Virus genome (UHGV): UHGV-2170436 | Origin: a virus | Reading direction: 5' to 3' (one strand) | Length of the DNA: 35,580 nt | Shown here: piece after piece, positions 1-35,580 of the stretch | How positions within the stretch are numbered: position 1 is the first letter of the stretch | Layout: the number at the start of each line of letters is the position of its first letter | The notes under the pieces: model-generated | Databases searched by the model: none | The model's input: only the letters and a program-made list of their open reading frames with translations | Told to the model about the DNA's origin: nothing | Position numbers and translations under genes: made by a program

Positions 1-273
1 ATGAACATCGGTAAAGCAATCATCAACTACGCAGCGCGTCGCAACATGGACATTACCTTGATTGACGATGAGACCGTGGCGCTCTGGGAAGCGGATAACG
101 ATTGTGAATGGATGTTCTCCTACATGATTGGTAATGATGGTTTCCTCCACTTTAAAGGCAATGTGTATCTGCCGCAGGATATTAAAGAAGAATTACCAGC
201 GTGCATCGATACAGACAAGAAGCTGAAAGAAGTAATCAACTTTATCGCTAAAGAGTTTATCAGCAAGAAGTAA
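1..273 (+). CDS. hypothetical protein (may be 5'-truncated by window start)
   Basis: ORF from ATG at 1 to TAA at 271-273; no recognisable motif. Confidence 0.4.
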   Translation: MNIGKAIINYAARRNMDITLIDDETVALWEADNDCEWMFSYMIGNDGFLHFKGNVYLPQDIKEELPACIDTDKKLKEVINFIAKEFISKK

Positions 274-311
274 TTTCTAATTTGGCGGGTACTATTCCCG
301 CAGATTTAAAC
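271..311 (+). repeat. Intergenic repeat unit, copy 1 (taatttctaatttgg + hairpin gcggg-N7-cccgc)
   Basis: 15-nt core taatttctaatttgg identical to 713-727, followed by a stem-loop of the same architecture; seen directly. Confidence 0.5.
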
Positions 312-323
312 GGAATACAGACA

Positions 324-722
324 ATGTTCAATATCATGATTCGTAAATTTGGTGAGATGACTTTCGAGAAAGCTGGTGTTGCTCGTACCGAAGAAGAAGC
401 AATGGCCTTAGTTCTGGTAGCACTGAGATCATCACCTGAGATTATCGACGCTGAATATGTAGCCGCAGAAGGTGAGATTAAAGAGATTAAAGCAGTGGCT
501 AAGGAATTAGGTGTTAAAGGTTTCCGTAAGCTGAGATTGAATCGTGAGACTTATGTAATTGGACAGCAAGGACAATACCTAGATGAGAATACCGTGATTG
601 TTCTACTGAATAAGATTACCCGCTACGGTTGGAAGATTGAGCAATATAAAACGTGTTTCGAATTATACGAAAAAAGGTTTGCTGGATACTCTGACCATCG
701 TTCGCGCTTAATTAATTTCTAA
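324..722 (+). CDS. hypothetical protein
   Basis: ORF track begins at a TTG (282); first ATG is at 324 (MFNIMIRKF...). Start is uncertain. Confidence 0.4.
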   Translation: MFNIMIRKFGEMTFEKAGVARTEEEAMALVLVALRSSPEIIDAEYVAAEGEIKEIKAVAKELGVKGFRKLRLNRETYVIGQQGQYLDENTVIVLLNKITRYGWKIEQYKTCFELYEKRFAGYSDHRSRLINF

Positions 723-756
723 TTTGGTGGGTGCAATTCCCACCGCTTTTTAAACT
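713..756 (+). repeat. Intergenic repeat unit, copy 2 (taatttctaatttgg + hairpin ggtggg-N7-cccacc + T-run)
   Basis: Same 15-nt core as 271-285; stem has compensatory base changes relative to copy 1; followed by gcttttt. Confidence 0.5.
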
Positions 757-852
757 GGAGAATCAAACATGTTAGCTTTTATCTCATTCGTGGGAGGTAG
801 TCTCACAACTATGATTAGTCTTTCTTATATTGTCGTTAGTATGGGGTGAGCA

Positions 853-978
853 ATGAAACAATTTCATGATGGCATTTCATCTAAGACATTCAAGAAAGAA
901 TATAGCGGCTTGTGTATTGACTGGATGGATTTGATTGGCGCGGTTGTGTTTGGTCTGATTATTAGTATTAACTTTTAA
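853..978 (+). CDS. small membrane peptide candidate (41 aa, C-terminal hydrophobic helix)
   Basis: ATG at 853 preceded by GGGGTGAG Shine-Dalgarno-like sequence; MKQFHDGISSKTFKKEYSGLCIDWMDLIGAVVFGLIISINF; below ORF-track length cutoff. Confidence 0.3.
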   Translation: MKQFHDGISSKTFKKEYSGLCIDWMDLIGAVVFGLIISINF

Positions 979-1023
979 CGATATAAATATATCGTAATTC
1001 AAACAACAAGAGGAAGTTCTACT

Positions 1024-1437
1024 ATGAAAAAGATTATCGCTGGTGTTGTTCTTGCTCTGGGTTTGGTTGGTGCTGCGAATGCTAATACCTATTATGTGTG
1101 TAATTCCTACTTCGAACATAAAGGAGATGATACACAATATCTTCGTGATGGCGACCGTTATTATCATGCGCCGTCTGGCAAATACCGTGGTTTTATCGGT
1201 GTAAAGGTTCGAGTGAATGATGATAATAGTCAATTTGCTTTCAACGATCCGGTATTTGATAAAACAATCAAAAGCCCAAAACTGAAAGAAGATAAGAACG
1301 AGAAAGAAGAATATTATGGTTCCGAAGATGGTAAATCCTACATCAAATATCTGCATTCTGTAGATGGCGCGCCTATATTTGATGTTAAAAAAGGTGATAC
1401 GTCTTATTCCCTGATTAGCTGCCGTGAAATTCTTTAA
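1024..1437 (+). CDS. secreted protein of unknown function (Sec signal peptide)
   Basis: N-terminus MKKIIAGVVLALGLVGAANA is a typical signal peptide with A-x-A cleavage motif; RBS agaggaag upstream. Confidence 0.6.
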   Translation: MKKIIAGVVLALGLVGAANANTYYVCNSYFEHKGDDTQYLRDGDRYYHAPSGKYRGFIGVKVRVNDDNSQFAFNDPVFDKTIKSPKLKEDKNEKEEYYGSEDGKSYIKYLHSVDGAPIFDVKKGDTSYSLISCREIL

Positions 1438-1451
1438 TCTTTAATCACCTA

Positions 1452-1487
1452 GCCCCTATCGTTATAATACGCGGTAGGGGCGTTTTT
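1452..1487 (+). terminator. Rho-independent terminator candidate
   Basis: Stem gcccct/aggggc with 18-nt loop followed by gtttttgttt, directly after the 1024..1437 gene. Confidence 0.5.
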
Positions 1488-1500
1488 GTTTGGAAATGGT

Positions 1501-3180
1501 ATGAAAACTAAACTGTATTCGTATATTCGCTTCTCGTCTATGCGTCAGAATGATGGTTCGAGTTATGAACGACAAATCAGGATGGCTAGAGAGATTGCGG
1601 TAAAGTATGACCTTGAACTGGTAAATGATTATCAGGATCTGGGTGTATCTGCGTTTAAGGGTGCTAACTCCAAAACAGGGGCGCTATCTCGTTTCCTTGA
1701 TGCAATAGGTAGATCCGTTCCTGTTGGTAGCTGGCTATTCATCGAAAACTTGGACCGTTTATCCCGTGCCGATATTGTCAGTGCGCAGGAGTTATTCCTT
1801 TCAATCATCCGTAGGGGGATAACCATTGTTACTGGCATGGATAACAAGATCTACTCGCTGGATACTGTTACCGCTAACCCGATGGACCTGATGTTCTCCA
1901 TCCTTTTATTCATCCGTGGTAATGAGGAAAGCCAGACTAAGCGCAATCGTACTAACTCAAGCGCACTGATTAAGATTAAAGCTCATCAAGAAAATCCACA
2001 AAATCCGGCTGTTGCAATCGAGGAAATTGGAAAGAATATGTGGTGGACTGATACCACATCTGGTTATGTGCTTCCTCATCCGGTCTTCTTCCCTATTGTT
2101 CAGGAAGTTGTGGAATTACGCAGGAATGGACGGTCAACCGCCGAGATACTGGATCACCTTAACGCGACATACACACCACCACCAGCCGCAAGTCACAAGA
2201 GGCATTCAAACTGGTCACGGGCAATGATTGAAAGGTTGTTCCATACCCGCGCTTTGATTGGTATCAAGGAAATCTCTGTAGATGGCGTTAAGTATGAGTT
2301 AAAGGATTATTATCCTCGTGTGCTAGATGACGCTGAGTTTTATCACCTTAAGAAAAGCATTGGTGTTAGAGCATGTAACTTTGGAGACAAAGAAGAAGTT
2401 AAACCTATTCCCTTGCTTAGTGGTGTTGGTCTATTGAAATGTGAACATTGCGGTTCCGCTATGGTTAAGGTGAAAGGAACAAACAGACGGCCTAACCAAT
2501 ATCGTTATTCATGCGATGCAATGCGCTCTAGTCGTATTGAATGTGTGCATACAAACTGGAGTTTTCGCGGCGACCAATTAGAGAAAGCTGTATTGCAATT
2601 GCTGGCTGATAAAATCTGGATTGCTGAAGATAAGGCTAATCCGGTTCCGGCTTTGAAAGTACAGATTGATGAAATATCACGCAAGATTGATAACCTGATT
2701 ACCCTTTCTGCTATGACAGGAGCAACGAAGGAGCTAGCCGATCAGATTACTACCCTCAATAGCGAGCGTGAAACACTCTACAATCAAATTAAGATGGCAG
2801 AAGAGGAAATGTATTCTGTTGACTCTCAAGGCTGGGAGAAGCTCGCAGAATTTGATTTAGAAGATGTTTACAACGAGGATCGCATTAAGGTCCGGTTTAA
2901 GATTAAGCAAGCTCTAAAACGGATCGGGTGTAGCAGGATTGACAAGTACAAAAACTTGTTTGTACTGGAATACATCGATGGCAAGACCCAGAGAGTTGTA
3001 ATAGAAAATTCAAGAGGACCGAGGAAAGGCCGGATCTTCGTTGATTTGAAGACTATCAATGATAGGCAGATTCTGGAGAGTAACGGGCTTGTTCTGCATC
3101 CATGTTTAGACATGCTGACAGATAAGAACTGGAAACCAGAAGAAGAAATACCAGGTCCATTACAAGAATTTGGAATTTAA
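1501..3180 (+). CDS. large serine recombinase (putative integrase)
   Basis: N-terminal resolvase catalytic motifs (YIRFSSMRQ with nucleophile Ser; ENLDRLSR), central recombinase domain, Cys-rich zinc ribbon (CEHCGS...YSCDAMRSSRIECVH) and coiled coil. ORF track starts at 1486; Met at 1501 gives the canonical MK..Y.R.S N-terminus. Confidence 0.9.
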   Translation: MKTKLYSYIRFSSMRQNDGSSYERQIRMAREIAVKYDLELVNDYQDLGVSAFKGANSKTGALSRFLDAIGRSVPVGSWLFIENLDRLSRADIVSAQELFLSIIRRGITIVTGMDNKIYSLDTVTANPMDLMFSILLFIRGNEESQTKRNRTNSSALIKIKAHQENPQNPAVAIEEIGKNMWWTDTTSGYVLPHPVFFPIVQEVVELRRNGRSTAEILDHLNATYTPPPAASHKRHSNWSRAMIERLFHTRALIGIKEISVDGVKYELKDYYPRVLDDAEFYHLKKSIGVRACNFGDKEEVKPIPLLSGVGLLKCEHCGSAMVKVKGTNRRPNQYRYSCDAMRSSRIECVHTNWSFRGDQLEKAVLQLLADKIWIAEDKANPVPALKVQIDEISRKIDNLITLSAMTGATKELADQITTLNSERETLYNQIKMAEEEMYSVDSQGWEKLAEFDLEDVYNEDRIKVRFKIKQALKRIGCSRIDKYKNLFVLEYIDGKTQRVVIENSRGPRKGRIFVDLKTINDRQILESNGLVLHPCLDMLTDKNWKPEEEIPGPLQEFGI

Positions 3181-3184
3181 GCTA

Positions 3185-3442
3185 ATGAAGATGATTAAGA
3201 TTTTAGGTTTGATTTTATCTATGAATTCTTGCCTGGCATTGGCAACCGTAGACCAAGAAATGCGTAGACCGCTAACCTATAGAGAAGATGCTTTCATTGA
3301 TGGAGCACATAAGACATTGAAATTGCTATGTCAAAAGACCACCAGTAATTACGGTGAATACAGAAAATGTTATGAGGAATCACTAGACATTTATTCTGAT
3401 GAGGTGAGAAAGATTTTCATAGAACAAGAAAATAAATCATAG
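3185..3442 (+). CDS. small secreted or lipoprotein-like protein
   Basis: MKMIKILGLILSMNSCLALA... hydrophobic signal with Cys; ORF track start at 3170 is a TTG inside the recombinase 3' end, first ATG is at 3185. Confidence 0.4.
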   Translation: MKMIKILGLILSMNSCLALATVDQEMRRPLTYREDAFIDGAHKTLKLLCQKTTSNYGEYRKCYEESLDIYSDEVRKIFIEQENKS

Positions 3443-3478
3443 GCGGCCTAAATCGCCGTATAACGAACCAAACGCTTT

Positions 3479-3509
3479 AAGGGGTACATCCGTACCCCTT
3501 TTTAATTTA
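3479..3509 (+). terminator. Rho-independent terminator
   Basis: aaggggtac-atcc-gtacccctt hairpin followed by ttttaattt. Confidence 0.65.
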
Positions 3510-3524
3510 ATTGCGTTAGAGAGT

Positions 3525-3722
3525 CTATAATTGGCTTAAATCAAGCTCTAGGTCTTCCGGTTCTTTCATTACTTCAACCAGAGACGGATCTACTTCGTCA
3601 AAAACGACTTTATCGTCTGCGGTATATTTGTCTATAATGAAAAAATAGTCAGAAATATAGCTAACGTCGCCAGCATATTCTAACAAAAAAGCGCCCACCA
3701 GAGGCGCTTTTGTTTTATCCAT
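3525..3722 (-). CDS. hypothetical acidic protein (last gene of late/lysis operon)
   Basis: ORF overlaps the endolysin stop by 8 nt; no recognisable motif. Confidence 0.4.
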   Translation of the reverse strand: MDKTKAPLVGAFLLEYAGDVSYISDYFFIIDKYTADDKVVFDEVDPSLVEVMKEPEDLELDLSQL

Positions 3723-4068
3723 TCCACCGTGATTTTTTTGATCTGGAATCGATATGCGTAAATGTTTTATATTTTCCTAAGCCGTATTGAGTAGGATATT
3801 TCCCATCAAGATAAGCATGAACAATATCAGGTGAGACACCCTTGATAACAATGTCAGCCGCACGGCCTCGAACGTGATAGCTATTGGCTGCCCCGCCTAC
3901 ATTCTTGTTATGAGTCGGGCAACGGTTGCCACTGTTAATAATCACTGGTTTACCGAAGTGCTCTCGTACATCCTCAAGAATTACCAGTAATTCAGCGTCG
4001 ATTGTATCATAATCACATTTTCCGCATTTACATTTAAATTCCTTGCGAGAAAAATGTTTGCTTAACAT
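3715..4068 (-). CDS. endolysin, peptidase M15-type (zinc cell-wall peptidase)
   Basis: Motifs SGNRCPTHNKNVGG, SYHVRGRAADI and FTHID match the His/Asp zinc-binding signature of the M15 peptidase family; position at the end of the late operon. Confidence 0.75.
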   Translation of the reverse strand: MLSKHFSRKEFKCKCGKCDYDTIDAELLVILEDVREHFGKPVIINSGNRCPTHNKNVGGAANSYHVRGRAADIVIKGVSPDIVHAYLDGKYPTQYGLGKYKTFTHIDSRSKKSRWNG

Positions 4069-4077
4069 ATTACCCCC

Positions 4078-4425
4078 TTAGATCATTTCGAAGATATAAC
4101 CAATAAAGCGCATACCCTTGATATAATAAGGAGCAGTGCCTACACACACCGCGCGTGCATCGCCCAGACAATTAAAGCTATAAGGATTAACTACATCGAC
4201 TTCTTGCTCGACACGAAAACGATACTTAGGACGTTTAGCCAATGTAGCGACACAAAACACGGTCCCCTTTTCATGGTCACGGATACATTCTTTATATTGT
4301 TTATGTTTAACTCTCTTCGCCTCAAAATCATAAGTCATTGATTCTGGACTAATGCCATTAATAAAAATACCGGAAAGCTGATCGACCGGATAAGTAGGAA
4401 ATTCAGTGAAAATATTTTTAGCCAT
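4078..4425 (-). CDS. hypothetical protein (lysis-region gene)
   Basis: ORF with ATG start; no recognisable motif. Confidence 0.4.
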   Translation of the reverse strand: MAKNIFTEFPTYPVDQLSGIFINGISPESMTYDFEAKRVKHKQYKECIRDHEKGTVFCVATLAKRPKYRFRVEQEVDVVNPYSFNCLGDARAVCVGTAPYYIKGMRFIGYIFEMI

Positions 4426-4463
4426 GTTATACCCCCATAAGATTCTATGAGGGTATTTATGGA

Positions 4464-5147
4464 TTAAACGTATCTCATGCGCGATTTAATGTGCTTATTA
4501 ATGTTCTTAAGCATCATTTCCTCGTTGCTTTCCCACGATCCTAGCGTCGAATAACGAGTAGAAATTTTATCCGACTTAACGGCAACAATTCGCTTACTCT
4601 GTTTCTGGATGCGTTTCTCTAAGCGACGTTTTGCCACCGCCGATCCATTCCTAGCGCGTTTGGTTCGGGATTTCTTAGGCTTGTACTTCTTCATGATAAA
4701 AGTTCCTTCCTTGTTTTCTACCTTGATGAAGTTGCCGTTTTCGATGTTACGCATCATCTTACCGCCTTTGATGGCCTTAATGTTCCCGTGGGCGTCTAAG
4801 ACCTTACCGTTAGCGATTGGCACTAGCTTATTGATTTTGCCACCATCGAAATAGTGTTTCAGATAGTCATCCTGACTGCCGATCTTCTTGTCCTTATCCC
4901 TTGCGCCCTTGATGAAGATTTGGTGTCTCGTCCCTGATCGGTTCTTGTAGTTGGTATTACCTACAGCTTGTTGAGTCCATCGAGTAGGTCTATCAACATT
5001 CTTGTTAATCTTCTTCTGGAGTGCTCTGGAAGCAAAGATCGCCCCTTCCCCTAGTGCCCTTTCGAATGTATCGGTTGCCTTTTCAGACCATTGCCGTAAC
5101 GCTTTCTTAGTCCTTAGAGCGTTTCGTTTATTGGTACTGGTTGCCAT
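4464..5147 (-). CDS. hypothetical highly basic protein
   Basis: Lys/Arg-rich 227-aa ORF; function not inferable. Confidence 0.4.
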   Translation of the reverse strand: MATSTNKRNALRTKKALRQWSEKATDTFERALGEGAIFASRALQKKINKNVDRPTRWTQQAVGNTNYKNRSGTRHQIFIKGARDKDKKIGSQDDYLKHYFDGGKINKLVPIANGKVLDAHGNIKAIKGGKMMRNIENGNFIKVENKEGTFIMKKYKPKKSRTKRARNGSAVAKRRLEKRIQKQSKRIVAVKSDKISTRYSTLGSWESNEEMMLKNINKHIKSRMRYV

Positions 5148-5148
5148 G

Positions 5149-5319
5149 TTAGCCCCCTAATAACGAAAAGACCCCCGCCAGTGTCCTTAGCAATTGTTCA
5201 TCCACGGTCATAGCCGGGAGTTCAAGCCCAAAGGACGTTAGCAGAGGTCTAATAGCTACGTTATAAGTGAGGGCGACAATCAAGAGATAACCAAAATATT
5301 TCTTAAGTTTATTCTTCAT
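5149..5319 (-). CDS. small membrane protein (56 aa), holin-like candidate
   Basis: ATG at 5319 with AAGGGGTG RBS; single hydrophobic helix YFGYLLIVALTYNVAI; stop abuts the start of the 4464..5147 gene. Below ORF-track cutoff. Confidence 0.35.
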   Translation of the reverse strand: MKNKLKKYFGYLLIVALTYNVAIRPLLTSFGLELPAMTVDEQLLRTLAGVFSLLGG

Positions 5320-5337
5320 ATATTCACCCCTTTATTA

Positions 5338-5616
5338 TTATTTTTGTTTGAGTATGTCGAGAACTTGGTCAAATTTAGCATCCATCGCAACCACTTTCTT
5401 CTCTATACCGTGTAGTGTTTGTTCCATTTGGTAAACACGTTCAGCAATCTGAGTATGGTTATTCTGCATCGTCTCAAACTTCTGGTTTAACAATGCGTCG
5501 CTGGATTCCAATTTAGATAACCTATTTTCAGTTGCTAATTGATTTCGGTGAAGTCTCCAAAGACCACCGCAAATTAAGGCGATAACACCGATACCGCCAT
5601 ATATAATTTCAGTCAT
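5338..5616 (-). CDS. membrane-anchored coiled-coil protein (holin or i-spanin-like)
   Basis: N-terminal transmembrane helix IIYGGIGVIALICGGLW followed by heptad-like coiled coil; first gene after the J-like gene terminator. Confidence 0.4.
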   Translation of the reverse strand: MTEIIYGGIGVIALICGGLWRLHRNQLATENRLSKLESSDALLNQKFETMQNNHTQIAERVYQMEQTLHGIEKKVVAMDAKFDQVLDILKQK

Positions 5617-5654
5617 TACGCCCCCGATATTTTTATAATTTCATGGCAGAATTA

Positions 5655-5701
5655 TTTAGATAAAAATAATCCCGCCTAACTCAAAAGAATTAAGCGGGAT
5701 T
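5655..5701 (-). terminator. terminator candidate after J-like gene
   Basis: 8-bp stem aatcccgc/gcgggatt (5668-5675 / 5694-5701) followed on the minus strand by a T-rich run. Confidence 0.5.
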
Positions 5702-5720
5702 AATTATTAAAATTAAATTT

Positions 5721-8700
5721 TTAAGAAACAGTAATACCCGTAGTAGCTTTTTTAGTTACCATTACAGTTAAATCACTGATCCATGTGCTAGGCGTCCAGT
5801 TGTTGATTGCGCTTGATTGCACTTCAAAGGTCAAGGTCACAGCACCTTTACCCGCTGGCATATCAATAACACCTGAGTAAAGACCAGTATTACCGCCATA
5901 CGCCCTATTATACAACTCTGACCCATTCTTACGAACAATCAGGCGACAGGTGTCGTAATAGGTATTATTGTTCGACCCTTCACGCGCTCGCAATCCACCA
6001 AAACTAATTGCCGGAATAACGATTTGACGATCGAACTTGTGATCATCTTCAACGCGAACGGTTACTGTACCTTGCGGATAGCCACCATAACCATTATCAA
6101 CGTTAACATCACGGTGTGGGAACTTACGACCAATCACCTTAACGAAATCACCCTTAACCTGAGTAGCTTCAAGCATACCCTTAATAACACAGCTAGAGTT
6201 AATCGTGACGTTGTTCAGAGTACCGGAATCAGCCGTGATATTACCTTTAACGGTAGCGTTCATGAACGTAGCACTACCGTTCTTATTGATATGCCATCCG
6301 GTAGATCCGTTCCAGTTGGAAGACTGGATATAGTTACCGATTTTAGCGTTATCAATTGCGCCATTTACAATCTTGGCGTTGGTGATCGCGCCGTCTTGGA
6401 TTTTCGCTGAATTGATCGCAGCATTGCCAATTTTAGCCGTGGTGATACTAGCATCAGTAATCTGTGCTGATCCGATTGAGGCATTACGAATCATCGCATT
6501 ATCGAGATAAACCTTGTTACCTTCGATACCAAACGGGCAAACATCGGTCCCGTTCTGCGGAGCTACAGCAATTTTATCAGCCGTAAAGATGATTTTAGTC
6601 GGTTGTGCCGGATCGTTAGTTGCGCTCATGTGAATGCCAGCCACGCGACCATCTGCATTAACTGCTAGATTGTATTTGCTGTTAATGGTTCCCTTCAAAG
6701 CATCGATCTTAACGTCCGCTTCCTGATTCACACCAGCAATCTTGCCATCCATTTCTACCCGAACTTGGTCAATCTTACTTGCGCTTGCTGCTTCACTGGT
6801 AGCAATAGCTTGTTTCAGGGTTGTAGCGGAGGCGCTAACTTCTTTGGTGATATCGCCTTTCAGTTCAGCTTTAACCTGATCAATCTTAGTTGAACTTGCC
6901 TTATCACCAGAAGCAATCAGACTCTTTAAGGTATCGGCTGAGGCTTGAACAGTTTTACCCGTCTCGGTAGTGATTTGCTTATGCATTGCATCAATTTTAG
7001 CATCGGCATTAGCGCCAGCTTGAGCAATAGCATCAGCGATGGTTTCATCTAAGCGATCTTGTAAACCAATCAGGTCTTCCAGTGCTTCTTTGTCCTGATC
7101 GTCCCAGCTAATGGTAGATTTCATTTGCATGAAATACGGTTCAGACCAAACAGCATCATCCATACCGAAAATATCGTAGTGAGCACCACGGATATAATAA
7201 TCACCGTCAGCAATATCAAAGGAAGTATGGCTAACACTATTCGTGCTTACTGCCCTTGCATCTGAGAAAGTGTTGTCGGTTGCATACTGGATGATTGACC
7301 CTGCATAGTCATGTTCTACGTCATCCGCCCAGCTAACAAACGCAGTATTAAAGCCACCACGCGCACTAAAACCTTTCATTGGCTTATGTTGTGGGTTGAT
7401 AGCCACTAAACGCGCTGGGGCGCTCTCTGAGTTGTTATAGCCCTTAGCTGATACTTCTACCGTCAGTTGACGCGAAAGGCCGTTAAACTGGTTCATATCA
7501 AGCGTATAAGTCCATGATTCAGGATCGCGGGTACGGTACTGAATAGACTTACCAGCCTTGTTAGTCACCTTGATAATGTATGCTTCAAACAGGTCACTAA
7601 ACTTGTTAGTTTCACCGTTGATCATCACATCTAATTGTTGCTGGTTTTCCCATTCGATAATCAGATCATTACCTTCGAAAGTTCCTGGCGTGCTACCCTG
7701 ATTTTTGATTCGAATAACCGGAGTCGGCAATTCATAGGTAACGGTAGGATTCTGGTTAACCAGTTCTACCCAATCGGATCGCGCGATGATACCGAAAGCA
7801 CAAACTCGGTAATCGTAGGAACGATCTTTTGCCAGTGCATTGACACTGAAAATTTGCTGTGAAGTCTGTCCCAACTTAATCCAGTTAGGTGATCCGCTTA
7901 CACGGTAATCAATCTGGAAGCCGTAGCGGTTAAAATCTTCCGGTGCATCCCATGTCAAAGTAACGTTTTTACCGTAAATCGTCTCGCCAGTTGCCTTAAT
8001 TCTGAAATTAGTAGGCTTCTGTACTGTCATTGAATCCGGTAAACCACTTGGTCTATTGTCTGGAGTTGCCGCATAGTTCAGGTCAGTATAAACCTGAGAA
8101 TTATATTCTGTAGCGGTGATAGTCATCATCCCAGCAATACCAGAATCAATAGAACGATCAATTGCGGTAATACGCCAAAGTGAATTATTCAGTTTCAATT
8201 CATCATAGGTTACGCTGATAACGTCCCAAACTTCGGCAGTGAATGCGTCAGTAGTCATAAAGCTGATAACCTGAGTGATACGAGATTTATTTCGTTCTAC
8301 ACTCGCAAGTTTATCAATCTGGGCTTTAGACTTAACAAAACGATATTCAATATCTTTAGCGATAATTCGACCATCTTGACGAATAGTAGCATCGTTTTCA
8401 GCATCAGCCGGATAACGTAGCATTTGCTCGGAATAGTCAATTGATGGTTCCTGATACATCGCGTTAATGGTATTGAAATAACCGTTAGTGCCACCTGTTT
8501 TCAGTGATACCTTACCCATCATGATATTGTCTTCATTGAAGGTATGCTTAACAATATCAGGAGCATCCAGTTTCAGGGTAATTCTTCCGAAGGATTCGAA
8601 CATCACCCCGCCGAAAGTCTGCATAAGGCTAGTTAAGTTCTCTTTAAAGCTGGCGTTCGGATCACATGCACCGTTTGAATGCAAATCCATCTGGCGTACT

Positions 8701-9497
8701 TGCTTACGTACTTTCAGGAATGAATCAACGTTAATGTTTTCAATTGGTACGGATAAGCCATATTTTTCATTTGTTAGGTAGTGGAAAATCTGGTCCACGC
8801 CGTTAGTGCTAGCCTCAATAGCATTGGTTTCAAGGTTACGAATCTTTAAGCCCATAACATCGACTGCCACTTGGCTATTTGGTTGAAGGATATCAACACC
8901 AGCAGCAAGAGATTTGTCATCACGACGTAACACAATACACATGGTTGCAATGCCGTTACCCTTGTAAGCATCGGTCCAGTCTGAGCCTAAATGCTGTTTT
9001 GCCAGTGACAAAGCGGTGTTAGGATTCTTACCCGTGCGGAACTCAACCTCCAACACTTTCCGGTATTCTTCTTTAATGTTGCCCTTATCGAGAATGCCAT
9101 CACGGATCGTCATGTTCTTACCAACAAGAACATTTTTATTATCGATAAACAGTGCTTTGTAGTGGTCGATTTCACCCTCTGCTACAGCGAAGATTTGCAC
9201 TAACTTATTGTTTTCTCTTTTAGAAATTGCTTTGTAAACGCAGTTTGTACCAGTACGGGTAACACCGAAAAGAACGGGTAATACTGTCTTCGGATCGTTT
9301 GATGTTCCTAGTGTCACCGCATTATCTGGGCTTTGTACTTTAGGTGTTTTTGGTGCGCCTACAGTGGAAGCGATCAAGGTCATTGCACCAGCAGCCATAC
9401 CGATAGCGACTGCGGTCATAACAGAAAATGTTGCGGCTGCCGCCATCCCCGCCGAAGCACCAGCGATCACCGCGCCTACCAATATTTCAAATCCCAT
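5721..9497 (-). CDS. central tail fibre / host specificity protein (lambda J-like C-terminal receptor-binding domain)
   Basis: C-terminal ~170 aa closely parallel the lambda J receptor-binding end as I recall it (SGTLNNVTINSSC..., VEDDHKFDRQIVIP..., IDMPAGKGAVTLTF..., MVTKKATTGITV); size 1258 aa; position after M/L/K-like genes. Confidence 0.85.
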   Translation of the reverse strand: MGFEILVGAVIAGASAGMAAAATFSVMTAVAIGMAAGAMTLIASTVGAPKTPKVQSPDNAVTLGTSNDPKTVLPVLFGVTRTGTNCVYKAISKRENNKLVQIFAVAEGEIDHYKALFIDNKNVLVGKNMTIRDGILDKGNIKEEYRKVLEVEFRTGKNPNTALSLAKQHLGSDWTDAYKGNGIATMCIVLRRDDKSLAAGVDILQPNSQVAVDVMGLKIRNLETNAIEASTNGVDQIFHYLTNEKYGLSVPIENINVDSFLKVRKQVRQMDLHSNGACDPNASFKENLTSLMQTFGGVMFESFGRITLKLDAPDIVKHTFNEDNIMMGKVSLKTGGTNGYFNTINAMYQEPSIDYSEQMLRYPADAENDATIRQDGRIIAKDIEYRFVKSKAQIDKLASVERNKSRITQVISFMTTDAFTAEVWDVISVTYDELKLNNSLWRITAIDRSIDSGIAGMMTITATEYNSQVYTDLNYAATPDNRPSGLPDSMTVQKPTNFRIKATGETIYGKNVTLTWDAPEDFNRYGFQIDYRVSGSPNWIKLGQTSQQIFSVNALAKDRSYDYRVCAFGIIARSDWVELVNQNPTVTYELPTPVIRIKNQGSTPGTFEGNDLIIEWENQQQLDVMINGETNKFSDLFEAYIIKVTNKAGKSIQYRTRDPESWTYTLDMNQFNGLSRQLTVEVSAKGYNNSESAPARLVAINPQHKPMKGFSARGGFNTAFVSWADDVEHDYAGSIIQYATDNTFSDARAVSTNSVSHTSFDIADGDYYIRGAHYDIFGMDDAVWSEPYFMQMKSTISWDDQDKEALEDLIGLQDRLDETIADAIAQAGANADAKIDAMHKQITTETGKTVQASADTLKSLIASGDKASSTKIDQVKAELKGDITKEVSASATTLKQAIATSEAASASKIDQVRVEMDGKIAGVNQEADVKIDALKGTINSKYNLAVNADGRVAGIHMSATNDPAQPTKIIFTADKIAVAPQNGTDVCPFGIEGNKVYLDNAMIRNASIGSAQITDASITTAKIGNAAINSAKIQDGAITNAKIVNGAIDNAKIGNYIQSSNWNGSTGWHINKNGSATFMNATVKGNITADSGTLNNVTINSSCVIKGMLEATQVKGDFVKVIGRKFPHRDVNVDNGYGGYPQGTVTVRVEDDHKFDRQIVIPAISFGGLRAREGSNNNTYYDTCRLIVRKNGSELYNRAYGGNTGLYSGVIDMPAGKGAVTLTFEVQSSAINNWTPSTWISDLTVMVTKKATTGITVS

Positions 9498-9916
9498 TAT
9501 TCACCCCCGAATCTATAAACTTGTTCATAGTCAATGTCTGAAACAGGAATGGTCATCCAGATACCATCTTCTTCAACGAGGCCATAACCGGAATAATGAG
9601 GAACTACGGAATAATAATTACGGTTTCCTAATTTGTGGGCTGTGACCAGTAAGTCGCCGTCCTGTAAATCATCAGTGACTAATTTGAAATGTTTCTTTAT
9701 TGGTTGAAGGATGTTTGAATATCCGCTTAATTCTTTGCAGATTTTCAAGCCTTCTTCTTTAGTTGAATATTTTTTATAAAGAGAATTATATAGGTCAGTA
9801 CCAGCGAGAATATCGATGATCTTACATGCAATGAGATTGCAATCATTCTCGCCTTGAACGAACTCCTGACCTATTAAAGAATTGATGTAATCGGTGATAA
9901 GCCTAGTTTTTAGCAT
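9497..9916 (-). CDS. minor tail protein, NlpC/P60-like (lambda K-like)
   Basis: Cys motif ENDCNLIAC and downstream His; start set at ATG 9916 with GGAGG RBS rather than ORF-track 10072; stop overlaps J-like start as TAATG. Confidence 0.5.
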   Translation of the reverse strand: MLKTRLITDYINSLIGQEFVQGENDCNLIACKIIDILAGTDLYNSLYKKYSTKEEGLKICKELSGYSNILQPIKKHFKLVTDDLQDGDLLVTAHKLGNRNYYSVVPHYSGYGLVEEDGIWMTIPVSDIDYEQVYRFGGE

Positions 9917-9962
9917 GTTGAATACCTCCATGCTGTTATTTACTAGGCTTAGGGAGAAGGGA

Positions 9963-10616
9963 TTATTTCTTAGAGCTAAACCACTTCGACTCGCTTTGCC
10001 ACTTCCCGGCACGAGAGAAGAATAGATCGTTCTCGTTTCCAACATAGGATCGGTGGATACCATCGGAGGCATGACTACGAGCGTTTTTATCTAGAACTTC
10101 CCAGATACTATTAAGCTGAAATTCTGATTCGTTTTTACACTCATCATCTTCATGTTCGATGTTAATACCGATGGAATCGACTACCCCACGGAAAACAGGG
10201 TAAGTAGTTTCAACCTTGCCCGTGTTGGGGTTAAGGAAAACCATCTCGATTTTCACATCAGATTTATCGAATTGCTTGTTTCGAATCAGGCTAATGTATT
10301 CTTCGCGAACGTTAGAAACAGTTACGTTGATCCCGTTGTTGTTGATCTCCTTCTCTTCGGTATTCGATGAGATTTGAAGAAAATCACCCGTTGCGAGATA
10401 TGTAAAACCGTTATAGTCCAAATCGAAATACCCATCTGTAAGCCGTAGAACGTCCCCTGACGCTGTTATCACTTCGATAATGTGAAACATCGAGCCAGTA
10501 GAGAAAAGCTGCGGTAGAGTCAATCTAGACACATTCTGACCTGTCTGGTCGTTGTATACCTCGATGAAGTCCAGATTAGTGCATAGTTTGCTGAATGATT
10601 CCTGAATAGTTGCCAT
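9963..10616 (-). CDS. minor tail protein (lambda L-like)
   Basis: Synteny between M-like and K-like genes; start set at ATG 10616 (MATIQ...), overlapping the upstream stop as TAATG. Confidence 0.45.
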   Translation of the reverse strand: MATIQESFSKLCTNLDFIEVYNDQTGQNVSRLTLPQLFSTGSMFHIIEVITASGDVLRLTDGYFDLDYNGFTYLATGDFLQISSNTEEKEINNNGINVTVSNVREEYISLIRNKQFDKSDVKIEMVFLNPNTGKVETTYPVFRGVVDSIGINIEHEDDECKNESEFQLNSIWEVLDKNARSHASDGIHRSYVGNENDLFFSRAGKWQSESKWFSSKK

Positions 10617-11176
10617 TATACATTCTCCACTAATTCGAATTTCATCTTGCCAATCTGGGCGATCTTCCAATCGATATTTTCCGTTTTGAGAACAAATTCA
10701 CCTTCTACGTTCTGATACTTGATCACCTCACCAGCCAGGACGTTCTGACGCAAATTAGGGAAGAGTTTCATTTCGCCACCTGATTTCACATCTTCGGTGA
10801 TCGTGTAGATTTTCTTGTGGTTCTCAAACTGGATGATAGTTCCCGCTTTCAGTGTTCCGGTGAAGTTGGAGATTCTCACCTTACGCCCACCGCGAGCAGT
10901 ACCAGCAGCAGCCGTAACCATCTGGCGTACATCACCTGTATATTTTGAAAAGTAAGACAGTGGCACACTAAAAGGACGACCAAAAAGGTGACGTGCTACA
11001 AATTCTTTTACTTCGTTAATATCCTGAGCCATGTAATTCGCGGTAAATTCTGCTTCGTAAAAATGAATGCCAGTAAAGCGACGTTGAAATTTACCGGAGA
11101 TAGATTGCGCCTTGAAGAAAGGCTGTTTTGATTTAAGAGTAAAATCTGTGATTTTAATATTCTTGGATTTGAACAT
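10616..11176 (-). CDS. minor tail protein (lambda M-like / distal tail)
   Basis: First gene after tape measure; weak pattern similarity to gpM-type proteins. Confidence 0.45.
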   Translation of the reverse strand: MFKSKNIKITDFTLKSKQPFFKAQSISGKFQRRFTGIHFYEAEFTANYMAQDINEVKEFVARHLFGRPFSVPLSYFSKYTGDVRQMVTAAAGTARGGRKVRISNFTGTLKAGTIIQFENHKKIYTITEDVKSGGEMKLFPNLRQNVLAGEVIKYQNVEGEFVLKTENIDWKIAQIGKMKFELVENV

Positions 11177-11182
11177 AGAAAA

Positions 11183-11220
11183 GCCCCCATAGTTTTATGA
11201 TTATTTATGACTATGGGGGC
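11183..11220 (-). terminator. Perfect 10-bp stem hairpin between tape measure and M-like gene (attenuator/terminator candidate)
   Basis: gcccccatag / ctatgggggc with 18-nt loop; on the minus strand followed by TTTTCT and the ATG at 11176. Confidence 0.5.
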
Positions 11221-11226
11221 TTTTAA

Positions 11227-13656
11227 TTACATCTTACGGCGTTGTGCGTCTTCTACCGCCTGAGCAACTAACTTAGCGTGACGTTTGATAGCATCCATGA
11301 CCATCTTGTCTGAGCTATTAACGTTGCCGTTAATGTTCAAAGGTGCGTTAACTTCAATCGGCTGAGAGTTGCCACCGCCTGATTTTTGAGCAGCAAGGAA
11401 GTCTTTCAAATCACCGTTAGTACGCTGATCAACTACTCGTTCACCCTTATCAAGCAACCATGTACCCTCACGAGGGATATTATCGATACCATCATGAGCC
11501 ATACCGCTAACGTTAGTAGACTTGATGTTTGCGATGTTCCCCATGTTCTGAGAAACAGCCAATGCAGCAGCAGCGATTTTTTGACCTGTGGTTACGTTGG
11601 TCGGATCGTTCCATGCATCGGTAGCAGCCGTCCACATGTTCACCGTCGCTTGTCCGATAGAGAATGCTTTATGAGCATTGAAAGCCATCTGCATAGCTTT
11701 AGTGTTTTCCTGCCCGAAGAGAGTCATTGCAGCAGCAAAACCGCCGTACATATCATCGGCTATTGACTGGCGAGCATCAGCATATTTCTTCTCAATTGCA
11801 GCCATTCGTTTTTGATGGTTTTCATTGAGTTTTTCTAATTCTTCCATCCGTTTAGCCGGATCGGTGATCCCATCAATCTTGAGTTTATCGGTTTTATAAT
11901 CTTGTTCGGCTTCCGATTTCTCTTTATCGATTGCATTAAATTTAGCAAACGGATTATTTGAGTCCTGATAGTCTAAGCTATTGGTCAACTGATTGGTTTT
12001 AAAACCATCCATTCCATGCAAAGAATCTTCAATCTGCGAATAACTTTGTTCGGTATCATTCACACGACGCATATATTCTTCGTAGGAGATAGCCTTACCA
12101 TCAAGTAACCGTTTATGGCTTTCTAACTCATTATCCCTGATTTGTTGCAATTGTGTTAAAGCATTCAGAGCATCAACCGGATCAGCACCTAAAATCATCT
12201 TGTATACGTTTTCAGTATTCTGATCGATTAAGGATTGGCGTTTCGCGGCTGCGTCTTGCTGAGAGATTAAGCCCAGATCTAAAGCAGTATCCAAATCTTT
12301 CAAGCTGGCTTCTAACTGCTTGTTTTGAGAAGCAATAGACGCTGCAACTTGCCCTTGCAATTTAACATCAAGTGCATTCAGACGCTTGATTGCATCCTCA
12401 CGTTCTTTCTGTGCTTTTTCTGCGGCTTCCTTAGCCTTTTTAGCTGCCTCTTCCGCTTTCTTGCGTGCTTCTTCCTCGGCTTTCTTCTCGTTGCCAGATT
12501 TACCCAATGATTCTGGTCTTACTGGTTTATTTGGTAGAGTTAAATCAGTGTTAGGATCTGCCTTGCGTGTCAGATGTTCACCAGCATCTACGACAATCAG
12601 AGCACCATTTTTCTTATAAGACCCACCAAAACGTTTCTTAAATCCTTCTACATCAAAGCCAGCAGTACGAGGATCGACACCAGCACCACGGATCGCGGCC
12701 TTTTCCCAATCTGCTAGATTATTCCAACGCTTTTCTTTATTGTACTTGTCAATAATCTTTTGAGCGTCTTTATGGTTGGTGTTAAGAATACCACCAGTTG
12801 CGGTCTTACCTTCTTTATTCAGACGGTCTAATGCCCTGAATAGAGAACTCTTTTCCCAATCAATATTAAACCATTCAAATAACCAGTTTAAGCTATCAAC
12901 CAAAGGACCAGTAATGGTCATGGCTGCGCCTTTCAGGTTATTTTCCAGCTTATTAATATTCTGAGAAAATTTATCATATTTTTTAGCGTTTTCTTCGGTG
13001 ACGTTAACAGATTGATTCTGAATAGCGATCATCGCCTCTTGAGCACTATTATATTTCTCAAGCTGGCTGGTCATATGGCTTGAATCACTGGCTAAAGATT
13101 CCATCATGAACTTGATTTCAGCCATTGATTTTCCGGCTTTCTTCATGTCATAGAACACTTGGATCGCCGCTTTCATACCACCTTGCGGATCTGTCATGAA
13201 GTGAGCATAGTTTTCTAACTTAAGACCAACCGATTCTAAGTCATCAGCAATACCACCACCGTTAGCCCATGCATCACCCATCTTATCTAAGGTGTCTTTG
13301 TTGATATCACCGAATTTTTCAACTGTTAGGCCAGTACCAGAAAATTCCTTTTCCAGTCTTTGAAGGGATTCAATCGAGAGTCCGGTCGCCTTAGATACTT
13401 CTGAATATTGTTTAACGTATTCCGCGCCAGCTTTAGCGGCTGCAACCACTGCGGTCGCAACTAAGCCGATACCACCAGCAGCCAAACCAGCAGAGCCAGC
13501 GATCCCACGAAGAGATCCAGTCAGACCAGATAAGCCACCACCAAAATCAATATTACTTGCCTTTTCAGACAAACTATCGAGAAGGTCGGCGGCTTCATTG
13601 GTACTTCTCCTTAGACCTTTATTATCCCCTTCTATTGTTACTATATGTTTTGTCAT
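11227..13656 (-). CDS. tail tape measure protein
   Basis: 809 aa, Gly/Ala-rich N-terminus, long coiled-coil central region with Lys/Glu repeats, located after the chaperone pair. Confidence 0.85.
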   Translation of the reverse strand: MTKHIVTIEGDNKGLRRSTNEAADLLDSLSEKASNIDFGGGLSGLTGSLRGIAGSAGLAAGGIGLVATAVVAAAKAGAEYVKQYSEVSKATGLSIESLQRLEKEFSGTGLTVEKFGDINKDTLDKMGDAWANGGGIADDLESVGLKLENYAHFMTDPQGGMKAAIQVFYDMKKAGKSMAEIKFMMESLASDSSHMTSQLEKYNSAQEAMIAIQNQSVNVTEENAKKYDKFSQNINKLENNLKGAAMTITGPLVDSLNWLFEWFNIDWEKSSLFRALDRLNKEGKTATGGILNTNHKDAQKIIDKYNKEKRWNNLADWEKAAIRGAGVDPRTAGFDVEGFKKRFGGSYKKNGALIVVDAGEHLTRKADPNTDLTLPNKPVRPESLGKSGNEKKAEEEARKKAEEAAKKAKEAAEKAQKEREDAIKRLNALDVKLQGQVAASIASQNKQLEASLKDLDTALDLGLISQQDAAAKRQSLIDQNTENVYKMILGADPVDALNALTQLQQIRDNELESHKRLLDGKAISYEEYMRRVNDTEQSYSQIEDSLHGMDGFKTNQLTNSLDYQDSNNPFAKFNAIDKEKSEAEQDYKTDKLKIDGITDPAKRMEELEKLNENHQKRMAAIEKKYADARQSIADDMYGGFAAAMTLFGQENTKAMQMAFNAHKAFSIGQATVNMWTAATDAWNDPTNVTTGQKIAAAALAVSQNMGNIANIKSTNVSGMAHDGIDNIPREGTWLLDKGERVVDQRTNGDLKDFLAAQKSGGGNSQPIEVNAPLNINGNVNSSDKMVMDAIKRHAKLVAQAVEDAQRRKM

Positions 13657-13667
13657 AAATTACCCCT

Positions 13668-14054
13668 TTAACCGCTTCTGAGTTTCTCAAGCAAAGATGG
13701 ATCAAACATGTTCAGCATTGCCGCTTTACGTTCTTCTTCTTTCTTGCGTGCAATTTCTTCCAGTTCTTCTTTAGTTTTAAAGAGTTTTTCTTCTCTAATT
13801 AATTGGAATTGGCTAGGCTTGAGTTTGCGTGCAGTTTCGCGTGTCATTCCTTGCGACGTCATATACATGGAATATTGCAACATCGCATTCTGCATATCAT
13901 GAAACGCGGGGCTTTGTGGTTCTAAGTAGGTGTCGAAAATGTATAATTTCCAAAACAGAGTGATTGGCATATTATCCATTTCATCTTTACTAAGCCCCGA
14001 TCGCATCATTTGCCGAAAATAGAAATTCAGAAGCGGGTTTACTTTACCTCGTTT
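13668..14054 (-). CDS. tail assembly chaperone extension (gpT-like, putative -1 frameshift product with the upstream gene)
   Basis: Reading frame open from 14054 to 13668, in the -1 frame relative to 14039..14347 and overlapping it by 13 nt; no RBS before the internal ATG at 14009. Confidence 0.45.
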   Translation of the reverse strand, partial: KRGKVNPLLNFYFRQMMRSGLSKDEMDNMPITLFWKLYIFDTYLEPQSPAFHDMQNAMLQYSMYMTSQGMTRETARKLKPSQFQLIREEKLFKTKEELEEIARKKEEERKAAMLNMFDPSLLEKLRSG

Positions 14055-14347
14055 TCAATTACTGTCGGATCTTGCATCAATGACGCTTGAGCAACCAAAC
14101 CGATTAATTCACTGCGGACGTTAGTATACAGTGCCTTAACTTGTTCCATAGATTCAAATACTGGTTTACCGTCTTCATCTTCAATACAACGAAGAATAGA
14201 ACGTTCATCACGGTCATCTTTATCGGTATTGAAAACATGTTCGTTAAATTCTTTTACTGACATAGGGCGAGCATAGAAAGTGAATCCACCGATGGTCAGA
14301 GATTCGCGTTTCGGAGAAAGAGCTTTCAGCATTTCATTAATATTCAT
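14039..14347 (-). CDS. tail assembly chaperone (gpG-like)
   Basis: Small acidic protein immediately upstream of the tape measure, with an overlapping -1 frame ORF. Confidence 0.55.
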   Translation of the reverse strand: MNINEMLKALSPKRESLTIGGFTFYARPMSVKEFNEHVFNTDKDDRDERSILRCIEDEDGKPVFESMEQVKALYTNVRSELIGLVAQASLMQDPTVIENEVK

Positions 14348-14389
14348 TCTTGTTTCCTCTTAAGTTAATTCGATATGTTTATTTAGAAT

Positions 14390-14896
14390 TTAAGAGATTT
14401 TCAAAGTCTGCTTAGTGCCAGTCTTCTTAATGTTATTGAGGAAAGCTGCCGGAGGATTGCTTAACCAGTAGTAATGAAAACCACTTTGCATACTGTTATA
14501 AGGAACAGTGACAGCAGCACCACCCAAATTAACGGTTATATTCCCCGCTCTACCGTTCTGGAGATATACAGCCATAGTAGGAGTACCGCCATTGAATTGA
14601 CCAACGATAACGCCAATTAGACGGCCTACGCCCACGTTTTCGGGGTTCTCCATAGATCCTTTGCTTTGCATACCGGAAACAGGATAGTTTGAAGCAGTTA
14701 CACCCCAGTTATTACCCAATGAAGTAGACCACGATGCAGTAGCTACAACCGTATCCATACCACGACCAGCCATTGCCGACATATTACGCGGAGCCGGAAC
14801 TTTTAAAGCTGTTAATGCTTCTTTCATCCATCGCTTACCCGTCACCGATACAGCAGATGATCCGACCCAGCCGGGCTTATTAACGACATTTGCCAT
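14390..14896 (-). CDS. hypothetical tail-region protein
   Basis: ATG at 14896 with GGAG RBS; Gly/Ser/Thr-rich, no recognisable motif. Confidence 0.4.
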   Translation of the reverse strand: MANVVNKPGWVGSSAVSVTGKRWMKEALTALKVPAPRNMSAMAGRGMDTVVATASWSTSLGNNWGVTASNYPVSGMQSKGSMENPENVGVGRLIGVIVGQFNGGTPTMAVYLQNGRAGNITVNLGGAAVTVPYNSMQSGFHYYWLSNPPAAFLNNIKKTGTKQTLKIS

Positions 14897-14911
14897 TTTG
14901 ATTACTCCAAT

Positions 14912-14940
14912 AAAAAAGCCCCACCATTAAGGCAGGGCTT
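14912..14940 (-). terminator. Rho-independent terminator after extended major tail protein ORF
   Basis: Minus-strand RNA AGCCCUGCC-UUAAU-GGUGGGGCU (9 bp incl. two G-U pairs) followed by UUUUUU. Confidence 0.6.
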
Positions 14941-14944
14941 AAAA

Positions 14945-15070
14945 TTAATTCTTAGCCTTGCGGCCTCGTTTTGCTGTGGCTTTCGCCGTAACTTCTTCTA
15001 CTTCTGGAATCACCACCGCTTCATGTTCCGGTAGTGGTTCCGGTTCTATTAAAGGAAGTTCTTCGTTAGT
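14945..15070 (-). other. In-frame post-TGA extension of the major tail protein gene (41 codons; putative readthrough domain)
   Basis: Translates in the same frame as 15071..15541 as TNEELPLIEPEPLPEHEAVVIPEVEEVTAKATAKRGRKAKN, ending at TAA 14945-14947. Confidence 0.5.
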
Positions 15071-15541
15071 TCATCCGGCAGTGAAGATTTCCTGTTTGAT
15101 CGGCTTTCCGTCCACCGCGAAGGTAAACTCTTTGGTTACAACTTCTTCATCGCCACCGTTCATAGCAACTTTAGAAATAAAGCCGTTGAAAGCGGTGCGA
15201 ATACCAGTCTGTTTTGCTGCATCAACATAGTATTCAATCTTAATCTGAATTCGAGTACCGTCTTCGGCAGCTTTAATGAGCTTCTCGTGCACCGCATCGC
15301 CTGGGATGTAGTTAACGGTCAGAGTCAGATCAGGAACGTTCAGTTTCCCTACCAGCTTACGGTTATACTGAGAAGAGAAGGATTTAACTTCTACAGTACC
15401 GCGCTCGATACCAGTTTCAGGAAAACCAGCACACTCTTTAATTTCTTCGTAACCGGAGTGATCGAGAGCGGTGTTAGTGGTATCAGCGTGATAGAACAGA
15501 CTTACCAGACCACCAGTAAAAATATCATTAAATTGAGACAT
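15071..15541 (-). CDS. major tail (tube) protein candidate
   Basis: Position upstream of chaperone pair and tape measure; AAGGGG RBS; ends ...EIFTAG-TGA. Confidence 0.55.
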   Translation of the reverse strand: MSQFNDIFTGGLVSLFYHADTTNTALDHSGYEEIKECAGFPETGIERGTVEVKSFSSQYNRKLVGKLNVPDLTLTVNYIPGDAVHEKLIKAAEDGTRIQIKIEYYVDAAKQTGIRTAFNGFISKVAMNGGDEEVVTKEFTFAVDGKPIKQEIFTAG

Positions 15542-15597
15542 AGAATTACCCCTTAATTAAAATTGTTATTACGGGGGAACTAGTCCCCCGACTTTTA

Positions 15598-18500
15598 TTA
15601 TTTAGTTGCTTTGAGTTCGGCAATCTCTTTAGTCAATGCTTCAATCTTAGCTTGATATTTGGCGTCCATTTCCTGAATAGCTTTAATAATCAAGGCATTA
15701 ACAGCAGAGTTAGAAATAGTCTTAATTGCTTCCGGTTGTTCTGGATCTTCGGTGGATTGAATACCTACTGCTTCCGGCAACACTTCTTCCAGATCCTGAG
15801 CAATAATACCTACTTCGCGTTTAATCACTGTGTCATCTGAAAGAGATTTAACTTTATCGTAGGTGTAGACTTTCAGGGAGTTTACTTTCTCTAATGCGCC
15901 GTCCTGTAATTCTTCCTTGTTAATCTTCAAACGGGAGTCAGAGCGAATGTAAACATCGTTAAAGCTACCGTTACGACCTGCGGTAAAGTCACCATCCATA
16001 GTAAATTCCCAGCGTGCTTGCTGCCCGTTGGCGTTATCGCCACGCATACGGATAATACCAGTACGCCAACCGTGAGTCGAACCGCTACCCGTCCAACCAA
16101 ACTCGAAGGACTGACGATAACCAACATCACCTAAGTTACTATAGCCAGCGATAATAGGGAAATATGCACCAGACCCCTTAATACTATCCATGTTAACCAA
16201 GAATGGAGCACGGTCACGAGTTACATCAGAGATATCGGAATAACCTAAACCATTTTTGTTAGCAACAACAACACGACGGTTAAAGGTAATGCCGCCAGAT
16301 GTGTGACGAACAACATTAACGTTATTAGCGTAGGTATCAAGGACACCATCACCGTTTTGTTTAAATCCAGTATCACTATCGCCTAAAACAATAGAATTTC
16401 CACCCAATCCGTTAGCAACACCAACACCAAAACCGCTATTAAACTTAGGAATGGTTGCATCCTGACTAATAGACAGTTGGGGAGCGTTAATTTTACCGTT
16501 TACGCTAAACTCGATTGCGGTAGTACCAGGACCGCCAGCACGCTGTGTGTAGAAATGCCAGCCGCTTTCATCTGCGCATTCTAATACTTGTTTACGAGTA
16601 TCATTACCCCATGCACGAATATTGAAGCTAGATTGTCCGGTATTCTTACCCCATCTCATTTGACCAGCAACTTCAAGATCACCTAAGAAATATGCCTTTA
16701 GTCCACCTGTAGCCATATTACGTTCGGTGCTGAAATGGCGACCTTTGCTGTCTTCGAGGTATAAAACGTTATCACGGGCGTTGTTGCTATCGCCCCAATG
16801 ATTAAATCGAATATAATCACGCGATCCAGAACGCCCAGCGTCGAAAGTCAAAAAACCTTTCTTAATGTAAACGTCATTACTAAAACGAGCGGCACGGCTT
16901 GCACGTTCTAACGTTAATGCATCTTCGTTACCATCACCGCCTAATTGAACGTTACCGGAAGTCAGATCATAAATGAATGGTCGATAAGTATTCCAACCAC
17001 CAAACTTATCGTTTTCAGCCGTTGACAGAAGATAAACTTTTGCGGAGTCATTGCGCCAAAATGCACCATAATTGCCGTAAATCATACGGAATGCATTTGA
17101 GTTAGCAGCTACATACTCGCCGTTTGTATATACAATTTTAGTTGCACCAGTGGTAATAGAGCATTGACCGTTAGCTTCTAGCTGAAATGAGTTTTTCCCC
17201 TGATCGCTATACCATTGGAAGTTATTTGTTTCAGCACTACCAAAACCAATCCAACCTTGACGAGCATTAGCACCATTGCGGCGGTCTTGCCATTCAATAT
17301 AGTTTGATTGATTACTAGGACGCTCTAATCTAAGAACGTTTTGTCCGGCATCAAATACACCTTTACCAGTAAACATGGTGCGACCAGTGATTCGTAGAAC
17401 TTCGCTAGAATCGGTAGTACCAGTCGCTAAACGATAAACGTTACCTTGAACAGTTTCATGCCAGATTGTTTCTGCGGCTTTACTACGGAATTTACGAAGA
17501 TATTTTTTACCAGTACCTGAATCGTTATTCAAACTGACAATATCATATGTACCCTGTCCGTTATTATCAAACATCAACGTTCCGGCCTTGTTTTCGGTGT
17601 TGAACATTGTAATAACACGTCCATCTGTAACACCAGTAGACGGCTTAACGTTAGTCATAGCTGGGGTGTCATGAACAGTCAGTGAAACACCGCTAGTCTT
17701 ACCATATTCGACAATAACGTTATCAGTATAACGACCGTAGTTAACGTAAATGTCGTAGTTATCACCGGAAGTATTAACCGCAAATACTTGATGAACGTTC
17801 AAAGAGTTTCGACGATAAGCAGCAATACTAACGCCTTTCGGGTTATTGTTACCGGAACGGATAACAATTTCAAGGAAATCAACCTGATCATAGGAGTTAA
17901 CGTTATAACCATTACCACCGAAGATACGAAGCATTACCATACGACCATTTTGTGGGATCGTAGCCGTAGCAATCTTGAAATAAGCACGGGATTCACTACC
18001 AGAAGGAACAGACATTGTGACATTTTTAATAAACATCTTATCAATTTCGCCTTTGGTATATGCGCCAATTTCAGCAGGAGTCGGTTTATCCCCTTCGTGA
18101 TACATTTTATAGCTAAACGCTTTTTGTCCCTGAGCATCAAAACCATAGGTTTCAACACGAGATCCGCCAGACGCATAACGGAAAGTAAATCCTCGACCAT
18201 GCGCTTTACCGGAAGAGTGAGGAACGTTAAGGGTTAGATCCATGAGTCCATCTTGACCATTGGTACGGAATGCACCGAAGTAATTAAGATCTCTCGCGGT
18301 TGAATCTTCCAGATAGTTACCAGTCTTGCTATACAAATACGCGCCGTGATAGGTCTTTGTGTTCTTCTTGATATATGCTGCGTTAGCACTACCTTCAATA
18401 CCATCAATTCGCTTGTTGGCGGCTGTAATTGCGGCATCGGTCGATGATTTGTTCTGGTCTACCTTGTTGTTAATAGCGGTATGGTTACTATTCACAGTGC

Positions 18501-19206
18501 CAGTAAGGTTACTGATTTTAGTATCAGCATCTTTCTTGTTGTCGGAAACGACCTTTTCAATCGCTGTTTTGTTAGCTGCAACCGTGCTAGTTAAGCTAGA
18601 AATTTTGTTATCTGCATCGGTTTTATTTGCAGTAACAGTTTTAGTTAAGTTGCTAACGTTGGTGTTAGTGGTATTAACCTTGTTGTTAATCGCGGTGTTA
18701 TTGTCAGTGACCGTTTTCGTTAAAGCTGCATGTTTGCTATCTGCATCAGATTTGTTTGCGGCAACGGTTCTTTCAATTGCGGTCTTATTCGCAGATACGG
18801 TCCCCGTAAGGTTATTGATCTTAGTGTCGGCATCGGTTTTATTTGCCGTAACTGTCTGGGTTAAGTTACTAACAGTGGTGTTGGTAGCATCAATGCGCTT
18901 ATTGGTTGCGGTGTCTTTAGCGGTAATAGTCTGATTCAGTTCAGCTTTAACACTAGCCAGATTATTAGCGGCCTCTTGTTTGTTGGAAGCAATAACACGG
19001 TCAGTGCTAGTTTTATTCTGGTCTACTTTCGTGTTAAGTTCAGCGTGTTTTTCTGGAGAAACAGAGATTTGAACTACTGCGTTATTTTTATCTTTGGTAT
19101 ACAGAACGTGATCAGCAAGGTTAATAGCCAATTCACCCTGTGATAATTGTTCCGGCGTTGGTTTTTTACCAGCCGTTTGTGTGCGTTTAAATTGGATTGA
19201 TTGCAT
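15598..19206 (-). CDS. long (side) tail fibre protein with C-terminal intramolecular chaperone domain
   Basis: 1202 aa; N-terminal repetitive NKTDADTKI..LT.TV shaft repeats; C-terminus SDSRLKINKEELQDGALEKVNSLKVYTYDK matches the autoproteolytic chaperone (S74-type) signature of endosialidase/T5 pb1-type fibres. Confidence 0.8.
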   Translation of the reverse strand: MQSIQFKRTQTAGKKPTPEQLSQGELAINLADHVLYTKDKNNAVVQISVSPEKHAELNTKVDQNKTSTDRVIASNKQEAANNLASVKAELNQTITAKDTATNKRIDATNTTVSNLTQTVTANKTDADTKINNLTGTVSANKTAIERTVAANKSDADSKHAALTKTVTDNNTAINNKVNTTNTNVSNLTKTVTANKTDADNKISSLTSTVAANKTAIEKVVSDNKKDADTKISNLTGTVNSNHTAINNKVDQNKSSTDAAITAANKRIDGIEGSANAAYIKKNTKTYHGAYLYSKTGNYLEDSTARDLNYFGAFRTNGQDGLMDLTLNVPHSSGKAHGRGFTFRYASGGSRVETYGFDAQGQKAFSYKMYHEGDKPTPAEIGAYTKGEIDKMFIKNVTMSVPSGSESRAYFKIATATIPQNGRMVMLRIFGGNGYNVNSYDQVDFLEIVIRSGNNNPKGVSIAAYRRNSLNVHQVFAVNTSGDNYDIYVNYGRYTDNVIVEYGKTSGVSLTVHDTPAMTNVKPSTGVTDGRVITMFNTENKAGTLMFDNNGQGTYDIVSLNNDSGTGKKYLRKFRSKAAETIWHETVQGNVYRLATGTTDSSEVLRITGRTMFTGKGVFDAGQNVLRLERPSNQSNYIEWQDRRNGANARQGWIGFGSAETNNFQWYSDQGKNSFQLEANGQCSITTGATKIVYTNGEYVAANSNAFRMIYGNYGAFWRNDSAKVYLLSTAENDKFGGWNTYRPFIYDLTSGNVQLGGDGNEDALTLERASRAARFSNDVYIKKGFLTFDAGRSGSRDYIRFNHWGDSNNARDNVLYLEDSKGRHFSTERNMATGGLKAYFLGDLEVAGQMRWGKNTGQSSFNIRAWGNDTRKQVLECADESGWHFYTQRAGGPGTTAIEFSVNGKINAPQLSISQDATIPKFNSGFGVGVANGLGGNSIVLGDSDTGFKQNGDGVLDTYANNVNVVRHTSGGITFNRRVVVANKNGLGYSDISDVTRDRAPFLVNMDSIKGSGAYFPIIAGYSNLGDVGYRQSFEFGWTGSGSTHGWRTGIIRMRGDNANGQQARWEFTMDGDFTAGRNGSFNDVYIRSDSRLKINKEELQDGALEKVNSLKVYTYDKVKSLSDDTVIKREVGIIAQDLEEVLPEAVGIQSTEDPEQPEAIKTISNSAVNALIIKAIQEMDAKYQAKIEALTKEIAELKATK

Positions 19207-19286
19207 CTAGAATCACCTCACTATAAAACAGGAATAAGGGAGGCGTTAACCTCCCCGCGTCATGTTTTATTTAGGTAGGAGAATCC

Positions 19287-20120
19287 TTAGTATTCGCCGA
19301 AATCGATCCGGTCAGTCTTAGCCACTGCGCCAATTTCGCTAGGTGTCGGTTTCTCGTTTGTAGAATAGACTTTAATCCATTCAGATTTACCGTTTTCCTG
19401 AATATTTCGGACGCGTAAACGCGGTGCGCCAGAAGTATTACAGGTTAATTGCCATGCGCCATGCTCATTAGCTTGAAGATGAATTAACGATGTATCAGCA
19501 CCATAAGGGTTAGTGCTAGCAGTTCCCTTGTAAGTTACGAAACGGTTTCCTGTCAGAGATTCACTATCAATAGGACCACTGAAAGGATTTACACCAGCAC
19601 CGATACCAAAATCACCCTGACGTAAGATCCGGCCTTCGGTAGCAATACCCCTTGCCAAAATCCCGCCATCTGGTTCAAGTTTAAATTCCAGTGTTACAGC
19701 TTTGTTATCTGCGCCACGGGTTTTGTGACTAGTGACATAAGCGTCATAGATGACATAGTAACCAGTGTTAGCAGCACTATAGCCAGAGTTCACAACATAG
19801 AACATACGGAAGCGTAAAGGTGTTTTATCCTCTACCGCTTTCATCAACATTGCTTGATGTTCATCGTCAAGAACACGGTTTAATGTGAGTGTTGTCGGTT
19901 CCAGTCTACGATAACCAGCAAGTTTCCCCGTAGCGTCCTGATCGTACTCTTCCAGAGTTTCTATCTCTGTGGATTCGGTTAGCGTAGGGAATGCTGCGAT
20001 GTTCTCCATAGAACTAAAGCTAGGATCGAAAAAGTCGACCTGATTGTCTATCTGGTTAGAGATCGACACTTCAACATGTGATCCAGTGAAAATATCTAAG
20101 TTATCTTGTGTAATATTCAT
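19287..20120 (-). CDS. tail protein of uncertain role
   Basis: C-terminal KVYSTNEKPTPSEIGAVAKTDRID resembles an internal segment of the long tail fibre (KMYHEGDKPTPAEIGAYTKGEID). Confidence 0.4.
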   Translation of the reverse strand: MNITQDNLDIFTGSHVEVSISNQIDNQVDFFDPSFSSMENIAAFPTLTESTEIETLEEYDQDATGKLAGYRRLEPTTLTLNRVLDDEHQAMLMKAVEDKTPLRFRMFYVVNSGYSAANTGYYVIYDAYVTSHKTRGADNKAVTLEFKLEPDGGILARGIATEGRILRQGDFGIGAGVNPFSGPIDSESLTGNRFVTYKGTASTNPYGADTSLIHLQANEHGAWQLTCNTSGAPRLRVRNIQENGKSEWIKVYSTNEKPTPSEIGAVAKTDRIDFGEY

Positions 20121-20129
20121 TATTACCCC

Positions 20130-20552
20130 TTAAAAACGCGCTAGATAAGAAAATTTAAGGCTAAGTGTCCCAACGATACCCCCATCACTAGAATCATCGT
20201 CATAATCGGTATTAGAGGCTACTGGAGTGATATCTGAAATAGAGAAGCCCAAATCTTTAAAACGTGGGTTATCCGGCTGAATCTGGATTATCTGGCAAAT
20301 ACCCTCATGGATTTTTGTTTCATGAATCTGAGAATATAATTGCATTTCGATAACGCATTCAGCTTGCATTGCATTACCACCACGGACCCTAGTGTAAGTC
20401 TCATTCATGCCAGTAATCCAACAAACCACGTCATCACTAAAACCTTGCTGAGTTTGTTCTACGTTTAAAGCCAGACCTAAATCTTGTTCGATAATATCTT
20501 GCAAGGCGCGTTTGATTTTCAGTCTAGGCATATTATTAACGGTAGCGAGCAT
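20130..20552 (-). CDS. hypothetical head-tail joining/completion protein
   Basis: Start set at ATG 20552 with AGGGGG RBS; position between capsid and tail genes. Confidence 0.35.
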   Translation of the reverse strand: MLATVNNMPRLKIKRALQDIIEQDLGLALNVEQTQQGFSDDVVCWITGMNETYTRVRGGNAMQAECVIEMQLYSQIHETKIHEGICQIIQIQPDNPRFKDLGFSISDITPVASNTDYDDDSSDGGIVGTLSLKFSYLARF

Positions 20553-20826
20553 GTGTACCCCCTGCCAGAGTAATAAAGCAATCAGTGGTATTATCACCAT
20601 TGCGCTTAACGTATTGAACTTTGAAACGCTGGTTTTCTACAATGACAATATCACCCTGATTTAAGTCTCCCTCACGACAGAATAGAAATTCGGTTTCTGT
20701 CATTACCCCCGATTCGTCGGTAGTAGTAATTTCATGATAAGCACGAATTGATTTACCACCTTCCACCGAAAATACAGGAGCACTCTTAAACATTCTTGAT
20801 AATTGTGATTCTGATAATTTGAACAT
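20536..20826 (-). CDS. hypothetical head-tail connector protein
   Basis: Start set at ATG 20826 (MFKLSESQL...) with AGGGGG RBS; first gene after the capsid terminator. Confidence 0.35.
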   Translation of the reverse strand: MFKLSESQLSRMFKSAPVFSVEGGKSIRAYHEITTTDESGVMTETEFLFCREGDLNQGDIVIVENQRFKVQYVKRNGDNTTDCFITLAGGTHARYR

Positions 20827-20856
20827 AGTTACCCCCTTTATGGAGTATTTACATAC

Positions 20857-20882
20857 AAAAAAGCCCCGCACTAGGCAGGGCT
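20857..20882 (-). terminator. Rho-independent terminator after extended capsid ORF
   Basis: Minus-strand RNA AGCCCUGC-CUAGU-GCGGGGCU followed by UUUUUU; related in sequence to the terminator at 14912-14940. Confidence 0.6.
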
Positions 20883-20887
20883 AATTA

Positions 20888-21016
20888 TCATTCTTTAGGC
20901 TTGCGGCCTCGTTTTGCTGTGGCTTTCGCCGTAACCGTCTGGGATTCTTCTTCCGGTTTAGGAATCAGATTTTCTTCCCCCGAATCGGGGGAAGGTTCAG
21001 AAGGTTCTACAGGAGT
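20888..21016 (-). other. In-frame post-TGA extension of the capsid gene (42 codons; putative readthrough domain)
   Basis: Same frame as 21017..23071; translates TPVEPSEPSPDSGEENLIPKPEEESQTVTAKATAKRGRKPKE, ends at tandem stops TGA-TAA; contains no in-frame ATG/GTG/TTG. Confidence 0.5.
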
Positions 21017-23071
21017 TCAGTCAACTTTTTTCTGAACTACGGTCAGTGCGCTATGGTCCATAACAGCCCAATCCAGATCAGCCCATACACGGAAGTACAG
21101 GTTGCCAGCCGCGCGACCTGTGGTATCGTCGCAATCCAGTTCCAGCGATCCGAAGTCTGCAACAACAAGGGAGCTAAAGTCACCAAACAGCATGGTATCC
21201 TGAGCAACTACACCAGAGCCATAGATCGGACGGTTAACCAGTTTATCGCCTTCTACCAGGAAGCCCGGAACATTAGCTGCTTTGAGTTGCGCTGCCAGTT
21301 CAGCTTTAACAACACCACGGGTAGCAAATGCCAGATCCGCTTCGTTATAACCTTTGTCGGTCAGTTCAGCTACCAGTTTCAGGAACTCGGCATAGGTCCA
21401 ATCAATCTGTTTAACTTTGCCAGCGTCGGTCAGGATCTTAGTCAGACCATCACGAGCGTTAGTGTTAGCAGCATTGGACAGAATCGCTTTTTCCAGAGCG
21501 ATAGCACTGTGTTTCAGCATGTGCTCACCAACGATAGCGCCAATATTGGGCAGTGTGATTGCAGCCTGACGCGTTACAGGAACAATTCCGTTAAAAGTCT
21601 TGAGAGTCATCGGCTGCGCTGCAAACTTAATAGTACCTTCACCAGCGGATTGACCTTCTGCAACAAAACCGAAGTTTTCCAGATTGCTGGAAGTCAGAGA
21701 CGGCAGAGAAACAGGACCAGTTGCGTTAATGGTACGCACACCCAATTTACCCAGAATAGAACGTTCCATGATCATATCAACGAAGCAATCATGGCGGATT
21801 TCTTCACCAACTACTGGTTTCAGAGATTCCATGTTCTGGCTAGCACGCAGAGCGGACGCCGGAATGAATACGGAGTTAGAACGCTGCGCACGACCACGCG
21901 CTGCGGCTTTACGTGCTTCTTCCTGAGAATATTCAGCTTCTGCGCCAGTCAGGGCTTTACCCTCTGCGATTGCACGTACAGCTTTATTAAGATCGAAACG
22001 GGATTCCAGAGTTTTAATGGTATCGGTCATGGTAATTTTTCCTTTAACAAAAGTTTTAGATTCGGTAGTATTTAGTGCGCGTGCTTTTTCTTTAAAATTT
22101 TCAATAGTCACGGCACTATCTTTAATTGCAGCTTCAATCACGTCTTCGGAGATATTTAGATGTTTTCCGATAGCACGAATTTCGGCGGTATCTTCGCGAG
22201 AACGTTCAAACGGTTTTTCTTCGTCTTCAATCTTTTCTTCTTCGACTGGTTCGGATGTATTTTCCGTTTCGTCGTTCTCGTCTGTATCTTTATTTAGTTC
22301 TTCTGTTTCTTCCGGTTCATCTTCGGAACGTTCTTCTTTTTCTTCTGGCGTTACTTCTTGCGGTTCTTCCACATCTTCGCCACTGTCAGCACTATTTCCA
22401 GAATCGGAATCAATTTCTTCATTTTCTTGTTCCTCTTTCTCTTCTTCGGAACGTTTTTCTTCATCTTCCGGTTTAATTTCTTCGACCGGAGTATCTTTAA
22501 TTTCGTCTTCCACTTGTTCACCCTCCAAAACAATCATTTCGTTGTCTGTATTTAGAGAGCGTCCAACACCCGCATTAAATGGATCTGCGGCACACGTTAC
22601 AAGACTGCATTCGAAAGGTTGCCAGCGTGTAACATAATAGATCCCTTTGTTAAAATCGGCTTTGCCATCAAGAACGTTATAACCGACGCTAACTTGTGAA
22701 AGTGTTCCCTCTTTTACCTTCTCAAAGCATTCATTAGCCAGTTGGCCTACTTTGGAGAATTGGACAAGGCAACGACCTACACGGTCTTCGTCAATACGAG
22801 CGGAGCCAGGAACAATCTTGCCGATATGAAGATCCAGATTGTGATTAAACAGAAGACTTGCGTTAGTCTCGTTTAAAACGGATAGATCAACCGCTGATTC
22901 ATCGTGTACGAGAATCTCTTTTAATTCGACTTGCTCGCCGTCCTGATTCATGTAATAACGTGTATAAGGAGCCTCGCTTGAGAAAGCCAATTCAATAATT
23001 CGTTCGTCTTTTTCTTCGATAAAATCAGGGGTATCTACCGCAACACTACGACGGAATTGTTTTGTTGTCAT
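21017..23071 (-). CDS. prohead protease - scaffold - major capsid protein fusion
   Basis: 684 aa: N-terminal ~170 aa protease-like region, highly acidic Glu/Asp-rich linker, C-terminal ~400 aa capsid-like domain; follows the portal gene. Confidence 0.65.
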   Translation of the reverse strand: MTTKQFRRSVAVDTPDFIEEKDERIIELAFSSEAPYTRYYMNQDGEQVELKEILVHDESAVDLSVLNETNASLLFNHNLDLHIGKIVPGSARIDEDRVGRCLVQFSKVGQLANECFEKVKEGTLSQVSVGYNVLDGKADFNKGIYYVTRWQPFECSLVTCAADPFNAGVGRSLNTDNEMIVLEGEQVEDEIKDTPVEEIKPEDEEKRSEEEKEEQENEEIDSDSGNSADSGEDVEEPQEVTPEEKEERSEDEPEETEELNKDTDENDETENTSEPVEEEKIEDEEKPFERSREDTAEIRAIGKHLNISEDVIEAAIKDSAVTIENFKEKARALNTTESKTFVKGKITMTDTIKTLESRFDLNKAVRAIAEGKALTGAEAEYSQEEARKAAARGRAQRSNSVFIPASALRASQNMESLKPVVGEEIRHDCFVDMIMERSILGKLGVRTINATGPVSLPSLTSSNLENFGFVAEGQSAGEGTIKFAAQPMTLKTFNGIVPVTRQAAITLPNIGAIVGEHMLKHSAIALEKAILSNAANTNARDGLTKILTDAGKVKQIDWTYAEFLKLVAELTDKGYNEADLAFATRGVVKAELAAQLKAANVPGFLVEGDKLVNRPIYGSGVVAQDTMLFGDFSSLVVADFGSLELDCDDTTGRAAGNLYFRVWADLDWAVMDHSALTVVQKKVD

Positions 23072-23113
23072 AGATCACCTTGAAAATTATTGGGGGCATT
23101 GCGCCCCGTTGGG

Positions 23114-24637
23114 TTATTCATTTTGAGTATCAGGAGATTTTTCTTTTTCAGTCTCACCCTCACTCACGACGCATGTATTTAGCATGTGTTTTTCTGCCTC
23201 AATTTCTTTAAAGACCTGAGACGGATCTTGACCCATTTCCATAATGACCTGAGCTTTAGACTTCAATCCGCTTTCTATTAACAGAACTTCACTCTGAATA
23301 TCTTTGATCGGTTCAATAGACGTAACGCGAGGTCTAATAATTGTCGTTGCATCCAAAATAGAATCGATCTGCGTCATGCGAACATTGATTTTTGAGTTAA
23401 TTACCGCGTGACGTAAAAACGCCTCAAATAATGGAAGAATAACAGTATCAACTAAGCGATCTTGATGCGTCTTGAAGCGAGCGGATTCAATATTATGACC
23501 GAATTTTGCTGATGAGTAGTTAATAGAACTTGTATCTCCTGTAAGAGCTTGTTTAAAGCTAGACAGACCCATAGAAATAGAAGTCAGCATTGCTTCATTG
23601 AATTTTTCGAAATCATCGCCGCCTTGAGTTGATTGTACCGTTTTAACGTCTTGCCCCGGTTCCAGTATATTGATAGTACCCGGTTCGAAGTCAGTGATCA
23701 TTGTTGGCGGTTGATAGTTTTCCGTGTCATCTTCACCAACATCAAATGAATCTTGATTTTCTTTATCGCTTGTGATAAAGGCCATGCTGCTTGCGTGCAC
23801 GCGCTTACCGATTATTACAGTCTCGCGGAACGCTTCAAGATGAGCTATATCTTTGATTATTGGCAAGAAATCAGTAATACCACGTAATGCGTCGGCTGTA
23901 CCAGGGATAAAGTAATGCAGCACTCTTTCCGCCGGGATTCGTACACGTTCGCCAGTAAAGGACTGAGTAAACAGGTCACGACGCCTAAACCAATATGCAA
24001 CGGGCTTTTCATCTTCATATTCGATGCCAGCGTAAACGACATTACCGTTATCTAAGGTGCGCTGATCTGACCAATCAACACAATCCGCACCATAAATGGA
24101 TACTTGCAGATCCTTACCATCTTCATGGAGTACCAGAAACGCATCACCACCCATCACGCGCTCTTTTTCCATCAACTTTAAGCATTCAAGGAAGTTAATC
24201 TTTCCGATGCGCGAGAATCGTTTCTGAGAGCTAGCCCAACGCCAAAAAGCATTCTCAATAGCGGTGTTAGTGGTTGCGTCCAGCTTTTCCCCTTTCATAA
24301 CGAAGGTTCGAGGCTGTAAGCCAGTACCTACCACGGAATCAATAACGTGTTGGCAATAACGGGAGCCAATAGAAGTGTTTAACGCAAGATAACGGCCTTG
24401 ATTGTATAGACGTGATGCGGACCCCTTAATCGCGCTGTTAATGCTGCCAGTGATGACATTACGCGCCATACTTCCTTCAATGCGGTCGCTTTCAACCAAT
24501 CCCAAAGAGCGTTTATGTAAGTCTTTGGTAAATTCTTCAATCTTGCGATCTACAAATAATTTGCGGTGTTGGCGAATACCGATTTTCTTAACCGGATTCA
24601 CGGGCATATCTTTTTTGCGTTTGAAAAAATTAAACAT
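23114..24637 (-). CDS. portal protein
   Basis: 507 aa, positioned between large terminase and capsid, acidic C-terminus. Confidence 0.7.
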   Translation of the reverse strand: MFNFFKRKKDMPVNPVKKIGIRQHRKLFVDRKIEEFTKDLHKRSLGLVESDRIEGSMARNVITGSINSAIKGSASRLYNQGRYLALNTSIGSRYCQHVIDSVVGTGLQPRTFVMKGEKLDATTNTAIENAFWRWASSQKRFSRIGKINFLECLKLMEKERVMGGDAFLVLHEDGKDLQVSIYGADCVDWSDQRTLDNGNVVYAGIEYEDEKPVAYWFRRRDLFTQSFTGERVRIPAERVLHYFIPGTADALRGITDFLPIIKDIAHLEAFRETVIIGKRVHASSMAFITSDKENQDSFDVGEDDTENYQPPTMITDFEPGTINILEPGQDVKTVQSTQGGDDFEKFNEAMLTSISMGLSSFKQALTGDTSSINYSSAKFGHNIESARFKTHQDRLVDTVILPLFEAFLRHAVINSKINVRMTQIDSILDATTIIRPRVTSIEPIKDIQSEVLLIESGLKSKAQVIMEMGQDPSQVFKEIEAEKHMLNTCVVSEGETEKEKSPDTQNE

Positions 24638-24646
24638 GTTAAATCC

Positions 24647-25144
24647 TTATCGAGTTAAGCGTACTTTAATCGGTGTAATTGGTGAGTAATTGCCAGCCTT
24701 GCGCCGTTCTTGCTGAATGAGTTTTACGAGTTGTTTTTCGTAATCCCTTTTCAGTTGTTGTAAAACCGCAATTGACTCGTAGGTAAACGAATTACCCTTT
24801 ATCGTCATTGCAGATAACGCACTTTCATCATTGGCTAGGCGCGCATAGATGGTATTTTCGATTAAAGCAATCGTTTCGCGCAGATATTCTTTTTTGGATT
24901 GTTTGGCGAATACTGGCAATACAGTTAATTCCTGCATTGATACCAGTTCTTCTTCCAAAGTGGTTACGATGGTATATTTACCCTCGGCAAAATCTAAGGT
25001 TTTAATCTCGTGATTAGCCGGAGTATCATCAACCTGATAAATGATACCTTTACTATTTCCTACCTGAATTGTTACACCCTCTTCATTCGCCAGCGTGATT
25101 TTTTCACCTTTACGAATTACTAAGGGAATTAGTTCTAAACTCAT
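24647..25144 (-). CDS. hypothetical head-morphogenesis protein
   Basis: ORF between large terminase and portal; no motif recognised. Confidence 0.35.
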   Translation of the reverse strand: MSLELIPLVIRKGEKITLANEEGVTIQVGNSKGIIYQVDDTPANHEIKTLDFAEGKYTIVTTLEEELVSMQELTVLPVFAKQSKKEYLRETIALIENTIYARLANDESALSAMTIKGNSFTYESIAVLQQLKRDYEKQLVKLIQQERRKAGNYSPITPIKVRLTR

Positions 25145-25216
25145 AATTACCCCTTATTTAATTGTTATTGGATTAACAATATTTAGGAGTAAGCCGCCCC
25201 GAAGGACGGCGAGTTA

Positions 25217-27121
25217 TTAGAACGATGTTACCCAGCTACGGCCTCTATTTGGGCGTCTGGCGATGTTTTGACGTTGTGGTCGTGTGATTGGCTTAGTTTC
25301 TTCGATTTGCTCGTCAGATTGCGTTTCAGGAGCTTTTACGGGTTCTTCTGGTTCACGGTTCAAACTATCTTTGATGGCTTCGAGTTTTTCCCATGACATT
25401 TTATTGAGTACATGGCGAGAAGCAGCATAGGAATAAGCCAGGCAGTCGAGAGCCTCGTTTCGTTGCTGACCAACTTTTACCCAACGTGTGGTATTACCCT
25501 GCCGTTTCAACTGTTCAGAAAGCAATTGCTCGCAATAGTCATCAGGAACGTCACCAATCTGGAAGACAGTATGAGGATCGCCATCTCTCAAGTTCCGGTT
25601 AATCATTTCACGGATCATCGTCTTAAGGTTGTTTACGCCCAGAATTTTGAGAGTAAAACCGCCCGTTCTTGTGTCCTTAGCCGGAAGGATTGGAGCATCA
25701 GCATTACTTGCGCCTTTAATGGCGCATAGGTTTTGCCACCTAGTGCAAAAACGGTAGATCACGTTTGTAGCTCGTCCGTTCGATGAGTCCACGAAAGCAG
25801 ATAGCATCGGGATTCGTTCACCGGATCGGGTATAGAATTTCGCTTTCAGGAAGTTATAAAGCTGGTCATATGCTGGTGATTCGTGGCGTTCGCAGTTCAC
25901 ATCATAGAATGATCGGTGATCAACTACGCATATCCCCTTACGAGAGATACCCAGCAAGGTAGATTCCAGACGGTCTTTTTGCTGGTCAACTCCACCTACC
26001 AGAGCCAGTACATCATCAGGAATATTGTCTAGGCTAATATCAGTTTTCAGCGTTTCCAGTTCGTCGGCTGTGCGATCTTCGTTAAGATCATCGAAGGTTT
26101 CACCGAGGACTGTATTGTAGAACGTTGCTAGTGACATATTCGCGTAGCTATCAGCAAAGTCCACCACACACGCACGGATAGAACTAAACGGAGACATAAG
26201 GCGGTTAGCATGAAAACCGATTACTTCCGCATTTGGTTCTGTAGCAATCCATTCACCTTGAGCAACAGCACGTAGGCGATCCCCTTCTGTCCAATCAGTT
26301 TCACATGACGGGCAACGATAAACGGCAGTATCTGGATTCGGCAGTGATTTACAGTTAATCGTATGCCAATCAAAGAAAACTCTACTCCATTCCATTACGT
26401 GCTTGTGTCCGCAATGCTGGCAAACGACATGATATTTTCTCTTATCCGAGAGTTCCCATTGTTGGTTAATCGCCCCATCACGAGCGGTTGGAGTGGAAGC
26501 AATTACGATCCTTGCATCTTCCCCGAAAGTGGTTGCGCGTTGTTCCGCTAGCTGGATCGGGTTCCCTTCGTCTGACTCATCAGCCGCATCAACTTCATCA
26601 AGAATAATCAAAGGGAGTGTTTTACCGCGAAGATGTGACGGACTATTCAACGACATGAAATACATAAACGATCCGTTACGAAGCTGAATAATCGATGAGT
26701 TGTTAACGGCATTGCGATCTGATTTGTCGGTGATCATCGCCTTTAATTCTGGTGTTGCCTCTAATACTGGCTTCACCTTACCAGCGATCCAGCTATTCAA
26801 CTCGCGGACATTCGATTGCAACACCCCGATATTAGTAGGGTTACTCGCGATCCGATGGAAGATAATTCCGTTAAGAATCATGGTCTTACCCAACTGTGCC
26901 GAACATTTAAACACAATTTTTCTACGGTCTTCGGTGATCGCGTCCATCATTCCACGTTGGAAGGGATGCAATTTAATTAGCGATCCGGCTTTAACACCAT
27001 CGGTCGCAACTACATTAGCCTCTACCCATTCGCTAGGTTTCATGGTTTTAGGTGGACGAATTGCAGCAGAGATATTTTTGAGAATCTTTTTTAATTTTGC
27101 CTTATTAGAAATCAGTTTCAT
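25217..27121 (-). CDS. terminase large subunit (lambda gpA-like)
   Basis: Walker A CSAQLGKT, Walker B LPLIILDEVD, Cys-rich nuclease region; GAGGGT RBS before ATG at 27121. Confidence 0.85.
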   Translation of the reverse strand: MKLISNKAKLKKILKNISAAIRPPKTMKPSEWVEANVVATDGVKAGSLIKLHPFQRGMMDAITEDRRKIVFKCSAQLGKTMILNGIIFHRIASNPTNIGVLQSNVRELNSWIAGKVKPVLEATPELKAMITDKSDRNAVNNSSIIQLRNGSFMYFMSLNSPSHLRGKTLPLIILDEVDAADESDEGNPIQLAEQRATTFGEDARIVIASTPTARDGAINQQWELSDKRKYHVVCQHCGHKHVMEWSRVFFDWHTINCKSLPNPDTAVYRCPSCETDWTEGDRLRAVAQGEWIATEPNAEVIGFHANRLMSPFSSIRACVVDFADSYANMSLATFYNTVLGETFDDLNEDRTADELETLKTDISLDNIPDDVLALVGGVDQQKDRLESTLLGISRKGICVVDHRSFYDVNCERHESPAYDQLYNFLKAKFYTRSGERIPMLSAFVDSSNGRATNVIYRFCTRWQNLCAIKGASNADAPILPAKDTRTGGFTLKILGVNNLKTMIREMINRNLRDGDPHTVFQIGDVPDDYCEQLLSEQLKRQGNTTRWVKVGQQRNEALDCLAYSYAASRHVLNKMSWEKLEAIKDSLNREPEEPVKAPETQSDEQIEETKPITRPQRQNIARRPNRGRSWVTSF

Positions 27122-27207
27122 GTAATTACCCTCATTACGAAATATGAAGGTATTTATTAAATTGTTGATATTTTGATAAATACGGTATTAAGATTTAAGG
27201 AGGGTGT

Positions 27208-27801
27208 ATGCTAATTAATCAGCAAGAAAGAGATGAATTAGCCTTGTCTTGTACCGATCATGAATATCGTTTGCCAGTAAAACATAAGCACTTAAAGACC
27301 GATTACACTACATCCGGTTTTAGTCGCGAAGAAGCGAAAGAGATTTTAATCGAGTTGTATCGCGATCATGGGTATACCGATATTCACAACTTCTTTAAGA
27401 AGCATAGAACATCACATACAGAGTTTCGGAGAGTCCGAGATTGGTTTGATTTTGATATCAAGCGTTATTATCGCATTGATGACGGTCCTATCTATCGGTT
27501 GCAGTGGAAGTCGATCCGAGAAGTGTTGAAACAGAAGAGATTGAATCACGCTATTACACGCTATCGTAACGAGGCTTTCAAGAAAGGCTATGGTGATACA
27601 AGGGAACTATTCGTTGAACTCGCTAACGTGAAGTACAGCCACTATTACAACGATCCTAAATCCTTCTTTGAAGTGCTTCGCAAGGTTGATATAAGTCGGG
27701 GTACATACTATTCACGGTTGAAGAAGTACGGGATTAAGGCAGAGTTCTTTATGTCGGTTGACGATGGAGAACTTTTTCCGATAAAATGTAAGTCACTCTA
27801 A
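27208..27801 (+). CDS. DNA-binding protein with duplicated resolvase-type HTH-like modules
   Basis: Two internal segments ending in a recognition-helix-like motif (ISRGTYYSRLKKYGIK), paralogous to 27834..28067 and 31103..31285; AAGGAGGG RBS. Confidence 0.45.
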   Translation: MLINQQERDELALSCTDHEYRLPVKHKHLKTDYTTSGFSREEAKEILIELYRDHGYTDIHNFFKKHRTSHTEFRRVRDWFDFDIKRYYRIDDGPIYRLQWKSIREVLKQKRLNHAITRYRNEAFKKGYGDTRELFVELANVKYSHYYNDPKSFFEVLRKVDISRGTYYSRLKKYGIKAEFFMSVDDGELFPIKCKSL

Positions 27802-27833
27802 ATAAAAGTGAACATTCACTTTAATTTGGAGAA

Positions 27834-28067
27834 ATGACTATGACTACTAAAGCTACTCGCGGTCGTCCTGCCCGTTTTAACGCTGAACAAATGGCTGATA
27901 TTGCCTACGCTTATTATACAGCGGATCGTGGTAAGGAAGCGAAAGAACAGATTCTTAGTGAACATGGGATTTCAATTGCCCAATTCTATAAGAATATGAA
28001 GAAGTTAGACATTAAATTCTATGTTCAGATCGGTGATGGTCAGATCGTAGAAGCAACAGGTTTTTGA
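27834..28067 (+). CDS. small HTH DNA-binding protein (excisionase/RDF or regulator candidate)
   Basis: TRGRPARF...GISIAQFYKNMKKLDIK resembles resolvase-type HTH; 77 aa. Confidence 0.45.
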   Translation: MTMTTKATRGRPARFNAEQMADIAYAYYTADRGKEAKEQILSEHGISIAQFYKNMKKLDIKFYVQIGDGQIVEATGF

Positions 28068-28082
28068 GTTTTGATTCTCTTT

Positions 28083-28106
28083 GCCACTCTTCGGAGTGGC
28101 TTTTTT
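28083..28106 (+). terminator. Rho-independent terminator
   Basis: gccactc-ttcg-gagtggc followed by tttttt. Confidence 0.7.
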
Positions 28107-28215
28107 GTATCTATAGGGTTGTCCAAAACGCCATCGGCGAGTTGGTGGAAGATGGCGCGAAAAGTCGCGTGATGTAGGTATGAAAAAGCCCCGCACGAGG
28201 CGAGGCTAAAAATTA

Positions 28216-29031
28216 TTACAGTCCGAAGACTTCCAGTGATCCAACATTCTGGCGGAGACGTTCAGCCGCTTTATTTTGAATCAGAATAGTGTTGTTCGGC
28301 TTAGGAAGATTCAGAGTTGCTTTTTGTTCTTCTTCCAGAACACCCAATTCAACCAGCACCGGAAGCACATCAACAGTAAACTCAAGCTGGTAGTGAGCAT
28401 TCATGCGGCAGAAAGACAGAGAAGAGTCATTAGCAACATACCCACACGGCTTGTTATTTTCATCATAGACGCGCTCAATGTATCCAGCAGTACGTAAGGC
28501 CGTCAGTGCTTCTTTAACCTTCGTAGCGCCCTTTTTAGCGCCTAACAGACGTGTCATTGAATGGCTGTCTACAGACTTACGAACATGAAGTTCAATCAGC
28601 TTTTTATTTTCACGAGTTTTCTTTAACGCCAGTTCGATCCAGTCGGTTTCTTCAAAGTCTGCATACGGGTTAACGGCTAAACGTTCCTGACGCAGTTTTT
28701 CATTTTCTTCTTTCAGTCGTTTCCATTCCTGAATAACGATCATTCGACGCTTAACATCGTAACCAGTGACAAGAGTCAGCGTCATTTCTTCGTCAAGGTG
28801 ATATTCGGTTTGTTCACGTCCACACTGATCAAGATAGGTGCGCTCAAAACTGAGCACATCTAATTCCAGAGCATCGAGCATGGATTTAATATCACGTTTA
28901 ACGTTTTTATGCTCTTTTCCGGTAAATTCAGCGATCTGACGAGAAGACATGGTCAGCGGTTTGGTGTTATCAACAACCAGAGACACGGAAGCAGGTTTAA
29001 TAGCAGTATTCATAGTAGTAACAGTATTCAT
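28216..29031 (-). CDS. Rha-family phage regulatory protein / antirepressor-like
   Basis: N-terminal SSRQIAEFTGKEHKNVKRDIKSMLD matches the Rha-type signature (..IAE.FGKRH.NVLRDI..L). Confidence 0.6.
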   Translation of the reverse strand: MNTVTTMNTAIKPASVSLVVDNTKPLTMSSRQIAEFTGKEHKNVKRDIKSMLDALELDVLSFERTYLDQCGREQTEYHLDEEMTLTLVTGYDVKRRMIVIQEWKRLKEENEKLRQERLAVNPYADFEETDWIELALKKTRENKKLIELHVRKSVDSHSMTRLLGAKKGATKVKEALTALRTAGYIERVYDENNKPCGYVANDSSLSFCRMNAHYQLEFTVDVLPVLVELGVLEEEQKATLNLPKPNNTILIQNKAAERLRQNVGSLEVFGL

Positions 29032-29122
29032 AGTAAAAATTCCCCTTAAACGGTTTAGTGATTTGGTCCTCCTAGTTCCGGCAGCATCACCGGAACAATT
29101 TTATTTATAAGAAGTTTTTATC

Positions 29123-29269
29123 TCATTTAGATTCAGCAATCGCGCGATCAATTTCTTCTTGAATGCGACGCTGGCGTTCATGGAAGTCAACCATTGAGAA
29201 ATTCAGGTTTGGGGTCCACGGTTTGCGGTTCGGGGTTTTACGTCCATCAATTTTCTTAGTAGTGTTCAT
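29123..29269 (-). CDS. small basic protein (48 aa)
   Basis: ATG at 29269 with GAGGA RBS; MNTTKKIDGRKTPNRKPW...; immediately upstream of the Rha-like gene. Confidence 0.35.
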   Translation of the reverse strand: MNTTKKIDGRKTPNRKPWTPNLNFSMVDFHERQRRIQEEIDRAIAESK

Positions 29270-29327
29270 AATTAACATCCTCTTTACAAATCTAGGTCAA
29301 ATAGGATCAAAGTTGTCAAGTGCGATA

Positions 29328-29356
29328 ATCATAAAAAAGTCAGAAATTTTTGTCAA
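29328..29356 (-). promoter_or_regulatory. sigma70-type promoter (TTGACA - 17 bp - TATGAT) with overlapping inverted repeat
   Basis: Minus-strand TTGACA at 29356-29351 and TATGAT at 29333-29328; -35 lies in the palindrome ttgtcaa-N7-ttgacaa (29350-29370). Confidence 0.55.
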
Positions 29357-29392
29357 TGCCCCCTTGACAAGACGCCAAGGGGTTGACCTAAC

Positions 29393-29860
29393 TTACAGCA
29401 TATCTAAGCCTTCGTCGTAACCGTAGAAGCCATTCTGAGAAGAAAAACAGATTGGTGCGTAGTCGTCGTCATCTTCGTCTTGTTCATCTTCTTCTGGGGC
29501 TTCCTGAGCGGTTTCTTTGCCGTAGTTAAACATTGCTTCATCCAGTTCATAGACAGTAACGAAGCTACCCAGGTCAATGTCACCGGAACGGACTTCAAAC
29601 GGAAGATCATCACGAACAATAATTGCTGGTAGATCCTGGTACTTTAAGCGTTCTTCATCGGTGAAGACGTTAACAACAATGGTCGGCTTCTTATTACGGT
29701 AAAACGCATACCATGCACTAGAGAAATGGGATTCATCAGAGTTGAAAAGGATGTTATAACCACGTTCACGGAACATCTTCATTAACTTGTCATTGTGGAA
29801 GCTATCAGAATCCAGACCCAGAAGGATAAAAGGAGTAGTGGTAGTCATCTTGTGGTTCAT
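29393..29860 (-). CDS. hypothetical protein with strongly acidic C-terminal tail
   Basis: ...EAPEEDEQDEDDDDYAPICF; transcribed divergently from the early control region. Confidence 0.45.
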   Translation of the reverse strand: MNHKMTTTTPFILLGLDSDSFHNDKLMKMFRERGYNILFNSDESHFSSAWYAFYRNKKPTIVVNVFTDEERLKYQDLPAIIVRDDLPFEVRSGDIDLGSFVTVYELDEAMFNYGKETAQEAPEEDEQDEDDDDYAPICFSSQNGFYGYDEGLDML

Positions 29861-30060
29861 AGTGGAAATTCTCTAAAAGAAAGTGAATCAATCTAATATT
29901 ATTTATAAAGAGAAAATTCTTGTTATTATGAAAGGTGATTGTATTCAGTCGGGCAAAGCCCTCCTTCATAGATTTTGAATAAATCATCATCAAAACGAAG
30001 AAGTATCTTTAGAATATAAGAATCTTTCTTTTGGAGAAATAATAATCAGGAAGCAATTTG

Positions 30061-30089
30061 GCAACCGAAGGTTGCAATCCCGAAGGGAT
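30061..30089 (+). repeat. Two adjacent GAA-triloop hairpins
   Basis: gcaacc-gaa-ggttgc (30061-30075) and atccc-gaa-gggat (30077-30089). Confidence 0.4.
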
Positions 30090-30436
30090 AACCAATACCT
30101 TTCTAGAAAGTGATTGTTACTCACTTCGTTCGTTTACTAGAATCAGTTAGTAACTAGTATTAAATCCCTTTCTGAGAAAATCCTTTCAAAAGCGAGTGAA
30201 CGCCGTAGGTGTGAACGTGAGCGAAGCGAACTATCCAATCCCTTTCGAATCCTGCTTGCAGGTCTTAGAAGGTGTTGATGGGCGCTTCGCGCACGGCTAC
30301 GCCGTATTCTTTTTGCGAGATCTTTCTTGAACGTAGTGAGAGAAAACGAGCAAAAAGGAGAACGTTAGTTCGAATTTTATATTCTATGGTCTGTGTGGTG
30401 AAATGTCTTTCAAGATCATACACTTATGAGATTGAA

Positions 30437-30534
30437 GTGTAGGGTTAGTGTAGGTGTGTAGGTGTTATAGTGTAGGTTTACTGGCTAGTGTAGTGTAGGC
30501 CAATCCCTTTAAAGCGTAGGTTTGTAGTGTAGGT
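30437..30534 (+). repeat. Iteron-like direct repeat array (GTGTAGG core, at least 6 exact copies plus variants)
   Basis: GTGTAGG at 30437, 30448, 30456, 30470, 30493, 30527; variants at 30488 and 30514; four copies of the 10-mer TAGTGTAGGT spaced about 22-34 bp apart. Confidence 0.7.
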
Positions 30535-30730
30535 TTTTCATCAAAAATTTTGATAGAAAATTCTTGTATATTATTTAACCAGAAAATCACCAAAAACCGC
30601 TGTAAATGCATGATTTAAAAAGAATCATCAAAAGGTCGCCGTGCTATAATAGGTTATAAAGGTTGATAATCGTTATCCGCCATTTTCACACAAAAATTTT
30701 GATAGTCATTTCTCGCTTAGATCAAGTGTA

Positions 30731-30759
30731 TTGACAACTGTCAAGGATTATTTTATACT
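30731..30759 (+). promoter_or_regulatory. Near-consensus sigma70 promoter (TTGACA - 17 bp - TATACT) with operator-like palindrome
   Basis: TTGACA 30731-30736, 17-nt spacer, TATACT 30754-30759; -35 is part of the near-palindrome TTGACAACTGTCAA. Confidence 0.65.
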
Positions 30760-31102
30760 TTTTCTCGTTGGTAGGGGTTGAAATTTTCGAAACAATCCAC
30801 ATATTGATGATACGCAAGATTTTTTCGTGTATAAATACATGCATGAAAATGATTGTTCACTTCTGAAAATCCCCTGATTCACTGTTAATTCATACAGCAC
30901 TGGCTAAACATACAGTGCTTATTCGATTGAATAATGTACGAATTGATTAATTATTAATCTTCTCTTTAGCAATTCGTGCTCCCACTGATCGGATATACAG
31001 TGGTTTTACAGGGTTTTTCGAAAAACATTTTATAAATAGAATTGTTCAGAGCGAAAAGCTCTTTTTTAAGAAATCATTATTCCAGATTTAGGAGGATATA
31101 AG

Positions 31103-31285
31103 ATGGCACGACCTGTTAAGTTCACTCGTGAAATCGTTTTAGAAATGGCAAAGCGTTATTTTGAACTGACACCTGATGTAGTGATGGGTGAATGGTTTAA
31201 AGGTGAAGGTATTGATCAATCAACCTTCCACAAACTCTTAAAGAAGTATGACATTAAAGTAAAGATTACCGCCGAGGTCTGGTAA
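31103..31285 (+). CDS. small HTH DNA-binding protein (paralog of 27834..28067)
   Basis: MARPVKFTREIV...GIDQSTFHKLLKKYDIK; GGAGG RBS. Confidence 0.5.
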   Translation: MARPVKFTREIVLEMAKRYFELTPDVVMGEWFKGEGIDQSTFHKLLKKYDIKVKITAEVW

Positions 31286-31328
31286 TAACCTTTCACTGAG
31301 AATTATATGATGGCTTTAAAAATAAAAA

Positions 31329-31357
31329 AGCCTCCCTGTTGGCGCAAGGAGGCTTTT
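31329..31357 (+). terminator. Rho-independent terminator
   Basis: agcctcc-N12-ggaggct followed by tttt. Confidence 0.65.
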
Positions 31358-31401
31358 GATATGAACAATTAAACTAACACAGAGCATTCAGGAGTATTTA
31401 T

Positions 31402-32397
31402 ATGAAAAATTCTAAGCGCATTACCTTCAACATGTTTATTAAATCCAACGGCAAACTGAACATCACTGTCATGGAAGGTAAAGCAAGCAAACAAGACAAA
31501 TCCTTTGAAGTAGTATCAGGTAAGACTCTGACCGAAATGCGTCAAAATGCTGGCATCAAAGACGGTGCTGAATGGCAGATCACCAACCGTTTCGACAAAC
31601 GTCACGTTAAACCTACACTGGTAGAAGGTGAATCCGTTTATTGCTTCGCTCGTGCTGTTAAAGCTGATGAAACTTACTATCTGGCTGTTGTTAAAACGGC
31701 TTCCGGCTTCCGTGCTGTAATGCATCACAAGAGCAAACGTAACGAATACGGCGTAGAGACCCAGGAAGTCGCAAAACGCTTCCGTACTGTTGCTACCGAA
31801 TCCACTGTAAAGGATGTTTCTGGTACTGTTAACACCGCTAAAGGCGGTTCCTTCTACAACCACGCATTACAGGTTACTTCCTCCTTCTTCTGCAAAAAAG
31901 AAGCACAGAAAGAAGTTTCTCCGGTAGTAGTTGAAGAAGTTAAAGAAGAAGTTGCAGTGGTTGAATATTCCGAAGTTGAAGCACTGAAAGCACGCATCGC
32001 TGAACTGGAAGCTGAAAACGCATCTCTGAAAGCTGAACTGGCAGCACAGGAAACCACTTTCGAAGTAGCAGCGGTTGAAGTTGAAGCAGTTGAAGAAAAA
32101 TCCATTGATGAAGAACTGGAAGAACTCCTTAACTATCGCTGGGGTGTTGTTGCAGAAGTAGAACAAGAAGTTGCTCCGGTAGTTGTTCCGGTTGAAGTTG
32201 AAGAAGAATCCGCACCTGTTACTAACTTTGAATCCCTGCGCAATAACTTTATGGCTAAATTCAAAACCACTTGGGAAGATACCGAAGAAGAACAAGAAGA
32301 GATTGAAGTAAACGAAGACGAGATCCGCGAAGCACAGATGGCACTGCATGACGCTATCTACGACACCAACTACAGCGCCTACGCATACGCAGCTTAA
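31402..32397 (+). CDS. hypothetical early protein with acidic, Val/Glu-rich coiled-coil C-terminal half
   Basis: AGGAG RBS; 331 aa; no motif recognised. Confidence 0.45.
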   Translation: MKNSKRITFNMFIKSNGKLNITVMEGKASKQDKSFEVVSGKTLTEMRQNAGIKDGAEWQITNRFDKRHVKPTLVEGESVYCFARAVKADETYYLAVVKTASGFRAVMHHKSKRNEYGVETQEVAKRFRTVATESTVKDVSGTVNTAKGGSFYNHALQVTSSFFCKKEAQKEVSPVVVEEVKEEVAVVEYSEVEALKARIAELEAENASLKAELAAQETTFEVAAVEVEAVEEKSIDEELEELLNYRWGVVAEVEQEVAPVVVPVEVEEESAPVTNFESLRNNFMAKFKTTWEDTEEEQEEIEVNEDEIREAQMALHDAIYDTNYSAYAYAA

Positions 32398-32412
32398 TAG
32401 AGAGGTGAATTT

Positions 32413-32655
32413 ATGATGAATCAAAACAAAGAATTTCTGGGTAATCTGATGTTAGAAATTACCAAAATGAAAGAAAGAATGGTAGCGATGGAATCAGAGA
32501 TTAAAACACTTAAAGCTGATAATAAGGCGTTGAGAAAGTCCTTAAAGCTGATTGATGAGACTAATGCGGTTATGATGGATCATGTATTCCCTGAGTGGCG
32601 AAATGAAACTAAACCTACACAACATAAGAAACTTACACTTCGAATTGTTGCATAA
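32413..32655 (+). CDS. hypothetical coiled-coil protein
   Basis: GAGGTGA RBS; 80 aa. Confidence 0.4.
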   Translation: MMNQNKEFLGNLMLEITKMKERMVAMESEIKTLKADNKALRKSLKLIDETNAVMMDHVFPEWRNETKPTQHKKLTLRIVA

Positions 32656-32925
32656 AAAAAGGGACTTCGAAGAGTCCCTAGTAAGTTTAGGTTAGGTTTG
32701 CACAACAAAGATGAGGTTATAATGAACATAATGCCACATTATTCTTTAAAGCCAGAAAAATAACCGCCCCGAAGGGCGGGAGGATTAACACTCAATCTAT
32801 ACTTGTTATGTTTTTATGTTGTATGATCACTGACTATGAAAACACTGTTTTAATGGCTTTTAATCGGGAATCCTCAAAGAAGATCCCCTATTAATAACCA
32901 TAAGGAGAAAAGGCAGATTACACTA

Positions 32926-33099
32926 TTATTTAGTATCCTTTTTACAGCAACTAAAAAGAATAAACAAAAAGAAGCATACCCAGCCGTAAGGCGTACCGAT
33001 TAGAAATTTGAAAAACACCACCAGCGATATAAAAATCAATTTAATGCCAGCGACGATAGTCAAAAACAGCAGAGTAGCAAAGTAGACAAAAAGATCCAT
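32926..33099 (-). CDS. small hydrophobic membrane protein (57 aa)
   Basis: ATG at 33099 with AGAGGA RBS; MDLFVYFATLLFLTIVAGIKLIFISLVVFFKFLIG...; below ORF-track cutoff. Confidence 0.35.
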   Translation of the reverse strand: MDLFVYFATLLFLTIVAGIKLIFISLVVFFKFLIGTPYGWVCFFLFILFSCCKKDTK

Positions 33100-33350
33100 A
33101 GATAATCCTCTTTGAAAACGACCATCATCTATAGTTCAATTCATCGATTTAATTAATGATACTTGAAAGCGTTACACAAAGTAGAAATGCCAATATGTGC
33201 CAGTGAATATACGATAGTTAATCCTACAGCCAGATAAATCAAAAATTCAACCATAGGTAAATCCTCAAATAAGAAAAAGGTTAGCGGGGGATGTTCTCCC
33301 CCGTAGACGTTGACCATCAACATCTTTCATACATTTATTTATAACGCGTT

Positions 33351-33905
33351 TTAAGACACATCAAATTCATCGTCTTCTTCTGGTTCTTGTTCCGGTTCAT
33401 CCATTAATGGTAATTCTTCTTCCTCGTCTTCTCCCAAATCAGCATTTTCGAACAAGTCCCCTACTTCATTTAAACGACGCTCGATGATCTCCCTTAGCTT
33501 ATTCTTCAATGTTTTCTGGTCATTGGCAGATTCGAGAATTTCTAGGGCATCGATCGTACAAATCTGCAAAATAGTCTGTTTCACTTTCCCGCAGTATTCC
33601 GCTAGTTCCTGTTCTACATAACCGACAGGAATCAGGAGATTCATTTTTTCCTGGTTCTCTCGTTCGGCTGCATCTGCCAAAGCACGTTCACGGCGTAATT
33701 TCTCTACATCGATTTGTTCTTTGATAGAAGTTTGTTTAAGCGGGTTGATAATATTTTTCAAGACCCATTCTGTTCCTTCTTTGGCTGGCACGCGGCGGGT
33801 ATTGGTGTTAAATGGCAATCCCCTTTCTATCCATCGCTTAGCGCCACCATTCAATGAATAGCCGTATAAACGGGAAATTTCTGTAAGGGTTAATTCTTCT
33901 TTCAT
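33351..33905 (-). CDS. terminase small subunit (lambda Nu1-like)
   Basis: N-terminal winged-HTH LTLTEISRLYGYSLNGGAKRWIERGLPF and following EKLRRERALADAAE parallel Nu1 (KKQLADIFGASIRTIQNWQEQGMPV; EKLRREVEELRQASE) as I recall it; acidic C-terminus. Confidence 0.55.
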   Translation of the reverse strand: MKEELTLTEISRLYGYSLNGGAKRWIERGLPFNTNTRRVPAKEGTEWVLKNIINPLKQTSIKEQIDVEKLRRERALADAAERENQEKMNLLIPVGYVEQELAEYCGKVKQTILQICTIDALEILESANDQKTLKNKLREIIERRLNEVGDLFENADLGEDEEEELPLMDEPEQEPEEDDEFDVS

Positions 33906-34263
33906 TGGTTATCCTCCATTAAATTTGCGTAATTTTATTTATTGGTTTTACGCACAATCTAAGCGCCTAAATCGCATTCTAACGAAGGGAAAGATCCAGT
34001 AATGGTAAGGGCTAGGAAGTGGGTTAATAGTCGCGTAGCGACCGCGCTAGGACTGCACTGATCACGTTTTAAAATCTCACACGCGTATCAAATACCGGGG
34101 TGCCGAAAACTCCCTTTATCTCATCCGTGGAACAGTACCTTTTTAATTTGTCAAGCATTAATTTCTTAATTTAATTACTAAATCTCATCCCAATAATTGA
34201 AAAAATATCAAAAATCAATAAAGTAAGCATCTAAAAGTCAGTCCATACCAAAAGAGGTATAAA

Positions 34264-35058
34264 ATGAAAAACATTATCGCTGCTATCGTGCTTTCTGCTA
34301 CTGCTTTCGGTGCTGATGCTGCGTCCTTTGATTGCACTAAGGCTACTACCAAATCAGAGAAGTTTATTTGTGCTAATGAGTCAATCTCCGCACTGGATTC
34401 TAAACTTCATGAAGTATATGTTAAGGCTGTTAAGATTGACCCGTCGCTTAAACAAGAGCAACGCAACTGGAATAAAACTGTTCGTGATACAATGATCAAT
34501 ATCGGGCAGATTCAGCCACTGGAGGCTGTATACAACGCTCAAATCCAAAACTTGATGAACGTATTATCTAAAGAAGAAACCGCGTCAGAAAGCGATTCAG
34601 AGACTTCTGCGAAGGTTGAAGAAGAACAACCGAAGGCAGTAGAAACTCTAAAAACCAAAGAGAAACAAGTTGTTCTGGAAAAGTCCCCAAATAGCAACTT
34701 CGTATATATTTGTCCGAAAGTAGTTAAAATAACCACAATTGACGGACTGAGTGTAGAAGATCGTGATATAGTGAAAGAAAACACAAAAATTGTAATCGAT
34801 AAAAACAAAGACAAGGCAAAACTTCTAATTTCTGGAACGATGCACCCCCCAGTTGTAGTGGAAATGAATATTGACGCTGATGGATTCATGTCAAAAACTA
34901 CTAAAACTGGTGTAGAGTTATACGCACAACACGGAAAAACATATTCCGGTGATAAGATGGTTGATGATGTAAGAACACTGGACTATCATCATATTTATGT
35001 TGACAACCGTACCGGAAAGGAAATCGAATGGAAATATTCTTGTGTAGAGAAAAAATGA
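34264..35058 (+). CDS. secreted DUF1311 (LprI-like N-terminal domain) protein, phage moron candidate
   Basis: Signal peptide MKNIIAAIVLSATAFGADA; motif FDCTKATTKSEKFICANESISALDSKL..Y matches the DUF1311 Cys-x-Ala...Glu...Cys...Leu-Asp pattern. Confidence 0.55.
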   Translation: MKNIIAAIVLSATAFGADAASFDCTKATTKSEKFICANESISALDSKLHEVYVKAVKIDPSLKQEQRNWNKTVRDTMINIGQIQPLEAVYNAQIQNLMNVLSKEETASESDSETSAKVEEEQPKAVETLKTKEKQVVLEKSPNSNFVYICPKVVKITTIDGLSVEDRDIVKENTKIVIDKNKDKAKLLISGTMHPPVVVEMNIDADGFMSKTTKTGVELYAQHGKTYSGDKMVDDVRTLDYHHIYVDNRTGKEIEWKYSCVEKK

Positions 35059-35256
35059 TAGAGGCGACATAATACAATCAGAGATAGTTAAACGCCCGAA
35101 TATTACTAGTTAGTTCCTAAGTTCATTTCTTATGGTGTTAATTGCGACTCAGTTGCTATAGAATTCTTCTAATTCATTGATTCTATAGCCCTGTCCTTGT
35201 GATGGGGCTTTTTATTGCAAAATTTTTAGTTATTTTGGGTTGACTACATTCGGGTT

Positions 35257-35559
35257 GCCAATTCGCCTGGCTAACTCTTGCTGAGTGATTTCTGACTGTA
35301 AAAAAGCATTTAACAGCAATACCTTAGAGGCGACGCTCAAAGGTACTTCAATAAAGTGATCATGACTATTTAATGGCGAAGGTAACGGGATAAGCTCGTT
35401 ATCTTCAAAATAAAAATCAAATGCGGTCAGTAAAGCATCTTTTGCCGCTTCCATCGCTTCAGCGACAGTTTCGCCCTGCGTCAACGCTTCAGGGATATCC
35501 ACAAAAGAAACCATATAACCGCCTTCCGGCGCGGGTGTAAGAGTGACGGGATAACGCAT
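35257..35559 (-). pseudogene. hicB: hicB antitoxin gene, 3'-truncated (HTH domain lost)
   Basis: MRYPVTLTPAPEGGYMVSFVDIPEALTQGETVAEAMEAAKDAL fits the HicB N-terminal signature; the HTH begins at ...ITQQELARRIG and is replaced by NPNVVNPK-stop encoded by AT-rich DNA. Confidence 0.65.
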
Positions 35560-35580
35560 AATTTCGACTGTCTCTCGCAT

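Follow-up and report, generated by a model that had tools for sequence, protein, structure and literature searches.

The minus-strand segment 15541..14907 of a 35,580-nt viral sequence (UHGV-2170436; this whole stretch of DNA is called the window below) raises the question of whether the TGA that closes a tail gene is the only end point of its translation, or whether some ribosomes pass it and continue into the codons that follow in the same frame. A first-pass annotation, made from the sequence alone, had claimed that the gene ends in TGA (15073-15071), followed by ACT, 41 open codons, TAA and a terminator, and this arrangement held to the base. On the minus strand, the junction reads GCC GGA TGA(15073..15071) ACT(15070..15068) AAC GAA GAA, and the stretch closes with AAG AAT TAA(14947..14945) TTT TAA(14941..14939). 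The 123 nt at 15070..14948 (41 codons) translate to TNEELPLIEPEPLPEHEAVVIPEVEEVTAKATAKRGRKAKN. The features of this locus and of its counterpart behind the capsid gene are listed in Table 1.

Table 1. Coordinates of the tail tube and capsid genes of the window, with their stops, in-frame extensions and terminators.
Feature	Position	Strand	Remarks
Tail tube (major tail) protein ORF	15074..15541	(-)	156 codons; from the ORF list
Putative leaky stop TGA, tail tube gene	15071..15073	(-)	+4 base is A, at 15070
In-frame extension, tail	14948..15070	(-)	41 codons; acidic Pro-rich linker (net -9), basic tip TAKATAKRGRKAKN (net +6)
36-nt block GTTACGGCGAAAGCCACAGCAAAACGAGGCCGCAAG (V-TAKATAKRGRK)	14957..14992	(-)	identical to 20900..20935 in the capsid extension
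End of tail extension, TAA TTT TAA	14939..14947	(-)	two in-frame TAA
Intrinsic terminator after tail extension	14907..14940	(-)	10-bp stem AAGCCCTGCC/GGTGGGGCTT, then T run
Capsid gene	21020..23071	(-)	684 codons; S78 prohead protease, Glu-rich spacer and HK97-type major capsid protein in one fused ORF; Pfam Peptidase_S78, Phage_capsid
Putative leaky stop TGA, capsid gene	21017..21019	(-)	+4 base is A; read as GAC TGA ACT
In-frame extension, capsid	20891..21016	(-)	42 codons; TPVEPSEPSPDSGEENLIPKPEEESQTVTAKATAKRGRKPKE
Tandem stops TGA TAA closing capsid extension	20885..20890	(-)	
Intrinsic terminator after capsid extension	20856..20882	(-)	hairpin 20882..20862; near-identical to the terminator of the tail extension

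The product of 15541..15071 is a tail tube protein, as shown by Pfam, fold and gene position, and the earlier assignment as major tail protein was confirmed. The ORF matched the Pfam family Phage_TTP_11 with 29.0 bits (cut-off, 28.4), and its AlphaFold model was matched by Foldseek to the tubes of lambda gpV, YDC107, 80alpha and SPP1 with E-values from 3e-7 to 4e-3 (entries 8k36 and 7t2e, the lambda gpV tube domain, and 9mfe, 6v8i and 6yeg). The core of the AlphaFold2 model had a pLDDT of 84-93. Membership in the lambda-gpV-like tail tube proteins was met by this family and fold match together with the place of the gene between the head-tail and the chaperone/tape-measure genes; the matches of the neighbouring genes to TAC and Phage_tail_T were weak and below the Pfam cut-offs (21.5 vs 28.8 and 21.8 vs 25.9, respectively).

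The extension itself (residues 157-198) was predicted to be disordered, with a pLDDT of 38-53. No Ig-like or FN3 Pfam domain was detected in it even at E<=10, the sole match being a sub-threshold AT_hook. The hairpin behind it (14940..14916) was the best-scoring match of the terminator scan; the terminator begins 4 nt past the first TAA of the extension, with a fold energy of -17.6 kcal/mol (z -3.3). When the junctions were read by eye, no start codon with a ribosome-binding site was found inside the extension. An ATG overlapping GGATGA was considered as an independent start and rejected, as it opens a 2-codon ORF only (ATG AAC TAA) and is absent at the capsid junction.

The first-pass annotation had also claimed that the capsid gene shows the same TGA-ACT plus in-frame extension layout. 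This was confirmed, but the capsid extension has 42 codons and not 41. When a 33-nt probe taken from the 36-nt block was searched, exact matches appeared at 14957..14989 and 20900..20932, compared to none in 100 shuffles, and the block sits within a 63-nt repeat of 87% identity (repeat family D5) that runs into the terminator. The terminal motif common to both extensions is therefore in part a shared piece of DNA, made of 36 identical nt and a near-identical terminator, for which duplication or gene conversion is a simpler origin than two independent inventions. The argument that a shared stop, next codon, acidic Pro-rich linker and terminal motif are unlikely to coincide by chance was supported, with the qualification that the duplicated block explains part of the motif. 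Stop usage in the virion module of the window sets the two genes apart, with TAA in 18 of the 20 genes and TGA in the tail tube and capsid genes only. These two genes encode the two most abundant virion proteins.

An open stretch behind a stop is not in itself rare. The chance of 41 open codons is (61/64)^41, about 0.14, and 7 of the 37 ORFs of the window have at least 41 open codons past their stop, mostly because the next gene shares the frame. The significance of the extension rests on the duplicated motif and on its conservation in relatives.

Conservation was followed across relatives, at about 115 loci taken from E. coli genomes, from IMG/VR and from metagenomes; among these, 51 have a tail extension (43 plus 8 from metagenomes) and 61 an extension of the E. 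coli-type capsid (54 plus 7 from metagenomes, two sets that may have some contigs in common). TGA-ACT followed by an open frame 0 was present in all extension-bearing tail loci (43/43 and 8/8), and TGA-A with an open frame 0 in all extension-bearing E. coli-type capsid loci (54/54 and 7/7), whereas the tail alleles without an extension end in TAA in 29/29 and 5/5 loci. Two capsid alleles that are only ~40% identical in protein both keep TGA-A and the open frame. Loss of the frame in relatives had been named at the outset as an observation that would refute the claim; this was tested, and the frame was conserved.

The way in which the extensions vary also points to a translated frame 0. This frame was free of stops in all 51 unique extension sequences (19 + 32), and frames +1 and +2 were stopped in every one of them. 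The 12 distinct extension lengths (4 for the tail, of 108, 117, 120 and 123 nt, and 8 for the capsid) are all multiples of 3, although they imply at least 10 net indel events, for which the chance expectation is about (1/3)^10. At least 105 substitution events have left no in-frame stop, with a chance of about 0.17 x 0.06. Composition was frame-specific as well: D, E and P make up 50% of the linker in frame 0 compared to 7% and 9% in the other frames, and K and R make up 51% of the last 10 codons compared to 31% and 24%, across 15 distinct terminal DNA modules whose tips include KRGRKAKN, KRSRKAKD, KKQRKTKE, KKERKTKAK, KKVGRPPKAK and KRRKSK. In relatives, the extensions end in strong and often doubled stops, such as TAA TTA TAA for the tail and TAA TAA for the capsid, and in both genes and all relatives, the final stop lies 4-8 nt from the terminator stem.

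The constraint on the amino acids themselves was weak. The dN/dS value was 0.41 for the tail extension compared to 0.12 for the body of the tail gene, and 0.66-0.81 for the capsid extension, whereas the surrounding structural genes, at 0.12-0.21, are under purifying selection. The exact capsid peptide appears to matter little, and as the codon-position and dN/dS tests give only moderate support, strong purifying selection on the extensions is not claimed. Synonymous divergence in the extensions was about half that of the gene bodies, and the most conserved block (GTTACGGCGAAAGCC...) was nearly invariant at third codon positions. Both observations hint at constraint at the nucleotide level or at recent gene conversion.

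The layout was also found outside the E. coli loci. In Providencia, the capsid gene reads TGA ACT AAC followed by TNEELPEEEPLPVATEKSTKRRKSK, with the same layout, a diverged sequence and a 2-codon indel. The tube protein of Edwardsiella tarda ends in ...NVIPEAVAAKEK, which is similar to the extension and is encoded in the ordinary way without an intervening stop, and in the Edwardsiella capsid gene, a G_GTA_AAG heptamer precedes the extension motif, which is in the -1 frame, an exception to the frame-0 rule. The tail extension was absent from 34 of the 54 E. coli genomes; with so many relatives lacking it, it is not essential to this type of tail.

A search revealed no relative with a sense codon in place of the TGA. 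A 198-aa protein joining tube, W and extension (P0001) was rejected as such a case, as its DNA has TGA and the gene caller had used code 4 (TGA=Trp). Fused capsid ends were used for a second profile search, in which low-complexity words dominated the output and no fused protein appeared. Among 50,697 phage records, Megablast gave no match, and relatives there were found at the protein level only, the nearest being Escherichia phage DCP80 (45% identity), which has TAA stops and no such extension. A plasmid search gave no match, and capsid and tail alignment scans of GTDB species-representative genomes gave no relatives. PGAP annotates nothing in either extension in every genome examined.

On this evidence, we favour, with moderate confidence, programmed low-level UGA readthrough in the tail tube and capsid genes, giving a few disordered, cation-tipped extensions. 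The apparent stop-codon readthrough proposed at the outset is supported by comparative evidence alone; no extended protein has been observed, and there are no protein, ribosome-profiling or virion data. The properties of a readthrough gene that can be read from DNA are all present, namely an in-frame ORF past the stop, a leaky UGA-A context, and a stop and frame conserved with coding-type evolution. In E. coli, tRNA-Trp misreads UGA most readily when the next base is A (Engelberg-Kulka 1981, cited in PMC5289835). Reporters in E. coli K-12 show a basal readthrough of UGA of ~2% at 37 C, rising to 4% at 25 C, and the rate varies with temperature, cAMP and the level of tRNA-Trp (PMC10570021). Wild E. 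coli are generally held to terminate at UGA more efficiently than K-12, so that real readthrough may be well below 1%.

In the proposed mechanism, most ribosomes would stop at UGA-A and release the normal 156-aa tube subunit, and a small fraction, inferred from context and conservation to be of the order of 1%, would decode UGA with Trp-tRNA(Trp) and go on for 41 codons to the strong TAA-nnn-TAA stop. The junctions would then be QEIFTAG-W-TNEELPLIEPEPLPEHEAVVIPEVEEVTAK in the tail and VD-W-TPVEPSEPSPDSGEENLIPKPEEESQTVTAK in the capsid. The product would be a tube subunit with a disordered C-terminal tether, made of ~27 acidic and Pro-rich residues and a tip of the form TAKATAK-R-G/S-RKAK. On each virion, both the head and the tail along its length are inferred to bear a small number of these cation-tipped whiskers. 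They would point outwards, because the C-terminus of the tube protein carries external decoration domains in the lambda type and C-terminal additions to the HK97 fold lie outside. Their most likely role, which is speculative and drawn by analogy with Ig-like decorations, would be weak, non-specific binding to polyanions (LPS, capsule, mucus or DNA) that aids adsorption or retention. The leaky stop would hold the extended form at low copy and so leave lattice assembly undisturbed, the same logic as in Qbeta A1 and in the capsid and tail proteins that Listeria phages extend by frameshifting.

The rival that survives best, although we regard it as unlikely, is that the act of translation matters and not the peptide. 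A ribosome reading through would reach the stop of the extension and cover the 5' arm of the hairpin, so that transcription runs into the downstream genes, whereas a stop at UGA would leave ~125 nt of naked RNA and a working terminator; the leak would set the ratio of the abundant capsid and tube proteins to the low-copy downstream proteins. In its favour are the constant 4-8 nt between extension stop and terminator stem, and a frame that stays open, yet with weakly constrained amino acids (dN/dS 0.4-0.8). The two sites are also those where expression must fall from hundreds of copies to few, that is, from capsid to head-completion genes and from tube to gp38-like, chaperone and tape-measure genes, and the ~2% readthrough reported (PMC10570021) is, by inference, of the same order as the copy-number ratios. 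Against it, the acidic, Pro-rich linker and K/R tip found in frame 0 only, in 15 terminal DNA modules, remain unexplained, as does the Edwardsiella tube protein with its similar constitutive end. The tail alleles without an extension place an ordinary TAA beside the terminator, and so the family works without such a device. This rival further requires a tight coupling of the leading ribosome to the polymerase, for which there are no data here.

It is likewise unlikely that what lies between the gene and its terminator is untranslated 3' sequence or an undecayed relic of a longer ancestral ORF, in which frame and TGA were passively inherited as a recombining block and readthrough is noise. This rival can point to the ease with which one 41-codon open frame arises after a stop, to the low synonymous divergence and to the lack of any PGAP annotation. 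Moreover, extension, TGA and terminator form one mosaic block across very different capsid alleles, so that many of the loci are not independent. However, a passive relic does not account for 12 lengths that are all multiples of 3, for the lack of in-frame stops despite at least 105 substitutions, for the frame-0-specific composition, or for the perfect split between TGA-A in alleles with the extension and TAA in tail alleles without it. Providencia keeps the layout although its sequence has diverged and differs by a 2-codon indel, and doubled strong stops close the extension. As purifying selection nearby (dN/dS 0.12-0.21) indicates a living lineage, decay would show.

A third possibility, which we consider very unlikely, is that an RNA element came first, either stabilising 3' hairpins or a small RNA derived from the 3'-UTR, and was duplicated behind two highly expressed late genes, with the open frame as a secondary property. 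The long capsid extension does contain a perfectly conserved 8-bp hairpin (CUUCCCCC/GGGGGAAG) that varies in its loop only, the short capsid extension contains an 11-bp hairpin, and there are GNRA-type mini-hairpins (GGC-GAAA-GCC and GGCC-GCAA-GGCU). The folds beat those of shuffles (z -2.2 and -3.7), synonymous variation is low, and hairpins that overlap coding sequence show a small number of compensatory changes (GGC/GCC to GGA/UCC and GGUGG/CCACC to GGCGG/CCGCC). In contrast, Rfam gave no match at E<=1 in 14000..23500, only two or three covariation events were seen and most pairs never vary, the tail extension lacks a strong conserved hairpin near its stop, and the three capsid/tail linker versions have differing hairpins or none. 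From RNA structure, one would expect neither indels in multiples of 3, nor a stop-free frame 0, nor the TGA-A rule.

Dedicated decoding of the TGA, by selenocysteine, a suppressor tRNA, a TGA=Trp code, a frameshift or a hop, is all but excluded: it has in its favour a hairpin 10-22 nt downstream of the capsid TGA and the one public gene call (P0001) that read the tail TGA as Trp, which is a code-4 gene-calling artefact, and against it that the window has no tRNA gene, that the other genes read normally under code 11 with TGA only at ORF ends, that there is no Rfam match and no conserved hairpin after the tail TGA, and that an extension in frame 0 needs no frameshift. The loops of the hairpins, GAAA and GAUUU, are unlike the loop bound by SelB in E. 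coli.

With programmed UGA readthrough as the preferred reading, a bolder version can be put forward, which in our judgement could as easily prove wrong as right. A temperate tailed dsDNA phage would practise natural low-valency display, in which leakage of host tRNA-Trp at UGA-A puts a handful of disordered, cation-tipped whiskers on head and tail, all encoded by a single recombining 3' module that the two genes share. This module may be reached by readthrough in E. coli and Providencia, possibly by a -1 frameshift at G_GUA_AAG in the Edwardsiella capsid, or by in-frame coding in the Edwardsiella tube, and it may also tune the adjacent terminators and set late-gene stoichiometry.

Recoded minor isoforms of capsid and tail proteins are known, but in tailed phages via frameshifting only, and readthrough is a textbook case for the RNA phage Qbeta only. 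No earlier description of programmed stop readthrough in the structural genes of tailed (DNA) phages was found in the literature searched. If confirmed, this would be the first such case as far as literature searches reach, in an uncharacterised but widespread E. coli prophage lineage present in ~1% of complete genomes, and it would mean that tailed phages also exploit leaky host termination. It would provide a model readily testable by E. coli genetics, and virion composition would be tied to host physiology through variable UGA readthrough (PMC10570021). A systematic blind spot of annotation would be exposed, with both stretches left blank by PGAP, and the short acidic tether with its basic tip would be a new type of virion surface appendage, with a possible role in adsorption or retention on polyanionic surfaces.

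Among known systems, the first-pass annotation had drawn a parallel with phages in which frameshifting lengthens both the capsid and the tail protein, and this was apt. Programmed frameshifting gives the capsid protein Cps and the tail shaft protein Tsh of the Listeria phages PSA, A118 and A500 a longer C-terminus (PMC5009743), and as in the case proposed here, both of the most abundant virion proteins of one siphophage obtain a minor longer isoform from a single mRNA by recoding at the 3' end. The shared property is met, as the major capsid and major tail genes both have a 3' extension that depends on recoding; a position in the +1 or -1 frame at a slippery site is not, the Edwardsiella capsid being the exception. 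The Listeria extensions are reached by a +1 or -1 shift at slippery proline or other codons, whereas those described here follow UGA-A in frame 0, have a DNA module and a terminator in common, and are short and disordered instead of folded domains.

The A1 protein of Qbeta (Leviviricetes) arises in the way proposed here, from a leaky UGA read by host tRNA-Trp, with a few extended coat subunits per particle. Its extension is ~200 aa long. However, Qbeta is an ssRNA phage with one such gene, whose large folded extension is required for infection, whereas the present case concerns a temperate dsDNA tailed phage, two genes and a disordered extension of 41-42 aa.

In placement, the extensions resemble the Ig-like and FN3 decoration domains, added by frameshifting or encoded in frame, of T3/T7 gp10B, lambda gpV (its C-terminal domain) and SPP1 gp17.1* (PMC5009743), which are outward C-terminal attachments on a tube or capsid fold. 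With these decorations they would share a presumed accessory, weakly adhesive role and, in some cases, substoichiometry, but they are of low complexity, predicted to be disordered and without a Pfam domain, and no such charge pattern, acidic in the tether and basic at the tip, is described for those domains. The tips KKVGRPPKAK and KRGRKPK recall the AT-hook (PF02178) in having a G-R-P or R-G-R core between lysines. Identity with it was rejected, as the best variant reached only 13.1 bits (E 0.09; cut-off, 17.4), no match was obtained with three others, and KKQRKTKE and KRSRKAKD lack the core; the property common to the tips is positive charge.

The last comparison is with engineered low-valency display on lambda, where a suppressible stop codon separates gpV or gpD from the displayed peptide. 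There, the stop is read through occasionally, and the resulting virions are mosaics in which a few tube subunits carry a C-terminal extension and still assemble (review PMC6260602). That system is man-made and relies on amber suppression, whereas the case described here appears to be its natural equivalent.

A temperate prophage of Escherichia coli, of siphovirus type, makes up the window. Strain HCP5S3_I4 has a region identical to it, and 54-55 of 5,426 complete genomes of this species carry relatives. No DNA-level resemblance was detected among the sequenced phages searched, the nearest being Escherichia phage DCP80, with protein identities of ~45% for the tail tube and 43% for the terminase. 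In the capsid ORF, an S78 prohead protease is joined through a highly Glu-rich repetitive spacer (22184..22482, repeat family D1) to a capsid domain of HK97 type, an arrangement shared with the head modules of phiHAP-1 and VP882.

Features of the virion module and of the end of the tail tube gene
Feature	Coordinates	Strand	Remark
Terminase	27121..25217	minus	
Portal		minus	between terminase and capsid gene
Protease-capsid fusion	23071..21017	minus	
Three head-tail genes		minus	next after capsid gene
Tail fibre		minus	1,202 aa; after head-tail genes
Tail tube ORF	15541..15071	minus	156 aa
Tail TGA	15073..15071	minus	followed by ACT
Tail extension	15070..14948	minus	41 open codons, translation TNEELPLIEPEPLPEHEAVVIPEVEEVTAKATAKRGRKAKN
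Stop of tail extension (TAA)	14947..14945	minus	another in-frame TAA one codon on
Terminator-like hairpin	14940..14916	minus	followed by T run; top-ranked of the region (terminator scan)
gp38-like adhesin, two tail chaperone ORFs, tape measure, tip proteins		minus	in that order after tube gene

The 156-aa ORF was identified as the tail tube protein by a match to Pfam Phage_TTP_11, barely over the cut-off, and by an AlphaFold model (core pLDDT 84-93) matching the tube domains of lambda gpV, YDC107, 80alpha and SPP1. The first-pass annotation had read at its end a TGA, an ACT, 41 in-frame codons, a TAA and then a terminator, and all of these details held on re-reading. Its claim of the same TGA-ACT architecture in the capsid gene also held, the extension there being of 42 codons, not 41: the gene ends in GAC TGA ACT, followed by the extension, TGA TAA and a terminator (20882..20862) near-identical to that of the tail gene. 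Both extensions have 36 identical bases in common, within a 63-nt repeat that extends into the terminator, and a 33-nt probe from this block matched exactly at 14957..14989 and 20900..20932, with no match expected by chance. A single open frame past a stop is unremarkable by itself, as 7 of the 37 window ORFs are followed by at least 41 open codons. Outside the virion module, an ORF of 159 aa (877..1356, minus) also ends in TGA then A, with 30 open in-frame codons.

Gene ends were compared in 23 E. coli chromosomal, 43 IMG/VR and 14 metagenome loci, plus loci of Edwardsiella, Salmonella and Providencia. All the extension-bearing tail tube genes (43 loci and 8 further) ended in TGA ACT; the other tube alleles of the family, 42-74% identical and without extension, all ended in TAA (29 + 5 loci), directly followed in E. 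coli by the terminator. Every E. coli-type capsid gene had TGA then A and an extension of 27-45 codons (54 + 7 loci), a count covering two alleles only ~40% identical over the C-terminal 300 residues. In the virion module of the window, TAA is the stop codon of 18 of the 20 genes, and the only TGA-ending ones, both with A next, are those for capsid and tube, its two most abundant products. The extensions end in strong stops, usually doubled.

Conservation of the frame in relatives, on which the first-pass annotation had staked its reading, was also found. Across 19 + 32 unique extension sequences, no stop was present in frame 0 (that of the upstream gene), and both other frames were stopped in every one. 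Extension lengths were all multiples of three, both in the tail (108, 117, 120 and 123 nt) and in the capsid gene (eight lengths from 81 to 135 nt), which requires at least 10 net indel events, with a chance probability of ~(1/3)^10. At least 105 substitutions had accumulated without any stop arising (chance probabilities of ~0.17 for one gene and ~0.06 for the other).

The linker is 50% Asp+Glu+Pro in frame 0, compared to 7% and 9% in the other frames, and the last-ten-residue tip is 51% Lys+Arg, compared to 31% and 24%. This pattern spans 15 different terminal DNA modules, among them KRGRKAKN, KRSRKAKD, KKQRKTKE, KKERKTKAK, KKVGRPPKAK and KRRKSK, and gives a tether of charge ~-9 and a tip of ~+6. 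The dN/dS was 0.41 in the tail extension vs 0.12 in the gene body, and 0.66-0.81 vs 0.14-0.21 for the capsid, values typical of disordered linkers and not strong evidence alone. Disorder was also predicted by AlphaFold (pLDDT 38-53), and no Pfam family passed the threshold in the extension, the best being AT_hook in one variant only (13.1 bits vs 17.4 needed). From sequence alone, the signal favours a peptide, loosely constrained, over a mere open frame.

A mosaic junction lies at the capsid stop codon (window 21017..21019; loci L002-L063 of relatives), and the two capsid alleles, ~40% identical over their last 300 residues, share one block of TGA, extension, terminator and head-completion genes. 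The tips KRGRK, KKQRK and KKVGRPPKAK are shuffled independently of linkers, and between capsid and tail genes. The adhesin gene (14390..14896, minus), whose product has the N-terminal domain of T4 Gp38 (Pfam Gp38_N, E 2e-15), lies between tube and chaperone genes in a siphovirus-type prophage; in the E. coli loci whose annotation was read it co-occurs with the extension-bearing tube allele, except in L018, and the extension-less loci L021-L024 instead have, upstream of the tube gene, three small genes. In L005, L018 and L021-L024, the head-tail and tail-fibre region has been invaded by IS2 or ISKpn26 and by homing-endonuclease genes (GIY-YIG or NUMOD3), both extensions being intact in these partly disrupted prophages. 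A public protein of 198 aa (P0001; L025, ENA contig k141_243218, 41..637), in which the tube TGA is read as Trp and the extension fused, was rejected as an annotation artefact of a caller using the TGA=Trp code; its sequence happens to equal the predicted readthrough product.

Among distant relatives, Providencia sp. JUb39 has a capsid gene of the same layout, with ...NSLPA TGA ACT AAC..., TNEELPEEEPLPVATEKSTKRRKSK and a TAG ahead of a terminator; relative to its E. coli counterpart it has an indel of two codons. In Edwardsiella tarda, the tube protein ends in ...NVIPEAVAAKEK, similar to ...VVIPEVEEVTAKATAK, with no stop in between; therefore, such a tail can be an ordinary protein part. Salmonella relatives have TAA stops and only short basic ends (...SGLRK, ...EASKAK).

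The E. tarda capsid gene (L026, 2740..2870; also L027 and L064) ends in ...CGC TTG GTA AAG CAA GGG TGA TAC..., with a short, unrelated in-frame continuation; its -1 frame reads GKARVIPTGREEVSVKSGRKPKTDN, which is the E. coli-type extension, up to a stop with a terminator behind it. Six nt ahead of the in-frame TGA is a G_GTA_AAG heptamer, and this end could be a -1 frameshift variant of the device seen in E. coli, or else a copy of it after decay through a 1-nt indel. The same heptamer (14048..14042) is found in the window where the first chaperone ORF (14347..14039, minus) ends in GAG GTA AAG TAA (14050..14039), the -1 frame being stop-free into the second (14009..13668, minus; weak Phage_tail_T match, below the Pfam cut-off), a putative site resembling the usual G/GT -1 frameshift; GGTAAAGTAA was present there in 62 of the 102 fetched loci. 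In DCP80 (L001, 6570..6680), the stretch from the capsid TAA to the terminator contains a hairpin and a short ORF rich in Lys, MSLGAEALDAAPVKKSKSASG, and three stops interrupt the capsid frame there.

Other explanations were considered. In antitermination, ribosome transit to the terminator-proximal stop would suppress termination and set downstream gene dosage; the constant stop-terminator spacing (4-8 nt) and the weak peptide constraint support it, but the frame-specific composition does not fit, and it remains conceivable as an additional function. An RNA element, supported by small conserved hairpins with two or three compensatory changes, could explain why synonymous divergence is low, but maintenance of the frame would not follow from it; the hairpins might be a second, RNA-level constraint on top of the coding sequence. 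They lie inside the extensions (window 20955..20995 and 14957..14985, minus). In the relatives compared, variation in the CUUCCCCC-loop-GGGGGAAG hairpin was confined to the loop, GGC-GAAA-GCC also occurred as GGA-GAAA-UCC and GGU-GAAA-GCC, and GGUGG-GACGU-CCACC as GGCGG-GUCGU-CCGCC; in the short capsid extension, an 11-bp hairpin begins 10 nt past the TGA. A passive 3' region or relic is unlikely, since the statistics on indels, stops and stop context contradict it. Selenocysteine decoding, a suppressor tRNA and a non-standard genetic code are all very improbable and unsupported; no tRNA gene was found in the window, no Rfam family match in the region searched and no conserved hairpin after the tail TGA, therefore no special decoding device is indicated.

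On balance, we lean towards translation of the extension via UGA readthrough, kept by selection; the first-pass annotation had proposed readthrough, a reading that comparative sequence evidence supports well without proof at the protein level. In the simplest mechanism, near-cognate Trp-tRNA(Trp) would compete with release factor 2 for the UGA and decode it. Among E. coli contexts, UGA then A is the one reported to favour tRNA-Trp misreading most (Engelberg-Kulka 1981, cited in PMC5289835), and reporter UGA readthrough in K-12 is ~2% at 37 C and 4% at 25 C, varying with cAMP and tRNA-Trp level (PMC10570021). A few of the ~400 capsid and ~170 tube subunits per particle, numbers estimated from the ~35 kb genome and the 809-aa tape measure, would be extended. 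C-termini point outwards in lambda gpV, SPP1 gp17.1* and T7 gp10B; therefore, by analogy, the extensions should be external whiskers. Weak binding of polyanionic surfaces is a speculative role, and confidence in any specific function is low.

Recoding to a longer minor isoform is known, and its readthrough version in tailed-phage capsid or tail genes was not found in the full-text literature searched. The closest systems are the Listeria phages PSA, A118 and A500, whose Cps and Tsh are extended by frameshift, the Ig-like decorations added by frameshift or in frame (PMC5009743), and the Qbeta A1 read-through protein. The window resembles them in that recoding would give an abundant structural protein a longer, minor form. 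By its defining test it falls outside the frameshift group, its extension being in frame 0, and Qbeta differs from it in type of virus, number of genes and kind of extension.

Follow-up and report, generated by a model that had tools for sequence, protein, structure and literature searches.

A UGA codon at the end of both the major capsid gene and the tail tube gene is probably decoded from time to time by tRNA-Trp, which would yield minor capsid and tube subunits extended at their C-termini. In each gene the additional residues would come from a 3' module that we call a UGA-gated C-terminal extension cassette. This reading is based on an invariant UGA-A at two major virion genes, an open frame 0 that lacks start codons, tightly placed stops and a basic tail that has been kept.

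The window, i.e. the whole 35,580-nucleotide stretch UHGV-2170436, derives from a temperate siphovirus-like prophage of E. coli. It encodes a large serine recombinase (Pfam). Of 5,426 complete E. coli genomes, 55 carry the prophage in the chromosome, and a search of plasmids gave no match; E. coli HCP5S3_I4, a 100% match, and E. coli 39EVA are among the carriers. When the window was compared with 50,697 phage records by megablast, the tail-fibre gene, a T-even-like segment, was the sole match, and apart from this segment the DNA is unrelated to that of isolated phages. The nearest isolated phage, DCP80, shares 37-46% protein identity, uses TAA stops and has no extension. Neither tRNA genes nor Rfam families were found in the window.

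Capsid and tail tube genes are normally the highest-expressed genes. Here, the capsid fusion gene contains the Pfam domains Peptidase_S78 and Phage_capsid and is assigned to the PHROG major head protein, while the tube gene matches Pfam Phage_TTP_11 and the PHROG major tail protein. Their stop codons are TGA at 21017-21019 and TGA at 15071-15073, respectively, each with an A at position +4 (21016 and 15070). Among the 23 late genes, 21 end in TAA and only these two in TGA. In the NCBI PGAP annotation, both genes stop at the TGA and the extensions carry no feature; in this way, annotation pipelines leave 130-190 nt as 'intergenic'. The positions of all features are listed in Table 1.

Table 1. 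Genes, extensions and RNA features of the capsid and tube cassettes in the window
Feature	Position	Strand	Remarks
Prohead protease (S78)-acidic linker-HK97-type major capsid fusion gene	21017..23071	-	684 aa
Capsid extension ORF	20891..21016	-	42 codons, frame 0 after TGA
RNA hairpin CUUCCCCC-GAUUC-GGGGGAAG	20974..20994	-	22 nt 3' of capsid UGA; may stimulate readthrough or be a structural feature of the mRNA
36-nt identical segment, capsid copy	20900..20935	-	Encodes VTAKATAKRGRK
Final stops of capsid extension, tandem TGA TAA	20885..20890	-	Read from sequence
Intrinsic terminator, capsid cassette	20856..20882	-	AGCCCTGCC-TAGTG-CGGGGCT + T-run
Tail tube gene, lambda gpV tube-domain type	15071..15541	-	156 aa
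Tube extension ORF	14948..15070	-	41 codons, frame 0 after TGA; TAA at 14945-14947
36-nt identical segment, tube copy	14957..14992	-	Site of original observation
Intrinsic terminator, tube cassette	14910..14940	-	AAGCCCTGCC-TTAAT-GGTGGGGCTT + T-run

A 36-nt segment shared by two 3' cassettes

The analysis started from a first-pass annotation of the window, which had pointed out a 36-nt segment of perfect identity, encoding the same peptide, in the 3' regions of the two genes. This observation is exact. The plus-strand sequence CTTGCGGCCTCGTTTTGCTGTGGCTTTCGCCGTAAC occurs precisely twice in the window, and no further copy was found there when up to three mismatches were allowed. As 100 shuffled sequences give an expectation of 0, a chance repeat was rejected as its source. 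On the minus strand the segment reads GTT ACG GCG AAA GCC ACA GCA AAA CGA GGC CGC AAG, translated as V T A K A T A K R G R K, and each copy shares the reading frame of the gene upstream of it.

The annotation had regarded the 3' regions as otherwise unrelated, a description that does not hold. Both begin with TGA-ACT, the alignment of the capsid linker with the tube linker scores above 979 of 1000 shuffles, and through the stop and the terminator the cassettes are ~70% identical (38 matches in 55 alignment columns). Together, these similarities indicate two diverged copies of one cassette, homologous well outside the segment, and the 36-mer is the best-conserved stretch of these copies.

The annotation's suggestion of a duplicated or recombined 3' module is supported by the relatives. 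The same extension and terminator follow the tube gene and also capsid alleles whose last 250 residues share no more than 38-40% identity, and chimeric cassettes exist in which capsid genes carry a tube-like NNEELPEE linker. The longest run common to both cassettes of one genome amounts to 36, 31, 24-25, 19 or 14 nt, and at one synonymous site the capsid and tube copies switch together between GCA and GCT. The varying length of the shared run, the parallel synonymous site and the chimeric cassettes argue for gene conversion between the cassettes. On these sequence comparisons, the exact 36-nt identity is attributed to common origin together with gene conversion or recombination. In Providencia, a short 'TNEELPEE' cassette behind the capsid gene is similar to the tube cassette, which is restricted to E. 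coli; the tube cassette is therefore probably a derived copy of this short capsid type.

Matches to the family lie at the 3' ends of capsid and tube genes and not in non-coding contexts unrelated to structural genes, the finding that the annotation had named as evidence against its proposal. A 16-mer scan of IMG/VR returned 40 distinct family contexts, all 40 of them at capsid or tube 3' ends, and the remaining 21 contexts were unrelated chance matches. The metagenome scan yielded E. coli-type variants only, plus two chance matches.

Conservation of the stop codon, the reading frame and the peptide

Conservation downstream of the two genes was assessed in two unbiased sets. For the capsid set, loci were picked via the conserved intergenic sequence beyond the terminator, which gave 35 distinct 3' regions spanning 12 alleles at the capsid C-terminus. 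A TGA with A at position +4, followed by 28-44 open codons, is present in 34 of the 35 regions. The sole exception, L018, has a 1-nt deletion in the A-run just before the TGA, which shifts the frame and creates the allele TELL; this is the twelfth allele, and the TGA is kept behind the other 11. Apart from the frameshifted L018, the first capsid stop is never TAA or TAG. The final stop of the 35 capsid regions is TAA first in 31 and TGA first in 4, and a second in-frame stop directly follows the first in capsid cassettes (TAATAA or TGATAA). For the tube set, close relatives were picked by protein similarity, and all 23 have TGA-ACT, with 36-41 codons open up to a TAA.

Across the cassettes, 28-45 codons are open in frame 0 after the TGA. 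In a single sequence, 41-42 open codons are not rare (chance P about 0.11-0.16); frame 0 is uninterrupted in more than 50 distinct cassettes from three genera, while the other two frames hold 2-4 stops. The 20 capsid-type and 16 tube-type DNA variants of the extension fall into nine length classes, six for the capsid and three for the tube, all of them multiples of 3. Independent initiation inside the extension was rejected, as the window's capsid extension contains no ATG, GTG or TTG; the tube extension also has no start codon, and none of the three codons is conserved in the extensions. The TTG start of P0031 reads TCG in the window.

These patterns bear on the idea that the extensions are decaying remnants of longer genes cut by a nonsense mutation, with the 36-nt identity reflecting a recent duplication without function. 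With pN/pS at 0.70 (capsid extension) and 0.46 (tube extension), the linker is only weakly constrained, and such weak purifying selection would be compatible with decay, as would the frameshift just before the TGA in L018. A dead tail would, however, gather stops and frameshifts, whereas the downstream frame has stayed open through many indels. The preservation of the TGA behind 11 capsid C-terminal alleles, in two genes and three genera, and the near-complete lack of TAA and TAG as first stop, with L018 as the exception, are likewise not expected of a remnant, and we regard this explanation as scarcely credible.

Both extensions of the window have a common layout, in which an acidic, proline-rich linker leads into VTAKATAK and a Lys/Arg tail; a tight stop ends the frame, and an intrinsic terminator comes directly after it. 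The capsid extension consists of TPVEPSEPSPDSGEENLIPKPEEESQT (net charge -7) and then VTAKATAKRGRKPKE (net charge +5), the tube extension of TNEELPLIEPEPLPEHEAVVIPEVEE (net charge -9) and then VTAKATAKRGRKAKN (net charge +6). At least four nucleotide-unrelated versions of the basic tail were found (RGRKPKE, KKQRKTKE, KKERKTKAK and KKVGRPPKAK); further basic tails are KRGRKAKN and KRSRKAKD in the tube extension, and KRRKSK also occurs.

In other genera, the capsid genes of Salmonella L116 and L121 and of Providencia L117 also end with TGA-A and an extension (TPVEPSEPLPDNGESETPSVTAKATKRGRKPKE, NNEELPEEIPVATAKATKRGRKPKA and TNEELPEEEPLPVATEKSTKRRKSK, respectively), and the terminators of these cassettes differ from the E. 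coli ones. Other Salmonella capsid genes have no internal stop and carry a short basic tail within the main ORF, which ends in SETRVKK, TAVAKAK, PAGRSK or ASKAK directly before the stop. Stop-free basic tails, ending in GSRK, GLRK or SARK before the stop, are also found in Salmonella tube genes. The basic tail is kept at the amino-acid level, and homologues of it are translated constitutively in the main ORF of these relatives. In the more distant relatives DCP80, Yersinia and L043 the genes end in TAA with nothing beyond, and a scan of GTDB genomes with the capsid alignment returned one distant Yersinia locus, which ends in TAATAA without an extension. Within E. coli, one tube allele (L018, L019 and L118) has a TAA directly before the terminator and no extension.

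No sense codon in place of the TGA was found among the relatives, and a chimeric query composed of the capsid end, W and the extension gave no match. The extension itself gave no match in a tblastn search against phages, and a phmmer search against 1.84 billion representatives retrieved nothing but a 33-aa ORF that had been miscalled from this extension. A 198-aa tube 'fusion' in the database (P0004) was rejected as an artefact of a gene call with TGA=Trp, as its DNA has TGA.

The 198-aa readthrough product of the tube gene was modelled with AF2 from an alignment of 27 relatives. The tube domain is modelled with confidence and best matches the tube proteins of YDC107, lambda (gpV), 80alpha and SPP1, while residues 158-198 have pLDDT values of 38-53 and no secondary structure and are thus predicted to be disordered. 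No Pfam domain was found in the extension. Against Pfam AT_hook, the variant KKVGRPPKAK reached 13.1 bits (E 0.09; cut-off 17.4 bits), and neither the tails of the window, KRGRKPKE and KRGRKAKN, nor the types KKQRKTKE and KKERKTKAK matched. With the window tails unmatched and the best variant below the Pfam cut-off, identity with an AT-hook was rejected; the KRGRK tail bears no more than a weak resemblance to one.

RNA hairpins and terminators

In the long capsid cassette, a hairpin of the form CUUCCCCC-GAUUY-GGGGGAAG has the same stem in all 27 distinct E. coli variants, while its flanks are variable. The corresponding hairpin of Salmonella L116, CUCUCCCC-GAUAAU-GGGGAGAG, differs by two compensatory base pairs, which change the peptide (S to L and E to S). 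Some changes that preserve the hairpin thus alter the peptide, so part of the conservation lies at the RNA level. In the short capsid cassette, an 11-bp stem lies ~10 nt after the UGA, and four sequences representing three genera show 100% pairing in it; two of its pairs covary, with a score reached by 10 of 500 shuffles in this small sample. The hairpin loops vary (GAUUC, GAUUU, GAUAAU, GAAA and AAGAACCG). In the tube extension a conserved hairpin is not supported, with z values of -0.7 and +0.75 in two cassette types. The 36-mer itself can form a mini-hairpin of 3 bp, GGC-GAAA-GCC, for which a single compensatory variant was found, GGA-GAAA-UCC, also in Providencia; shuffles reach this result in 21 of 500 cases. 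The proposal that the RNA or DNA of the segment has a function beyond coding thus has thin support for the 36-mer itself, while a covarying hairpin is present elsewhere in the capsid extension. A search of Rfam, both at the gathering threshold and with E up to 10, gave no match and no SECIS element, and the sub-threshold hits were driven by the terminators.

The hairpins may also be viewed as parts of an untranslated, structured 3' UTR that, together with the terminator, stabilises the abundant capsid and tube mRNA or gives rise to two sibling small RNAs. The invariant capsid stem with compensatory changes that alter encoded residues points in this direction, as do a 20-nt core with almost no synonymous change, the retention of the mini-hairpin in the allele GGA-GAAA-UCC, the fairly high pN/pS and a folding of the regions that is more stable than in shuffled sequences (z about -3.8). 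However, an element acting as RNA only would need neither an invariant TGA-A nor an open frame, let alone length classes that are all multiples of 3 (9 of 9) and a frame 0 intact in the three genera. The segment adjoining the stop has been swapped for unrelated nucleotides, all of which encode Lys/Arg tails, and relatives carry similar tails within the main ORF. The lack of an Rfam family match and the mini-hairpin covariation, which amounts to one cell and is reached by 21 of 500 shuffles, also speak against it, and we consider a purely untranslated role unlikely. Because the hairpin is real, this explanation is partly compatible with readthrough, and the hairpin may serve recoding.

A stable hairpin after the capsid UGA, and a gene caller that picked TGA=Trp for a related contig, could further be taken to suggest that the UGA is decoded in another manner, i.e. 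by hairpin-directed selenocysteine insertion, by a phage suppressor tRNA or a reassigned code, or that it is bypassed by a frameshift or hop. Selenocysteine is at odds with the negative Rfam search, with hairpin loops that differ among the variants and with a tube cassette that has no conserved hairpin. No tRNA gene was found in the window, and TGA interrupts only the capsid and tube genes, other TGA stops being ordinary. As the extension is in frame 0, no frameshift is needed. An A-run precedes the capsid TGA, but a -1 frameshift on it was rejected, as the A-run is in the wrong register and is missing from other alleles. Taken together, any of these decoding routes is very improbable.

As the first-pass annotation had stated, both copies of the segment are followed by a terminator. 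The terminator-like sites at 14940..14916 and 20882..20862 on the minus strand are the top two of the 10-kb region, and in both cassettes a GC-rich stem-loop with a U-run is located at the 3' end of the unit. The stems are essentially invariant, with 98.9% pairing across 21 cassette variants. The compensatory stem changes that had been claimed for the two terminators were rejected, as the differences are one-sided: a G-U to G-C change, one lost closing pair and changes in the loops.

In each cassette, 5-8 nt separate the stop of the extension from the terminator stem, an arrangement that raises the possibility of translation-coupled control of termination. Ribosomes reading through the UGA would mask the 5' arm of the terminator and thereby set the level of transcription into the downstream head-tail and tail genes. 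This would agree with the conserved frame and stop position and with the location of both terminators inside a long late operon, whose downstream genes still need to be expressed. However, alleles without an extension (the L018 and L019 tube genes, Salmonella L113 and DCP80) place their TAA equally close to the terminator, so the spacing is the default layout. Moreover, a few per cent of readthrough ribosomes would rescue only a few per cent of the transcripts, and VTAKATAK, the basic tail and the acidic, proline-rich composition are left unexplained. Hence, we hold a control of this kind to be improbable. The patterns of frame, stop codon and peptide fit readthrough better than any of the four alternatives, i.e. 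the decaying remnant, the untranslated 3' UTR, another decoding of the UGA and terminator control.

The proposed readthrough products in comparison with known systems

If the cassettes are translated by readthrough, most ribosomes would terminate at the UGA of the capsid or tube gene, while a few per cent would decode it with the near-cognate Trp-tRNA(Trp) and continue. The product would be a minority of capsid and tube subunits with the disordered acidic, proline-rich linker, VTAKATAK and the Lys/Arg tail. In the capsid mRNA, the hairpin 10-22 nt after the UGA may raise or tune readthrough; to our knowledge, hairpin-stimulated readthrough has not been established for bacteria. A UGA followed by A is described, in a passage of PMC5289835 citing Engelberg-Kulka 1981, as the E. 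coli context most prone to misreading by tRNA-Trp, and basal UGA readthrough in K-12 is ~2-4% (PMC10570021). From this basal rate, we estimate that each head and each tail would contain roughly a handful of extended subunits. Termination at UGA is more efficient in natural E. coli isolates than in K-12, so the yield of the extended form could be very low.

In lambda gpV, an Ig-like domain follows the tube domain and is located on the outside of the tail, which suggests that the tube extension would emerge on the outer face. For the capsid, we assume an outward-facing C-terminus by analogy with T7 gp10B display and the long forms of T3 and A2. The same cationic peptide would then be displayed in few copies on both head and tail. 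Speculatively, the basic tail may act as a surface-exposed cationic tether or non-specific adhesin for polyanions (LPS, capsule, DNA, mucus) and would in this respect be functionally analogous to the Ig-like domains that are appended by frameshifting in other phages. A stronger version, in which a dedicated signal composed of UGA-A and the covarying hairpin gives a set fraction of capsid and tube subunits one shared cationic 'tag', is possible but, in our view, doubtful. If true, programmed readthrough of a stop codon would be described for the first time from a tailed dsDNA phage, and the 3' cassette would be a portable unit, transferable from one structural gene to another. If the readthrough reading holds, the cassette would represent a natural low-copy display site on head and tail.

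The closest mechanistic parallel is the minor coat protein A1 of phage Q-beta, whose extension begins with Thr. A1 is produced by 5% UGA readthrough (PMC7026636). As in the window, the host is E. coli, the major coat gene ends in a UGA of the leaky type, and the codon after the UGA starts with A. In Q-beta, readthrough by tRNA-Trp (~5%) yields a virion protein that is present in minor amounts and extended at its C-terminus (PMC7026636, PMC5289835), as is proposed here. Two hallmarks of Q-beta-type readthrough, a UGA-A stop of the leaky type and a conserved in-frame ORF downstream that lacks a start, were found here. Q-beta is, however, an ssRNA levivirus with a folded extension of ~196 aa that is needed for infectivity, whereas the window belongs to a dsDNA tailed prophage with a putative extension of ~41 aa that is predicted to be disordered. 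Moreover, in the window the extension occurs on two different structural genes and has a shared terminal peptide.

With regard to the genes involved, the cassettes resemble phages that make long forms of capsid and tail proteins by frameshifting, namely the Listeria phages PSA, A118 and A500 and the Lactobacillus phage A2 (PMC5009743). The same two gene classes are affected, and recoding at the 3' end extends a fixed minority of the major capsid and major tail subunits at the C-terminus (PMC5009743). T3/T7 gp10B and SPP1 gp17.1* belong to the frameshift class as well, and the tube domain of the window matches the tube proteins of SPP1 and lambda. In PSA, A2, T3, T7 and SPP1 the ribosome changes frame at +1 or -1 slippery sites, whereas the extensions of the window lie in frame 0 behind a stop, with frames +1 and +2 closed. 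Furthermore, extensions of the PSA/A2 type are mostly folded Ig-like or FN3 domains, while those of the window consist of a linker and a basic tail and match no domain. We know of no report of a sequence common to the capsid and tail extensions of PSA, A118, A500 or A2.

Other systems share single features with the cassettes. Like an AT-hook (PF02178), the tail is a Lys/Arg-rich peptide with a G-R-P core, although only in one cassette type (KKVGRPPKAK), and a location on the virion surface would be ill suited to binding AT-rich DNA in the cell. Gut phages with reassigned TAG or TGA also have in-frame stops in late structural genes in a host with the standard code (bioRxiv 10.1101/2021.08.26.457843). 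In these phages, however, many in-frame stops are spread across the late genes, often together with suppressor tRNAs, whereas two genes of the window each have a single TGA, placed where the protein naturally ends, and no tRNA is encoded. The cassettes differ from bacterial selenocysteine insertion (SECIS) in that there is no Rfam match, the loops are not conserved and the tube cassette lacks a hairpin.

Programmed readthrough is well documented in RNA viruses and almost undocumented in bacteria and their DNA phages. Q-beta is the sole phage in the readthrough table of one review, in which bacteria are represented by one B. subtilis gene (PMC7026636). If confirmed, the cassettes would indicate that tailed phages make minor long virion proteins by readthrough as well as by frameshifting, that one small cassette comprising a leaky stop, a linker, a basic tail and a terminator can be copied between genes, and that a hairpin in the mRNA may tune the level of readthrough in E. 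coli. New in the present case is the putative dual UGA-readthrough cassette, in which a mechanism known from A1 of Q-beta would be combined with the capsid-and-tail logic of PSA and A2.

Stop codons and apparent exceptions to the putative readthrough cassette

Stop codon usage in the late operon of the window is strikingly uniform, with TAA terminating 21 of its 23 genes. Two related loci depart, or appear to depart, from the cassette, i.e. the in-frame C-terminal extension behind a TGA-A stop on the capsid and tail tube genes. In the public database entry P0004, a "tail tube protein" of 198 aa from the 842-bp contig L112 (ENA ERZ27280761), tube protein and extension appear fused, with a tryptophan at the stop position. 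The contig DNA at this position reads TGA; evidently, the gene caller picked a code with TGA as tryptophan for this short contig. At locus L018 (E. coli ETEC1703, NZ_CP122923.1), a run of five A replaces the A6 run about 12 nt upstream of the capsid TGA. As a consequence, the annotated capsid protein ends with ...KKLTELL at a TAG codon and the extension lies out of frame. Either the missing A is an error of sequencing, or this strain has naturally lost the long form.

The capsid 3' end takes other forms in two further relatives. In Edwardsiella tarda (Logan SRR5866647, locus L115, 2787-2860) the syntenic capsid gene stops at TGA-T and has no in-frame extension. Beyond GGG-TGA, the +1 frame codes for DTNWSGRGISKERSKA, followed by a stop, and extends to the terminator; it may represent an alternative way of adding a basic tail by recoding. 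In phage DCP80, the nearest isolated phage, a small ORF, MSLGAEALDAAPVKKSKSASG, is located between the capsid TAA and the terminator (7817-7879); its end is basic, and several stops separate it from the capsid frame.

Capsid and tube proteins and their neighbouring genes

Residues ca. 175-300 of the capsid fusion form a ~130-residue linker that is extremely acidic and rich in Glu and Asp. The 277-aa tube-like protein shares its major-tail-protein PHROG with the 156-aa tube protein, the match covering its N-terminal 150 residues, and it has an additional domain at the C-terminus. Directly after the tube cassette follows the Gp38-like adhesin gene; in L018, L019 and L118, related loci with a tube allele without the extension, this gene is absent too. 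In some relatives a ~340-aa DUF723/CapR-domain gene is inserted adjoining the capsid or tube gene, probably as a mobile or homing-endonuclease-like insertion.

Coordinates of the features in the window and in related loci
Feature	Sequence	Coordinates	Strand	Match
Late operon	window	3715-27121	minus	
Gp38-like adhesin gene	window	14390-14896	minus	Pfam Gp38_N; PHROG tail fibre adhesin
Fibre gene, 1202 aa	window	15598-19206	minus	
Second tube-like gene, 277 aa	window	19287-20120	minus	PHROG
Protease–scaffold-like–capsid fusion	window	21017-23071	minus	
DUF723/CapR-domain gene	L118	1144-2166		
DUF723/CapR-domain gene	L122	10118-11137		
DUF723/CapR-domain gene	L123	2608-3657		

Apparent mosaicism of the fibre gene

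Within the fibre gene, the segment 16523-18319 was the sole stretch of the 11-kb query with a match to any isolated phage. Its DNA is 74-86% identical to gene 37, the distal long-tail-fibre gene, of RB49, Phi1 and JSE-type T-even phages. The segment thus appears to have been exchanged, in mosaic fashion, between lytic myoviruses and a temperate prophage of siphovirus-like type.

What the first reader, a model, noticed from the sequence alone, without database searches (positions are those of the whole stretch)
20888..21019. Capsid gene ends in TGA followed by an in-frame 42-codon extension with a basic C-terminal motif
The protease-scaffold-capsid ORF stops at TGA (21019-21017), but the same frame stays open for 42 codons (TPVEPSEPSPDSGEENLIPKPEEESQTVTAKATAKRGRKPKE) to tandem stops TGA-TAA and then a terminator. 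The extension has no in-frame ATG, GTG or TTG, so it can only be made by UGA readthrough or recoding. It would give a minor C-terminally extended capsid form with a Pro/Glu-rich linker and an AT-hook-like KRGRK tail.
Basis: seen in the sequence. Interest (0 to 1): 0.85.

Follow-up and report, generated by a model that had tools for sequence, protein, structure and literature searches.

The report
Leaky-stop tails on phage head and tail
In this E. coli prophage the two most abundant virion proteins, the head shell protein and the tail tube protein, both end in a leaky UGA stop. Each stop is followed by a conserved in-frame 25-44 codon tail with an acidic stalk and a basic tip, so a few percent of copies are probably made longer, a trick not described before for tailed DNA phages as far as I could find.

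Summary
The fused protease-scaffold-capsid ORF (23071-21020, minus strand) stops at TGA 21019-21017. Frame 0 then stays open for 42 codons to TGA-TAA, followed by an intrinsic terminator.

On its own this is not beyond chance: 6 of 29 genes in the window have at least 30 open codons after their stop. Comparison makes it significant.
- In 46 related capsid loci (29 distinct extension DNAs, 16 different capsid C-termini) the stop is always TGA followed by A.
- The extension is always in frame despite five different spacer lengths, and it always ends in a Lys/Arg-rich tip.
- Relatives without an extension use TAA-T and go straight into the terminator.

The tail tube gene (15541-15074) ends TGA-A and continues in frame for 41 codons to the same TAKATAKRGRK motif. 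This is conserved in 20 loci. These are the only two TGA stops among the 21 ORFs from terminase to tail tip.

Best explanation: programmed UGA read-through, probably by tRNA-Trp at about 1-4%, displays a few flexible cationic-tipped tails on head and tail.

Caveats: there is no protein evidence, substitutions look near-neutral, and the AT-hook label fails. I rate it a new variant of a known kind.

The parts
21020..23071 (-). Fused prohead protease - acidic scaffold linker - HK97-type major capsid protein ORF (684 aa)
   Evidence: Pfam Peptidase_S78 (7.4e-10) and Phage_capsid (4.2e-14). PHROG 617 major head protein 1.5e-68. Annotated as phage major capsid protein in RefSeq.
21017..21019 (-). 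Leaky stop of the capsid gene: TGA followed by A (UGA-A)
   Evidence: TGA followed by A in 46 of 46 related capsid loci with an extension, across 13 different preceding codon pairs. Relatives without an extension use TAA-T.
20891..21016 (-). In-frame 42-codon capsid extension: acidic Pro/Glu-rich stalk (TPVEPSEPSPDSGEENLIPKPEEES) followed by QTVTAKATA and the basic tip KRGRKPKE
   Evidence: Relatives have 25-44 codons. The distance from TGA to the core motif is 39, 48, 60, 63 or 87 nt, always 0 mod 3. The other two frames are always closed.
20885..20890 (-). Tandem stops TGA-TAA that end the extension
   Evidence: Most relatives have TAA-TAA or TGA-TAA. Several have a single TAA followed by TTA.
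20862..20882 (-). Intrinsic terminator (8-bp stem, T-run) two bases after the tandem stops
20974..20994 (-). G+C-rich hairpin CUUCCCCCG-AUU-CGGGGGAAG, starting 25 nt after the U of UGA. Its role is unknown.
   Evidence: A hairpin of 8-12 bp starts 13 or 25 nt after the UGA in all 17 capsid variants folded. Against synonymous recodings, z ranges from -0.6 to -3.2. Two compensatory pairs occur in the short-variant hairpin and none in the long-variant hairpin.
15074..15541 (-). Major tail tube protein ORF (156 aa, lambda gpV-type tube domain)
   Evidence: PHROG 158 major tail protein 7e-22. Pfam Phage_TTP_11 29.0 bits against a 28.4-bit cut-off. The AlphaFold model (pLDDT 76) matches the lambda gpV tube, 7t2e_A, E = 6e-7, TM 0.62.
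15071..15073 (-). Second leaky stop: TGA followed by A at the end of the tail tube gene
   Evidence: TGA followed by A in 20 of 20 related tail tube loci.
14948..15070 (-). In-frame 41-codon tail tube extension TNEELPLIEPEPLPEHEAVVIPEVEEVTAKATAKRGRKAKN
   Evidence: Relatives have 36, 39, 40 or 41 codons, always in frame. The Edwardsiella tarda homologue WP_098142578.1 continues without any stop into ...APLATYHMNVIPEAVAAKEK, and BLASTP aligns it across the stop position.
14939..14947 (-). TAA-TTT-TAA: terminal stop plus a second in-frame stop
14912..14938 (-). Intrinsic terminator after the tail tube extension (GCCCTGCC-TTAATG-GTGGGGC followed by T6)
   Evidence: Read from the sequence. The same terminator type follows the capsid extension.
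20900..20935 (-). 36-nt block GTTACGGCGAAAGCCACAGCAAAACGAGGCCGCAAG (encodes VTAKATAKRGRK). It is identical to 14957-14992.
14957..14992 (-). Second copy of the same 36-nt block, in the tail tube extension

Best explanation
Both genes carry a programmed, low-level read-through of a UGA stop.

Proposed mechanism, step by step:
1. Most ribosomes terminate at UGA-A and make the normal capsid or tail tube subunit.
2. A small fraction, probably 1-4%, decode UGA with a near-cognate tRNA, most likely tRNA-Trp.
3. These ribosomes add 41-42 further residues: an acidic, proline-rich and presumably unstructured stalk, ending in a Lys/Arg-rich tip.
4. Strong stops just before the terminator then end translation: TGA-TAA after the capsid extension, and TAA with a second in-frame TAA two codons later after the tail tube extension.
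5. The long forms co-assemble with the short forms. Each virion would then carry a handful of flexible, cationic-tipped tails on the outside of head and tail tube.
6. The tips plausibly give weak electrostatic adhesion to polyanions such as LPS, capsule, mucin or extracellular DNA.

What is shown: the conserved TGA-A, the conserved reading frame, the conserved charge pattern, the presence on both genes, and the link between TGA and the presence of an extension.

What is inferred: that read-through happens, its level, the amino acid inserted, surface exposure, and the function.
For: Conservation
- 46 capsid loci (29 distinct extension DNAs, 16 different capsid C-termini, 13 different last-two-codon contexts) and 20 tail tube loci (13 distinct DNAs) were examined. 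They come from E. coli, Salmonella, IMG/VR and metagenomes. All have TGA followed by A and an in-frame extension. No exception turned up among the core-motif matches in the fetched loci.
- Frame 0 survives at least 7 length changes. TGA-to-core distances are 39/48/60/63/87 nt for the capsid and 69/78/81/84 nt for the tail tube, all 0 mod 3. Frames +1 and +2 always contain stops.

Link between stop type and extension
- Relatives whose capsid ends in a basic residue use TAA-T and have no extension (L025, L028-L031).
- In one such Salmonella prophage, all 15 genes from terminase to tape measure, including capsid and tail tube, end in TAA.
- An acidic capsid C-terminus correctly predicted TGA plus extension in 4 of 4 new loci.
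- In the window, 25 of 29 ORFs end in TAA. Among the 21 ORFs from terminase to tail tip, only the capsid and tail tube genes use TGA.

Peptide properties
- Three unrelated tip sequences (KRGRKPKE, KKQRKTKE, KKVGRPPKAK) are all basic in frame 0.
- The starts of the capsid type-2 and tail tube extensions ([TN]NEELP) differ mainly by synonymous changes: Leu is CTT, TTG, TTA or CTG, and Pro is CCT, CCC or CCG.
- An Edwardsiella tail tube homologue carries a related extension with no stop codon.

Plausibility and exclusions
- UGA followed by A is a known leaky context read by tRNA-Trp in E. coli, whereas UAA-U is the strongest signal (PMC5289835). UGA read-through is about 2-4% in E. coli K-12 reporters (PMC10570021).
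- The window has no tRNA gene and no Rfam match.
- The tail tube domain matches the tube domain of lambda gpV. Its C-terminus is where gpV carries its outward-facing Ig-like domain (the location of that domain is from established knowledge).
Against: - There is no protein-level evidence.
- Substitutions in homologous blocks give 16 synonymous to 32 non-synonymous minimum changes. This is not distinguishable from neutral evolution (p = 0.12).
- The core GCGAAAGCCACA shows no synonymous change in 34 sequences and can form a GGC-GAAA-GCC mini-hairpin. Some conservation may therefore act on the nucleic acid rather than the peptide.
- An open frame of about 40 codons after a stop is common in this window.
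- The quoted read-through rates are for K-12, whose RF2 is unusually weak (from memory). Wild E. coli may read through less.
- Exterior exposure of the capsid C-terminus is argued only by analogy with T7 10B and the P22 coat protein. It was not tested here.
Confidence: 0.75

Rival explanations
1. The roughly 130-nt stretch after both genes is a non-coding 3'-UTR RNA or DNA element. It would consist of the hairpin, the GNRA mini-hairpin and the terminator, and might stabilise or regulate the two most highly expressed late messages. On this view the open frame is a by-product.
For: - The syn:nonsyn ratio is near neutral (16:32).
- A 36-nt block is identical at the two sites, and the core has no synonymous variation.
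- Stable hairpins follow the UGA in all variants, with two compensatory pairs in the short-variant hairpin.
- The region is exchanged as a mosaic module whose breakpoints lie at the stop codon.
Against: - A non-coding element has no reason to keep frame 0 open across nine spacer lengths in 66 of 66 loci while the other frames are closed.
- It has no reason to require TGA-A upstream in a genome that otherwise uses TAA.
- It has no reason to replace the tip with three unrelated sequences that are all Lys/Arg-rich in that frame.
- A homologous extension is fused without any stop in the Edwardsiella protein.
- Hairpin position (13 or 25 nt) and sequence are not conserved between variants.
Confidence: 0.13
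2. The extension is a separate small peptide. It would be made by internal initiation or by termination-reinitiation, not by read-through.
For: Many relatives have an in-frame TTG (PD-L-GEE). One database gene call, P0121 (33 aa), starts there.
Against: - The window has TCG at that codon, and other relatives have AAT, GTG, TTA or CTG. The short variants lack the segment altogether.
- No Shine-Dalgarno sequence precedes it, and the TTG sits in the hairpin loop.
- A separate ORF would not need the 13-29 codons between the TGA and that point to stay open and in frame with the upstream gene.
Confidence: 0.04
3. UGA is recoded as selenocysteine, directed by the downstream hairpin acting as a SECIS element.
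For: A stable hairpin lies downstream of the UGA in all variants.
Against: - No Rfam family matches the region, even at E up to 10.
- The hairpins differ in sequence, loop (AUU or GAUUU, GAAA, or 11 nt) and distance (13 or 25 nt).
- The E. coli SECIS needs a fixed spacing and a specific loop (from memory).
- A selenocysteine in a disordered linker has no obvious use.
Confidence: 0.01
4. Ribosomes that read through serve mainly to place a terminating ribosome on the 5' arm of the terminator. The terminal stops lie 2-5 nt before that stem. This would tune transcription into the downstream genes, and the peptide itself would be irrelevant.
For: The tandem stops sit immediately before the terminator stem at both sites, whereas in TAA-type relatives the stop is about 18 nt upstream of the stem.
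Against: - Only a few percent of ribosomes would read through, so the effect on termination would be small.
- This does not explain the conserved acidic-stalk and basic-tip composition, or the constitutive short basic C-termini of the TAA-type relatives.
Confidence: 0.05

Closest known systems
Coliphage Qbeta A1 (read-through) protein
   Same: The major coat gene ends in UGA followed by A. A few percent of ribosomes in E. coli insert Trp and continue in frame, giving a minor C-terminally extended coat protein that is built into the virion. The Qbeta details are from established knowledge. The UGA-A/tRNA-Trp point is cited in PMC5289835.
   Different: Qbeta is an ssRNA levivirus with an unrelated coat fold. 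Its extension is a folded domain of about 196 aa needed for infectivity. Here the host is a dsDNA siphovirus-type prophage, the extension is 25-44 aa and probably disordered, and the same device is also used on the tail tube protein.
Listeria phages PSA, A118 and A500: frameshift-extended capsid (Cps) and tail (Tsh) proteins
   Same: Both the major capsid gene and the major tail gene of one phage yield a short and a C-terminally longer product by recoding at the 3' end (PMC5009743).
   Different: Those phages use +1 or -1 ribosomal frameshifting on slippery or CCC sites, into another frame. Here the extension is in the zero frame and no shift site is needed, only a leaky stop.
T7/T3 gene 10A/10B and Lactobacillus phage A2 gp5A/5B
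   Same: A minor, C-terminally extended form of an HK97-fold major capsid protein co-assembles with the major form (PMC5009743). The T7 10B C-terminus lies on the capsid exterior, which is the basis of T7 display (from memory).
   Different: The mechanism there is -1 frameshifting. The T3 and A2 extensions are Ig-like domains, and the tail tube is not involved.
Lambda gpV C-terminal Ig-like domain and SPP1 gp17.1*
   Same: These are decorations attached to the C-terminus of a lambda-type tail tube domain and facing outward. The window's tube domain aligns only with the tube part of the 245-aa gpV (7t4f_A: TM 0.59 normalised to the query, 0.39 normalised to the target).
   Different: The gpV domain is folded and present on every subunit. 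The SPP1 domain is added by a +1 frameshift. Here the appendage is a short charged tail added by read-through.
AT-hook DNA-binding motif (Pfam PF02178)
   Same: A short Lys/Arg-rich peptide with Gly-Arg-Pro in one variant (KKVGRPPKAK).
   Different: The window's tips (KRGRKPKE, KRGRKAKN) lack the RGRP core and give no Pfam hit. The best variant is below the cut-off (14.2 against 17.4 bits). The KKQRKTKE variant has no GRP at all.

Membership tests
Programmed stop-codon read-through (Qbeta A1 type) | Leaky stop context (UGA, with A at position +4) that is conserved even though a change to UAA would be silent for termination | tested here: met
   TGA followed by A in 66 of 66 loci, with 13 (capsid) and 6 (tail tube) different preceding codon pairs. 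Extension-less relatives use TAA-T. The rest of the window uses TAA in 25 of 29 ORFs.
Programmed stop-codon read-through (Qbeta A1 type) | Downstream ORF kept in frame with the upstream gene across insertions and deletions, with the other frames closed | tested here: met
   There are nine spacer lengths, all 0 mod 3. Frames +1 and +2 contain 1-6 stops in every variant.
Programmed stop-codon read-through (Qbeta A1 type) | Protein-coding substitution signature in the extension (excess of synonymous change) | tested here: inconclusive
   16 synonymous to 32 non-synonymous minimum changes, p = 0.12 against neutral. Pooled pN/pS is 0.81. Only the first six codons show mostly synonymous variation.
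Programmed stop-codon read-through (Qbeta A1 type) | No independent start codon for the extension | tested here: met
   The window has no in-frame ATG, GTG or TTG. The TTG seen in many relatives is not conserved.
Programmed stop-codon read-through (Qbeta A1 type) | The extended protein is actually made and incorporated into virions | not testable with these tools
   This needs mass spectrometry, western blot or a reporter assay. P0122 (198 aa, W at the stop position) may be a TGG variant or a code-4 gene call. Its DNA could not be fetched.
Frameshift-derived structural protein extensions (T7 10B, Listeria PSA) | Extension encoded in the +1 or -1 frame and reached through a slippery site | tested here: not met
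   The extension is in frame 0, and frames +1 and +2 are closed.
Bacterial selenocysteine recoding | SECIS hairpin of conserved sequence at a fixed short distance after the UGA | tested here: not met
   No Rfam match. Hairpins start at 13 or 25 nt and have different loops and stems.
AT-hook (PF02178) | R-G-R-P core flanked by basic residues, scoring above the Pfam gathering score | tested here: not met
   There is no hit for either of the window's extensions. The KKVGRPPKAK variant scores 14.2 bits against a 17.4-bit cut-off.
HK97-type major capsid protein fused to an S78 prohead protease | Peptidase_S78 and Phage_capsid domains in one ORF | tested here: met
   both above the Pfam cut-offs. 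PHROG 617 and 4523. The capsid domain matches PDB 8gta_A at 3.5e-12.
Lambda-like tail tube protein | Tube-domain sequence and fold | tested here: met
   Pfam Phage_TTP_11 29.0 bits against a 28.4-bit cut-off. PHROG 158 7e-22. Foldseek matches to lambda gpV 7t2e/8k36 at E = 6e-7, TM 0.61-0.62.

The most novel reading that the evidence does not exclude
The UGA-A stops on the capsid and tail tube genes form a dedicated system that sets how many cationic-tipped disordered tethers each virion carries. Because UGA read-through in E. coli varies with temperature, cAMP and tRNA-Trp level (PMC10570021), the host's physiological state at the time of lysis would be written into the surface stickiness of the progeny phage. 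If so, this is a new class of virion decoration with a new, tunable way of dosing it.
Probability: 0.25. Interest if true: 0.85.

Novelty: new variant of a known kind. Interest (0 to 1): 0.72.

Why it matters
Recoding at the 3' end of phage structural genes is known as frameshifting in T7, A2 and the Listeria phages. Stop-codon read-through is known for the RNA phage Qbeta. I found no report of conserved UGA read-through extending the major capsid and tail tube proteins of a tailed dsDNA phage, and a long review of recoding lists only frameshift cases for these genes.

If confirmed, several things follow:
- It adds a second recoding route to sub-stoichiometric virion decoration.
- Genome annotation pipelines miss these products. 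All RefSeq records inspected leave both extensions unannotated.
- It offers a natural, genetically tractable read-through signal in E. coli and Salmonella.
- It raises a testable question about why these phages want a few basic-tipped tails on the virion surface. Sister phages instead put a short basic end (..RVKK, ..GRSK, ..MGRK) on every subunit.

Tried and rejected
- **Phage GenBank collection.** Megablast and tblastn of the region found no close relative. The best capsid match was 37% identical, and the extension peptide gave no hit.
- **Species-representative genomes.** Two related-loci scans of genome contigs found nothing.
- **IMG/VR.** The protein-pattern scan gave only 3 close loci. 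A 15-mer DNA scan returned mostly chance hits, but it included 9 true loci and led to the tail tube site.
- **Extension profile against 5.8 billion proteins.** This found only a 33-aa TTG-started gene call. No capsid with a sense codon in place of the stop turned up.
- **Phage-encoded suppressor tRNA.** Rejected, because the window has no tRNA gene.
- **SECIS or another known RNA family.** Rejected.
- **dN/dS.** It did not give a coding signal.
- **Hairpin.** Tests against synonymous recodings and covariation tests are suggestive at best.
- **Escherichia phage DCP80.** This is the closest deposited phage record. It has TAA stops on both genes, no read-through extension, and only a short constitutive acidic tail on its tube protein.
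- **Recent nonsense mutation or assembly error.** Rejected, because the same arrangement occurs in dozens of independent genomes.
- **Stop-hopping.** Considered and rejected, because the codons before the stop (GAC, GAA, GGA) have no conserved matching landing codon.
Full report
**What is in the window**

The window is a siphovirus-type prophage of about 36 kb, integrated in codB of E. coli and carrying a serine recombinase. For the capsid region it is 100% identical to strains 39EVA and HCP5S3_I4. For the tail tube region it is 100% identical to HCP5S3_I4 only.

On the minus strand a 684-aa ORF (23071-21020) combines a Peptidase_S78 prohead protease, a Glu-rich linker and a Phage_capsid domain. 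It stops at TGA 21019-21017. The same frame then reads TPVEPSEPSPDSGEENLIPKPEEESQTVTAKATAKRGRKPKE (42 codons, 21016-20891), followed by TGA-TAA (20890-20885) and an intrinsic terminator at 20882-20862. The extension has no in-frame ATG, GTG or TTG.

**Is it more than chance?**

Taken alone, no. In one search, 6 of 29 ORFs in the window have 30 or more stop-free codons after their stop that are not a following gene. The case rests on comparison with relatives.

**Comparative evidence for the capsid gene**

The capsid protein has hundreds of prophage relatives in E. coli and Salmonella. I read the DNA after the stop in loci from complete E. coli genomes, NCBI and Logan assemblies, IMG/VR and metagenomes.

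Forty-six capsid loci carry an extension. They include 29 distinct extension DNAs and 16 different capsid C-termini (..QKKVD, ..QKKGE, ..LHISAE, ..LHISE, ..LKIAE, ..EKKAE, ..TKKAGE, ..VIKAGE, ..VIQKGE and others). In all 46:
- the stop is TGA and the next base is A;
- the extension is in frame;
- the extension ends in a Lys/Arg-rich tip just before a terminal stop, usually followed by a second stop, and then a terminator.

Extension length is 25, 27, 28, 32, 33, 35, 42, 43 or 44 codons. The distance from TGA to the conserved core GCGAAAGCCACA is 39, 48, 60, 63 or 87 nt, always a multiple of three. Frames +1 and +2 always contain stops.

The extension is modular. It has two alternative starts (TPVEPSEPSPDLGEE or NNEELPEEIPVV), an optional ENLIPEPEEES segment, the core QTV[TK]AKAT(A), and three unrelated tips (KRGRKPKE, KKQRKTKE, KK[VA]GRPPKAK). 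All three tips are basic in this frame.

Relatives without an extension (L025, L028-L031) end in a short basic tail (..ARGK..RVKK..GRSK..RAKK). They use TAA-T and run straight into the terminator. From the last residue alone, acidic versus Lys, I predicted TGA plus extension for four further proteins, and all four predictions held. A scan for filtered-out or out-of-frame cases among all fetched loci found none.

**A second site in the same window**

A DNA-pattern search for the core motif returned two IMG/VR loci in which the motif follows a different, 156-aa protein. That protein is the window's own major tail tube protein (15541-15074). The evidence for this identity is:
- PHROG 158 at 7e-22;
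- Pfam Phage_TTP_11 above its cut-off;
- an AlphaFold model that matches the lambda gpV tube domain.

This gene ends in TGA followed by A (15073-15071). It continues in frame for 41 codons, TNEELPLIEPEPLPEHEAVVIPEVEEVTAKATAKRGRKAKN (15070-14948). Then come TAA-TTT-TAA and a terminator. A 36-nt block encoding VTAKATAKRGRK is identical at the two sites.

In 20 related tail tube loci (13 distinct DNAs; 36, 39, 40 or 41 codons) the stop is again always TGA-A and the frame is kept. In the window 25 of 29 ORFs end in TAA. Among the 21 ORFs from terminase to tail tip, only these two, the most abundant virion proteins, use TGA.

In a Salmonella relative of the TAA type, all 15 structural genes end in TAA. 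There the capsid (..TRVKK) and the tube protein (..PLMGRK) each carry a short constitutive basic end instead. The two states therefore co-vary across both genes.

**Further support**

An Edwardsiella tarda tube protein (WP_098142578.1, 175 aa) has no stop at this position. It continues into APLATYHMNVIPEAVAAKEK, and BLASTP aligns it with the window's protein across the stop as far as ...AVVIPE. A 198-aa ENA protein (P0122) has W exactly at the stop position followed by the full extension. This may be a real TGG variant or a gene caller using code 4, and I could not fetch its DNA.

**Mechanism**

UGA is the leakiest stop in E. coli. [quoted passage not shown] Reporter read-through of UGA in K-12 is about 2% at 37 °C and 4% at 25 °C, and it depends on the competition between tRNA-Trp and RF2 (PMC10570021).

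The window has no tRNA gene and no Rfam or SECIS-like match. The simplest mechanism is therefore near-cognate decoding of UGA-A at the percent level.

The resulting copy numbers are inferred, not measured. A T=7 head of about 415 subunits would carry on the order of 4-15 long subunits. A tube of about 180 subunits, estimated from the 809-aa tape measure protein, would carry a few.

The tube domain's C-terminus corresponds to the point where lambda gpV continues into its outward-facing Ig-like domain (plus established knowledge). The C-termini of the T7 10B and P22 coat proteins are exterior (from memory). The tails are therefore probably displayed on the outside of both head and tail.

Their design is an acidic, proline-rich stalk with a cationic tip. 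Together with the short basic ends of the TAA-type relatives, this suggests weak electrostatic adhesion to polyanions. This functional step is speculative.

**Caveats and rivals**

- Substitutions in homologous blocks (16 synonymous to 32 non-synonymous, p = 0.12; pooled pN/pS 0.81) do not show purifying selection on the peptide.
- The core is invariant at the nucleotide level and can form a GGC-GAAA-GCC mini-hairpin.
- Every capsid variant has an 8-12 bp hairpin starting 13 or 25 nt after the UGA.
  - Its stability exceeds synonymous recodings only modestly (z from -0.6 to -3.2).
  - Two compensatory pairs occur in the short-variant hairpin and none in the long-variant one.
- The tail tube extension also folds, but into a different structure.

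A structured non-coding 3' element is therefore the main rival, at about 0.13. It does not explain the frame conservation, the exclusive use of TGA-A, or the three unrelated basic tips. Internal initiation, selenocysteine insertion and a terminator-occlusion role are less likely, for the reasons given under the rival explanations.

**AT-hook**

The label fails as family membership. The window's tips give no Pfam hit. The KKVGRPPKAK variant is below the cut-off (14.2 against 17.4 bits), and the KKQRKTKE variant lacks Gly-Arg-Pro altogether.

**Comparison with what is known**

The closest analogues are:
- Qbeta A1, which uses the same UGA-A read-through of a coat gene but in an RNA phage, with a folded essential domain;
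- Listeria phages PSA, A118 and A500, where both the capsid and tail genes give longer products, but by frameshifting;
- T7/T3 10B and phage A2 gp5B (PMC5009743).

Four literature searches found no report of UGA read-through extensions on the capsid or tail tube proteins of tailed phages. RefSeq leaves both extensions unannotated.

I classify this as a new variant of a known kind. It is well supported by comparative genomics and unverified at the protein level.

Noticed in passing
window 14948-15073 (minus strand): The tail tube gene carries the same TGA-A stop plus an in-frame acidic-stalk, basic-tip extension as the capsid gene. The finding as given did not mention it.
   Followed up: yes
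window 20974-20994; relatives L010, L011, L027, L032, L034 and others: A G+C-rich hairpin starts 13 nt (short variants) or 25 nt (long variants) after the UGA in every capsid variant. A 9-nt insertion in L032 falls in the loop and keeps the stem. Whether the hairpin stimulates read-through, stabilises the mRNA or is incidental is unknown.
   Followed up: partly
window 20900-20935 and 14957-14992: A 36-nt block is identical at the two sites. It contains GGC-GAAA-GCC, a possible GNRA mini-hairpin, and shows no synonymous variation in 34 sequences. This suggests gene conversion between the sites, or a constraint acting on the nucleic acid.
   Followed up: partly
L025, L028-L031, L164; proteins P0006-P0120 and P0132-P0142: Sister prophages, mostly in Salmonella, have no read-through extension. 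Every capsid and tail tube subunit instead ends in a short basic tail (..RVKK, ..GRSK, ..ARGK; ..GSRK, ..MGRK) followed by TAA-T.
   Followed up: partly
one search hit table (query positions 478-491; the TGA is at 482-484): Many E. coli prophages match the window at 90-94% starting exactly at the capsid stop codon, while the capsid gene itself is too divergent for megablast. A mosaic recombination boundary therefore sits at the TGA.
   Followed up: no
L025 3695-4735, L032 3786-4823, L010 4314-5358: In some relatives an extra gene is inserted in the structural operon. A DUF723/CapR-like gene lies between the capsid terminator and the next head gene in L025 and L032. In L010 a GIY-YIG nuclease gene follows the 277-aa gene, where the tail fibre gene lies in the other loci. 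These are probably homing-endonuclease-type insertions.
   Followed up: no
window 19287-20120 (minus strand): The 277-aa protein upstream of the tail fibre gene also matches the major tail protein family PHROG 158 over residues 10-154. The prophage therefore has a second tube-like protein.
   Followed up: no
window 877-1356 (minus strand): This is one of only four TGA stops in the window and is also followed by A, with 30 open codons after it (NAIMKLFHCSPHT...). The sequence looks random and lacks the motif. Its conservation was not checked.
   Followed up: no
P0122 (ENA metagenome, 842-bp contig): A 198-aa tail tube protein has W at the stop position, fused to the full extension. It is either a natural TGG variant or a TGA translated with code 4 by the gene caller.
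   Followed up: partly
L163, L165 (PQ671644.1, Escherichia phage DCP80): A record classified as Straboviridae (141 kb) contains a head and tail module of this siphovirus type: capsid 37% identical, tube protein 45% identical. This is unexpected for a T4-like phage and may indicate a chimeric assembly.
   Followed up: no
window 13668-14347 (minus strand): A tail assembly chaperone (PHROG 344, 102 aa) is followed by a 113-aa ORF. This is the usual place for the conserved G/GT -1 frameshift. It was not examined.
   Followed up: no

Follow-up and report, generated by a model that had tools for sequence, protein, structure and literature searches.

A lambda-type terminase with small- and large-subunit genes 6.2 kb apart in a prophage of Escherichia coli

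In lambda-like phages the genes for the small and large terminase subunits, terS and terL, are adjacent as a rule. They lie far apart in a 35,580-nt stretch of DNA, a prophage of E. coli that was analysed in full and is called the window below. The gap between them (27122-33350) is 6,229 bp and comprises four transcription units, in agreement with the initial annotation, which had put the two genes about 6 kb apart and had suggested either an insertion or rearrangement between them or a packaging site in the intergenic region 33906-34263. We read the window as a complete ~35 kb temperate siphovirus prophage with a large serine recombinase, inserted at hicB, whose lambda-type terminase has a detached cos-terS cassette, and we give this reading a probability of roughly 0.7. 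The features on which the argument turns are these:

25217-27121, minus strand: terL, GpA-type large terminase subunit of 634 aa, first gene of the late operon
27208-28067, plus strand: genes divergent from terL, encoding a 197-aa protein and a 77-aa paralogue
28216-29860, minus strand: genes for a 155-aa acidic protein (29393-29860), a 51-aa protein (29123-29278) and a Rha-family regulator (28216-29031)
29861-31102, no strand assigned: ORF-free stretch of 1.24 kb with iterons and a promoter
31103-32655, plus strand: unit of a 60-aa helical protein (31103-31285), a 331-aa acidic coiled-coil protein (31402-32397) and an 80-aa coiled-coil protein (32413-32655)
32660-32779, minus strand: two terminator-like hairpins that close the terS unit
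32926-33099 and 33153-33323, minus strand: two small hydrophobic ORFs of 57 aa and 56 aa, co-oriented with terS
33351-33905, minus strand: terS, assigned by profile comparison as a Nu1-family small terminase subunit of 184 aa
33906-34156, minus strand: conserved non-coding block, proposed to hold cos (a cosN-like core and cosB-like sites) as well as the promoter and ribosome-binding site of terS
34264-35058, plus strand: LprI-like cargo gene that separates the cos-terS cassette from the hicB attachment junction, variable among relatives

The structural, lysis and integration modules of the prophage are all complete. A hicB fragment at 35230-35580 marks the element boundary, 1.3 kb from terS; terS had been described as sitting next to this boundary, and it does lie at the same edge of the prophage, but with the LprI-like gene in between. 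Permutation of the prophage was ruled out as the source of the split, since terS and terL are found on one side of att and going round the circle the other way would put ~29 kb between them. An Rfam scan of the window yielded zero matches. In individual copies of the prophage we also observe inserted IS elements or mcr-1.

The large subunit is readily recognised. Both of its GpA domains, the N-terminal ATPase (GpA_ATPase PF05876; 8e-61, 206 bits) and the C-terminal endonuclease (GpA_nuclease PF20454; 4e-47, 161 bits), exceed the Pfam thresholds, and the protein matches PHROG 15 at E=3.5e-144. Genes for head-tail joining, portal, protease-capsid, tail and lysis follow downstream of terL, which indeed starts the late operon, as had been stated. 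The best TerL match in the phage collection is 43%, and an induced phage of the lineage is absent from that collection; DCP80, the relative at 43% identity, was dropped, being an apparently chimeric 141 kb record without a Nu1-like gene near terL. The basic N-terminus of TerL, MKLISNKAKLKKIL, is kept across alleles, and its first 15 residues are identical in two alleles that are otherwise only 58% identical. A mosaic junction lies ~50 nt into terL and coincides with this identical stretch, which may therefore stem from recombination history and not from selection for docking of TerS.

On the evidence of profile comparisons, the 184-aa protein is a Nu1-family small terminase subunit, as had been proposed. 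It matches PHROG 57 'terminase small subunit' over residues 2-169 (E=4.3e-12), and a profile of its close family aligns by hhalign with lambda Nu1 at 95% probability (E=3e-8, residues 5-92 against Nu1 3-110), the alignment running beyond the HTH into the next helix. TerS itself has zero Pfam or NCBIfam matches and falls below the threshold of Pfam Phage_Nu1 (PF07471); its family profile retrieves 217 proteins, mostly of 150-200 aa, and 36 of 71 sampled relatives retrieved in this way match Phage_Nu1, the best at 9e-28. An AF2 model (pLDDT 72) predicts a wHTH N-terminus and long helices at 41-153, followed by an acidic, disordered tail in which F181 is invariant; the tail EEDDEFDVS is invariant, the protein ending in EFDVS. 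Fold searches with this model returned nothing significant, the matches being generic wHTH domains of the MerR, Xis and BldC types or helical bundles. In its size, its coiled-coil region and its conserved tail the protein is a typical small terminase. A second small-subunit candidate was not found elsewhere in the element, the 197-aa and 77-aa neighbours of terL being unrelated to the Nu1 profile, and wherever TerS occurs, a GpA TerL and the full set of structural genes are present too. When TerS was searched by tblastn against 50,697 phage records nothing was retrieved, which leaves the lineage without a cultured relative as a synteny reference.

Upon comparison with related prophages, the split emerged as general. 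In 28 related loci of E. coli, Salmonella and Proteus the order and orientation are the same, with terS-terL gaps of 5.6-8.6 kb, and in 7 distant relatives, whose TerS is 33-41% identical, the gaps are 4.8-6.1 kb and the units follow in the same order, including the ORF-free stretch. An HNH/EndoVII-like gene lies near terL in distant relatives. The split, with the same internal architecture, recurs in all relatives that we examined, to identities as low as 33% (TerS) and 45% (TerL), and because of this we conclude from the comparison of sequences that the layout is ancestral to an uncultured phage lineage and not due to a recent insertion. Furthermore, intact ORFs and the same architecture are found in 63 of 5,426 complete E. 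coli genomes, and other genera keep the architecture at 50-80% protein identity, which points to purifying selection.

The interval itself holds genes and control elements much as they had first been described, for which we infer an early function. The 56-aa and 57-aa ORFs, listed earlier as small membrane peptides, are visibly hydrophobic; they are accessory, being missing or swapped in many relatives. The terminator ascribed to terS is present (32764-32779, minus strand) but follows terS plus the two small ORFs, and the lower of the two hairpins also terminates the convergent plus-strand unit, whose position and orientation are kept in relatives. In the ORF-free stretch, presumably a control or origin region, the reported iterons are borne out as 8 same-strand copies of WGYGTAGG at 30436-30533, and a strong sigma-70-like promoter is found at 30731-30759 on the plus strand; the centre of the stretch differs by allele among relatives. 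The Rha-like regulator is likewise upheld by a match to Pfam Phage_pRha (PF09669, 1e-13) and also matches PHROG anti-repressor families. The plus-strand genes that had been called HTH genes are present, and their 77-, 60- and 197-aa products are small, helical and mutually paralogous, the 197-aa protein containing two copies of an orphan domain of three helices plus a hairpin; however, none of the three matches an HTH profile, and Foldseek with the 197-aa model returned nothing significant, so the label 'HTH' is unproven.

Next, we considered where the DNA is cut. The non-coding block of ~250 bp upstream of terS is conserved, and two kinds of elements stand out within it:

34091-34113, minus strand: candidate cos core GAGTTTTCGGCACCCCGGTATTT, GC-rich over ~12 nt between direct GRTNTTT repeats
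33926-33931, 33949-33954, 34032-34037 and 34082-34087, no strand assigned: four TACGCR hexamers, candidate TerS-binding (R-like) sites or operator

The block is kept in 22 distinct upstream sequences, whichever cargo gene lies beyond, its edge falls at the same point regardless of the upstream DNA, and the order of its motifs is retained in distant relatives at 35% TerS identity. The deepest conservation is found in the distal GC-rich core and not in the promoter-proximal part. From the core to the terS ATG downstream of it the distance is 186-208 nt; lambda cosN lies ~190 nt from Nu1, and the position of the core thus matches the lambda geometry. The hexamer TACGCR occurs 4 times in the block against ~0.25 expected, and the proximal pair forms TGCGTAA-N-TTACGCA, an inverted pair kept in E. 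coli, Salmonella and the L031 and L055 alleles. No canonical IHF site was found in the block. An ATAAATA box is common to the terS and terL leaders, a weak hint, since 13 copies in the window against 10.7 expected amount to no enrichment. A 13-bp palindrome, GTCGCTACGCGAC, ~135 nt upstream of terS, was rejected as cosN, with conservation in E. coli only and zero contig ends there.

Assembled contigs provide a second line of evidence. Three Logan contigs from three runs, carrying three terS alleles (L048, L059 and L060), begin within 3 nt of the position homologous to the core; this break site is homologous in three divergent alleles without common 31-mers and lies ~40 nt inside the variable edge of the block. 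In all, 8 short contigs have their start in the 300 nt ahead of terS, and these are 3 of them. A random coincidence of 3 in 8 anywhere in the 300 nt has p ~0.03, and one at a pre-specified 7-nt site p ~7e-4 (binomial), the core having been chosen before the contig starts were examined. The three contigs are short and probably of low coverage, and other contigs run straight through the site. Two more of the 8 show a junction or fold within 25 nt: in L049 a MEGAHIT chimera is joined 12 nt beyond the contig-start position, and in L046 there is a fold-back ~20 nt beyond it. When IMG/VR and JGI metagenomes were scanned for the motif to the left of the core, only read-through prophage or lysogen contigs and no right-end contig came up, and contigs carrying the LprI gene were only long chromosomal ones. 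Because the conserved block and the independent contig starts at the core support it indirectly, a packaging or DNA-cutting site probably lies just upstream of terS, within the intergenic region first suggested, although neither observation proves the point.

By analogy with lambda, TerS would bind to repeats within the ~180 bp that separate its start codon from the core (34091-34113), and its acidic C-terminal tail would dock on the conserved basic N-terminus of TerL; the co-conservation of tail and N-terminus is no more than suggestive of such a partnership. TerL would then nick the core in a presumably staggered cut to produce cohesive ends, and packaging might proceed from terS through the early region, terL, heads, tails, lysis genes and integrase to attP. 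In such a scheme terS, together with its recognition and cutting site, would make up a cassette of its own at one prophage edge, terL would head the late operon 6.2 kb away, and the compact regulatory and replication region of the phage would sit between the two. An identical TerS allele is paired with TerL alleles that are only 58% identical, and with a junction ~50 nt into terL the TerS-docking N-terminus would move with the upstream module. It is tentatively possible, and in our judgement short of probable, that cos-terS is an exchangeable packaging-specificity cassette recombining apart from terL in a functional uncultured temperate lineage with lambda-like 12-nt cohesive ends.

The ancestral split with a cos-terS cassette has to be weighed against other explanations. 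A recent insertion or rearrangement in this prophage, separating a once-adjacent pair, would agree with the adjacency seen in lambda-like phages and with the strong mosaicism of the interval, in which segments are 30% to 100% identical among relatives; it is nevertheless extremely unlikely, since order, orientation and spacing are the same in 28 of 28 close and 7 of 7 distant loci from at least three genera, and in the window the interval is not bordered by IS elements, repeats or att-like scars. That the element is a decaying, non-functional remnant, its odd gene order left by the loss of genes between or around the terminase genes, is a very unlikely account as well. Repressor and replication genes were not recognised in Pfam, PHROG and NCBIfam searches of the element, individual copies carry the IS or mcr-1 insertions, and a hicB-adjacent element has been termed incomplete and apparently non-functional, PHASTER having rated a related copy 'incomplete' (PMC7700713). 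These points are outweighed by the intact ORFs and shared architecture in E. coli and other genera, the complete structural, lysis and integration modules, and the contig starts, which suggest linear virion DNA. Vibrio phage henriette 12B8, which PHASTER had named for the related copy (PMC7700713), is an unrelated 107 kb phage.

Two further alternatives concern the parts of the cassette. The 184-aa protein could be a Nu1-fold regulator (an Rpp-like packaging redirector, or else an excisionase or directionality factor that acts with the serine integrase), with TerL acting alone or with an unrecognised partner. Its gene has its own transcription unit by the att/integrase side, the protein lacks a curated-family match, and its N-terminal domain is like those of the MerR, Xis and BldC folds and of PICI RppC, which the family profile matches at 1e-8. 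We regard this as improbable, because the full-length PHROG match and the Nu1 alignment both pass beyond the HTH, size, coiled coil and tail are those of a TerS, GpA TerL and the structural module are always present, the two neighbours of terL are dissimilar to Nu1, and the DNA ends, read from the contig starts, map ~200 nt upstream of terS. Unlikely, in turn, is that the block contains only a promoter or operator, with cos or pac elsewhere, for instance near terL or inside terS, and with the contig starts being assembly artefacts. The sequence ~30-55 nt ahead of the ATG, with its ATAAATA box and inverted repeat, does look like a regulated promoter, the end at the core is backed by three contigs only, and strain-variable junctions are places where de Bruijn assemblies break, L035 at the block edge being an example; the shared break, however, lies inside the conserved block, the distal core is the most deeply conserved part, and the intergenic region upstream of terL is just 86 bp.

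The system can be placed beside known ones. As in lambda, a Nu1-family small subunit (a wHTH followed by helices) is combined with a GpA-family large subunit, and the candidate cut site is GC-rich and precedes the small-subunit ATG by ~200 nt, with repeats between; in one allele the core is TTTCAGCCGCCC, and its reverse complement, GGGCGGCTGAAA, has the same first 7 nt as GGGCGGCGACCT of lambda. In contrast to lambda, where Nu1 and A overlap on one late transcript, terS and terL belong to different transcription units and are separated by 6.2 kb that hold a regulatory region, terminators and opposite-strand units; moreover, the IHF consensus was not found in the block, TerS is below the Phage_Nu1 threshold and the core has the opposite orientation with respect to the small-subunit gene. 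P2 and 186, also cos phages, likewise have non-adjacent genes for the small (M) and large (P) subunits in different transcription units, but in P2 these are ~2 kb apart and divergent, belong to other protein families, and have only scaffold and capsid genes, no early ones, between them. In the T7 group the unrelated lysis genes 18.5 and 18.7 separate the genes for gp18 and gp19, whereas the spacing there is ~0.5 kb on one late transcript, the families are unrelated and the ends are direct terminal repeats instead of cos. Finally, the N-terminal wHTH of PICI RppC (PDB 6hlk/6hn7) resembles the DNA-binding domain of TerS; Rpp proteins, however, are carried by satellites without terL or structural genes and bind the helper TerS, while this element has its own TerL, portal, capsid, tail and lysis genes and no second TerS.

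The lineage has been dismissed as an incomplete prophage and is sometimes an mcr-1 carrier. Pipelines leave its TerS 'hypothetical' and score the prophage incomplete, partly from expecting terS beside terL, and recognising the split layout would correct the annotation in ~1% of E. coli genomes as well as in Salmonella, Proteus and metagenome relatives. It would also provide a natural lambda-type terminase whose subunits come from separate units, usable in studies of how stoichiometry and timing are controlled, and the candidate core offers a concrete, testable prediction of cos. With mcr-1 present in some copies, whether particles are produced bears on the mobility of a resistance gene.

We observe that the small and large terminase genes of this E. 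coli prophage are separated by 6,229 bp, in agreement with the initial annotation, which had placed them about 6 kb apart.

Features of the prophage (window positions)
1486-3180, plus strand: large serine recombinase
25217-27121, minus strand: terL, 634 aa
minus strand: late operon, from terL to head-tail joining protein, portal, protease-capsid fusion, tail genes and M15 endolysin
interval unit 4, plus strand: 197-aa and 77-aa pair, divergent from terL
interval unit 3, minus strand: 155-aa gene, 51-aa gene and Rha (PF09669, 1e-13)
29861-31102: ORF-free stretch, 1.24 kb
interval unit 2, plus strand: 60-aa, 331-aa and 80-aa genes
interval unit 1: terS and two small hydrophobic ORFs
33351-33905, minus strand: terS, 184 aa, full-length match to PHROG 57 'terminase small subunit' (E=4e-12)
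34091-34113, minus strand: GC-rich core GAGTTTTCGGCACCCCGGTATTT, 186-208 nt from the terS ATG
34264-35058, plus strand: LprI-like cargo gene
35230-35580, minus strand: N-terminal part of hicB, from comparison with E. coli HCP5S3_I4

The 35.6 kb are essentially one prophage, and in E. coli HCP5S3_I4 a matching element (96.8% identity over the 10.4 kb compared) lies between two hicB fragments; the C-terminal remnant of hicB, adjoining ydcR, falls just outside window position 1. The serine recombinase integrates into the 3' part of hicB, truncating the antitoxin gene, and related prophage copies are found near ycdX/ghrA instead. Over its first ~370 nt (34264-34634), the LprI-like gene shares 95-98% identity with a hypothetical gene found in RB49/Phi1-type T-even phages (Krischvirus; 59 phage records), apparently through a recent exchange of genes between virulent phages and a temperate prophage.

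The large subunit is of the GpA type (GpA_ATPase 8e-61, GpA_nuclease 4e-47). The TerS protein has no match in Pfam or NCBIfam, and a profile of 20 close homologues gave only weak direct matches to three solved TerS DNA-binding domains. The same profile aligned with lambda Nu1 at 95% probability (hhalign, E=3e-8) across the winged HTH and the next helix, IDVEKLRRERALADAAE against IEYERHRLTRAQADAQE. Searched against 1.8 billion representatives, it retrieved 217 proteins, mostly of 150-200 aa, with Pfam Phage_Nu1 in 36 of the 71 sampled (best 9e-28) and DUF1441 in 15. The AF2 model of TerS (pLDDT 72) combines a wHTH with long helices and an acidic tail that is disordered, and fold searches with it were uninformative. 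No other small-subunit candidate was found in the structural module, and neither the 197-aa nor the 77-aa protein encoded next to terL resembles the Nu1 profile. Given these family matches and the lack of a rival small subunit in these places, both genes are what the initial annotation had called them, and the alternative that the 184-aa protein is something else, with the true small subunit encoded elsewhere, is unlikely.

The TerS tail ...EEDDEFDVS is constant, with F181 invariant, and two terL alleles that are 58% identical overall in protein and 61% in nucleotide sequence share their first 15 residues, MKLISNKAKLKKIL; more distant TerLs keep the basic N-terminal pattern. Since the C-terminus of Nu1 binds the N-terminus of gpA in lambda, this constancy fits a lambda-type docking of the two subunits by analogy. 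The shared TerL N-terminus is also a recombination junction, as nucleotide identity between the window and a related locus (L009), whose terL alleles follow the same upstream module, drops from ~100% to ~50% about 50 nt inside terL (27070-27121).

An insertion or rearrangement between the terminase genes had been suggested to explain their separation; as a local event, this is rejected, given the recurrence of the split in relatives. In Salmonella (TerS 54% identical) and Proteus columbae (53%), the TerS homologue lies 6.5 kb and 5.6 kb, respectively, ahead of a GpA terL and the units keep their order, and all 24 of 24 IMG/VR loci are split alike, with gaps of ~6.1-8.6 kb. Across seven distant loci (TerS 33-41%, TerL 45-52% identical), terL lies 4.8-6.1 kb downstream of terS, the order being terS, a reverse-strand unit whose last gene encodes a 55-aa paralogue of the 60-aa protein, ~1.2 kb free of ORFs, and terL. 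Segments within this conserved frame are mosaic among relatives, as is usual in temperate phages. A permutation artefact of the prophage was also rejected, both genes lying on the same att side and the other arc being ~29 kb. The distant relatives L039-L045 lack the divergent 197-aa/77-aa pair and encode, directly before terL, a 152-aa protein with the motif CxxC...DHNHxTGxxRGLLHxxCN; we read it as possibly endonuclease VII/HNH-like, and its position is reminiscent of the HNH-terminase pairing that occurs in other cos phages.

The interval comprises four transcription units delimited by terminator-like hairpins. The Rha gene, iterons and small hydrophobic ORFs previously listed there are present, and the 'HTH' label for the plus-strand 197-, 77- and 60-aa proteins is plausible but unproven, the fold search with the 197-aa protein having returned no significant match. 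The 77-aa protein is a paralogue of the 60-aa protein (33% identity), and the 197-aa protein, modelled as two units each of three helices and a hairpin, includes their domain. This orphan domain (27208-28067, 31103-31285; GRPxxF ... G-I-x-x-x-x-F/Y-x-x-L/M-KK-x-x-IK) corresponds to no Pfam family. Within the ORF-free stretch we find eight same-strand copies of WGYGTAGG inside 98 bp (30436-30533), a 26-nt imperfect palindrome (30081-30128) and a near-consensus promoter (30731-30759, plus strand). Its centre (30195-30540) is allele-specific among relatives, distant relatives keep an ORF-free stretch at the equivalent position, and it has no match in Rfam; it may serve as an origin or as an immunity operator array, or encode an unknown RNA. 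Because profile searches of the interval recognised no repressor or replication protein, its 'early' character is suggested by position and the Rha gene.

The initial annotation had also proposed a packaging site in 33906-34263, and a packaging site upstream of terS is the best-supported reading, at roughly 60% on its own. Upstream of terS, ~250 bp (33906-34156) are conserved, and the DNA beyond is completely different between loci with different cargo. Across the lineage the block keeps the order AAAGGTACT, GC-rich ~12 nt, TTTCAAAA..GGTT.AGTTA, with direct GRTNTTT repeats flanking the GC-rich part on both sides. The candidate core is placed much as lambda cosN, which lies ~190 nt from Nu1. 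Between core and terS there are four TACGCR hexamers versus ~0.25 expected, and E. coli, Salmonella and other alleles all retain the proximal inverted pair. The core was chosen before short terS-carrying metagenomic contigs were inspected. Among the eight starting ≤300 nt upstream, three of different alleles start ≤3 nt from the homologous core position: L048 (SRR14653397; TTTCAGCCGCCC...), L059 (DRR827181; AGTTTTTCCGGGCGC...) and L060 (SRR31254101; GTTTTTCCGGGCGC...). A MEGAHIT contig (L049) is joined, exactly 12 nt beyond that position, to foreign DNA of high GC content, another (L046) folds back ~20 nt beyond it, and the other three start at -38, -239 and -275. Random coincidence of three of eight starts anywhere in 300 nt has p ~0.03, and for a pre-specified 7-nt site p ~7e-4 (binomial). 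Linear virion DNA with its end at cos would be expected to give such a pattern, but the pattern does not prove it. Lysogen-derived contigs run through the core, as expected for integrated copies, and neither metagenome pattern scans nor contigs carrying the LprI gene yielded a right-end contig.

Of 5,426 complete E. coli genomes, 63 carry the terS cassette, and the closest cultured phage by TerL is only 43% identical. A 141 kb record filed under Straboviridae (PQ671644.1, Escherichia phage DCP80) opens with siphovirus-type genes over ~25 kb, among them one for a GpA TerL 43% identical to that of the window, and goes on to T4-like genes (motA, rIIA); the assembly is probably chimeric. The prophage of the window has one earlier description only, as an 'incomplete phage-like region' with chromosomal mcr-1 that lies between lysN and hicB; it is called there the commonest chromosomal mcr-1 context and non-functional (PMC7700713). 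Two related genomes (NZ_CP041628, NZ_CP044443) contain copies of the prophage family with ISApl1-mcr-1 insertions.

Judged from sequences, the system resembles lambda Nu1/gpA/cos in components and putative cos geometry; the arrangement of the genes is different. Terminase genes that do not adjoin each other occur in P2 (M and P, with ~2 kb between them) and T7 (gp18 and gp19, ~0.5 kb); we are not aware of a lambda-type system whose terminase genes have an entire regulatory region between them, and a literature search for one found none. Overall, a well-known packaging system is organised here in a new way, in a prophage lineage that is widespread yet uncharacterised; the split matters chiefly for annotation and because it yields a cos prediction that can be tested directly.

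Follow-up and report, generated by a model that had tools for sequence, protein, structure and literature searches.

A paralogous family of small helix-turn-helix proteins, candidate transcription regulators in the control region of an Escherichia coli prophage

Three small genes of an Escherichia coli prophage, ORF197, ORF77, and ORF60, encode a paralogous family built from four homologous helix-turn-helix (HTH)-type modules. We read the family as phage DNA-binding transcription regulators of the prophage control region, a role deduced from HTH class and gene anatomy to which we assign a probability of roughly 0.55. Three other leads—a directionality factor suggested by adjacency to the recombinase, an iteron binder, and a small terminase—are removed by the analyses below, which also indicate that the iteron partners are ORF331-like proteins. 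If the proteins are regulators, they offer a handle on a prophage type that lacks recognizable control genes and is present in 58 of 5426 complete E. coli genomes (~1%).

The window, by which we mean the whole 35,580-nt stretch of DNA analyzed here, is an E. coli prophage; strain HCP5S3_I4 carries a 95% identical copy, inserted within the antitoxin gene hicB. The same insertion site is seen in the window, with a truncated hicB beside an intact hicA toxin gene (35230–35580, minus strand). Tail, head, portal, and TerL genes occupy ~23 kb of the minus strand, and the single non-structural region, at 27.1–33.9 kb, holds all three genes of the family (Table 1). Profile searches of the window recognized no other repressor or Cro-like gene. 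Gene order is fixed across 33 IMG/VR prophages of this type: TerL (−) is followed by ORF197 and ORF77 (+), then by Rha-like, ORF51, and ORF155 genes (−), a 1.2–1.4-kb non-coding region, ORF60 (+), a gene of ~310–330 residues, often ORF80, and a 184-residue gene (−). Synteny around ORF60 is kept in 29 loci.

Within this fixed order the genes are mosaic. TerL exists as 97%, 58%, and 55% alleles (loci L006–L038), and among the related prophages ORF77 alleles stand at ~100%, 70%, and 58% and ORF60 alleles span 54–100%. The mosaicism spares ORF197 and the 86 bp between it and TerL, both of which are conserved. The first ~70 nt of TerL are conserved as well, while the rest of the gene is allelic (window 25217–27207; same loci); together with the conserved intergenic region and ORF197, this places a recombination breakpoint inside the terminase 5′ end. 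The genes terS (33351–33905, minus strand) and TerL lie 6.2 kb apart with the whole regulatory region between them, a split layout conserved in the 33 E. coli prophages and in Edwardsiella. At the other end of the window, a 90-aa ORF (3170–3442, plus strand) has an 11-nt overlap with the end of the integrase gene and looks secreted or membrane-bound; it has no family match. A 159-aa ORF at 877–1356 (minus strand) has a low-complexity hydrophobic translation and is probably spurious, and the ORF overlapping it at 1024–1437 (plus strand) opens with a signal-peptide-like MKKIIAGVVLALGLVGAANA.

Table 1. Coordinates of the family, its modules, and associated features in the window
Feature	Position	Strand	Basis and remarks
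Large serine recombinase	1486..3180		Domains Resolvase, Recombinase, Zn_ribbon_recom
TerL, lambda gpA-type large terminase	25217..27121	−	Profile matches
Sigma-70-like promoter (candidate), TTGATA-18-TAAGAT	27165..27194	+	Consensus scan, 9/12 positions
ORF197	27208..27801	+	ORF; basic, pI 9.4; two HTH-type modules
ORF197 N module	27295..27513	+	~Residues 30–102; profile domain limits, hhalign, AF2
ORF197 C module	27574..27795	+	~Residues 123–196; carries YSRLKKYGIK; hhalign, AF2
RNA hairpin (predicted)	27791..27839	+	Pairs last codons/stop of ORF197 with GGAG of ORF77
ORF77	27834..28067	+	ORF, AF2, family alignment, hhalign; GRP arm
Intrinsic terminator (predicted), closes ORF197–ORF77 unit	28083..28108	+	Terminator scan
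ORF60	31103..31285	+	ORF, family alignment, hhalign; single module without DG hairpin
Hairpin with T-runs on both sides	31326..31357		Terminator scan; directly after ORF60

A preliminary description of this DNA had proposed a paralogous family of three genes and four modules, and both the ORFs and their homology are borne out. BLASTP aligned ORF77 with ORF60 (33% over 52 aa, E = 3e-6), the C-terminal half of ORF197 with ORF60 (E = 1e-3), and its N-terminal half with ORF77 (E = 1e-3). By hhalign, the ORF77 family matched the ORF60 family (97% probability, E = 6.6e-11) and the ORF197 C module (residues 137–191, E = 4.6e-7), and the ORF60 family matched the ORF197 N module (residues 38–85, E = 2.9e-7). 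From these similarities, the three genes contain four homologous modules; a profile scan of all six frames of the window found no fifth.

The shared terminal motif on which the family had been proposed, (F/Y)xx(L/M)KK(Y/L)(D/G)IK, is literal in two modules (YSRLKKYGIK and YKNMKKLDIK) but not in the others: ORF60 starts it with H (HKLLKKYDIK, one substitution), and the N module of ORF197, the most divergent of the four, keeps only the remnant F..V..WF.FDIK. All three occurrences of its core, [LM]KK[YL][DG]IK, among the six reading frames of the window fall within ORF197, ORF77, or ORF60, and the core arose in 0/200 shuffled sequences. The module is also longer than first noticed. It begins (G)RPxxF(T/S)RE; the joint alignment of the four modules runs from F-(T/S)-R-E through G-I-(S/D)..T-(F/Y)...(L/M)-K-K-Y-.-I-K; and a β-hairpin around (D/G)G closes three of the four.

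All three ORFs behave as real genes, since substitutions among 33 related prophages fall mainly at the third codon position (65% in ORF197, 59% in ORF77, and 69% in ORF60); they are under purifying selection. Each has a good ribosome-binding site and encodes a basic protein (pI 9.0–9.4). Translation of ORF77 probably starts at its second ATG (27840; 75 aa), which lies 8 nt past GGAG and is also the start chosen by RefSeq.

AlphaFold2 (AF2) models place three helices in every modelled module. ORF77 (pLDDT 80) has helices at residues 17–29, 34–43, and 48–55, followed by β-hairpin strands at 62–66 and 70–74. ORF197 (pLDDT 72 overall, 80–92 inside the modules) has helices 40–54, 59–65, and 70–80 and strand 84–90 in its N module, and helices 132–145, 150–159, and 164–173 and strand 178–184 in its C module, with a disordered N terminus (residues 1–26) and linker (110–127). 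Conservation concentrates in two places. The third helix is invariant in the ORF77 and ORF60 families, and the arm that precedes the module is invariant in the first (G10, R11, P12) and nearly invariant in the second (R3-P4); both ORF197 modules lack it. An invariant GRP arm and helix 3, with the rest varying to 54–70% identity, fit a conserved target.

The preliminary description had likened the motif to the recognition helix of the resolvase/invertase HTH and named an HMM search against HTH_7 (PF02796) as the check. That search gave no match at E ≤ 1 for ORF197, ORF77, or ORF60. None of the three matched a model in Pfam, PHROGs, NCBIfam, or PADLOC; there was no direct match to HTH_23 (PF13384), no Resolvase catalytic domain in these stand-alone proteins of 60–197 residues, and no sequence relative among solved structures in the PDB sequences. 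The Edwardsiella orthologue of ORF77 came nearest, with sub-threshold matches to HTH_7 (14.9 bits, E = 0.031; gathering threshold 23.8 bits), HTH_23 (14.0 bits, E = 0.045; cut-off 24.6), and HTH_Tnp_1.

A profile of the four modules, searched against 1.84 billion representatives, reached only 32 proteins. Besides the family itself, these include a few proteins of 59–64 residues and multi-repeat proteins of 300–980 residues with 4–9 matched stretches each, arranged as tandem arrays of a ~50-residue unit; one, from a Clostridium MAG, is named “helix-turn-helix domain-containing protein.” Against Pfam, the repeat units give strong matches to HTH_23 (E as low as 1e-35), HTH_28, HTH_Tnp_1, and HTH_7; on HTH_23, P0080–P0089 range from 1e-26 to 1e-35, save P0081 at 9.2e-8. 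Because single repeats score only weakly against the module profile (5–25 bits each), we excised them, aligned them separately, and compared the resulting profile with those of the three families. It matched the ORF77 family at 95.7% probability (E = 1e-8), the ORF60 family at 97.2% (E = 2.9e-11), and the ORF197 family at 96.4% (E = 1.4e-9). A match of the repeats to PDB entry 8vd6 (“CAP repeat”) was set aside as uninformative, since that entry appears to stem from a protein-design paper and is probably a designed protein.

Since the module profile reaches repeats that match HTH_23, HTH_28, and HTH_7, the module belongs, on profile evidence, to the resolvase/transposase class as a divergent tri-helical HTH. 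The proposed resolvase likeness thus stands as to the kind and class of HTH—through the AF2 models, the repeat-profile matches, and the GRP arm—but not as a direct HTH_7 match. The family is a small, compact HTH variant that is absent from current profile libraries and taxonomically narrow. In a search of 5.8 billion sequences the families comprise 19, 39, and 19 clusters, the 39 being ORF197 homologues, and all members of the three families come from Enterobacterales. Relatives of these genes were absent from 50,697 deposited phage genomes (tblastn, GenBank phages), a search of one-genome-per-species contigs gave no match, no homologues were seen around TerL in phage DCP80, and a literature search returned nothing on the family.

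ORF197 and ORF77 appear to form a single transcription unit. The promoter-like sequence upstream of ORF197 lies within the 86-bp region divergent from TerL and is kept in 33/33 related loci, even with a different TerL allele; we infer that it acts as the ORF197–ORF77 promoter. The hairpin at the junction of the two genes (−19.7 kcal/mol, z = −5.5) is conserved in relatives, with one compensatory pair, and its pairing of the end of ORF197 with the Shine–Dalgarno sequence of ORF77 suggests that the two are probably translationally coupled. Transcription of ORF197 diverges from that of the TerL operon in the 33 E. coli loci and also in a rearranged Edwardsiella prophage.

ORF60 heads a rightward operon, with ORF331 (31402–32397) and ORF80 next, and no gene separates it from the region's strongest rightward promoter (TTGACA-17-TATACT, 30731–30759). 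Pairwise BLAST delimits a recombination block at 31055–31378 that contains ORF60 and the hairpin directly after it. Upstream, six exact GTGTAGG copies lie at 30437–30533, against two expected in the whole window. Across 29 loci the iterons are of type AGTGTAGG, TTCAGGGGCAAA, or ACGGGGAC, and the type follows the allele of the ORF331-like gene downstream of ORF60: ORF331 itself is present in 12/12 loci with AGTGTAGG iterons, and the remaining loci carry another N-terminal domain on the same scaffold of coiled coil and acidic tail. Over the 29 related prophages, co-variation of iteron type with the ORF331-like N-terminal domain is perfect. The alleles of ORF60, ORF77, and ORF197 vary independently of iteron type. 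Because the iterons co-vary with the ORF331-like gene and not with the HTH genes, they belong to the ORF331-like protein, which this pattern marks as the iteron partner, initiator-like or repressor-like; ORF197, ORF77, and ORF60 were rejected as iteron binders on the same ground.

No DNA words co-varying with ORF60 or ORF77 alleles were found outside the genes, only within or touching them, which agrees with their invariant recognition helices. Two further candidate sites were discarded: motif AAAGTGAA was not enriched, and ATCCCTT, although enriched across the non-coding region, is more consistent with a long-range RNA/DNA stem than with operators. The stretch 30040–30340 (plus strand), which is the conserved portion of the non-coding region, folds far better than shuffled sequence (−98 kcal/mol, z = −4.4), retains an inverted ATCCCTT pair in 28/29 loci, and includes a 48-bp imperfect palindrome (30081–30128); Rfam returned no family match in the window, this stretch included. 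Separately, a 27-nt element, AAAAACWTYTTATAAATARAATTGTTC, occurs in two copies (29093–29119, minus strand; 31021–31047, plus strand), 56–62 nt upstream of the Rha and ORF60 start codons, with a short hairpin after each; no such pair arises in shuffles, and it is conserved in some relatives only.

Relatives outside E. coli show the same genes in other arrangements. In an Edwardsiella tarda prophage, homologues of ORF197, ORF77, and ORF60 are consecutive on one strand, divergent from an operon with Rha and TerL, and the ORF197 and ORF77 homologues are not beside TerL. The ORF197 homologue there is split within its N module into ORFs of 121 and 117 aa (L005 7614–8354), which may be a frameshift or assembly error; the gene may be dispensable in this prophage. 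A 46% identical relative of ORF60 occurs in a T4-like metagenomic contig among gp2, gp5, gp6, and gp53 genes. Its cassette (L003 5170–6625), flanked by structural genes of T4 type, holds ~10 copies of AGCGATTAC, a consensus promoter, the ORF60-like gene, a gene for an ORF331-N-like protein (E = 6e-9), and one for an 80-aa coiled-coil protein, in the same order as the prophage cassette. Around P0101, a distant relative from a second T4-like contig, neither clear iterons nor an ORF331-like partner could be seen. The more unusual part of the system is its architecture, with the control region enclosed by terS and terL and an iteron cassette that also occurs in a T4-like phage.

Alternative functions were weighed against this evidence. 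The preliminary description had offered the proteins as directionality factors or regulators and had placed them next to the serine recombinase, which in fact lies 24 kb from ORF197. Regulators are the best reading of HTH class and anatomy; that one or more of the proteins is instead a recombination directionality factor, binding the serine integrase and switching it from integration to excision, is unlikely. The prophage has a large serine recombinase and no annotated directionality factor, the integrase type is present in every fetched relative whose integrase end was recovered, and some directionality factors of serine integrases, TP901-1 Orf7 and SPbeta SprB, are reportedly ~60 residues long. 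Yet integrases 99–100% identical to that of the window occur with ORF60 alleles of 54–100% and ORF77 alleles of 58–100%, and across 22 prophages the ORF60, ORF77, and ORF197 alleles show no positive co-variation with the integrase (Spearman rho −0.44, −0.13, and −0.08). The ORF60 relative in the T4-like contig also speaks against it, and, to our knowledge, the known factors of this kind work through protein contacts and need no HTH. The modules could also be protein-binding helical adaptors without DNA binding, acting as host-takeover, anti-defence, or anti-repressor partners. Weak fold-search scores, the lack of a direct HTH model match, and a very narrow, mosaic family, as is often seen with accessory phage genes, would suit such a role; profile-level homology to bona fide HTH_23-type repeats, the invariance of the GRP arm and third helix, the basic pI, and the absence of any PADLOC or anti-defence match leave it improbable to the same degree.

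Two further alternatives start from gene neighbourhood. ORF60, and perhaps the others, might be, rather than a transcription regulator, an accessory DNA-binding factor that assists the ORF331-like protein when it acts at the iterons to initiate replication or control copy number. ORF60 is invariably placed between the iteron-bearing non-coding region and the ORF331-like gene, which it directly precedes; the T4-like contig repeats the order of the whole cassette; and the Edwardsiella iterons are situated just before the ORF197 homologue. We nevertheless consider this unlikely: the iteron type tracks the ORF331-like allele and not those of the HTH genes, near-identical ORF60 proteins (97–100% to that of the window) are found with both AGTGTAGG and TTCAGGGGCAAA iterons, and the ORF60 recombination block starts just 48 bp upstream of its start codon. 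Packaging specificity, with ORF197 and ORF77 as small-terminase-like proteins that bind cos or pac, or as helpers, is the least probable reading. In E. coli both genes adjoin a gpA-type TerL gene that has no small terminase directly upstream, and an N-terminal HTH is common in small terminases. However, a Nu1-like small terminase is already encoded by terS: its product, ORF184, matches phrog_57 (“terminase small subunit”) over its full length (E = 4.3e-12) and shares 54% identity with a protein of Edwardsiella that matches Phage_Nu1. The adjacency to TerL is not kept in Edwardsiella, the AF2 model of ORF197 predicts no oligomerization or TerL-binding region, and no terminase model in Pfam or PHROGs matches. 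ORF197 and ORF77 were therefore rejected as the small terminase.

Under the regulator reading, the family would consist of lineage-specific paralogues that act as small, basic, sequence-specific DNA binders, each module consisting of a tri-helical HTH (HTH_23/HTH_7 class), in some cases preceded by a (G)RP arm and in most followed by a C-terminal β-hairpin. They would regulate the control region that the genes for the two terminase subunits enclose. ORF197 would serve as a bipartite reader with two HTHs and ORF77 as its single-HTH partner, both produced from one autonomous unit with its own promoter, coupling hairpin, and terminator. Because this unit is divergent from the late operon, it probably targets the 86-bp promoter region that the two share, or else conserved sites within the 1.2 kb of non-coding DNA. 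ORF60, as leader of the rightward, iteron-linked operon, would probably have a Cro-like or autoregulatory role there. DNA binding, targets, and regulatory role are in each case predicted from sequence and gene layout.

A more specific version can be put forward only tentatively, and we think it unlikely to hold as a whole: the family would supply the master regulators of a prophage type whose entire control region is flanked by the two terminase genes. ORF197 and ORF77 would form a lysogeny or late-gene switch at the divergent TerL promoter, and ORF60 would be a portable regulator in an iteron/initiator-like cassette common to temperate siphophages and T4-like lytic phages. If true, ORF60 would belong to a mobile, self-contained module of DNA-binding and replication type that crosses very different phages.

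Like the HTH of Hin and gamma-delta resolvase (HTH_7), the module has a (G)RP arm followed by a three-helix HTH of ~45 residues whose helix 3 starts G-I-S/D..T, and some proteins reached by the module profile score on HTH_7. Hin and resolvase DNA-binding domains carry a (G)RP arm comparable to that of ORF77 and ORF60. Unlike those proteins, the phage proteins stand alone, without a catalytic domain or a PF02796 match at E ≤ 1; three of the four modules add a C-terminal β-hairpin, and the ORF197 modules have no GRP arm. TP901-1 Orf7 and SPbeta SprB are similar in size, and the host prophage here likewise has a large serine integrase; the likeness is one of size and context only, and the setting differs, in that the family shows neither linkage to the integrase nor co-variation with it and has a relative in a T4-like phage. 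ORF60 resembles lambda Cro and P2 Cox in being a basic protein of 60 residues encoded first after an early-type promoter, an analogy of position only.

The closest sequence relationship is to HTH_23/HTH_28/HTH_Tnp_1 transposase domains and to the multi-HTH repeats. Repeats of the type SITKEQ..G.S..EI...LGIS..TYY.LLKKYGIKT have the whole module in common with the phage proteins, including the LKKYGIK tail. The multi-HTH proteins carry 4–9 tandem repeats in 300–980 residues, whereas the phage proteins are built of one or two modules, with longer loops between helices and the hairpin. The two-HTH layout of ORF197 is, in turn, comparable to the bipartite paired-type domains of the Tc3 and Sleeping Beauty transposases and of the CENP-B N terminus.

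Follow-up and report, generated by a model that had tools for sequence, protein, structure and literature searches.

Small structured regulatory RNAs lie beside the replication origins of several replicons, among them OOP RNA of phage lambda, CopA of plasmid R1 and RNA I of ColE1/ColE2, and antisense RNAs such as CopA and Sok are built as a long imperfect hairpin followed by a terminator. Plasmid R1 also carries the G-site, which is comparable to the ssi signals. In DNA, the GNA triloop is best known for stabilising hairpins, and GNA or GNNA minihairpins have been reported at the complementary-strand origin (oric) of G4 (GCGAAAGC), in ssiA of RSF1010 (CCGAAGG) and in the promoters of N4 (GCGGAGC) (PMC13037366). 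The PeSLs, promoter/stem-loop cassettes of RB49-like T4-type phages (PMC2839356, PMC4122927), are recognised by a strong sigma-70-like early promoter with AT-rich DNA upstream, a stem-loop terminator and a position upstream of an ORFan; their stem-loops have been shown to terminate transcription (PMC2839356).

The locus described here lies in the viral genome UHGV-2170436, a 35.6 kb stretch of DNA that is called the window below. The original prediction had offered two options for the non-coding DNA upstream of its iterons: a structured RNA, or a site at which DNA is unwound or processed. We favour the RNA, because pairing is conserved, the changes seen in the stems are mostly those that leave G-U pairs on the + strand, and the module type found in the window (type A) has a + strand terminator; the DNA option stays as a rival in the form of a priming hairpin. 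Our main reading, which we hold at a probability of roughly 0.45, is that positions 30201–30315, with three successive hairpins named H1, H2 and H3, would specify a short terminated + strand structured RNA or an attenuator of the replication-control region. In kind, the element is probably a small structured RNA or attenuator of a phage replication-control region that belongs to no catalogued RNA family.

Like OOP, CopA and RNA I, the H1-H2-H3 element is a short non-coding stem-loop unit with an intrinsic terminator at its end; it lies next to the origin or initiator module, and each replicon type has its own. Unlike them, it lies upstream of the iterons and is not antisense to a rep gene, it shows no sequence or Rfam similarity, and the protein encoded downstream, ORF331, has no similarity to known Rep proteins. 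An opposite-strand target transcript leading to rep, as for RNAs of the CopA and RNA I type, was not found: ORF331 is read from the same strand as the hairpins, and promoter-like sites on the opposite strand are unconserved. An AT-rich palindrome of the locus, R, and GC-rich stem-loops behind it recur in intergenic regions of RB49, JSE and Krischvirus and recall the PeSLs, but the prophage stems are those of short triloop hairpins and not of the polyG/polyC kind, and the cassette sits in a temperate siphovirus-like prophage.

The prophage and its early control region

The window is an undescribed E. coli prophage that encodes a large serine recombinase (integrase) at its left end and has tail, head and terminase genes in the middle. 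The best match of its large terminase among phage proteins has 43% identity, and no close phage has been sequenced. In strain CE0007a the prophage adjoins hicA and a truncated hicB, and the last ORF of the window holds a HicB domain; the insertion site is apparently hicB. A literature search on this prophage and on its hicB attachment site found nothing relevant.

The hairpins sit in a non-coding hub between two divergent early operons, with ORF155, ORF51 and Rha read leftward and ORF60, ORF331 and ORF80 read rightward. Among 5426 complete E. coli genomes, 58 carry this 1.24 kb intergenic region (29861–31102) in the chromosome, at 86–96% identity; the plasmid collection gave no match. Of the early proteins around the hairpins, only a small terminase subunit and a Rha-family regulator match a Pfam or PHROG family. 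A search of 22 different window proteins, many of them ORFans, in Pfam or PHROGs revealed no primase or helicase domain. Within the hub, positions 30200–30400 form an island with a GC content of 0.44–0.47, compared with 0.31–0.35 in the surrounding DNA. An array of about eight direct GTGTAGG repeats on the + strand (30430–30535) forms the iterons, and an AT-rich stretch adjoins it.

Structure of the hairpin cluster

The hairpin cluster is real and above chance. Counting perfect C-GNA-G triloop hairpins with a stem of at least 4 bp on both strands, we found eight in the window, half of them (4 of 8) within the 245 nt from 30061 to 30305; by chance, 0.087 would be expected across the 1.24 kb intergenic region, and in 2000 shuffles a count of four was never reached. 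On the + strand, RNAfold gave 30150–30320 an energy of −55.9 kcal/mol (z = −3.09), with one of 200 dinucleotide shuffles as good, and on the − strand the same segment gave z = −1.66.

Both the tandem GAA hairpins (30061–30089) and the heptamer GCGAAGC (30221–30227) are present where the original prediction had placed them. The long inverted repeat, predicted to pair 30201–30228 with 30283–30305, holds in its core, where 30216–30228 and 30283–30295 (13 nt, 54 nt apart) are 92% complementary, but not in its outer parts, which pair only imperfectly; the segments 30201–30215 and 30296–30305 match each other poorly and contain small palindromes (30201–30213 and 30293–30305). Nor do all these structures make up one cluster, as had been supposed, since the GAA pair accompanies every module type and the long repeat is specific to the iteron type, so that the two are better treated as separate units. 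The predicted lack of coding capacity is borne out: a 1-nt deletion polymorphism in three relatives (L005, L006 and L146) frameshifts the sole ORF across the region, of 44 aa, and type B has unrelated sequence there. No ORF crossing 30196–30442 is conserved, so neither a type I toxin–antitoxin system nor a small protein was recognised. Rfam returned no match at gathering score in the whole window and, in a permissive search of 29800–31200, chance-level matches of snoRNA type (E = 0.9–6); ARAGORN found no tRNA or tmRNA in the window.

H1 (30201–30213, + strand; ACGCC-GTA-GGTGT) has in relatives a 3′ arm that reads GGCGT, giving a G-C pair where the window has G-U. H2 (30216–30295, + strand) is a long imperfect hairpin with bulges and with arms of unequal length. 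Its base, formed by CGTGAGCGAAGCG and CGCTTCGCGCACG and containing the GCGAAGC heptamer, is identical in types A and B; its distal arms in the window are CTATCCAATCCCTTTCGA and TTAGAAGGTGTTGATGG, and its apex, at 30251–30262, is CCTG-CTTG-CAGG. H3 and the U-run behind it (30293–30315, + strand; ACGGC-TAC-GCCGT, then ATTCTTTTTG) are invariant in all 10 distinct type-A sequences. Taking an intrinsic terminator to be a GC-rich stem with a loop of 3–8 nt and a U-run that starts 0–2 nt past the stem, we identified H3 and its U-run as one, with a stem of 5 bp (4 GC pairs), a loop of 3 nt and at least 5 T in the next 8 bases; this terminator-like site emerged from a promoter and terminator scan and had been missed at first reading. 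In the minimum-energy fold, the whole long hairpin stops at 30303, directly before the U-run.

Ahead of H1 lies a C/U-rich, unstructured leader (30162–30200, + strand; AAATCCCTTTCTGAGAAAATCCTTTCAAAAG), the start of which, AAATCCCTT, is the sole part common to module types A, B and C. AAATCCCTT could be an RNA seed, or it could represent DNA half-sites of the GAAAGGGATT motif. Because AATCCCTTTC is the reverse of a repeated motif, GAAAG(G/T)GATT, its conservation may reflect protein binding at the DNA level.

Three module types and their association with ORF331

We compared about 54 related loci from E. coli genomes (L001–L013), metagenomes (7 true matches) and IMG/VR prophage contigs. Scans with an AT-rich pattern gave mostly chance matches, with true relatives at 7 of 87 metagenome loci and at none of the genome loci, and the matches to the pattern GTGAGCGAAGCGANC in viral contigs were nearly all noise. 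The hub is a mosaic, and across these approximately 54 loci its hairpin and iteron block (30197–30540) exists in three forms only; two further scans of viral contigs revealed no types beyond A, B and C.

Type A, the form in the window, combines H1-H2-H3 with GTGTAGG iterons. In type B the iterons are CAGGGGCAAAA, H1 is CGATGCCAC-GCA-GTGGCGTCG and the base of H2 is made of GTGAGCGAAGCGA and GCGCTTCGCGCA; the distal arms of H2 (CTAGTTAATTCCTTCTA with TAGAAGTAATTGGTTAG) have diverged and still pair, the apical region is larger, and H3 is GGGC-TAC-GCCC or GGGC-AAA-GCCC followed by TCCTAATATCTTTTTGG. Type C has ACGGGGA iterons and just one hairpin, GCGCCC-CGCA-GGGCGC with ATAATATCTTTG behind it, and relative to the shared leader start this hairpin is placed as in the other types. 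A canonical terminator is found in type A only: the U-run of type B is 9 nt past H3, and the tail of type C is weak. Iterons and hairpins are swapped together as one block, and none of the approximately 54 loci recombined the hairpins of one type with the iterons of another.

The gene for ORF331 (31402–32397, + strand) lies 1.1 kb downstream of H1-H2-H3. All type-A loci share its N-terminal domain (residues 1–170) at 98–100% identity, and none of it could be detected in types B and C, whereas ORF155, ORF60 and Rha in those loci range from 54 to 100% identity independently of type. Since the N-terminal domain tracks the block type while the flanking genes vary independently, ORF331 is likely the cognate iteron protein, and it is our candidate for an iteron-binding or initiator protein. 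It is an ORFan, with no Pfam or PHROG match and no tblastn match among phages, and searches turned up only near-identical hypothetical proteins of E. coli and Shigella, with six matches in an exhaustive search. We considered and rejected a known Rep protein, for lack of similarity; the AlphaFold model (pLDDT 44.7) was not good enough to search for similar folds. With its three interchangeable versions, the block of hairpins, iterons and ORF331 amounts to a natural experiment on the swapping of replication specificity modules.

Conservation of pairing and strand preference

A structured element had been expected to keep its pairing in homologous regions, and it does so here, with H1-H2-H3 recurring in the diverged type B. 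In the column-consistent part of H2 (11 pairs), 86.8% of the cells pair, compared with 26–54% when the partner is slid by 1–3 columns. The formal H2 count contains no pairs changed on both sides, that is, no full compensation, and the sequences effectively represent two lineages with a handful of SNPs. The distal arms of H2 are approximately 35% diverged between types A and B with complementarity kept; pairs that differ there are usually retained by wobble (U-G vs U-A, C-G vs U-G and G-U vs A-U), and one is U-A vs G-U. Stem polymorphisms within types also keep wobble pairs, namely C/T at 30214, A/G at 30276 and an A/G change in type B. Other polymorphisms fall at unpaired positions: a bulged C is deleted, a G in an internal loop is changed to A, a T is inserted in the apical loop, a base varies at an existing mismatch, and the loop of H3 is TAC or AAA.

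In a hand count over positions polymorphic within a type or different between A and B, about 10 were changes from a Watson–Crick pair to G-U on the + strand and 1 was a C·A mismatch (binomial p approximately 0.01). This bias of about 10:1 towards G-U points to pairing on the + strand, because a decaying duplex palindrome should show both kinds equally often. Each of the 11 distinct H2 variants folds more stably as + strand RNA than as the complement, by 3–11 kcal/mol; with DNA parameters, the advantage of the top strand of H2 over the bottom strand shrinks to 0–3 kcal/mol. A common T-to-A change at 30287, carried by roughly half the type-A variants and by one of type B, turns an A-U pair at the base of H2 into A·A, and it would be neutral only if what matters is the local GCGC-TNC-GCGC hairpin or its bottom-strand GNA form.

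Promoter candidates and a repeated motif

Two candidate promoters, both of them consensus matches, precede the element on the + strand, a sigma-70 candidate at 30114–30143 (TTGTTA-18-TAGAAT), whose CTAGAATCA segment is found again in all three types, and a candidate at 29902–29929 (TTTATA-16-TGtTATTAT); in neither of them is the −35 hexamer or its spacing conserved across module types. An operator-like palindrome at 30092–30117, AATACCTTTCTAGAAAGTGATT, is composed of two inverted copies of GAAAG(G/T)GATT. With at most 1 mismatch this motif has 18 matches, against 6.9 expected, and all 3 exact matches fall within 30106–30246. It occurs in both orientations over 29879–30854, including a copy within H2 (30237–30246).

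Proposed RNA and alternative explanations

We infer that the region is transcribed, and we do the same for the start point and the target of the RNA. Transcription would begin somewhere in 29936–30170 and would end at about 30315, approximately 115 nt short of the iterons. This would yield a structured small RNA of about 150–380 nt, depending on the promoter, with a C/U-rich, unpaired 5′ part. Its function may be that of a regulatory RNA, or of an attenuator controlling the passage of rightward transcription into the origin. A role in the replication or early-control circuit is suggested because the element is co-inherited with the iterons and with the version of ORF331. Duplex scans for trans targets of the putative RNA stayed at background. 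A perfect 13-nt complement to 30297–30309 lies within ORF331 (31744–31756) and is conserved in type A, and it may be due to chance, since type B has no counterpart.

A more specific proposal, which we think improbable, is that H1-H2-H3 forms a replication RNA peculiar to its module type, which would serve as regulator, primer or activator and co-evolve with ORF331, its ORFan iteron-binding initiator, in an E. coli prophage family not described before. If so, the specificity module would have three matched parts, RNA, iterons and protein, and non-coding toolkit parts (R and the triloop hairpins) would be exchanged with virulent RB49-like phages. Should the RNA be real, it would constitute an uncatalogued phage ncRNA family in the control hub of a lineage in which all early genes are ORFans. 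The interest of the locus lies in its swappable three-part module and ORFan context and not in the hairpins themselves; if these prove to be only a terminator, the finding is ordinary.

To each of two other readings we give a low probability. In one, the main rival, the hairpins are single-stranded DNA origin signals: once the duplex beside the iterons opens, the left arm on the top strand and the right arm on the bottom strand would fold, resist coating by SSB and direct primase. The strong enrichment of C-GNA-G triloops speaks for this, and the arrangement recalls ssiA/ssiB of RSF1010 oriV and G4 oric, with C-GAA-G or GCGAAGC-type minihairpins on opposite strands of an inverted repeat near iterons (PMC13037366): in type A both strands show a GTA hairpin and then GCGAAGC (top, 30201–30227; bottom, 30305–30284), and all top-strand triloops before the distal arms of H2 are GNA. 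Even the T-to-A change at 30287 would be neutral here, as the bottom-strand loop that it creates, GTA in place of GAA, remains a GNA loop. H3 counts against this reading: 4 of 7 distinct type-B variants have the loop AAA or TAAA, so that the bottom strand carries TTT or TTTA and the GNA loop is lost, unlike in ssi sites. The position of the element, 115–370 bp from the iterons with an AT-rich stretch adjacent, and its inheritance together with the iterons and the ORF331 type would suit an origin signal, yet no primase or helicase is recognisable in the prophage, in contrast to RSF1010 with its RepB′-like primase and RepA-like helicase. In addition, the distal helix of H2 with its 4–5 G·T wobbles would make a poor DNA hairpin, the top strand gains just 0–3 kcal/mol over the bottom by DNA parameters, type C has one ordinary hairpin with a CGCA loop, and the + strand U-run after H3 would be left without a role; neither a long wobble-rich helix nor a U-run is a feature of ssi sites. 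The other reading, rather unlikely in our view, is that the hairpins are transcription punctuation only, that is, terminators or insulators and stabilisers of RNA ends that shield the iterons from transcription starting at the divergent early promoters or at internal ones, with an RNA that has no function of its own, much as in the PeSLs. The type-A H3 and U-run (30293–30315) do have the build of a Rho-independent terminator on the + strand, and each module type has at least one GC hairpin with a T-rich tail at this place, but in types B and C the T-run lies further off or is weak, and the 80-nt imperfect helix of H2, with its pairing kept and its base invariant between A and B, exceeds what a terminator needs. 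R with tandem hairpins is common to RB49 and JSE, where the hairpins stand just upstream of a gene start and one of them has a terminator-like score, and the PeSL stem-loops are proven terminators (PMC2839356); nevertheless, the tandem GAA hairpins of the prophage have no U-run on either strand, and a scan of the RB49 copies of R for the sigma-70 consensus promoter expected of a PeSL detected none on the + strand. A search of 29965–30050 in the window likewise yielded no such promoter.

There is also a slim chance that a protein of the phage or the host, for instance a dimeric regulator, binds the palindromes as duplex DNA or as cruciforms, and that pairing is a by-product of two-fold symmetry. 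The over-representation of GAAAG(G/T)GATT in both orientations, including inside H2, would fit, as would the iteron-like GTAGG boxes in H1 and the conservation between A and B of the H2 base in its sequence and not in its pairing alone. A count of about 10 G·U to 1 A·C is nonetheless unexpected where both strands must pair, and the unequal, bulged arms of H2, which remain complementary distally after approximately 35% divergence, do not look like a duplex site. Highly improbable, finally, is that the + strand RNA is cis-antisense to an extended leader preceding ORF155-ORF51-Rha, for which this leftward operon would have to be transcribed from near 30374–30409 on the − strand. Promoter-like sites on the − strand do occur there (AAGACA-17-TAGAAT and TTCACC-17-TAAAAT, at 30409–30374), but their −35 hexamers vary among type-A relatives, type B has no equivalent, and a good promoter-like site directly upstream of ORF155 (29926–29898) makes a 500-nt leader unnecessary. 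In favour of this reading, a long imperfect hairpin with a terminator is the usual architecture of antisense RNAs, and the apical loop CUUG fits the YUNR motif. The short terminated + strand RNA or attenuator, in our main reading, draws on the conserved pairing, the G-U bias and the type-A terminator together.

The R element, the tandem GAA hairpins and RB49-like phages

R (29965–30050, + strand) is an 85-nt AT-rich imperfect palindrome with approximately 80% identity to intergenic repeats of RB49, JSE and about 59 Krischvirus genomes; its matches to the two RB49 copies had E = 2e-13 and 1e-9 and that to JSE 2e-12, in a database of 2.4 kb. It is followed by tandem hairpin 1 (30061–30075, + strand; GCAACC-GAA-GGTTGC) and, one base further on, by tandem hairpin 2 (30077–30089, + strand; ATCCC-GAA-GGGAT). 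If the transcript starts at the 29902–29929 promoter, both of these would lie inside it. Some prophage relatives have another hairpin pair in place of the GAA pair. The loop of hairpin 1 is GCA in L008 and L009, certain relatives carry GACGCTC-CCT-GAGCGTC at that position, and hairpin 2 is replaced by TGC-GAA-GCA in L141, L025 and L066.

GC-rich triloop hairpins also trail R in RB49-like phages, for example CTCC-GTA-GGAG followed by GCGAAGC, TCCGC-TAC-GCGGA, and GTGCC-TCC/TAC-GGCAC followed by GTCGC-AAA-GCGAC. Homology to RB49 at the level of the hairpins themselves is weak (20 of 25 identities, E = 0.15 in the 2.4 kb database), and we did not rely on it. From these comparisons, R with the GAA hairpins looks like a shuffled non-coding cassette, PeSL-like in spirit. 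We also rejected the idea that the R-bearing region of RB49 is syntenic with T4 oriE, as the 24.3/hoc/uvsW region of T4 has oriF (uvsY), not oriE. Elsewhere in the prophage, a gene segment is 95–98% identical to Krischvirus phages. Together, this segment and the R and hairpin cassette suggest that temperate and virulent coliphages have recently exchanged non-coding DNA.

Joint exchange of the hairpin-iteron block and ORF331/ORF80

Comparing loci L011-L014, L134, L139, L141 and L145, we found that the block of hairpins and iterons (30197-30540) and the genes ORF331 and ORF80 (31402-32655) are exchanged jointly among types A, B and C, the three forms of this block in related loci, while the 0.9 kb separating them, which carries the promoters and ORF60, is common to the types and recombines freely. 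This joint swapping around a shared, recombining segment makes the block and ORF331/ORF80 a split replication-specificity module.

Within the ORF331 coding sequence, 31744-31756 (GAATACGGCGTAG) is perfectly complementary over 13 nt to 30297-30309, a segment of H3, the terminator hairpin of the putative RNA. This is the longest match of its kind in the window, against an expected number of about 0.006 for the 2.65 kb downstream stretch that begins shortly ahead of the rightward promoter and ends beyond ORF80; it is kept in type-A loci and has no counterpart in type B.

Boxes resembling the type-A iterons also occur in the other types: GTGTAGG boxes lie within the promoter TTGACAC-TATGTAGGTTTGG-TGCTATACT downstream of the type-B iterons in loci L203, L225 and L242, and three TGTAGGT boxes directly follow the type-C hairpin. 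Together, these placements hint that a GTAGG-binding factor doubles as a transcriptional regulator.

Putative transcription signals flanking the block

Three conserved plus-strand signals were identified 3′ of the iterons: a near-consensus promoter (TTGACA-17-TATACT, 30731-30759) whose -35 hexamer lies inside the palindrome TTGACAACTGTCAA, an extended -10 element (TGCTATAAT, 30643-30651), and a hairpin resembling a terminator (AGAGC-GAAAA-GCTCT plus T6, 31048-31068) directly 5′ of the ORF60 ribosome-binding site. Their combination suggests that read-through into the rightward operon is regulated. The octamer TATAAATA, which is the T4 late-promoter consensus, has six of its seven window copies within the 4 kb early region (29102, 29900, 30830, 31031, 31395 and 33336), and several copies precede genes and are correctly oriented for them; the enrichment is marginal, as 3 of 100 shuffles reach seven copies.

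On the leftward side, the 20-nt string CAGTCGGGCAAAGCCCTCCT (29945-29964), containing the hairpin GGGC-AAA-GCCC, lies close to the promoter of ORF155, the first gene of the leftward operon, and recurs as H3 in some type-B modules (loci L014, L134 and L139); two candidate explanations are a recombination joint and the reuse of a terminator. An inverted repeat of 15 nt (29869-29883 and 30024-30038) with 93% complementarity could allow an upstream UUCUCC segment to base-pair with the ribosome-binding region of ORF155 on a minus-strand leader; the repeat shows no clear conservation in relatives whose R element (29965-30050) has diverged.

Possible paralogues, possible phage exchange and the apparent integration site

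ORF60 (31103-31285), ORF77 (27834-28067) and the C-terminus of ORF197 (27208-27801) have in common, by eye, the helix-turn-helix-like motif G-I-x-x-x-T/Q-F/Y-x-K-x-x-K-K, and an alternative ORF60 allele carried by relatives shares about 35% identity with ORF77. The three may form a small paralogous family of putative DNA-binding proteins, for which no Pfam or PHROG match was found.

The R element is an 85-nt AT-rich imperfect palindrome with about 80% identity to intergenic regions of some 59 RB49-like Krischvirus genomes, where copies occupy one or two sites per genome (for example, 603-676 and 752-824 in L268, and 501-582 in L287), with short GC-rich triloop hairpins downstream in all cases. 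In addition, over its 5′ portion (34264-34635), the LprI-domain gene has 95-98% DNA identity to a hypothetical gene found in RB49 and further Krischvirus phages, an identity that suggests a recent exchange between the temperate phage of this prophage and virulent T4-type phages.

The prophage relies on a large serine recombinase (window 1486-3180). The insertion site appears to be hicB, the antitoxin gene of the hicAB locus (window 35230-35580; positions 13489-14019 of the E. coli sequence L001), with hicB left truncated beside an intact hicA.

Follow-up and report, generated by a model that had tools for sequence, protein, structure and literature searches.

The window, by which we mean the whole stretch of 35,580 nucleotides analyzed here, is an E. 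coli chromosomal prophage of ~35 kb. Its morphogenesis set is complete, with structural genes for a lambda-J-like tail tip, a capsid-protease fusion, and a portal, and it also encodes an M15 endolysin. A large serine recombinase, the integrase, lies at 1486-3180 and a gpA-like large terminase at 25217-27121. The gene for the Nu1-like small terminase (33351-33905) is split from that of the large terminase by the whole early region. The leftward early operon begins with p155, which encodes an acidic protein (29393-29860, minus strand), and continues with p51 and a Rha-family regulator (28216-29031). The rightward operon begins with p60, encoding a small HTH-like protein (31103-31285, plus strand), followed by p331 (31402-32397, plus strand) and, directly after it, p80 (32413-32655, plus strand), a small coiled-coil protein that ends in LTLRIVA and gave only weak coiled-coil matches in a family library search. 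An HTH-like motif, RPxKFTxE ... GI..stF.K.LKK.dIK, is shared by p60 (31103-31285), p77 (27834-28067), and p197 (27208-27801), the last of which appears to hold it twice; the three are paralogues, forming a small group of putative DNA-binding proteins whose genes are scattered through the early region. Family library searches of the whole prophage recognized no replication gene, CI-like repressor, or excisionase.

The prophage is inserted beside hicAB and yncJ, and at its right end (35230-35580) it meets a truncated hicB, with hicA and yncJ alongside. Other members adjoin a PHP-domain gene and a 2-hydroxyacid dehydrogenase gene (locus L029, 27274-27804). These two flanking gene contexts indicate that the prophage family uses at least two integration sites. 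Among 5,426 complete E. coli genomes, 63 contain the 28-33 kb stretch; all 65 places were chromosomal, none being on plasmids. No close sequenced phage is represented in the phage collection, where the closest large terminase shares 43% identity. That match comes from PQ671644.1 (phage DCP80), a 141-kb record classed as a T4-like Gaprivervirus in which every other gene within the 15.6 kb fetched around the terminase is labeled "hypothetical protein"; this record may be a chimera or wrongly assigned. A literature search by integration site returned nothing relevant to this prophage.

The two early operons are separated by a gap of 1242 bp between the 155-aa ORF (ending at 29860, minus strand) and the 60-aa ORF (starting at 31103, plus strand). 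All ORFs within the gap are 56 aa or shorter, and they are not conserved, because relatives differ by 22-bp indels within the array of repeats that the gap contains. This iteron array (30433-30536, plus strand) is built of direct repeats, namely six exact GTGTAGG cores, starting at 30437, 30448, 30456, 30470, 30493, and 30527, and two one-mismatch variants, GTGTAGT (30488) and GCGTAGG (30514). The consensus of the array sites is tTAGTGTAGGTtt. In the entire window, GTGTAGG occurs 10 times, with six copies on the plus strand within 97 bp. By comparison, 100 dinucleotide-preserving shuffles of the whole window (35.6 kb, both strands) contained 2.0 copies on average and 8 at most, so that 0 of 100 reached 10.

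Counting GCGTAGG, the core spacings run 11, 8, 14, 23, 21, and 13 bp in order. The main sites are 21-23 bp apart (22, 23, and 21), corresponding to two helical turns, and extra sites at 8-14 bp, which are atypical for classical iterons, lie at the array edges. The 10-mer TAGTGTAGGT is present in three exact copies (30446, 30468, and 30525) and one copy with a single mismatch (TAGTGTAGGC, 30491), and these 10-mers are separated by 22, 23, and 34 bp. Alleles of relatives differ by whole 22-bp units through indels inside the array, and the window allele has one such unit less than the commonest form. Accordingly, Tandem Repeats Finder reported a period-22 repeat in the full-length allele (L029) and only a period-8 stretch in the window. 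These data bear out much of a first-pass annotation of this DNA, which had described at least six exact cores with variants as direct repeats at two-turn spacing in a 1.2-kb ORF-free region. Its figure of four 10-mers was slightly generous, as only three are exact and the fourth, at 30491, carries a mismatch.

Two inverted copies of GTGTAGGTTT lie ~1 kb apart in the p331 and p80 genes (31609-31618 and 32611-32620, minus strand), and both encode Lys-Pro-Thr. We considered them as selected sites, and they are probably coincidental, because the first copy, kept in L030, is lost in L032 via synonymous changes. The motif RAAGTGAW is not enriched in the window.

On its right, the array abuts an AT-rich near-palindrome of 27 bp, TTTTTCATCAAAA-A-TTTTGATAGAAAA (30534-30560), and the GC minimum of the gap (21.7%, at 30520-30579) lies beside the array. 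The core of the near-palindrome, CAAAAATTTTGATAG, recurs 149 bp to the right at 30691-30705. Put in terms of an operator-like palindrome, ATCAAAAATTTTGAT is found twice, 149 bp apart, at 30534-30560 and 30689-30705. Two rightward promoters follow. P1, a candidate read from the sequence, has an extended -10 element, TGcTATAAT (30642-30650, plus strand), which is conserved in relatives sharing the leader type and absent from our consensus scan, which demands a -35 match. P2 is a strong sigma-70-type promoter (TTGACA-17-TATACT, 11/12; 30731-30759, plus strand) that is conserved in relatives, and the palindrome TTGACAacTGTCAA (30731-30744) overlies its -35 hexamer. The palindromes ATCAAAAATTTTGAT and TTGACAacTGTCAA thus flank the rightward promoters; they track the leader type and not the array type, and other leader types carry palindromes of their own, such as GTGCAATTGCAC in L030 and L038. 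The distance from the array to P1 and P2 is 110-200 bp, and it overlaps neither. The leader of ~300 nt ends in an intrinsic-terminator-like hairpin, AGAGC-GAAAA-GCTCT plus a T run (31048-31068, plus strand), which is kept in all leader types and sits just 5' of the p60 ribosome-binding site. A second hairpin, with a 13-bp stem, lies between p60 and p331 (31326-31357); the scan called it a minus-strand terminator, and on the plus strand only TTTT follows. Relatives with the R2 leader do not share the AT-rich stretch on the right side of the array; in them, strong promoters come directly after the array. A scan for DnaA boxes and GATC clusters found none conserved in any array type.

On its left, the array is adjoined by promoter-like hexamers on the minus strand (30409 to 30374). 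A terminator-like hairpin, ACGGC-TAC-GCCGT plus a T run (30293-30315, plus strand), is located ~120 bp from the array, and at this position the other types have different GC hairpins with a T-rich tail (GGGC-TAC-GCCC and GCGCCC-CGCA-GGGCGC). The plus-strand RNA of 30058-30316 folds at -88.7 kcal/mol, with z = -5.5 relative to shuffles (-2.8 for the minus strand), making this region a candidate structured RNA of ~260 nt that ends in the 30293-30315 hairpin. An automatic alignment of six relatives contained no compensatory pairs in the 3' domain of this RNA. One of its hairpins is swapped in L038, where CCUGC/GCAGG becomes CCAGC/GCUGG. On the minus strand, 30059-30093 holds two cUUCGg-tetraloop hairpins, GCAACC-UUCG-GGUUGC and AUCCC-UUCG-GGGAU, and UNCG loops are kept on this strand in relatives (cUGCGg in L010 and cUACGg twice in L030), which suggests a structured long 5' leader on the p155 mRNA. 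Rfam gave no match in the window at the gathering score and only chance-level matches in the gap at an E-value threshold, and a tRNA scan returned nothing relevant.

Farther left, 29965-30051 lies in the part of the gap conserved across E. coli relatives of types A-D (described below). It shares ~80% identity over 75-85 nt with an unannotated intergenic stretch of RB49-like T4-type phages (Krischvirus); in RB49 this is 97689-97763, upstream of ORF164c, and the common core contains the palindrome TGATTAAATCA. The stretch may be a shared promoter or operator element. A near-identity DNA search of the gap against phages gave no match, and a distant search returned only this 80-nt Krischvirus match, which falls outside the array.

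We compared the locus with 27 IMG/VR loci and one E. coli genome locus, all carrying the 155-aa gene. An exact 28-mer scan of viral contigs gave no match. A scan with the p155 alignment found no locus in genome contigs and only four additional ones in viral contigs, three of them from contigs already in the set. The gap to the 60-aa gene measures 1160-1390 bp in the 24 loci with both flanking genes and ~1590 bp in one more. The repeats in this gap fall into four types. Type A, seen in 12 loci, has 6-9 copies of GTGTAGG, and p331 follows the 60-aa gene (31402-32397 in the window). Type B, also seen in 12 loci, has 4-9 copies of TTTCAGGGGCAAAAA, spaced 13/21/21/22/14, together with an unrelated-looking protein of 313-319 aa (p313); AGGGGCA pairs with p313 in 12 of 12. 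Type C (one locus) has 13 copies of NCGGGGA at multiples of ~11 bp together with p337 plus p333, and type D (one locus) has ~10 copies of CCTTGTACATC plus seven of CTAATACCGGGGA together with p371 plus p363. All repeat types share a strand-specific G-rich, C-poor bias (GC skew 0.84).

In every locus compared, the repeat type agreed with the type of protein (~310-370 aa) specified by the second gene of the rightward operon (25 of 25, with 12 of 12 for type A), and the array and the gene half encoding the p331 N-domain each matched 18 of 5,426 complete E. coli genomes, the same 18 accessions in both cases, although the relatives share descent and both 25/25 and 18/18 therefore overstate the number of independent events. 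Other parts of the region vary independently of the array type, namely the ~570 bp of promoter and leader (R1 and R2), p60, p155, Rha, p77, and the small terminase. A single p60 type is found with both A and B arrays, and p197 is ~90% conserved across all array types. A few recombinant combinations are found: L016 joins an A array and p331 to the R2 leader, and L004, L009, and L013 join a B array and p313 to the R1 leader. Linkage alone therefore does not explain the pairing of array and protein.

More distant relatives showed the same correspondence. In Salmonella and other hosts, p331 homologues with 79-80% identity are accompanied by TAGTGTAGG with spacings of 11, 8, 14, 22, and 23. In the Salmonella-type relatives, core positions are 88-98% identical compared with 56% for non-core positions, and the spacers and flanks have diverged. 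A p331 homologue with 46% identity is paired with six copies of TTAGTGCAGGG, representing a one-base change in the core. Read from the sequences, this one-base-changed pair and the recombinant combinations are the strongest evidence that we have. Relatives with other leaders contain extra repeats in a consensus promoter spacer (TTGACAcTGTGTAGGatcggTGcTATAAT), just 5' of the -35 element, or just 3' of the start site. Mosaic arrays also occur. Where the leader is R2, type B gaps (L002, L012, L014, and L022-L025) have 1-3 GTGTAGG copies at the right edge, one of them in a consensus promoter spacer, and the Salmonella type A array (L030) holds two CAGGGGCAA-like copies, which suggests recombination breakpoints inside arrays.

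Together, these data establish that the array is real, is under selection, and co-varies with the N-terminal domain of p331-type proteins. They also agree with the first-pass view of a multi-site binding array, given that the motif is kept where spacers diverge, the array changes by 22-bp units, and the repeat swaps with one protein. Because repeat type and protein type swap together, p331 is very probably the cognate binder of this site array, physical binding being our inference from this co-variation. The binders proposed in the first-pass annotation were different, namely small HTH proteins such as p60 and the acidic protein of 155 aa, and the types of neither p60 nor the acidic protein co-vary with the array. 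The same annotation had found no recognizable initiator nearby and allowed for a binder encoded outside the window. The former statement stands to the extent that no library recognizes p331; an outside binder is not needed, as p331 co-varies with the array. We also considered p80 as the array binder and rejected it, because type B relatives lack p80 and nevertheless have an array.

The p331 gene starts ~870 bases from the array. Its product has an N-terminal domain (approximately residues 1-175) that is predicted to be beta-rich and contains a conserved basic motif, GFRAVMHHKSKRNEYG, followed by a central coiled coil, an acidic region, and the C-terminus AYAYAA. Regions weakly similar to the N-terminal region occur in the type C and D proteins. 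Types A and B are similar over the C-terminal two-thirds and not in their N-domains, and two type B proteins that share the same array are 96% identical over residues 1-243 with unrelated C-termini. These comparisons map the specificity to the N-terminal part of the protein. The C-termini of p331-type proteins read AYAYAA (window 32380-32397), RRAA, RKAA, and DFAA (relatives L003, L006, and L013), presumably reminiscent of ssrA-type ClpX tags, and the next-encoded protein (p80, with its tail at 32630-32655, or its longer counterparts p123, p333, and p363 in other types) always ends in (P)TLR(L/I)VA. These conserved tails may mark the proteins for proteolysis or dock them onto a shared partner.

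Searches of Pfam, PHROGs, and PDB sequences and a PDB profile search showed no similarity of p331 to Rep, lambda O, RepA_N, DnaD, or any other initiator, and the family libraries detected no HTH or repressor family in it. When all binder types and their neighboring genes were compared with Pfam, PHROGs, and PDB sequences, only coiled-coil noise was returned. The phage and plasmid collections contained no p331 homologue. A collection of 5.8 billion proteins contained only close "hypothetical" homologues, and a representative library of 1.8 billion contained ~3 related clusters.

Our best reading of the locus, to which we assign a probability of roughly 0.45, is that the array is the replication origin of the phage and p331 its initiator. 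Several features point in this direction. The array is made of direct repeats phased at two turns whose number changes by whole units, and the AT-rich palindromic stretch and the GC minimum abut it. The phage has no other recognizable replication function, and the cognate binder is its sole early protein of any size; moreover, p331 sits where a delayed-early gene would be expected, behind a terminator and a further hairpin. Finally, the V. cholerae PLE satellites provide a precedent with the same logic. Under the origin reading, several p331 molecules, joined by their central coiled coil, would sit on the phased sites along a single helical face, and the AT-rich palindromic stretch at 30534-30580 would be a candidate melting region. 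p331 would then be an initiator that lacks an enzymatic domain and recruits host replication proteins, and it would probably also feed back on the neighboring early promoters. Set beside known iteron origins, the locus has repeats in helical phase and, as judged from co-variation, a matched binder encoded by the same element, and that binder falls in no known initiator family. Against a classical origin stand the lack of DnaA boxes or GATC clusters, the absence of the AT-rich neighbor with the R2 leader, and the irregular spacing at the array edges.

The PLE satellites of V. cholerae combine RepA with an iteron origin in a noncoding region, and origin swapping showed that this replicon is modular; the N-terminal DNA-binding domain of RepA co-varies with the iterons and its C-terminal part changes separately, RepA lacks any helicase or primase domain, and the satellites carry a large serine recombinase (PMC7145576, PMC8263062). 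Our prophage resembles PLE in having its repeats in a long noncoding region apart from the binder gene, an N-terminal domain that co-varies with the repeats, a C-terminal part that swaps separately, no helicase or primase domain in the binder, and a large serine recombinase. The two differ in that there is no sequence similarity, RepA being RepA_N/DnaD-like and helical, whereas p331 is predicted to be beta-rich with a long coiled coil. Moreover, the PLE iterons are semi-palindromes of ~30 bp, in contrast to asymmetric sites of 10-13 bp here; PLE is a satellite, whereas the prophage is a complete tailed phage; and the origin is proven in PLE and proposed from sequence here. With no homology between the two systems, the likeness is one of design and not of family membership.

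The array shares with the iteron origins of theta plasmids (F, P1, pSC101, R6K, and RK2) and with the lambdoid O/ori system direct repeats at two turns, an AT-rich neighbor, a nearby gene for the cognate binder, which probably regulates its own expression, and a multiplicity of specificity types among relatives. Lambda O is a ClpXP substrate, and a possibly protease-labile p331 tail would parallel it. Unlike those origins, however, the prophage has no DnaA boxes, its binder is not a Rep_3 or lambda O homologue, its core spans 7-13 bp instead of 17-22 bp, and there are extra sites spaced at 8-14 bp. It also differs from lambda ori in that the array lies outside the binder's gene. Phage operator arrays, such as the P2 C half-sites 22 bp apart and O1-O3 of Mu c, likewise consist of direct repeats between divergent early promoters and differ in specificity among related phages. 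Here, in contrast, there are 7-13 sites, the binder gene is not divergently transcribed as a lysogenic gene, p331 has no recognizable HTH or winged-helix family, and the sites in the window are off the promoters. Centromeres of types II and Ib (R1 parC-ParR and the pSM19035 omega heptads) have short direct repeats at 7-11 bp or helical spacing, which are bound cooperatively and double as promoter control, and the type C array described above has 11-bp spacing; yet there is no partner NTPase in our case, the element is chromosomal, and p331 is far larger than RHH centromere-binding proteins.

The principal competing explanation is that the array is an operator or enhancer and p331 a transcription regulator that represses or activates the divergent early promoters. 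In this way p331 might autoregulate the rightward operon or control the leftward p155-Rha operon, or the pair might serve as a heteroimmunity determinant. The array does sit between divergent early operons, with the minus-strand hexamers (30409 to 30374) at its left edge, and the prophage has no recognizable CI-like repressor. Repressor-operator pairs are also known to swap as specificity units, as in lambdoid immunity regions and the P2 C repressor with its direct repeats 22 bp apart. The extra copies that relatives carry in a promoter spacer, just upstream of the -35 element, or just downstream of the start site fit transcriptional control as well as they fit autoregulation by a Rep protein. 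Site-promoter overlap is thus present in some relatives and absent from the window, where the array stays 110-200 bp clear of both rightward promoters. Furthermore, 7-13 direct sites at two turns are more typical of origins and centromeres than of phage operators, and separate palindromic operator-like elements already flank the promoters. The second place in an operon driven by a near-consensus promoter, behind a terminator, is an odd position for a lysogenic repressor; p331 is encoded in the rightward operon, and no repressor family was detected in it. On this evidence we consider the regulatory reading plausible, though less likely than an origin. Rep proteins commonly autoregulate, which means that the origin and regulatory readings are not mutually exclusive.

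The remaining explanations are far less probable. The array might be bound by p60, by its paralogues p77 or p197, by the Rha-family protein, or by the 155-aa acidic protein, all encoded adjacent to it or nearby and three of them (p60, p77, and p197) with the HTH-like motif; the types of p60, p155, Rha, and p77 do not track the array, however, and p197 is nearly constant (~90%) throughout, leaving this very unlikely. We give similarly little credence to the repeats acting in RNA, where the transcribed array would present repeated sites to an RNA-binding protein or, in the minus-strand transcript, a C-rich region for Rho loading. The strong plus-strand fold of 30058-30316 (z = -5.5), the UNCG-type hairpins on the minus strand, and the strand-specific G-rich, C-poor composition of the repeats (skew 0.84) would be in keeping with such a role, but the plus-strand terminator directly upstream of the array should stop rightward transcripts arriving from the left, phasing at 21-23 bp and unit indels indicate the geometry of duplex DNA, Rfam gave no match, and no promoter positioned to transcribe the array is shared by all types. 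Direct-repeat arrays are also targets of small terminases and centromere-binding proteins, which speaks for a packaging site (cosB or pac) or a partition site (centromere). Yet the Nu1-like gene is 2.8 kb away with its own upstream gap and a type independent of the array, and partition, an option in the first-pass annotation, lacks a partner: no ParA, ParM, or TubZ-type NTPase is encoded in the window, 65 of 65 E. coli places are chromosomal, and the plasmid collection gave no match. Either site is thus highly improbable. Lastly, short G/T-rich motifs can grow by slippage, and the window allele does differ by one unit, so that the repeats might be functionless products of chance or low-complexity drift. 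This is effectively refuted by the comparative data. None of the 100 shuffles reached the observed count, and other types have different arrays of equal regularity that change together with one protein. The case that had been set out at the start, of drift absent in relatives, is contradicted by the Salmonella-type relatives, which keep motif and spacing despite diverged spacers.

If the origin reading is extended to the relatives, p331, p313, p337, p371, and similar proteins could form an unrecognized initiator family that, together with swappable iterons, would constitute the whole replicon of a group of enterobacterial temperate siphophages in which no known replication gene is present, a proposal that we put forward tentatively from sequence comparisons. 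The members of such a family would combine a fast-evolving, beta-rich DNA-binding domain with a coiled coil and a degron-like tail. If this is true, the repeated swapping of iterons and N-domains would reflect conflict between co-resident relatives or with enemies that target the origin.

A phased array with a cognate binder that swaps specificity is a known kind of system; the binder family, the repeats, and the phage group are uncharacterized. The prophage family is present in ~1% of complete E. coli genomes and in Salmonella, and the phage collection searched contains no sequenced isolate of it. The pairing of array and protein is the first concrete handle on the control or copying of this family, gives an orphan protein family a testable DNA target, and offers no fewer than five naturally occurring specificity pairs in which to follow the co-evolution of DNA-binding specificity and sites. 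Should the origin reading be true, the locus would represent a minimal host-dependent replicon of a new type, which would be usable as a compatible vector module.

Follow-up and report, generated by a model that had tools for sequence, protein, structure and literature searches.

The last gene of an E. coli prophage in the window analysed here (the whole 35,580-nucleotide stretch of UHGV virus genome UHGV-2170436, to which all positions refer) encodes a secreted protein with two domains, in which an N-terminal DUF1311 module nearly identical in DNA sequence to one carried by virulent T4-like phages is joined to a predicted beta-barrel that is replaced as a cassette. RefSeq and UniProt already give the gene an annotation based on its domain, and a literature search found no paper on this phage family. 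Three features appear to be undescribed: the joining of DUF1311 to a polymorphic barrel that is an orphan, the replacement of this barrel as a sharply bounded cassette, and the presence of a near-identical module in virulent T4-like and temperate phages.

The coding sequence (34264..35058, plus strand) is an intact open reading frame of 264 codons with an ATG start, and a Shine-Dalgarno sequence, AAGAGG (34252-34257), is positioned 7 nt 5' of the ATG. An earlier note, made from the DNA sequence alone, had claimed a plus-strand gene at this position, and this is what we found. The 264-aa product matched PHROG 14799, to which no function is assigned in that resource, over its full length (E=1e-109), and dN/dS values of 0.03-0.35 were obtained across both halves of the gene. 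The full-length PHROG match and the low dN/dS establish that this is a real gene, with both halves under purifying selection. The corresponding RefSeq entry is WP_001569808.1, 'lysozyme inhibitor LprI family protein'. An ORF on the minus strand (34539-34889) was discarded, as homology and the signal of selection fell entirely on the plus-strand ORF. GC content did not indicate a foreign origin, at 38.5% for the gene, 41.8% for the prophage and 40% for the Krischvirus loci described below.

The same note had credited the gene with its own expression signals, and these were present to differing degrees. Homology to a sister prophage with the same backbone stops at approximately position 34155, leaving a cargo-specific upstream region (34156..34263, plus strand) which holds the Shine-Dalgarno sequence and a weak sigma-70-like site. 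This site, TTGAAA-N16-TAAAGT (34197-34224), is the sole upstream promoter candidate and matches the consensus at 9 of 12 positions; promoter-like sites in the region numbered 6 against 4.8 expected, a count not above chance. Downstream of the gene is a strong intrinsic-terminator-like hairpin with a 9-bp stem containing 5 G-C pairs (35187-35209), followed by a T-run (35187..35217 in total, plus strand), and this hairpin lies in the right flank, which all variants of the cassette have in common. Of the claimed expression signals, the terminator is strong and conserved, and the promoter is a weak consensus match at a site count not above chance. Because of this weak match, expression in the lysogen is a prediction.

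Accessory genes at the ends of prophages, and gene exchange between virulent and temperate coliphages, are unsurprising as such. The prophage studied here is siphovirus-like and is inserted in hicB; it encodes a lambda-J-like tip protein, a side tail fibre and, at 1486-3180, a serine recombinase of the large type. The junction between prophage and host lies at 35248/35249, since homology to K-12 hicB starts at 35249, and the remainder of the window (35249..35580, minus strand) is host DNA carrying the 5' part of hicB. The gene is cut by the insertion after about residue 101 of the 138 residues of HicB, within the C-terminal DNA-binding part, and RefSeq marks hicB as partial, in agreement with the truncated hicB proposed earlier. 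The gene for the DUF1311 protein is the last of the prophage, approximately 190 bp from this junction, and is oriented opposite to its phage neighbour. This neighbour (33351..33905, minus strand) is a divergent phage gene that had been named as the small terminase. Its product has a helix-turn-helix-like N-terminus and matches PHROG 57 (E=4e-12), which favours that label; however, it has no Pfam or NCBIfam match, its RefSeq name is hypothetical, and it sits 6 kb from the gpA-type large terminase. With PHROG 57 as the one match and the large terminase at this distance, it is a possible small terminase, and the label is tentative.

The neighbouring gene belongs to a conserved prophage backbone. 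Of 5426 complete E. coli genomes, 64 had the backbone beside the DUF1311 gene and only 26 had the DUF1311 gene. In one sister prophage examined, which is inserted in ycdX, the same slot encodes an unrelated protein of 101 aa that lacks a signal peptide, and in one case a heavily deleted prophage remnant has retained the gene intact. The alternative cargo in the ycdX prophage identifies the position as a moron slot, and the presence of a dedicated terminator strengthens this reading. These observations support reading it as an accessory (moron) gene with termination of its own, placed at the prophage end beside the host junction, as had been suggested.

The protein is predicted to begin with a Sec signal peptide (aa 1-19; 34264..34320), as judged from hydropathy and sequence. 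The N-terminus, MKNIIAAIVLSATAFGADA, followed by ASFDC, displays a basic n-region and a hydrophobic core, followed by an A-x-A site of the signal peptidase I type; cleavage after ADA (A19/A20) was assigned by the -3/-1 rule rather than by a prediction program. The AASFDC block is invariant in the family alignment. A lipobox, [LVI][ASTVI][GAS]C, was sought by regular expression within the first 35 residues, and none of the 21 family members has one. The combination of an A-x-A signal peptide with the lack of a lipobox predicts that the protein is exported through Sec, is not lipid-anchored, and is soluble in the periplasm.

The signal peptide is followed by a DUF1311/LprI-like helical domain (aa 24-105; 34333..34578). 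Pfam family PF07007 (LprI/DUF1311) matches aa 24-76 with 25.8 bits (E=1.4e-5), above the gathering cut-off of 22, and is matched by 20 of the 21 family members. An AlphaFold2 (AF2) model built on a 21-sequence alignment predicted four helices in this domain (residues 30-37, 39-58, 62-80 and 83-105), with pLDDT values by block of 67-84. Typical DUF1311 members have four conserved cysteines (PMC7933661), whereas the domain described here matches only profile positions 1-71 of 106, and has the invariant pair Cys24 and Cys36 without the second pair. An acidic, E/K/S-rich linker of approximately 37 aa (aa 105-141; 34576..34686), disordered with a pLDDT below 50, connects this domain to a predicted eight-stranded antiparallel beta-barrel of approximately 118 aa (aa 145-262; 34696..35049; AF2 block pLDDT 76-91). 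The barrel has its own conserved cysteine pair, with Cys150 on its first strand and Cys260 on its final one, and both Cys24/Cys36 and Cys150/Cys260 are likely to form disulfides. A second AF2 model, of the protein with a barrel of a different sequence type (type C, see below), likewise had a confident beta-rich C-terminal domain. The signal peptide and LprI-like N-terminal domain read from the sequence earlier are consistent with all of these results. The C-terminal domain of about 150 aa that had also been proposed is indeed without a family match, but resolves in the AF2 model into the disordered linker and the smaller barrel.

Searches with the C-terminal half gave no match in Pfam, NCBIfam, PADLOC or the sequences of the PDB, in keeping with its earlier description as unassigned. 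When the Pfam threshold was relaxed to E<=10 for all 21 members, neither MliC nor any other C-terminal family was detected, and PADLOC searches with the family returned noise only (E=0.0055, 14 bits). The C-terminal domain by itself had no homologue in a word-index search. An exhaustive profile search with the barrel type of the window (type A) against 1.84 billion representative sequences gave 6 matches: the few genuine relatives were fragments, P0006 and P0024, the last a standalone 143-aa protein consisting of a similar signal peptide and the barrel alone, while P0022 and P0026 were spurious matches to low-complexity repeat proteins. Neither domain had a meaningful match in the PDB by sequence or profile searches, and fold matches in BFVD were to uncharacterised phage proteins only. 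By these searches, the type-A barrel is nearly unique in sequence.

The RefSeq name raises the question of whether the protein inhibits lysozyme. M. tuberculosis LprI (Rv1541c) is a lipoprotein with an additional MliC domain (PF09864) that has been shown to be sufficient for lysozyme resistance, and no experimental evidence of lysozyme inhibition is stated to exist for the PF07007 domain (PMC7933661). The protein described here differs from LprI in having neither a lipobox nor an MliC match. In MliC/PliC proteins, a loop with the motif SGxxY inserts into the active site of lysozyme (PMC8334348). This motif was absent by regular expression search from all 21 full-length members and from all 12 barrel sequences. 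The closest match to the barrel within the MliC/PliC family was PhiA, which itself lacks SGxxY and does not inhibit lysozyme in vitro (PMC8334348). In fold comparison the barrel was no closer to MliC/PliC than to designed barrels, Cap15 and lipocalins, and designed barrels and lipocalins scored equally or better; sequence identity to these structures was 5-15%. Membership of the MliC/PliC family is not supported, and the parallel with the architecture of LprI serves as a lead only. Given the missing SGxxY motif, the lack of a Pfam MliC match and the generic nature of the fold likeness, 'lysozyme inhibitor' is an annotation and not a finding.

The most informative features of the gene were out of reach for a reading of the sequence alone: a near-identical DNA module shared with virulent T4-like phages, and the replacement of the C-terminal domain as a cassette. 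Comparison with virulent phages revealed a constant module of 377 bp (34258..34634, plus strand), comprising part of the ribosome binding site, the signal peptide, the DUF1311 domain and the first part of the linker. Its ends are sharp, from 6 nt before the ATG to a point inside the linker after EEEQPK. The module is 96-99% identical among hicB prophages and 92-97% identical at the nucleotide level to its counterparts in Krischvirus, a genus of virulent T4-like phages; these counterparts include RB49p262 and JSE_00265 and number approximately 59 records in all. Between the prophage and Krischvirus, dS was 0.07-0.27 and dN/dS 0.07-0.35, which indicates that the module is shared through recent ancestry under purifying selection. 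A megablast search of window positions 10000-34200 against phage records found nothing similar except a tail-fibre segment of approximately 80% identity, in which the side tail fibre of the prophage resembles gp37 of RB49. This shared segment shows that the prophage lineage and Krischvirus meet in the same hosts.

In Krischvirus and in distant T4-like relatives from metagenomes, the gene is always located between gene 52 (topoisomerase) and the holin gene t, among small early-region ORFs. A sequence of the sigma-70 early promoter type, TTGACA-N17-TAAGAT, read by eye in the alignment, is directly 5' of the Krischvirus gene. The fixed position of the gene in T4-like phages indicates that the gene family is at home there, and the temperate phage was most likely the recipient. 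A wider family of secreted DUF1311 proteins of 230-270 aa extends to Klebsiella and Aeromonas phages of the T4-like group and to a lambdoid coliphage; their C-terminal domains are unrelated and have two cysteines each.

The module ends where the variable part of the gene begins. Comparison of hicB prophages defined a variable cassette of exactly 34635-35169 (plus strand), with a breakpoint at 34634/34635, which takes in the remaining part of the linker and the beta-barrel together with 110 nt of 3' flank, and is bordered on both sides by DNA that is 96-99% identical. The version present in the window was rare, occurring in 6 of the 5426 complete E. coli genomes. A similar pattern was seen between two virulent phages: along 10 kb, the RB49 and JSE genomes run collinearly (98% and 91%), with the exception of a gap of approximately 350 bp that corresponds to the barrel alone. 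By grouping the alignment by eye, we distinguished six barrel sequence types. Prophages carry types A (that of the window, in 6 genomes), C and F, types A', C and F are also found at the syntenic position in virulent phages, and three types (A, C and F) are common to both lifestyles. The type F gene of a prophage and that of a virulent-phage contig were 94.9% identical in nucleotide sequence over the whole gene, and exchange between the lifestyles has therefore occurred more than once. Within barrel types dN/dS was low (0.03-0.30); the diversity derives from replacement of modules and not from rapid point mutation.

No meaningful repeats flanking the cassette were found, and no reverse transcriptase or invertase was present among the eight window ORFs scanned. 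Site-specific shuffling or a diversity-generating mechanism was unsupported, as there are no flanking repeats, the differences are of whole modules, and selection within types is purifying. We also looked for a locus that varies together with the barrel. Co-variation with the tip of the prophage tail fibre was rejected, as two type-F prophages have tips only 8-32% identical; co-variation with gp37 of Krischvirus was rejected, as the gp37 ends of RB49 and JSE are approximately 91% identical while their barrels differ; and co-variation with the immediate downstream gene was rejected, as two downstream alleles are spread over five barrel types. The organisation of the gene resembles that of tail-fibre tips, CdiA-CT and Rhs proteins, which likewise have a constant N-terminal part, a sharp breakpoint and many exchangeable C-terminal modules. 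However, in contrast to these systems, there is no sign here of a virion protein or a toxin, and neither a co-varying downstream immunity gene nor flanking recombination-site repeats were found.

Proteins that recognise a variable partner typically show such localised turnover of alleles, and the partner here would have to be in the periplasm or at the envelope. The interpretation that we favour, as a tentative one, is that the protein may be a periplasmic exclusion or immunity factor in which the barrel sets specificity. This reading draws on the predicted export of the protein, its moron status, purifying selection, cassette turnover, exchange across lifestyles and early-region position, as well as on precedents among secreted DUF1311 proteins (Etsi4, ScwA and LprI-domain orphans), whose known members deal with cell-wall enzymes or toxins of the periplasm, and in Spackle. 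The superinfection exclusion or contact with a periplasmic hydrolase suggested by the earlier note is likewise a hypothesis. The protein would protect in the periplasm against envelope-attacking proteins that arrive from outside. Its likeliest targets would be parts of Krischvirus-like phages attempting superinfection, for instance a penetration protein or a hydrolase of the cell wall associated with the tail. A common activity or anchoring might come from the constant DUF1311 domain, and the polymorphic barrel might decide which incoming partner is recognised. A prophage with the captured gene could then shield its lysogen from the virulent phages from which the gene came, and this shielding could drive allele turnover on both sides. 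Counting against this reading, no partner locus was found among those compared, with barrel type following neither fibre tips, the gp37 end nor the downstream gene one-to-one; no PADLOC match rose above noise, there is no sequence relation to Spackle, and the prophage promoter is a weak consensus match.

Spackle of T4 blocks the gp5 tail lysozyme of a superinfecting phage. It is encoded by gene 61.3 in the T4-type early region, belongs to PF25676, has a signal peptide and is periplasmic. The DUF1311 protein is like Spackle in being a small protein with a signal peptide from a phage early region, and functional analogy between the two is a hypothesis. They differ in that Spackle is a single domain of 97 aa at another genomic position and has no sequence relation to the DUF1311 protein; Pfam searches assigned PF25676 to T4 Sp and to neither RB49p262 nor the protein of the window. 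To our knowledge, Spackle has no cassette polymorphism. In RB49, the one 18-kb region checked, which is the syntenic 61-41 region, contained no homologue of Spackle. The neighbour of Spackle in T4, gp61.2, is AdfA and not a DUF1311 protein. Klebsiella Marfavirus encodes a secreted DUF1311 protein, and a member of this genus also has a weak Spackle match, annotated 'spackle periplasmic'. Given the occurrence of both in Marfavirus, the DUF1311 family and Spackle are not simple alternatives.

A different source of attack is also conceivable. The protein could be an orphan immunity protein against bacterial toxins acting in the periplasm, such as lysozyme-like or amidase effectors of type VI secretion systems (T6SS) or colicin-type hydrolases, with the barrel matched to polymorphic effectors; the prophage would then shield its lysogen in warfare between bacteria. 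The DUF1311 protein Etsi4 of EHEC neutralises the periplasm-acting T6SS effector Etse4 in E. coli (PMC12981562). LprI-domain proteins with signal peptides are encoded in T6SS islands, including beside lysozyme-like effectors, and have been predicted to be orphan immunity proteins (PMC9796082; PMC12135965). Polymorphism is, moreover, typical of toxin-immunity pairs. However, the home of the family is the early region of virulent T4-like phages, with a position conserved even in divergent members, and protection against T6SS would be of little obvious value during a short lytic cycle. There was no effector gene nearby at the loci examined, and in the known cases DUF1311 is the named immunity factor, while here it is the invariant part. 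We therefore consider immunity to bacterial toxins unlikely.

An activity directed at the host cell wall accounts for the constant half of the protein better than for the variable half. A modulator that binds or stabilises the lytic transglycosylases or hydrolases of the host could remodel the sacculus for injection, lysis timing or envelope integrity, and an invariant N-domain would suit a conserved host target of this kind. The precedent is ScwA of Salmonella, a free periplasmic, disulfide-bonded protein consisting of DUF1311 only, which raises the level of MltD, lyses cells when overproduced, and gives no protection against lysozyme (PMC7933661). The N-domain described here is, like ScwA and Etsi4, secreted and helical with a conserved cysteine pair; it differs from both in being phage-borne and in having a polymorphic orphan barrel attached by way of a disordered linker. 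The cell-wall enzymes of E. coli are conserved, and such an activity would leave unexplained why near-identical phage genomes carry many alternative barrels. We assign a ScwA-like role a low probability.

The sharing of both the gene and a tail-fibre segment between the prophage and Krischvirus, and the position of the RB49 gene approximately 3.3 kb from gp37, would fit receptor masking, in which the protein binds the periplasmic face of the outer-membrane receptor of its own tail fibre and blocks re-infection. Exclusion genes of this kind, such as those for Llp and Cor, are often near receptor-binding genes. However, Llp and Cor are outer-membrane lipoproteins, whereas the window protein has no lipobox, and barrel type is independent of the fibre tip, both in type-F prophages and between RB49 and JSE, making this explanation very unlikely. 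Inhibition of animal c-type lysozyme in the manner of M. tuberculosis LprI, aiding lysogens in the gut or in phagocytes, is similarly improbable, as the protein is not a lipoprotein, no member has a Pfam MliC match (21 members, E<=10) or SGxxY, designed barrels and lipocalins score as well as or better than MliC/PliC, even PhiA is not inhibitory in vitro, and a conserved eukaryotic target would not explain a hypervariable barrel or a home in lytic phages.

Our preferred reading of an exclusion or immunity factor has a more specific form, which we regard as rather doubtful: the gene could represent a hitherto undescribed system by which RB49-like (Krischvirus) phages exclude superinfection through different alleles, a functional counterpart of Spackle in which the constant DUF1311 domain is coupled to interchangeable barrel cassettes that set specificity. 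A temperate lineage would have captured alleles repeatedly from these virulent phages and so immunised its lysogens against them, in a three-way arms race seen today as the turnover of cassettes.

Whatever its function, this locus is a clean natural case of the exchange of domain cassettes between virulent and temperate phages. The name 'lysozyme inhibitor LprI family protein' should be treated with caution, as it derives only from the presence of the DUF1311 domain. If the exclusion or immunity interpretation is correct, the RB49-like phages, common members of coliphage collections for therapy, would have an exclusion factor that is defined and whose specificities can be predicted from the allele, and a prophage would be defending its host using a gene from the virulent phages that threaten that host. 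It would also provide a role for the secreted DUF1311 proteins found in the lambdoid phage and in T4-like phages that infect Escherichia, Klebsiella and Aeromonas.

A protein of 143 aa, recovered by the barrel profile search from a 1-kb contig of Logan SRR8048118 (483-914), carries a near-identical signal peptide (MKNIIATIVLSLTAF...) joined directly to a type-A-like barrel, and has no DUF1311 domain. The barrel can therefore occur by itself as a secreted unit. The right edge of the variable cassette that includes the barrel (window 35169/35170) is spanned by a perfect 10-nt inverted repeat, GCTATAGAAT...ATTCTATAGC (35155-35164 / 35180-35189), located immediately 5' of the terminator-like hairpin.

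In the virulent Krischvirus phages, the gene of approximately 95 aa directly 3' of the DUF1311 gene (L003 5777-6064, L004 5825-6106 and equivalents) occurs as two diverged alleles that are approximately 50% identical. One allele accompanies barrel types E, D and C, and the other accompanies A' and F; there was no one-to-one correspondence between these alleles and the barrel types in Krischvirus. Krischvirus-like loci also possess an ORF 3' of the DUF1311 gene and directly preceding the holin gene t (L026 6906-7154, L028 5960-6208 and L030 2933-3178), which gave weak or faint Pfam matches to Tad2-like proteins, an anti-Thoeris family. These weak matches before t hint that the early region between gene 52 and t may be an island of counter-defence and competition genes. 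A second segment shared between the window and this virulent genus lies in the 1202-aa prophage side tail fibre (window 15598-19206), which has a gp34-trimer domain and an S74 chaperone domain. Approximately 1.8 kb of its gene (window 16523-18319) showed approximately 75-80% nucleotide identity to gp37, the distal subunit of the long tail fibre, of RB49-like phages. The fibre tips of the sister prophages are strongly divergent.

The DUF1311 gene was missing from approximately 38 of the 64 backbone-positive genomes. In the one of these that was inspected, E. coli PigCaeca_2, the backbone belongs to a sister prophage inserted in ycdX, which is likewise truncated; the terminal slot of this prophage holds an alternative cargo encoding a 101-aa protein without a signal peptide (L027 5020-5325). 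The prophage copy in E. coli C325 (L018 5937-8771 and 20007-20774) is degraded: its capsid gene is truncated where it meets an IS3 element, and tail genes are absent beyond that point. The type-F DUF1311 gene of this copy is still intact and adjoins the truncated hicB. The divergent neighbour of the DUF1311 gene (window 33351-33905) owes its small terminase label to a single PHROG match (E=4e-12), had no match in Pfam or NCBIfam, and is annotated as hypothetical in RefSeq. It is separated from the large terminase gene by 6 kb containing a Rha-type regulator and other genes.

A large serine recombinase with Resolvase, Recombinase and zinc-ribbon domains (window 1486-3180) is encoded close to the window end opposite the DUF1311 gene, and is presumably the integrase behind the intragenic insertion in hicB. 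The left prophage junction falls outside the window. Insertion of the prophage inside host hicB leaves a truncated gene (window 35249-35580), and the HicB antitoxin thereby loses its C-terminal approximately 37 residues, within the helix-turn-helix region. The insertion spares the adjoining toxin gene hicA (L002 7752-7906); in 14EC029, one genome with this prophage, hicA is annotated as frameshifted. The loss of HicB autoregulation may have consequences for lysogens.
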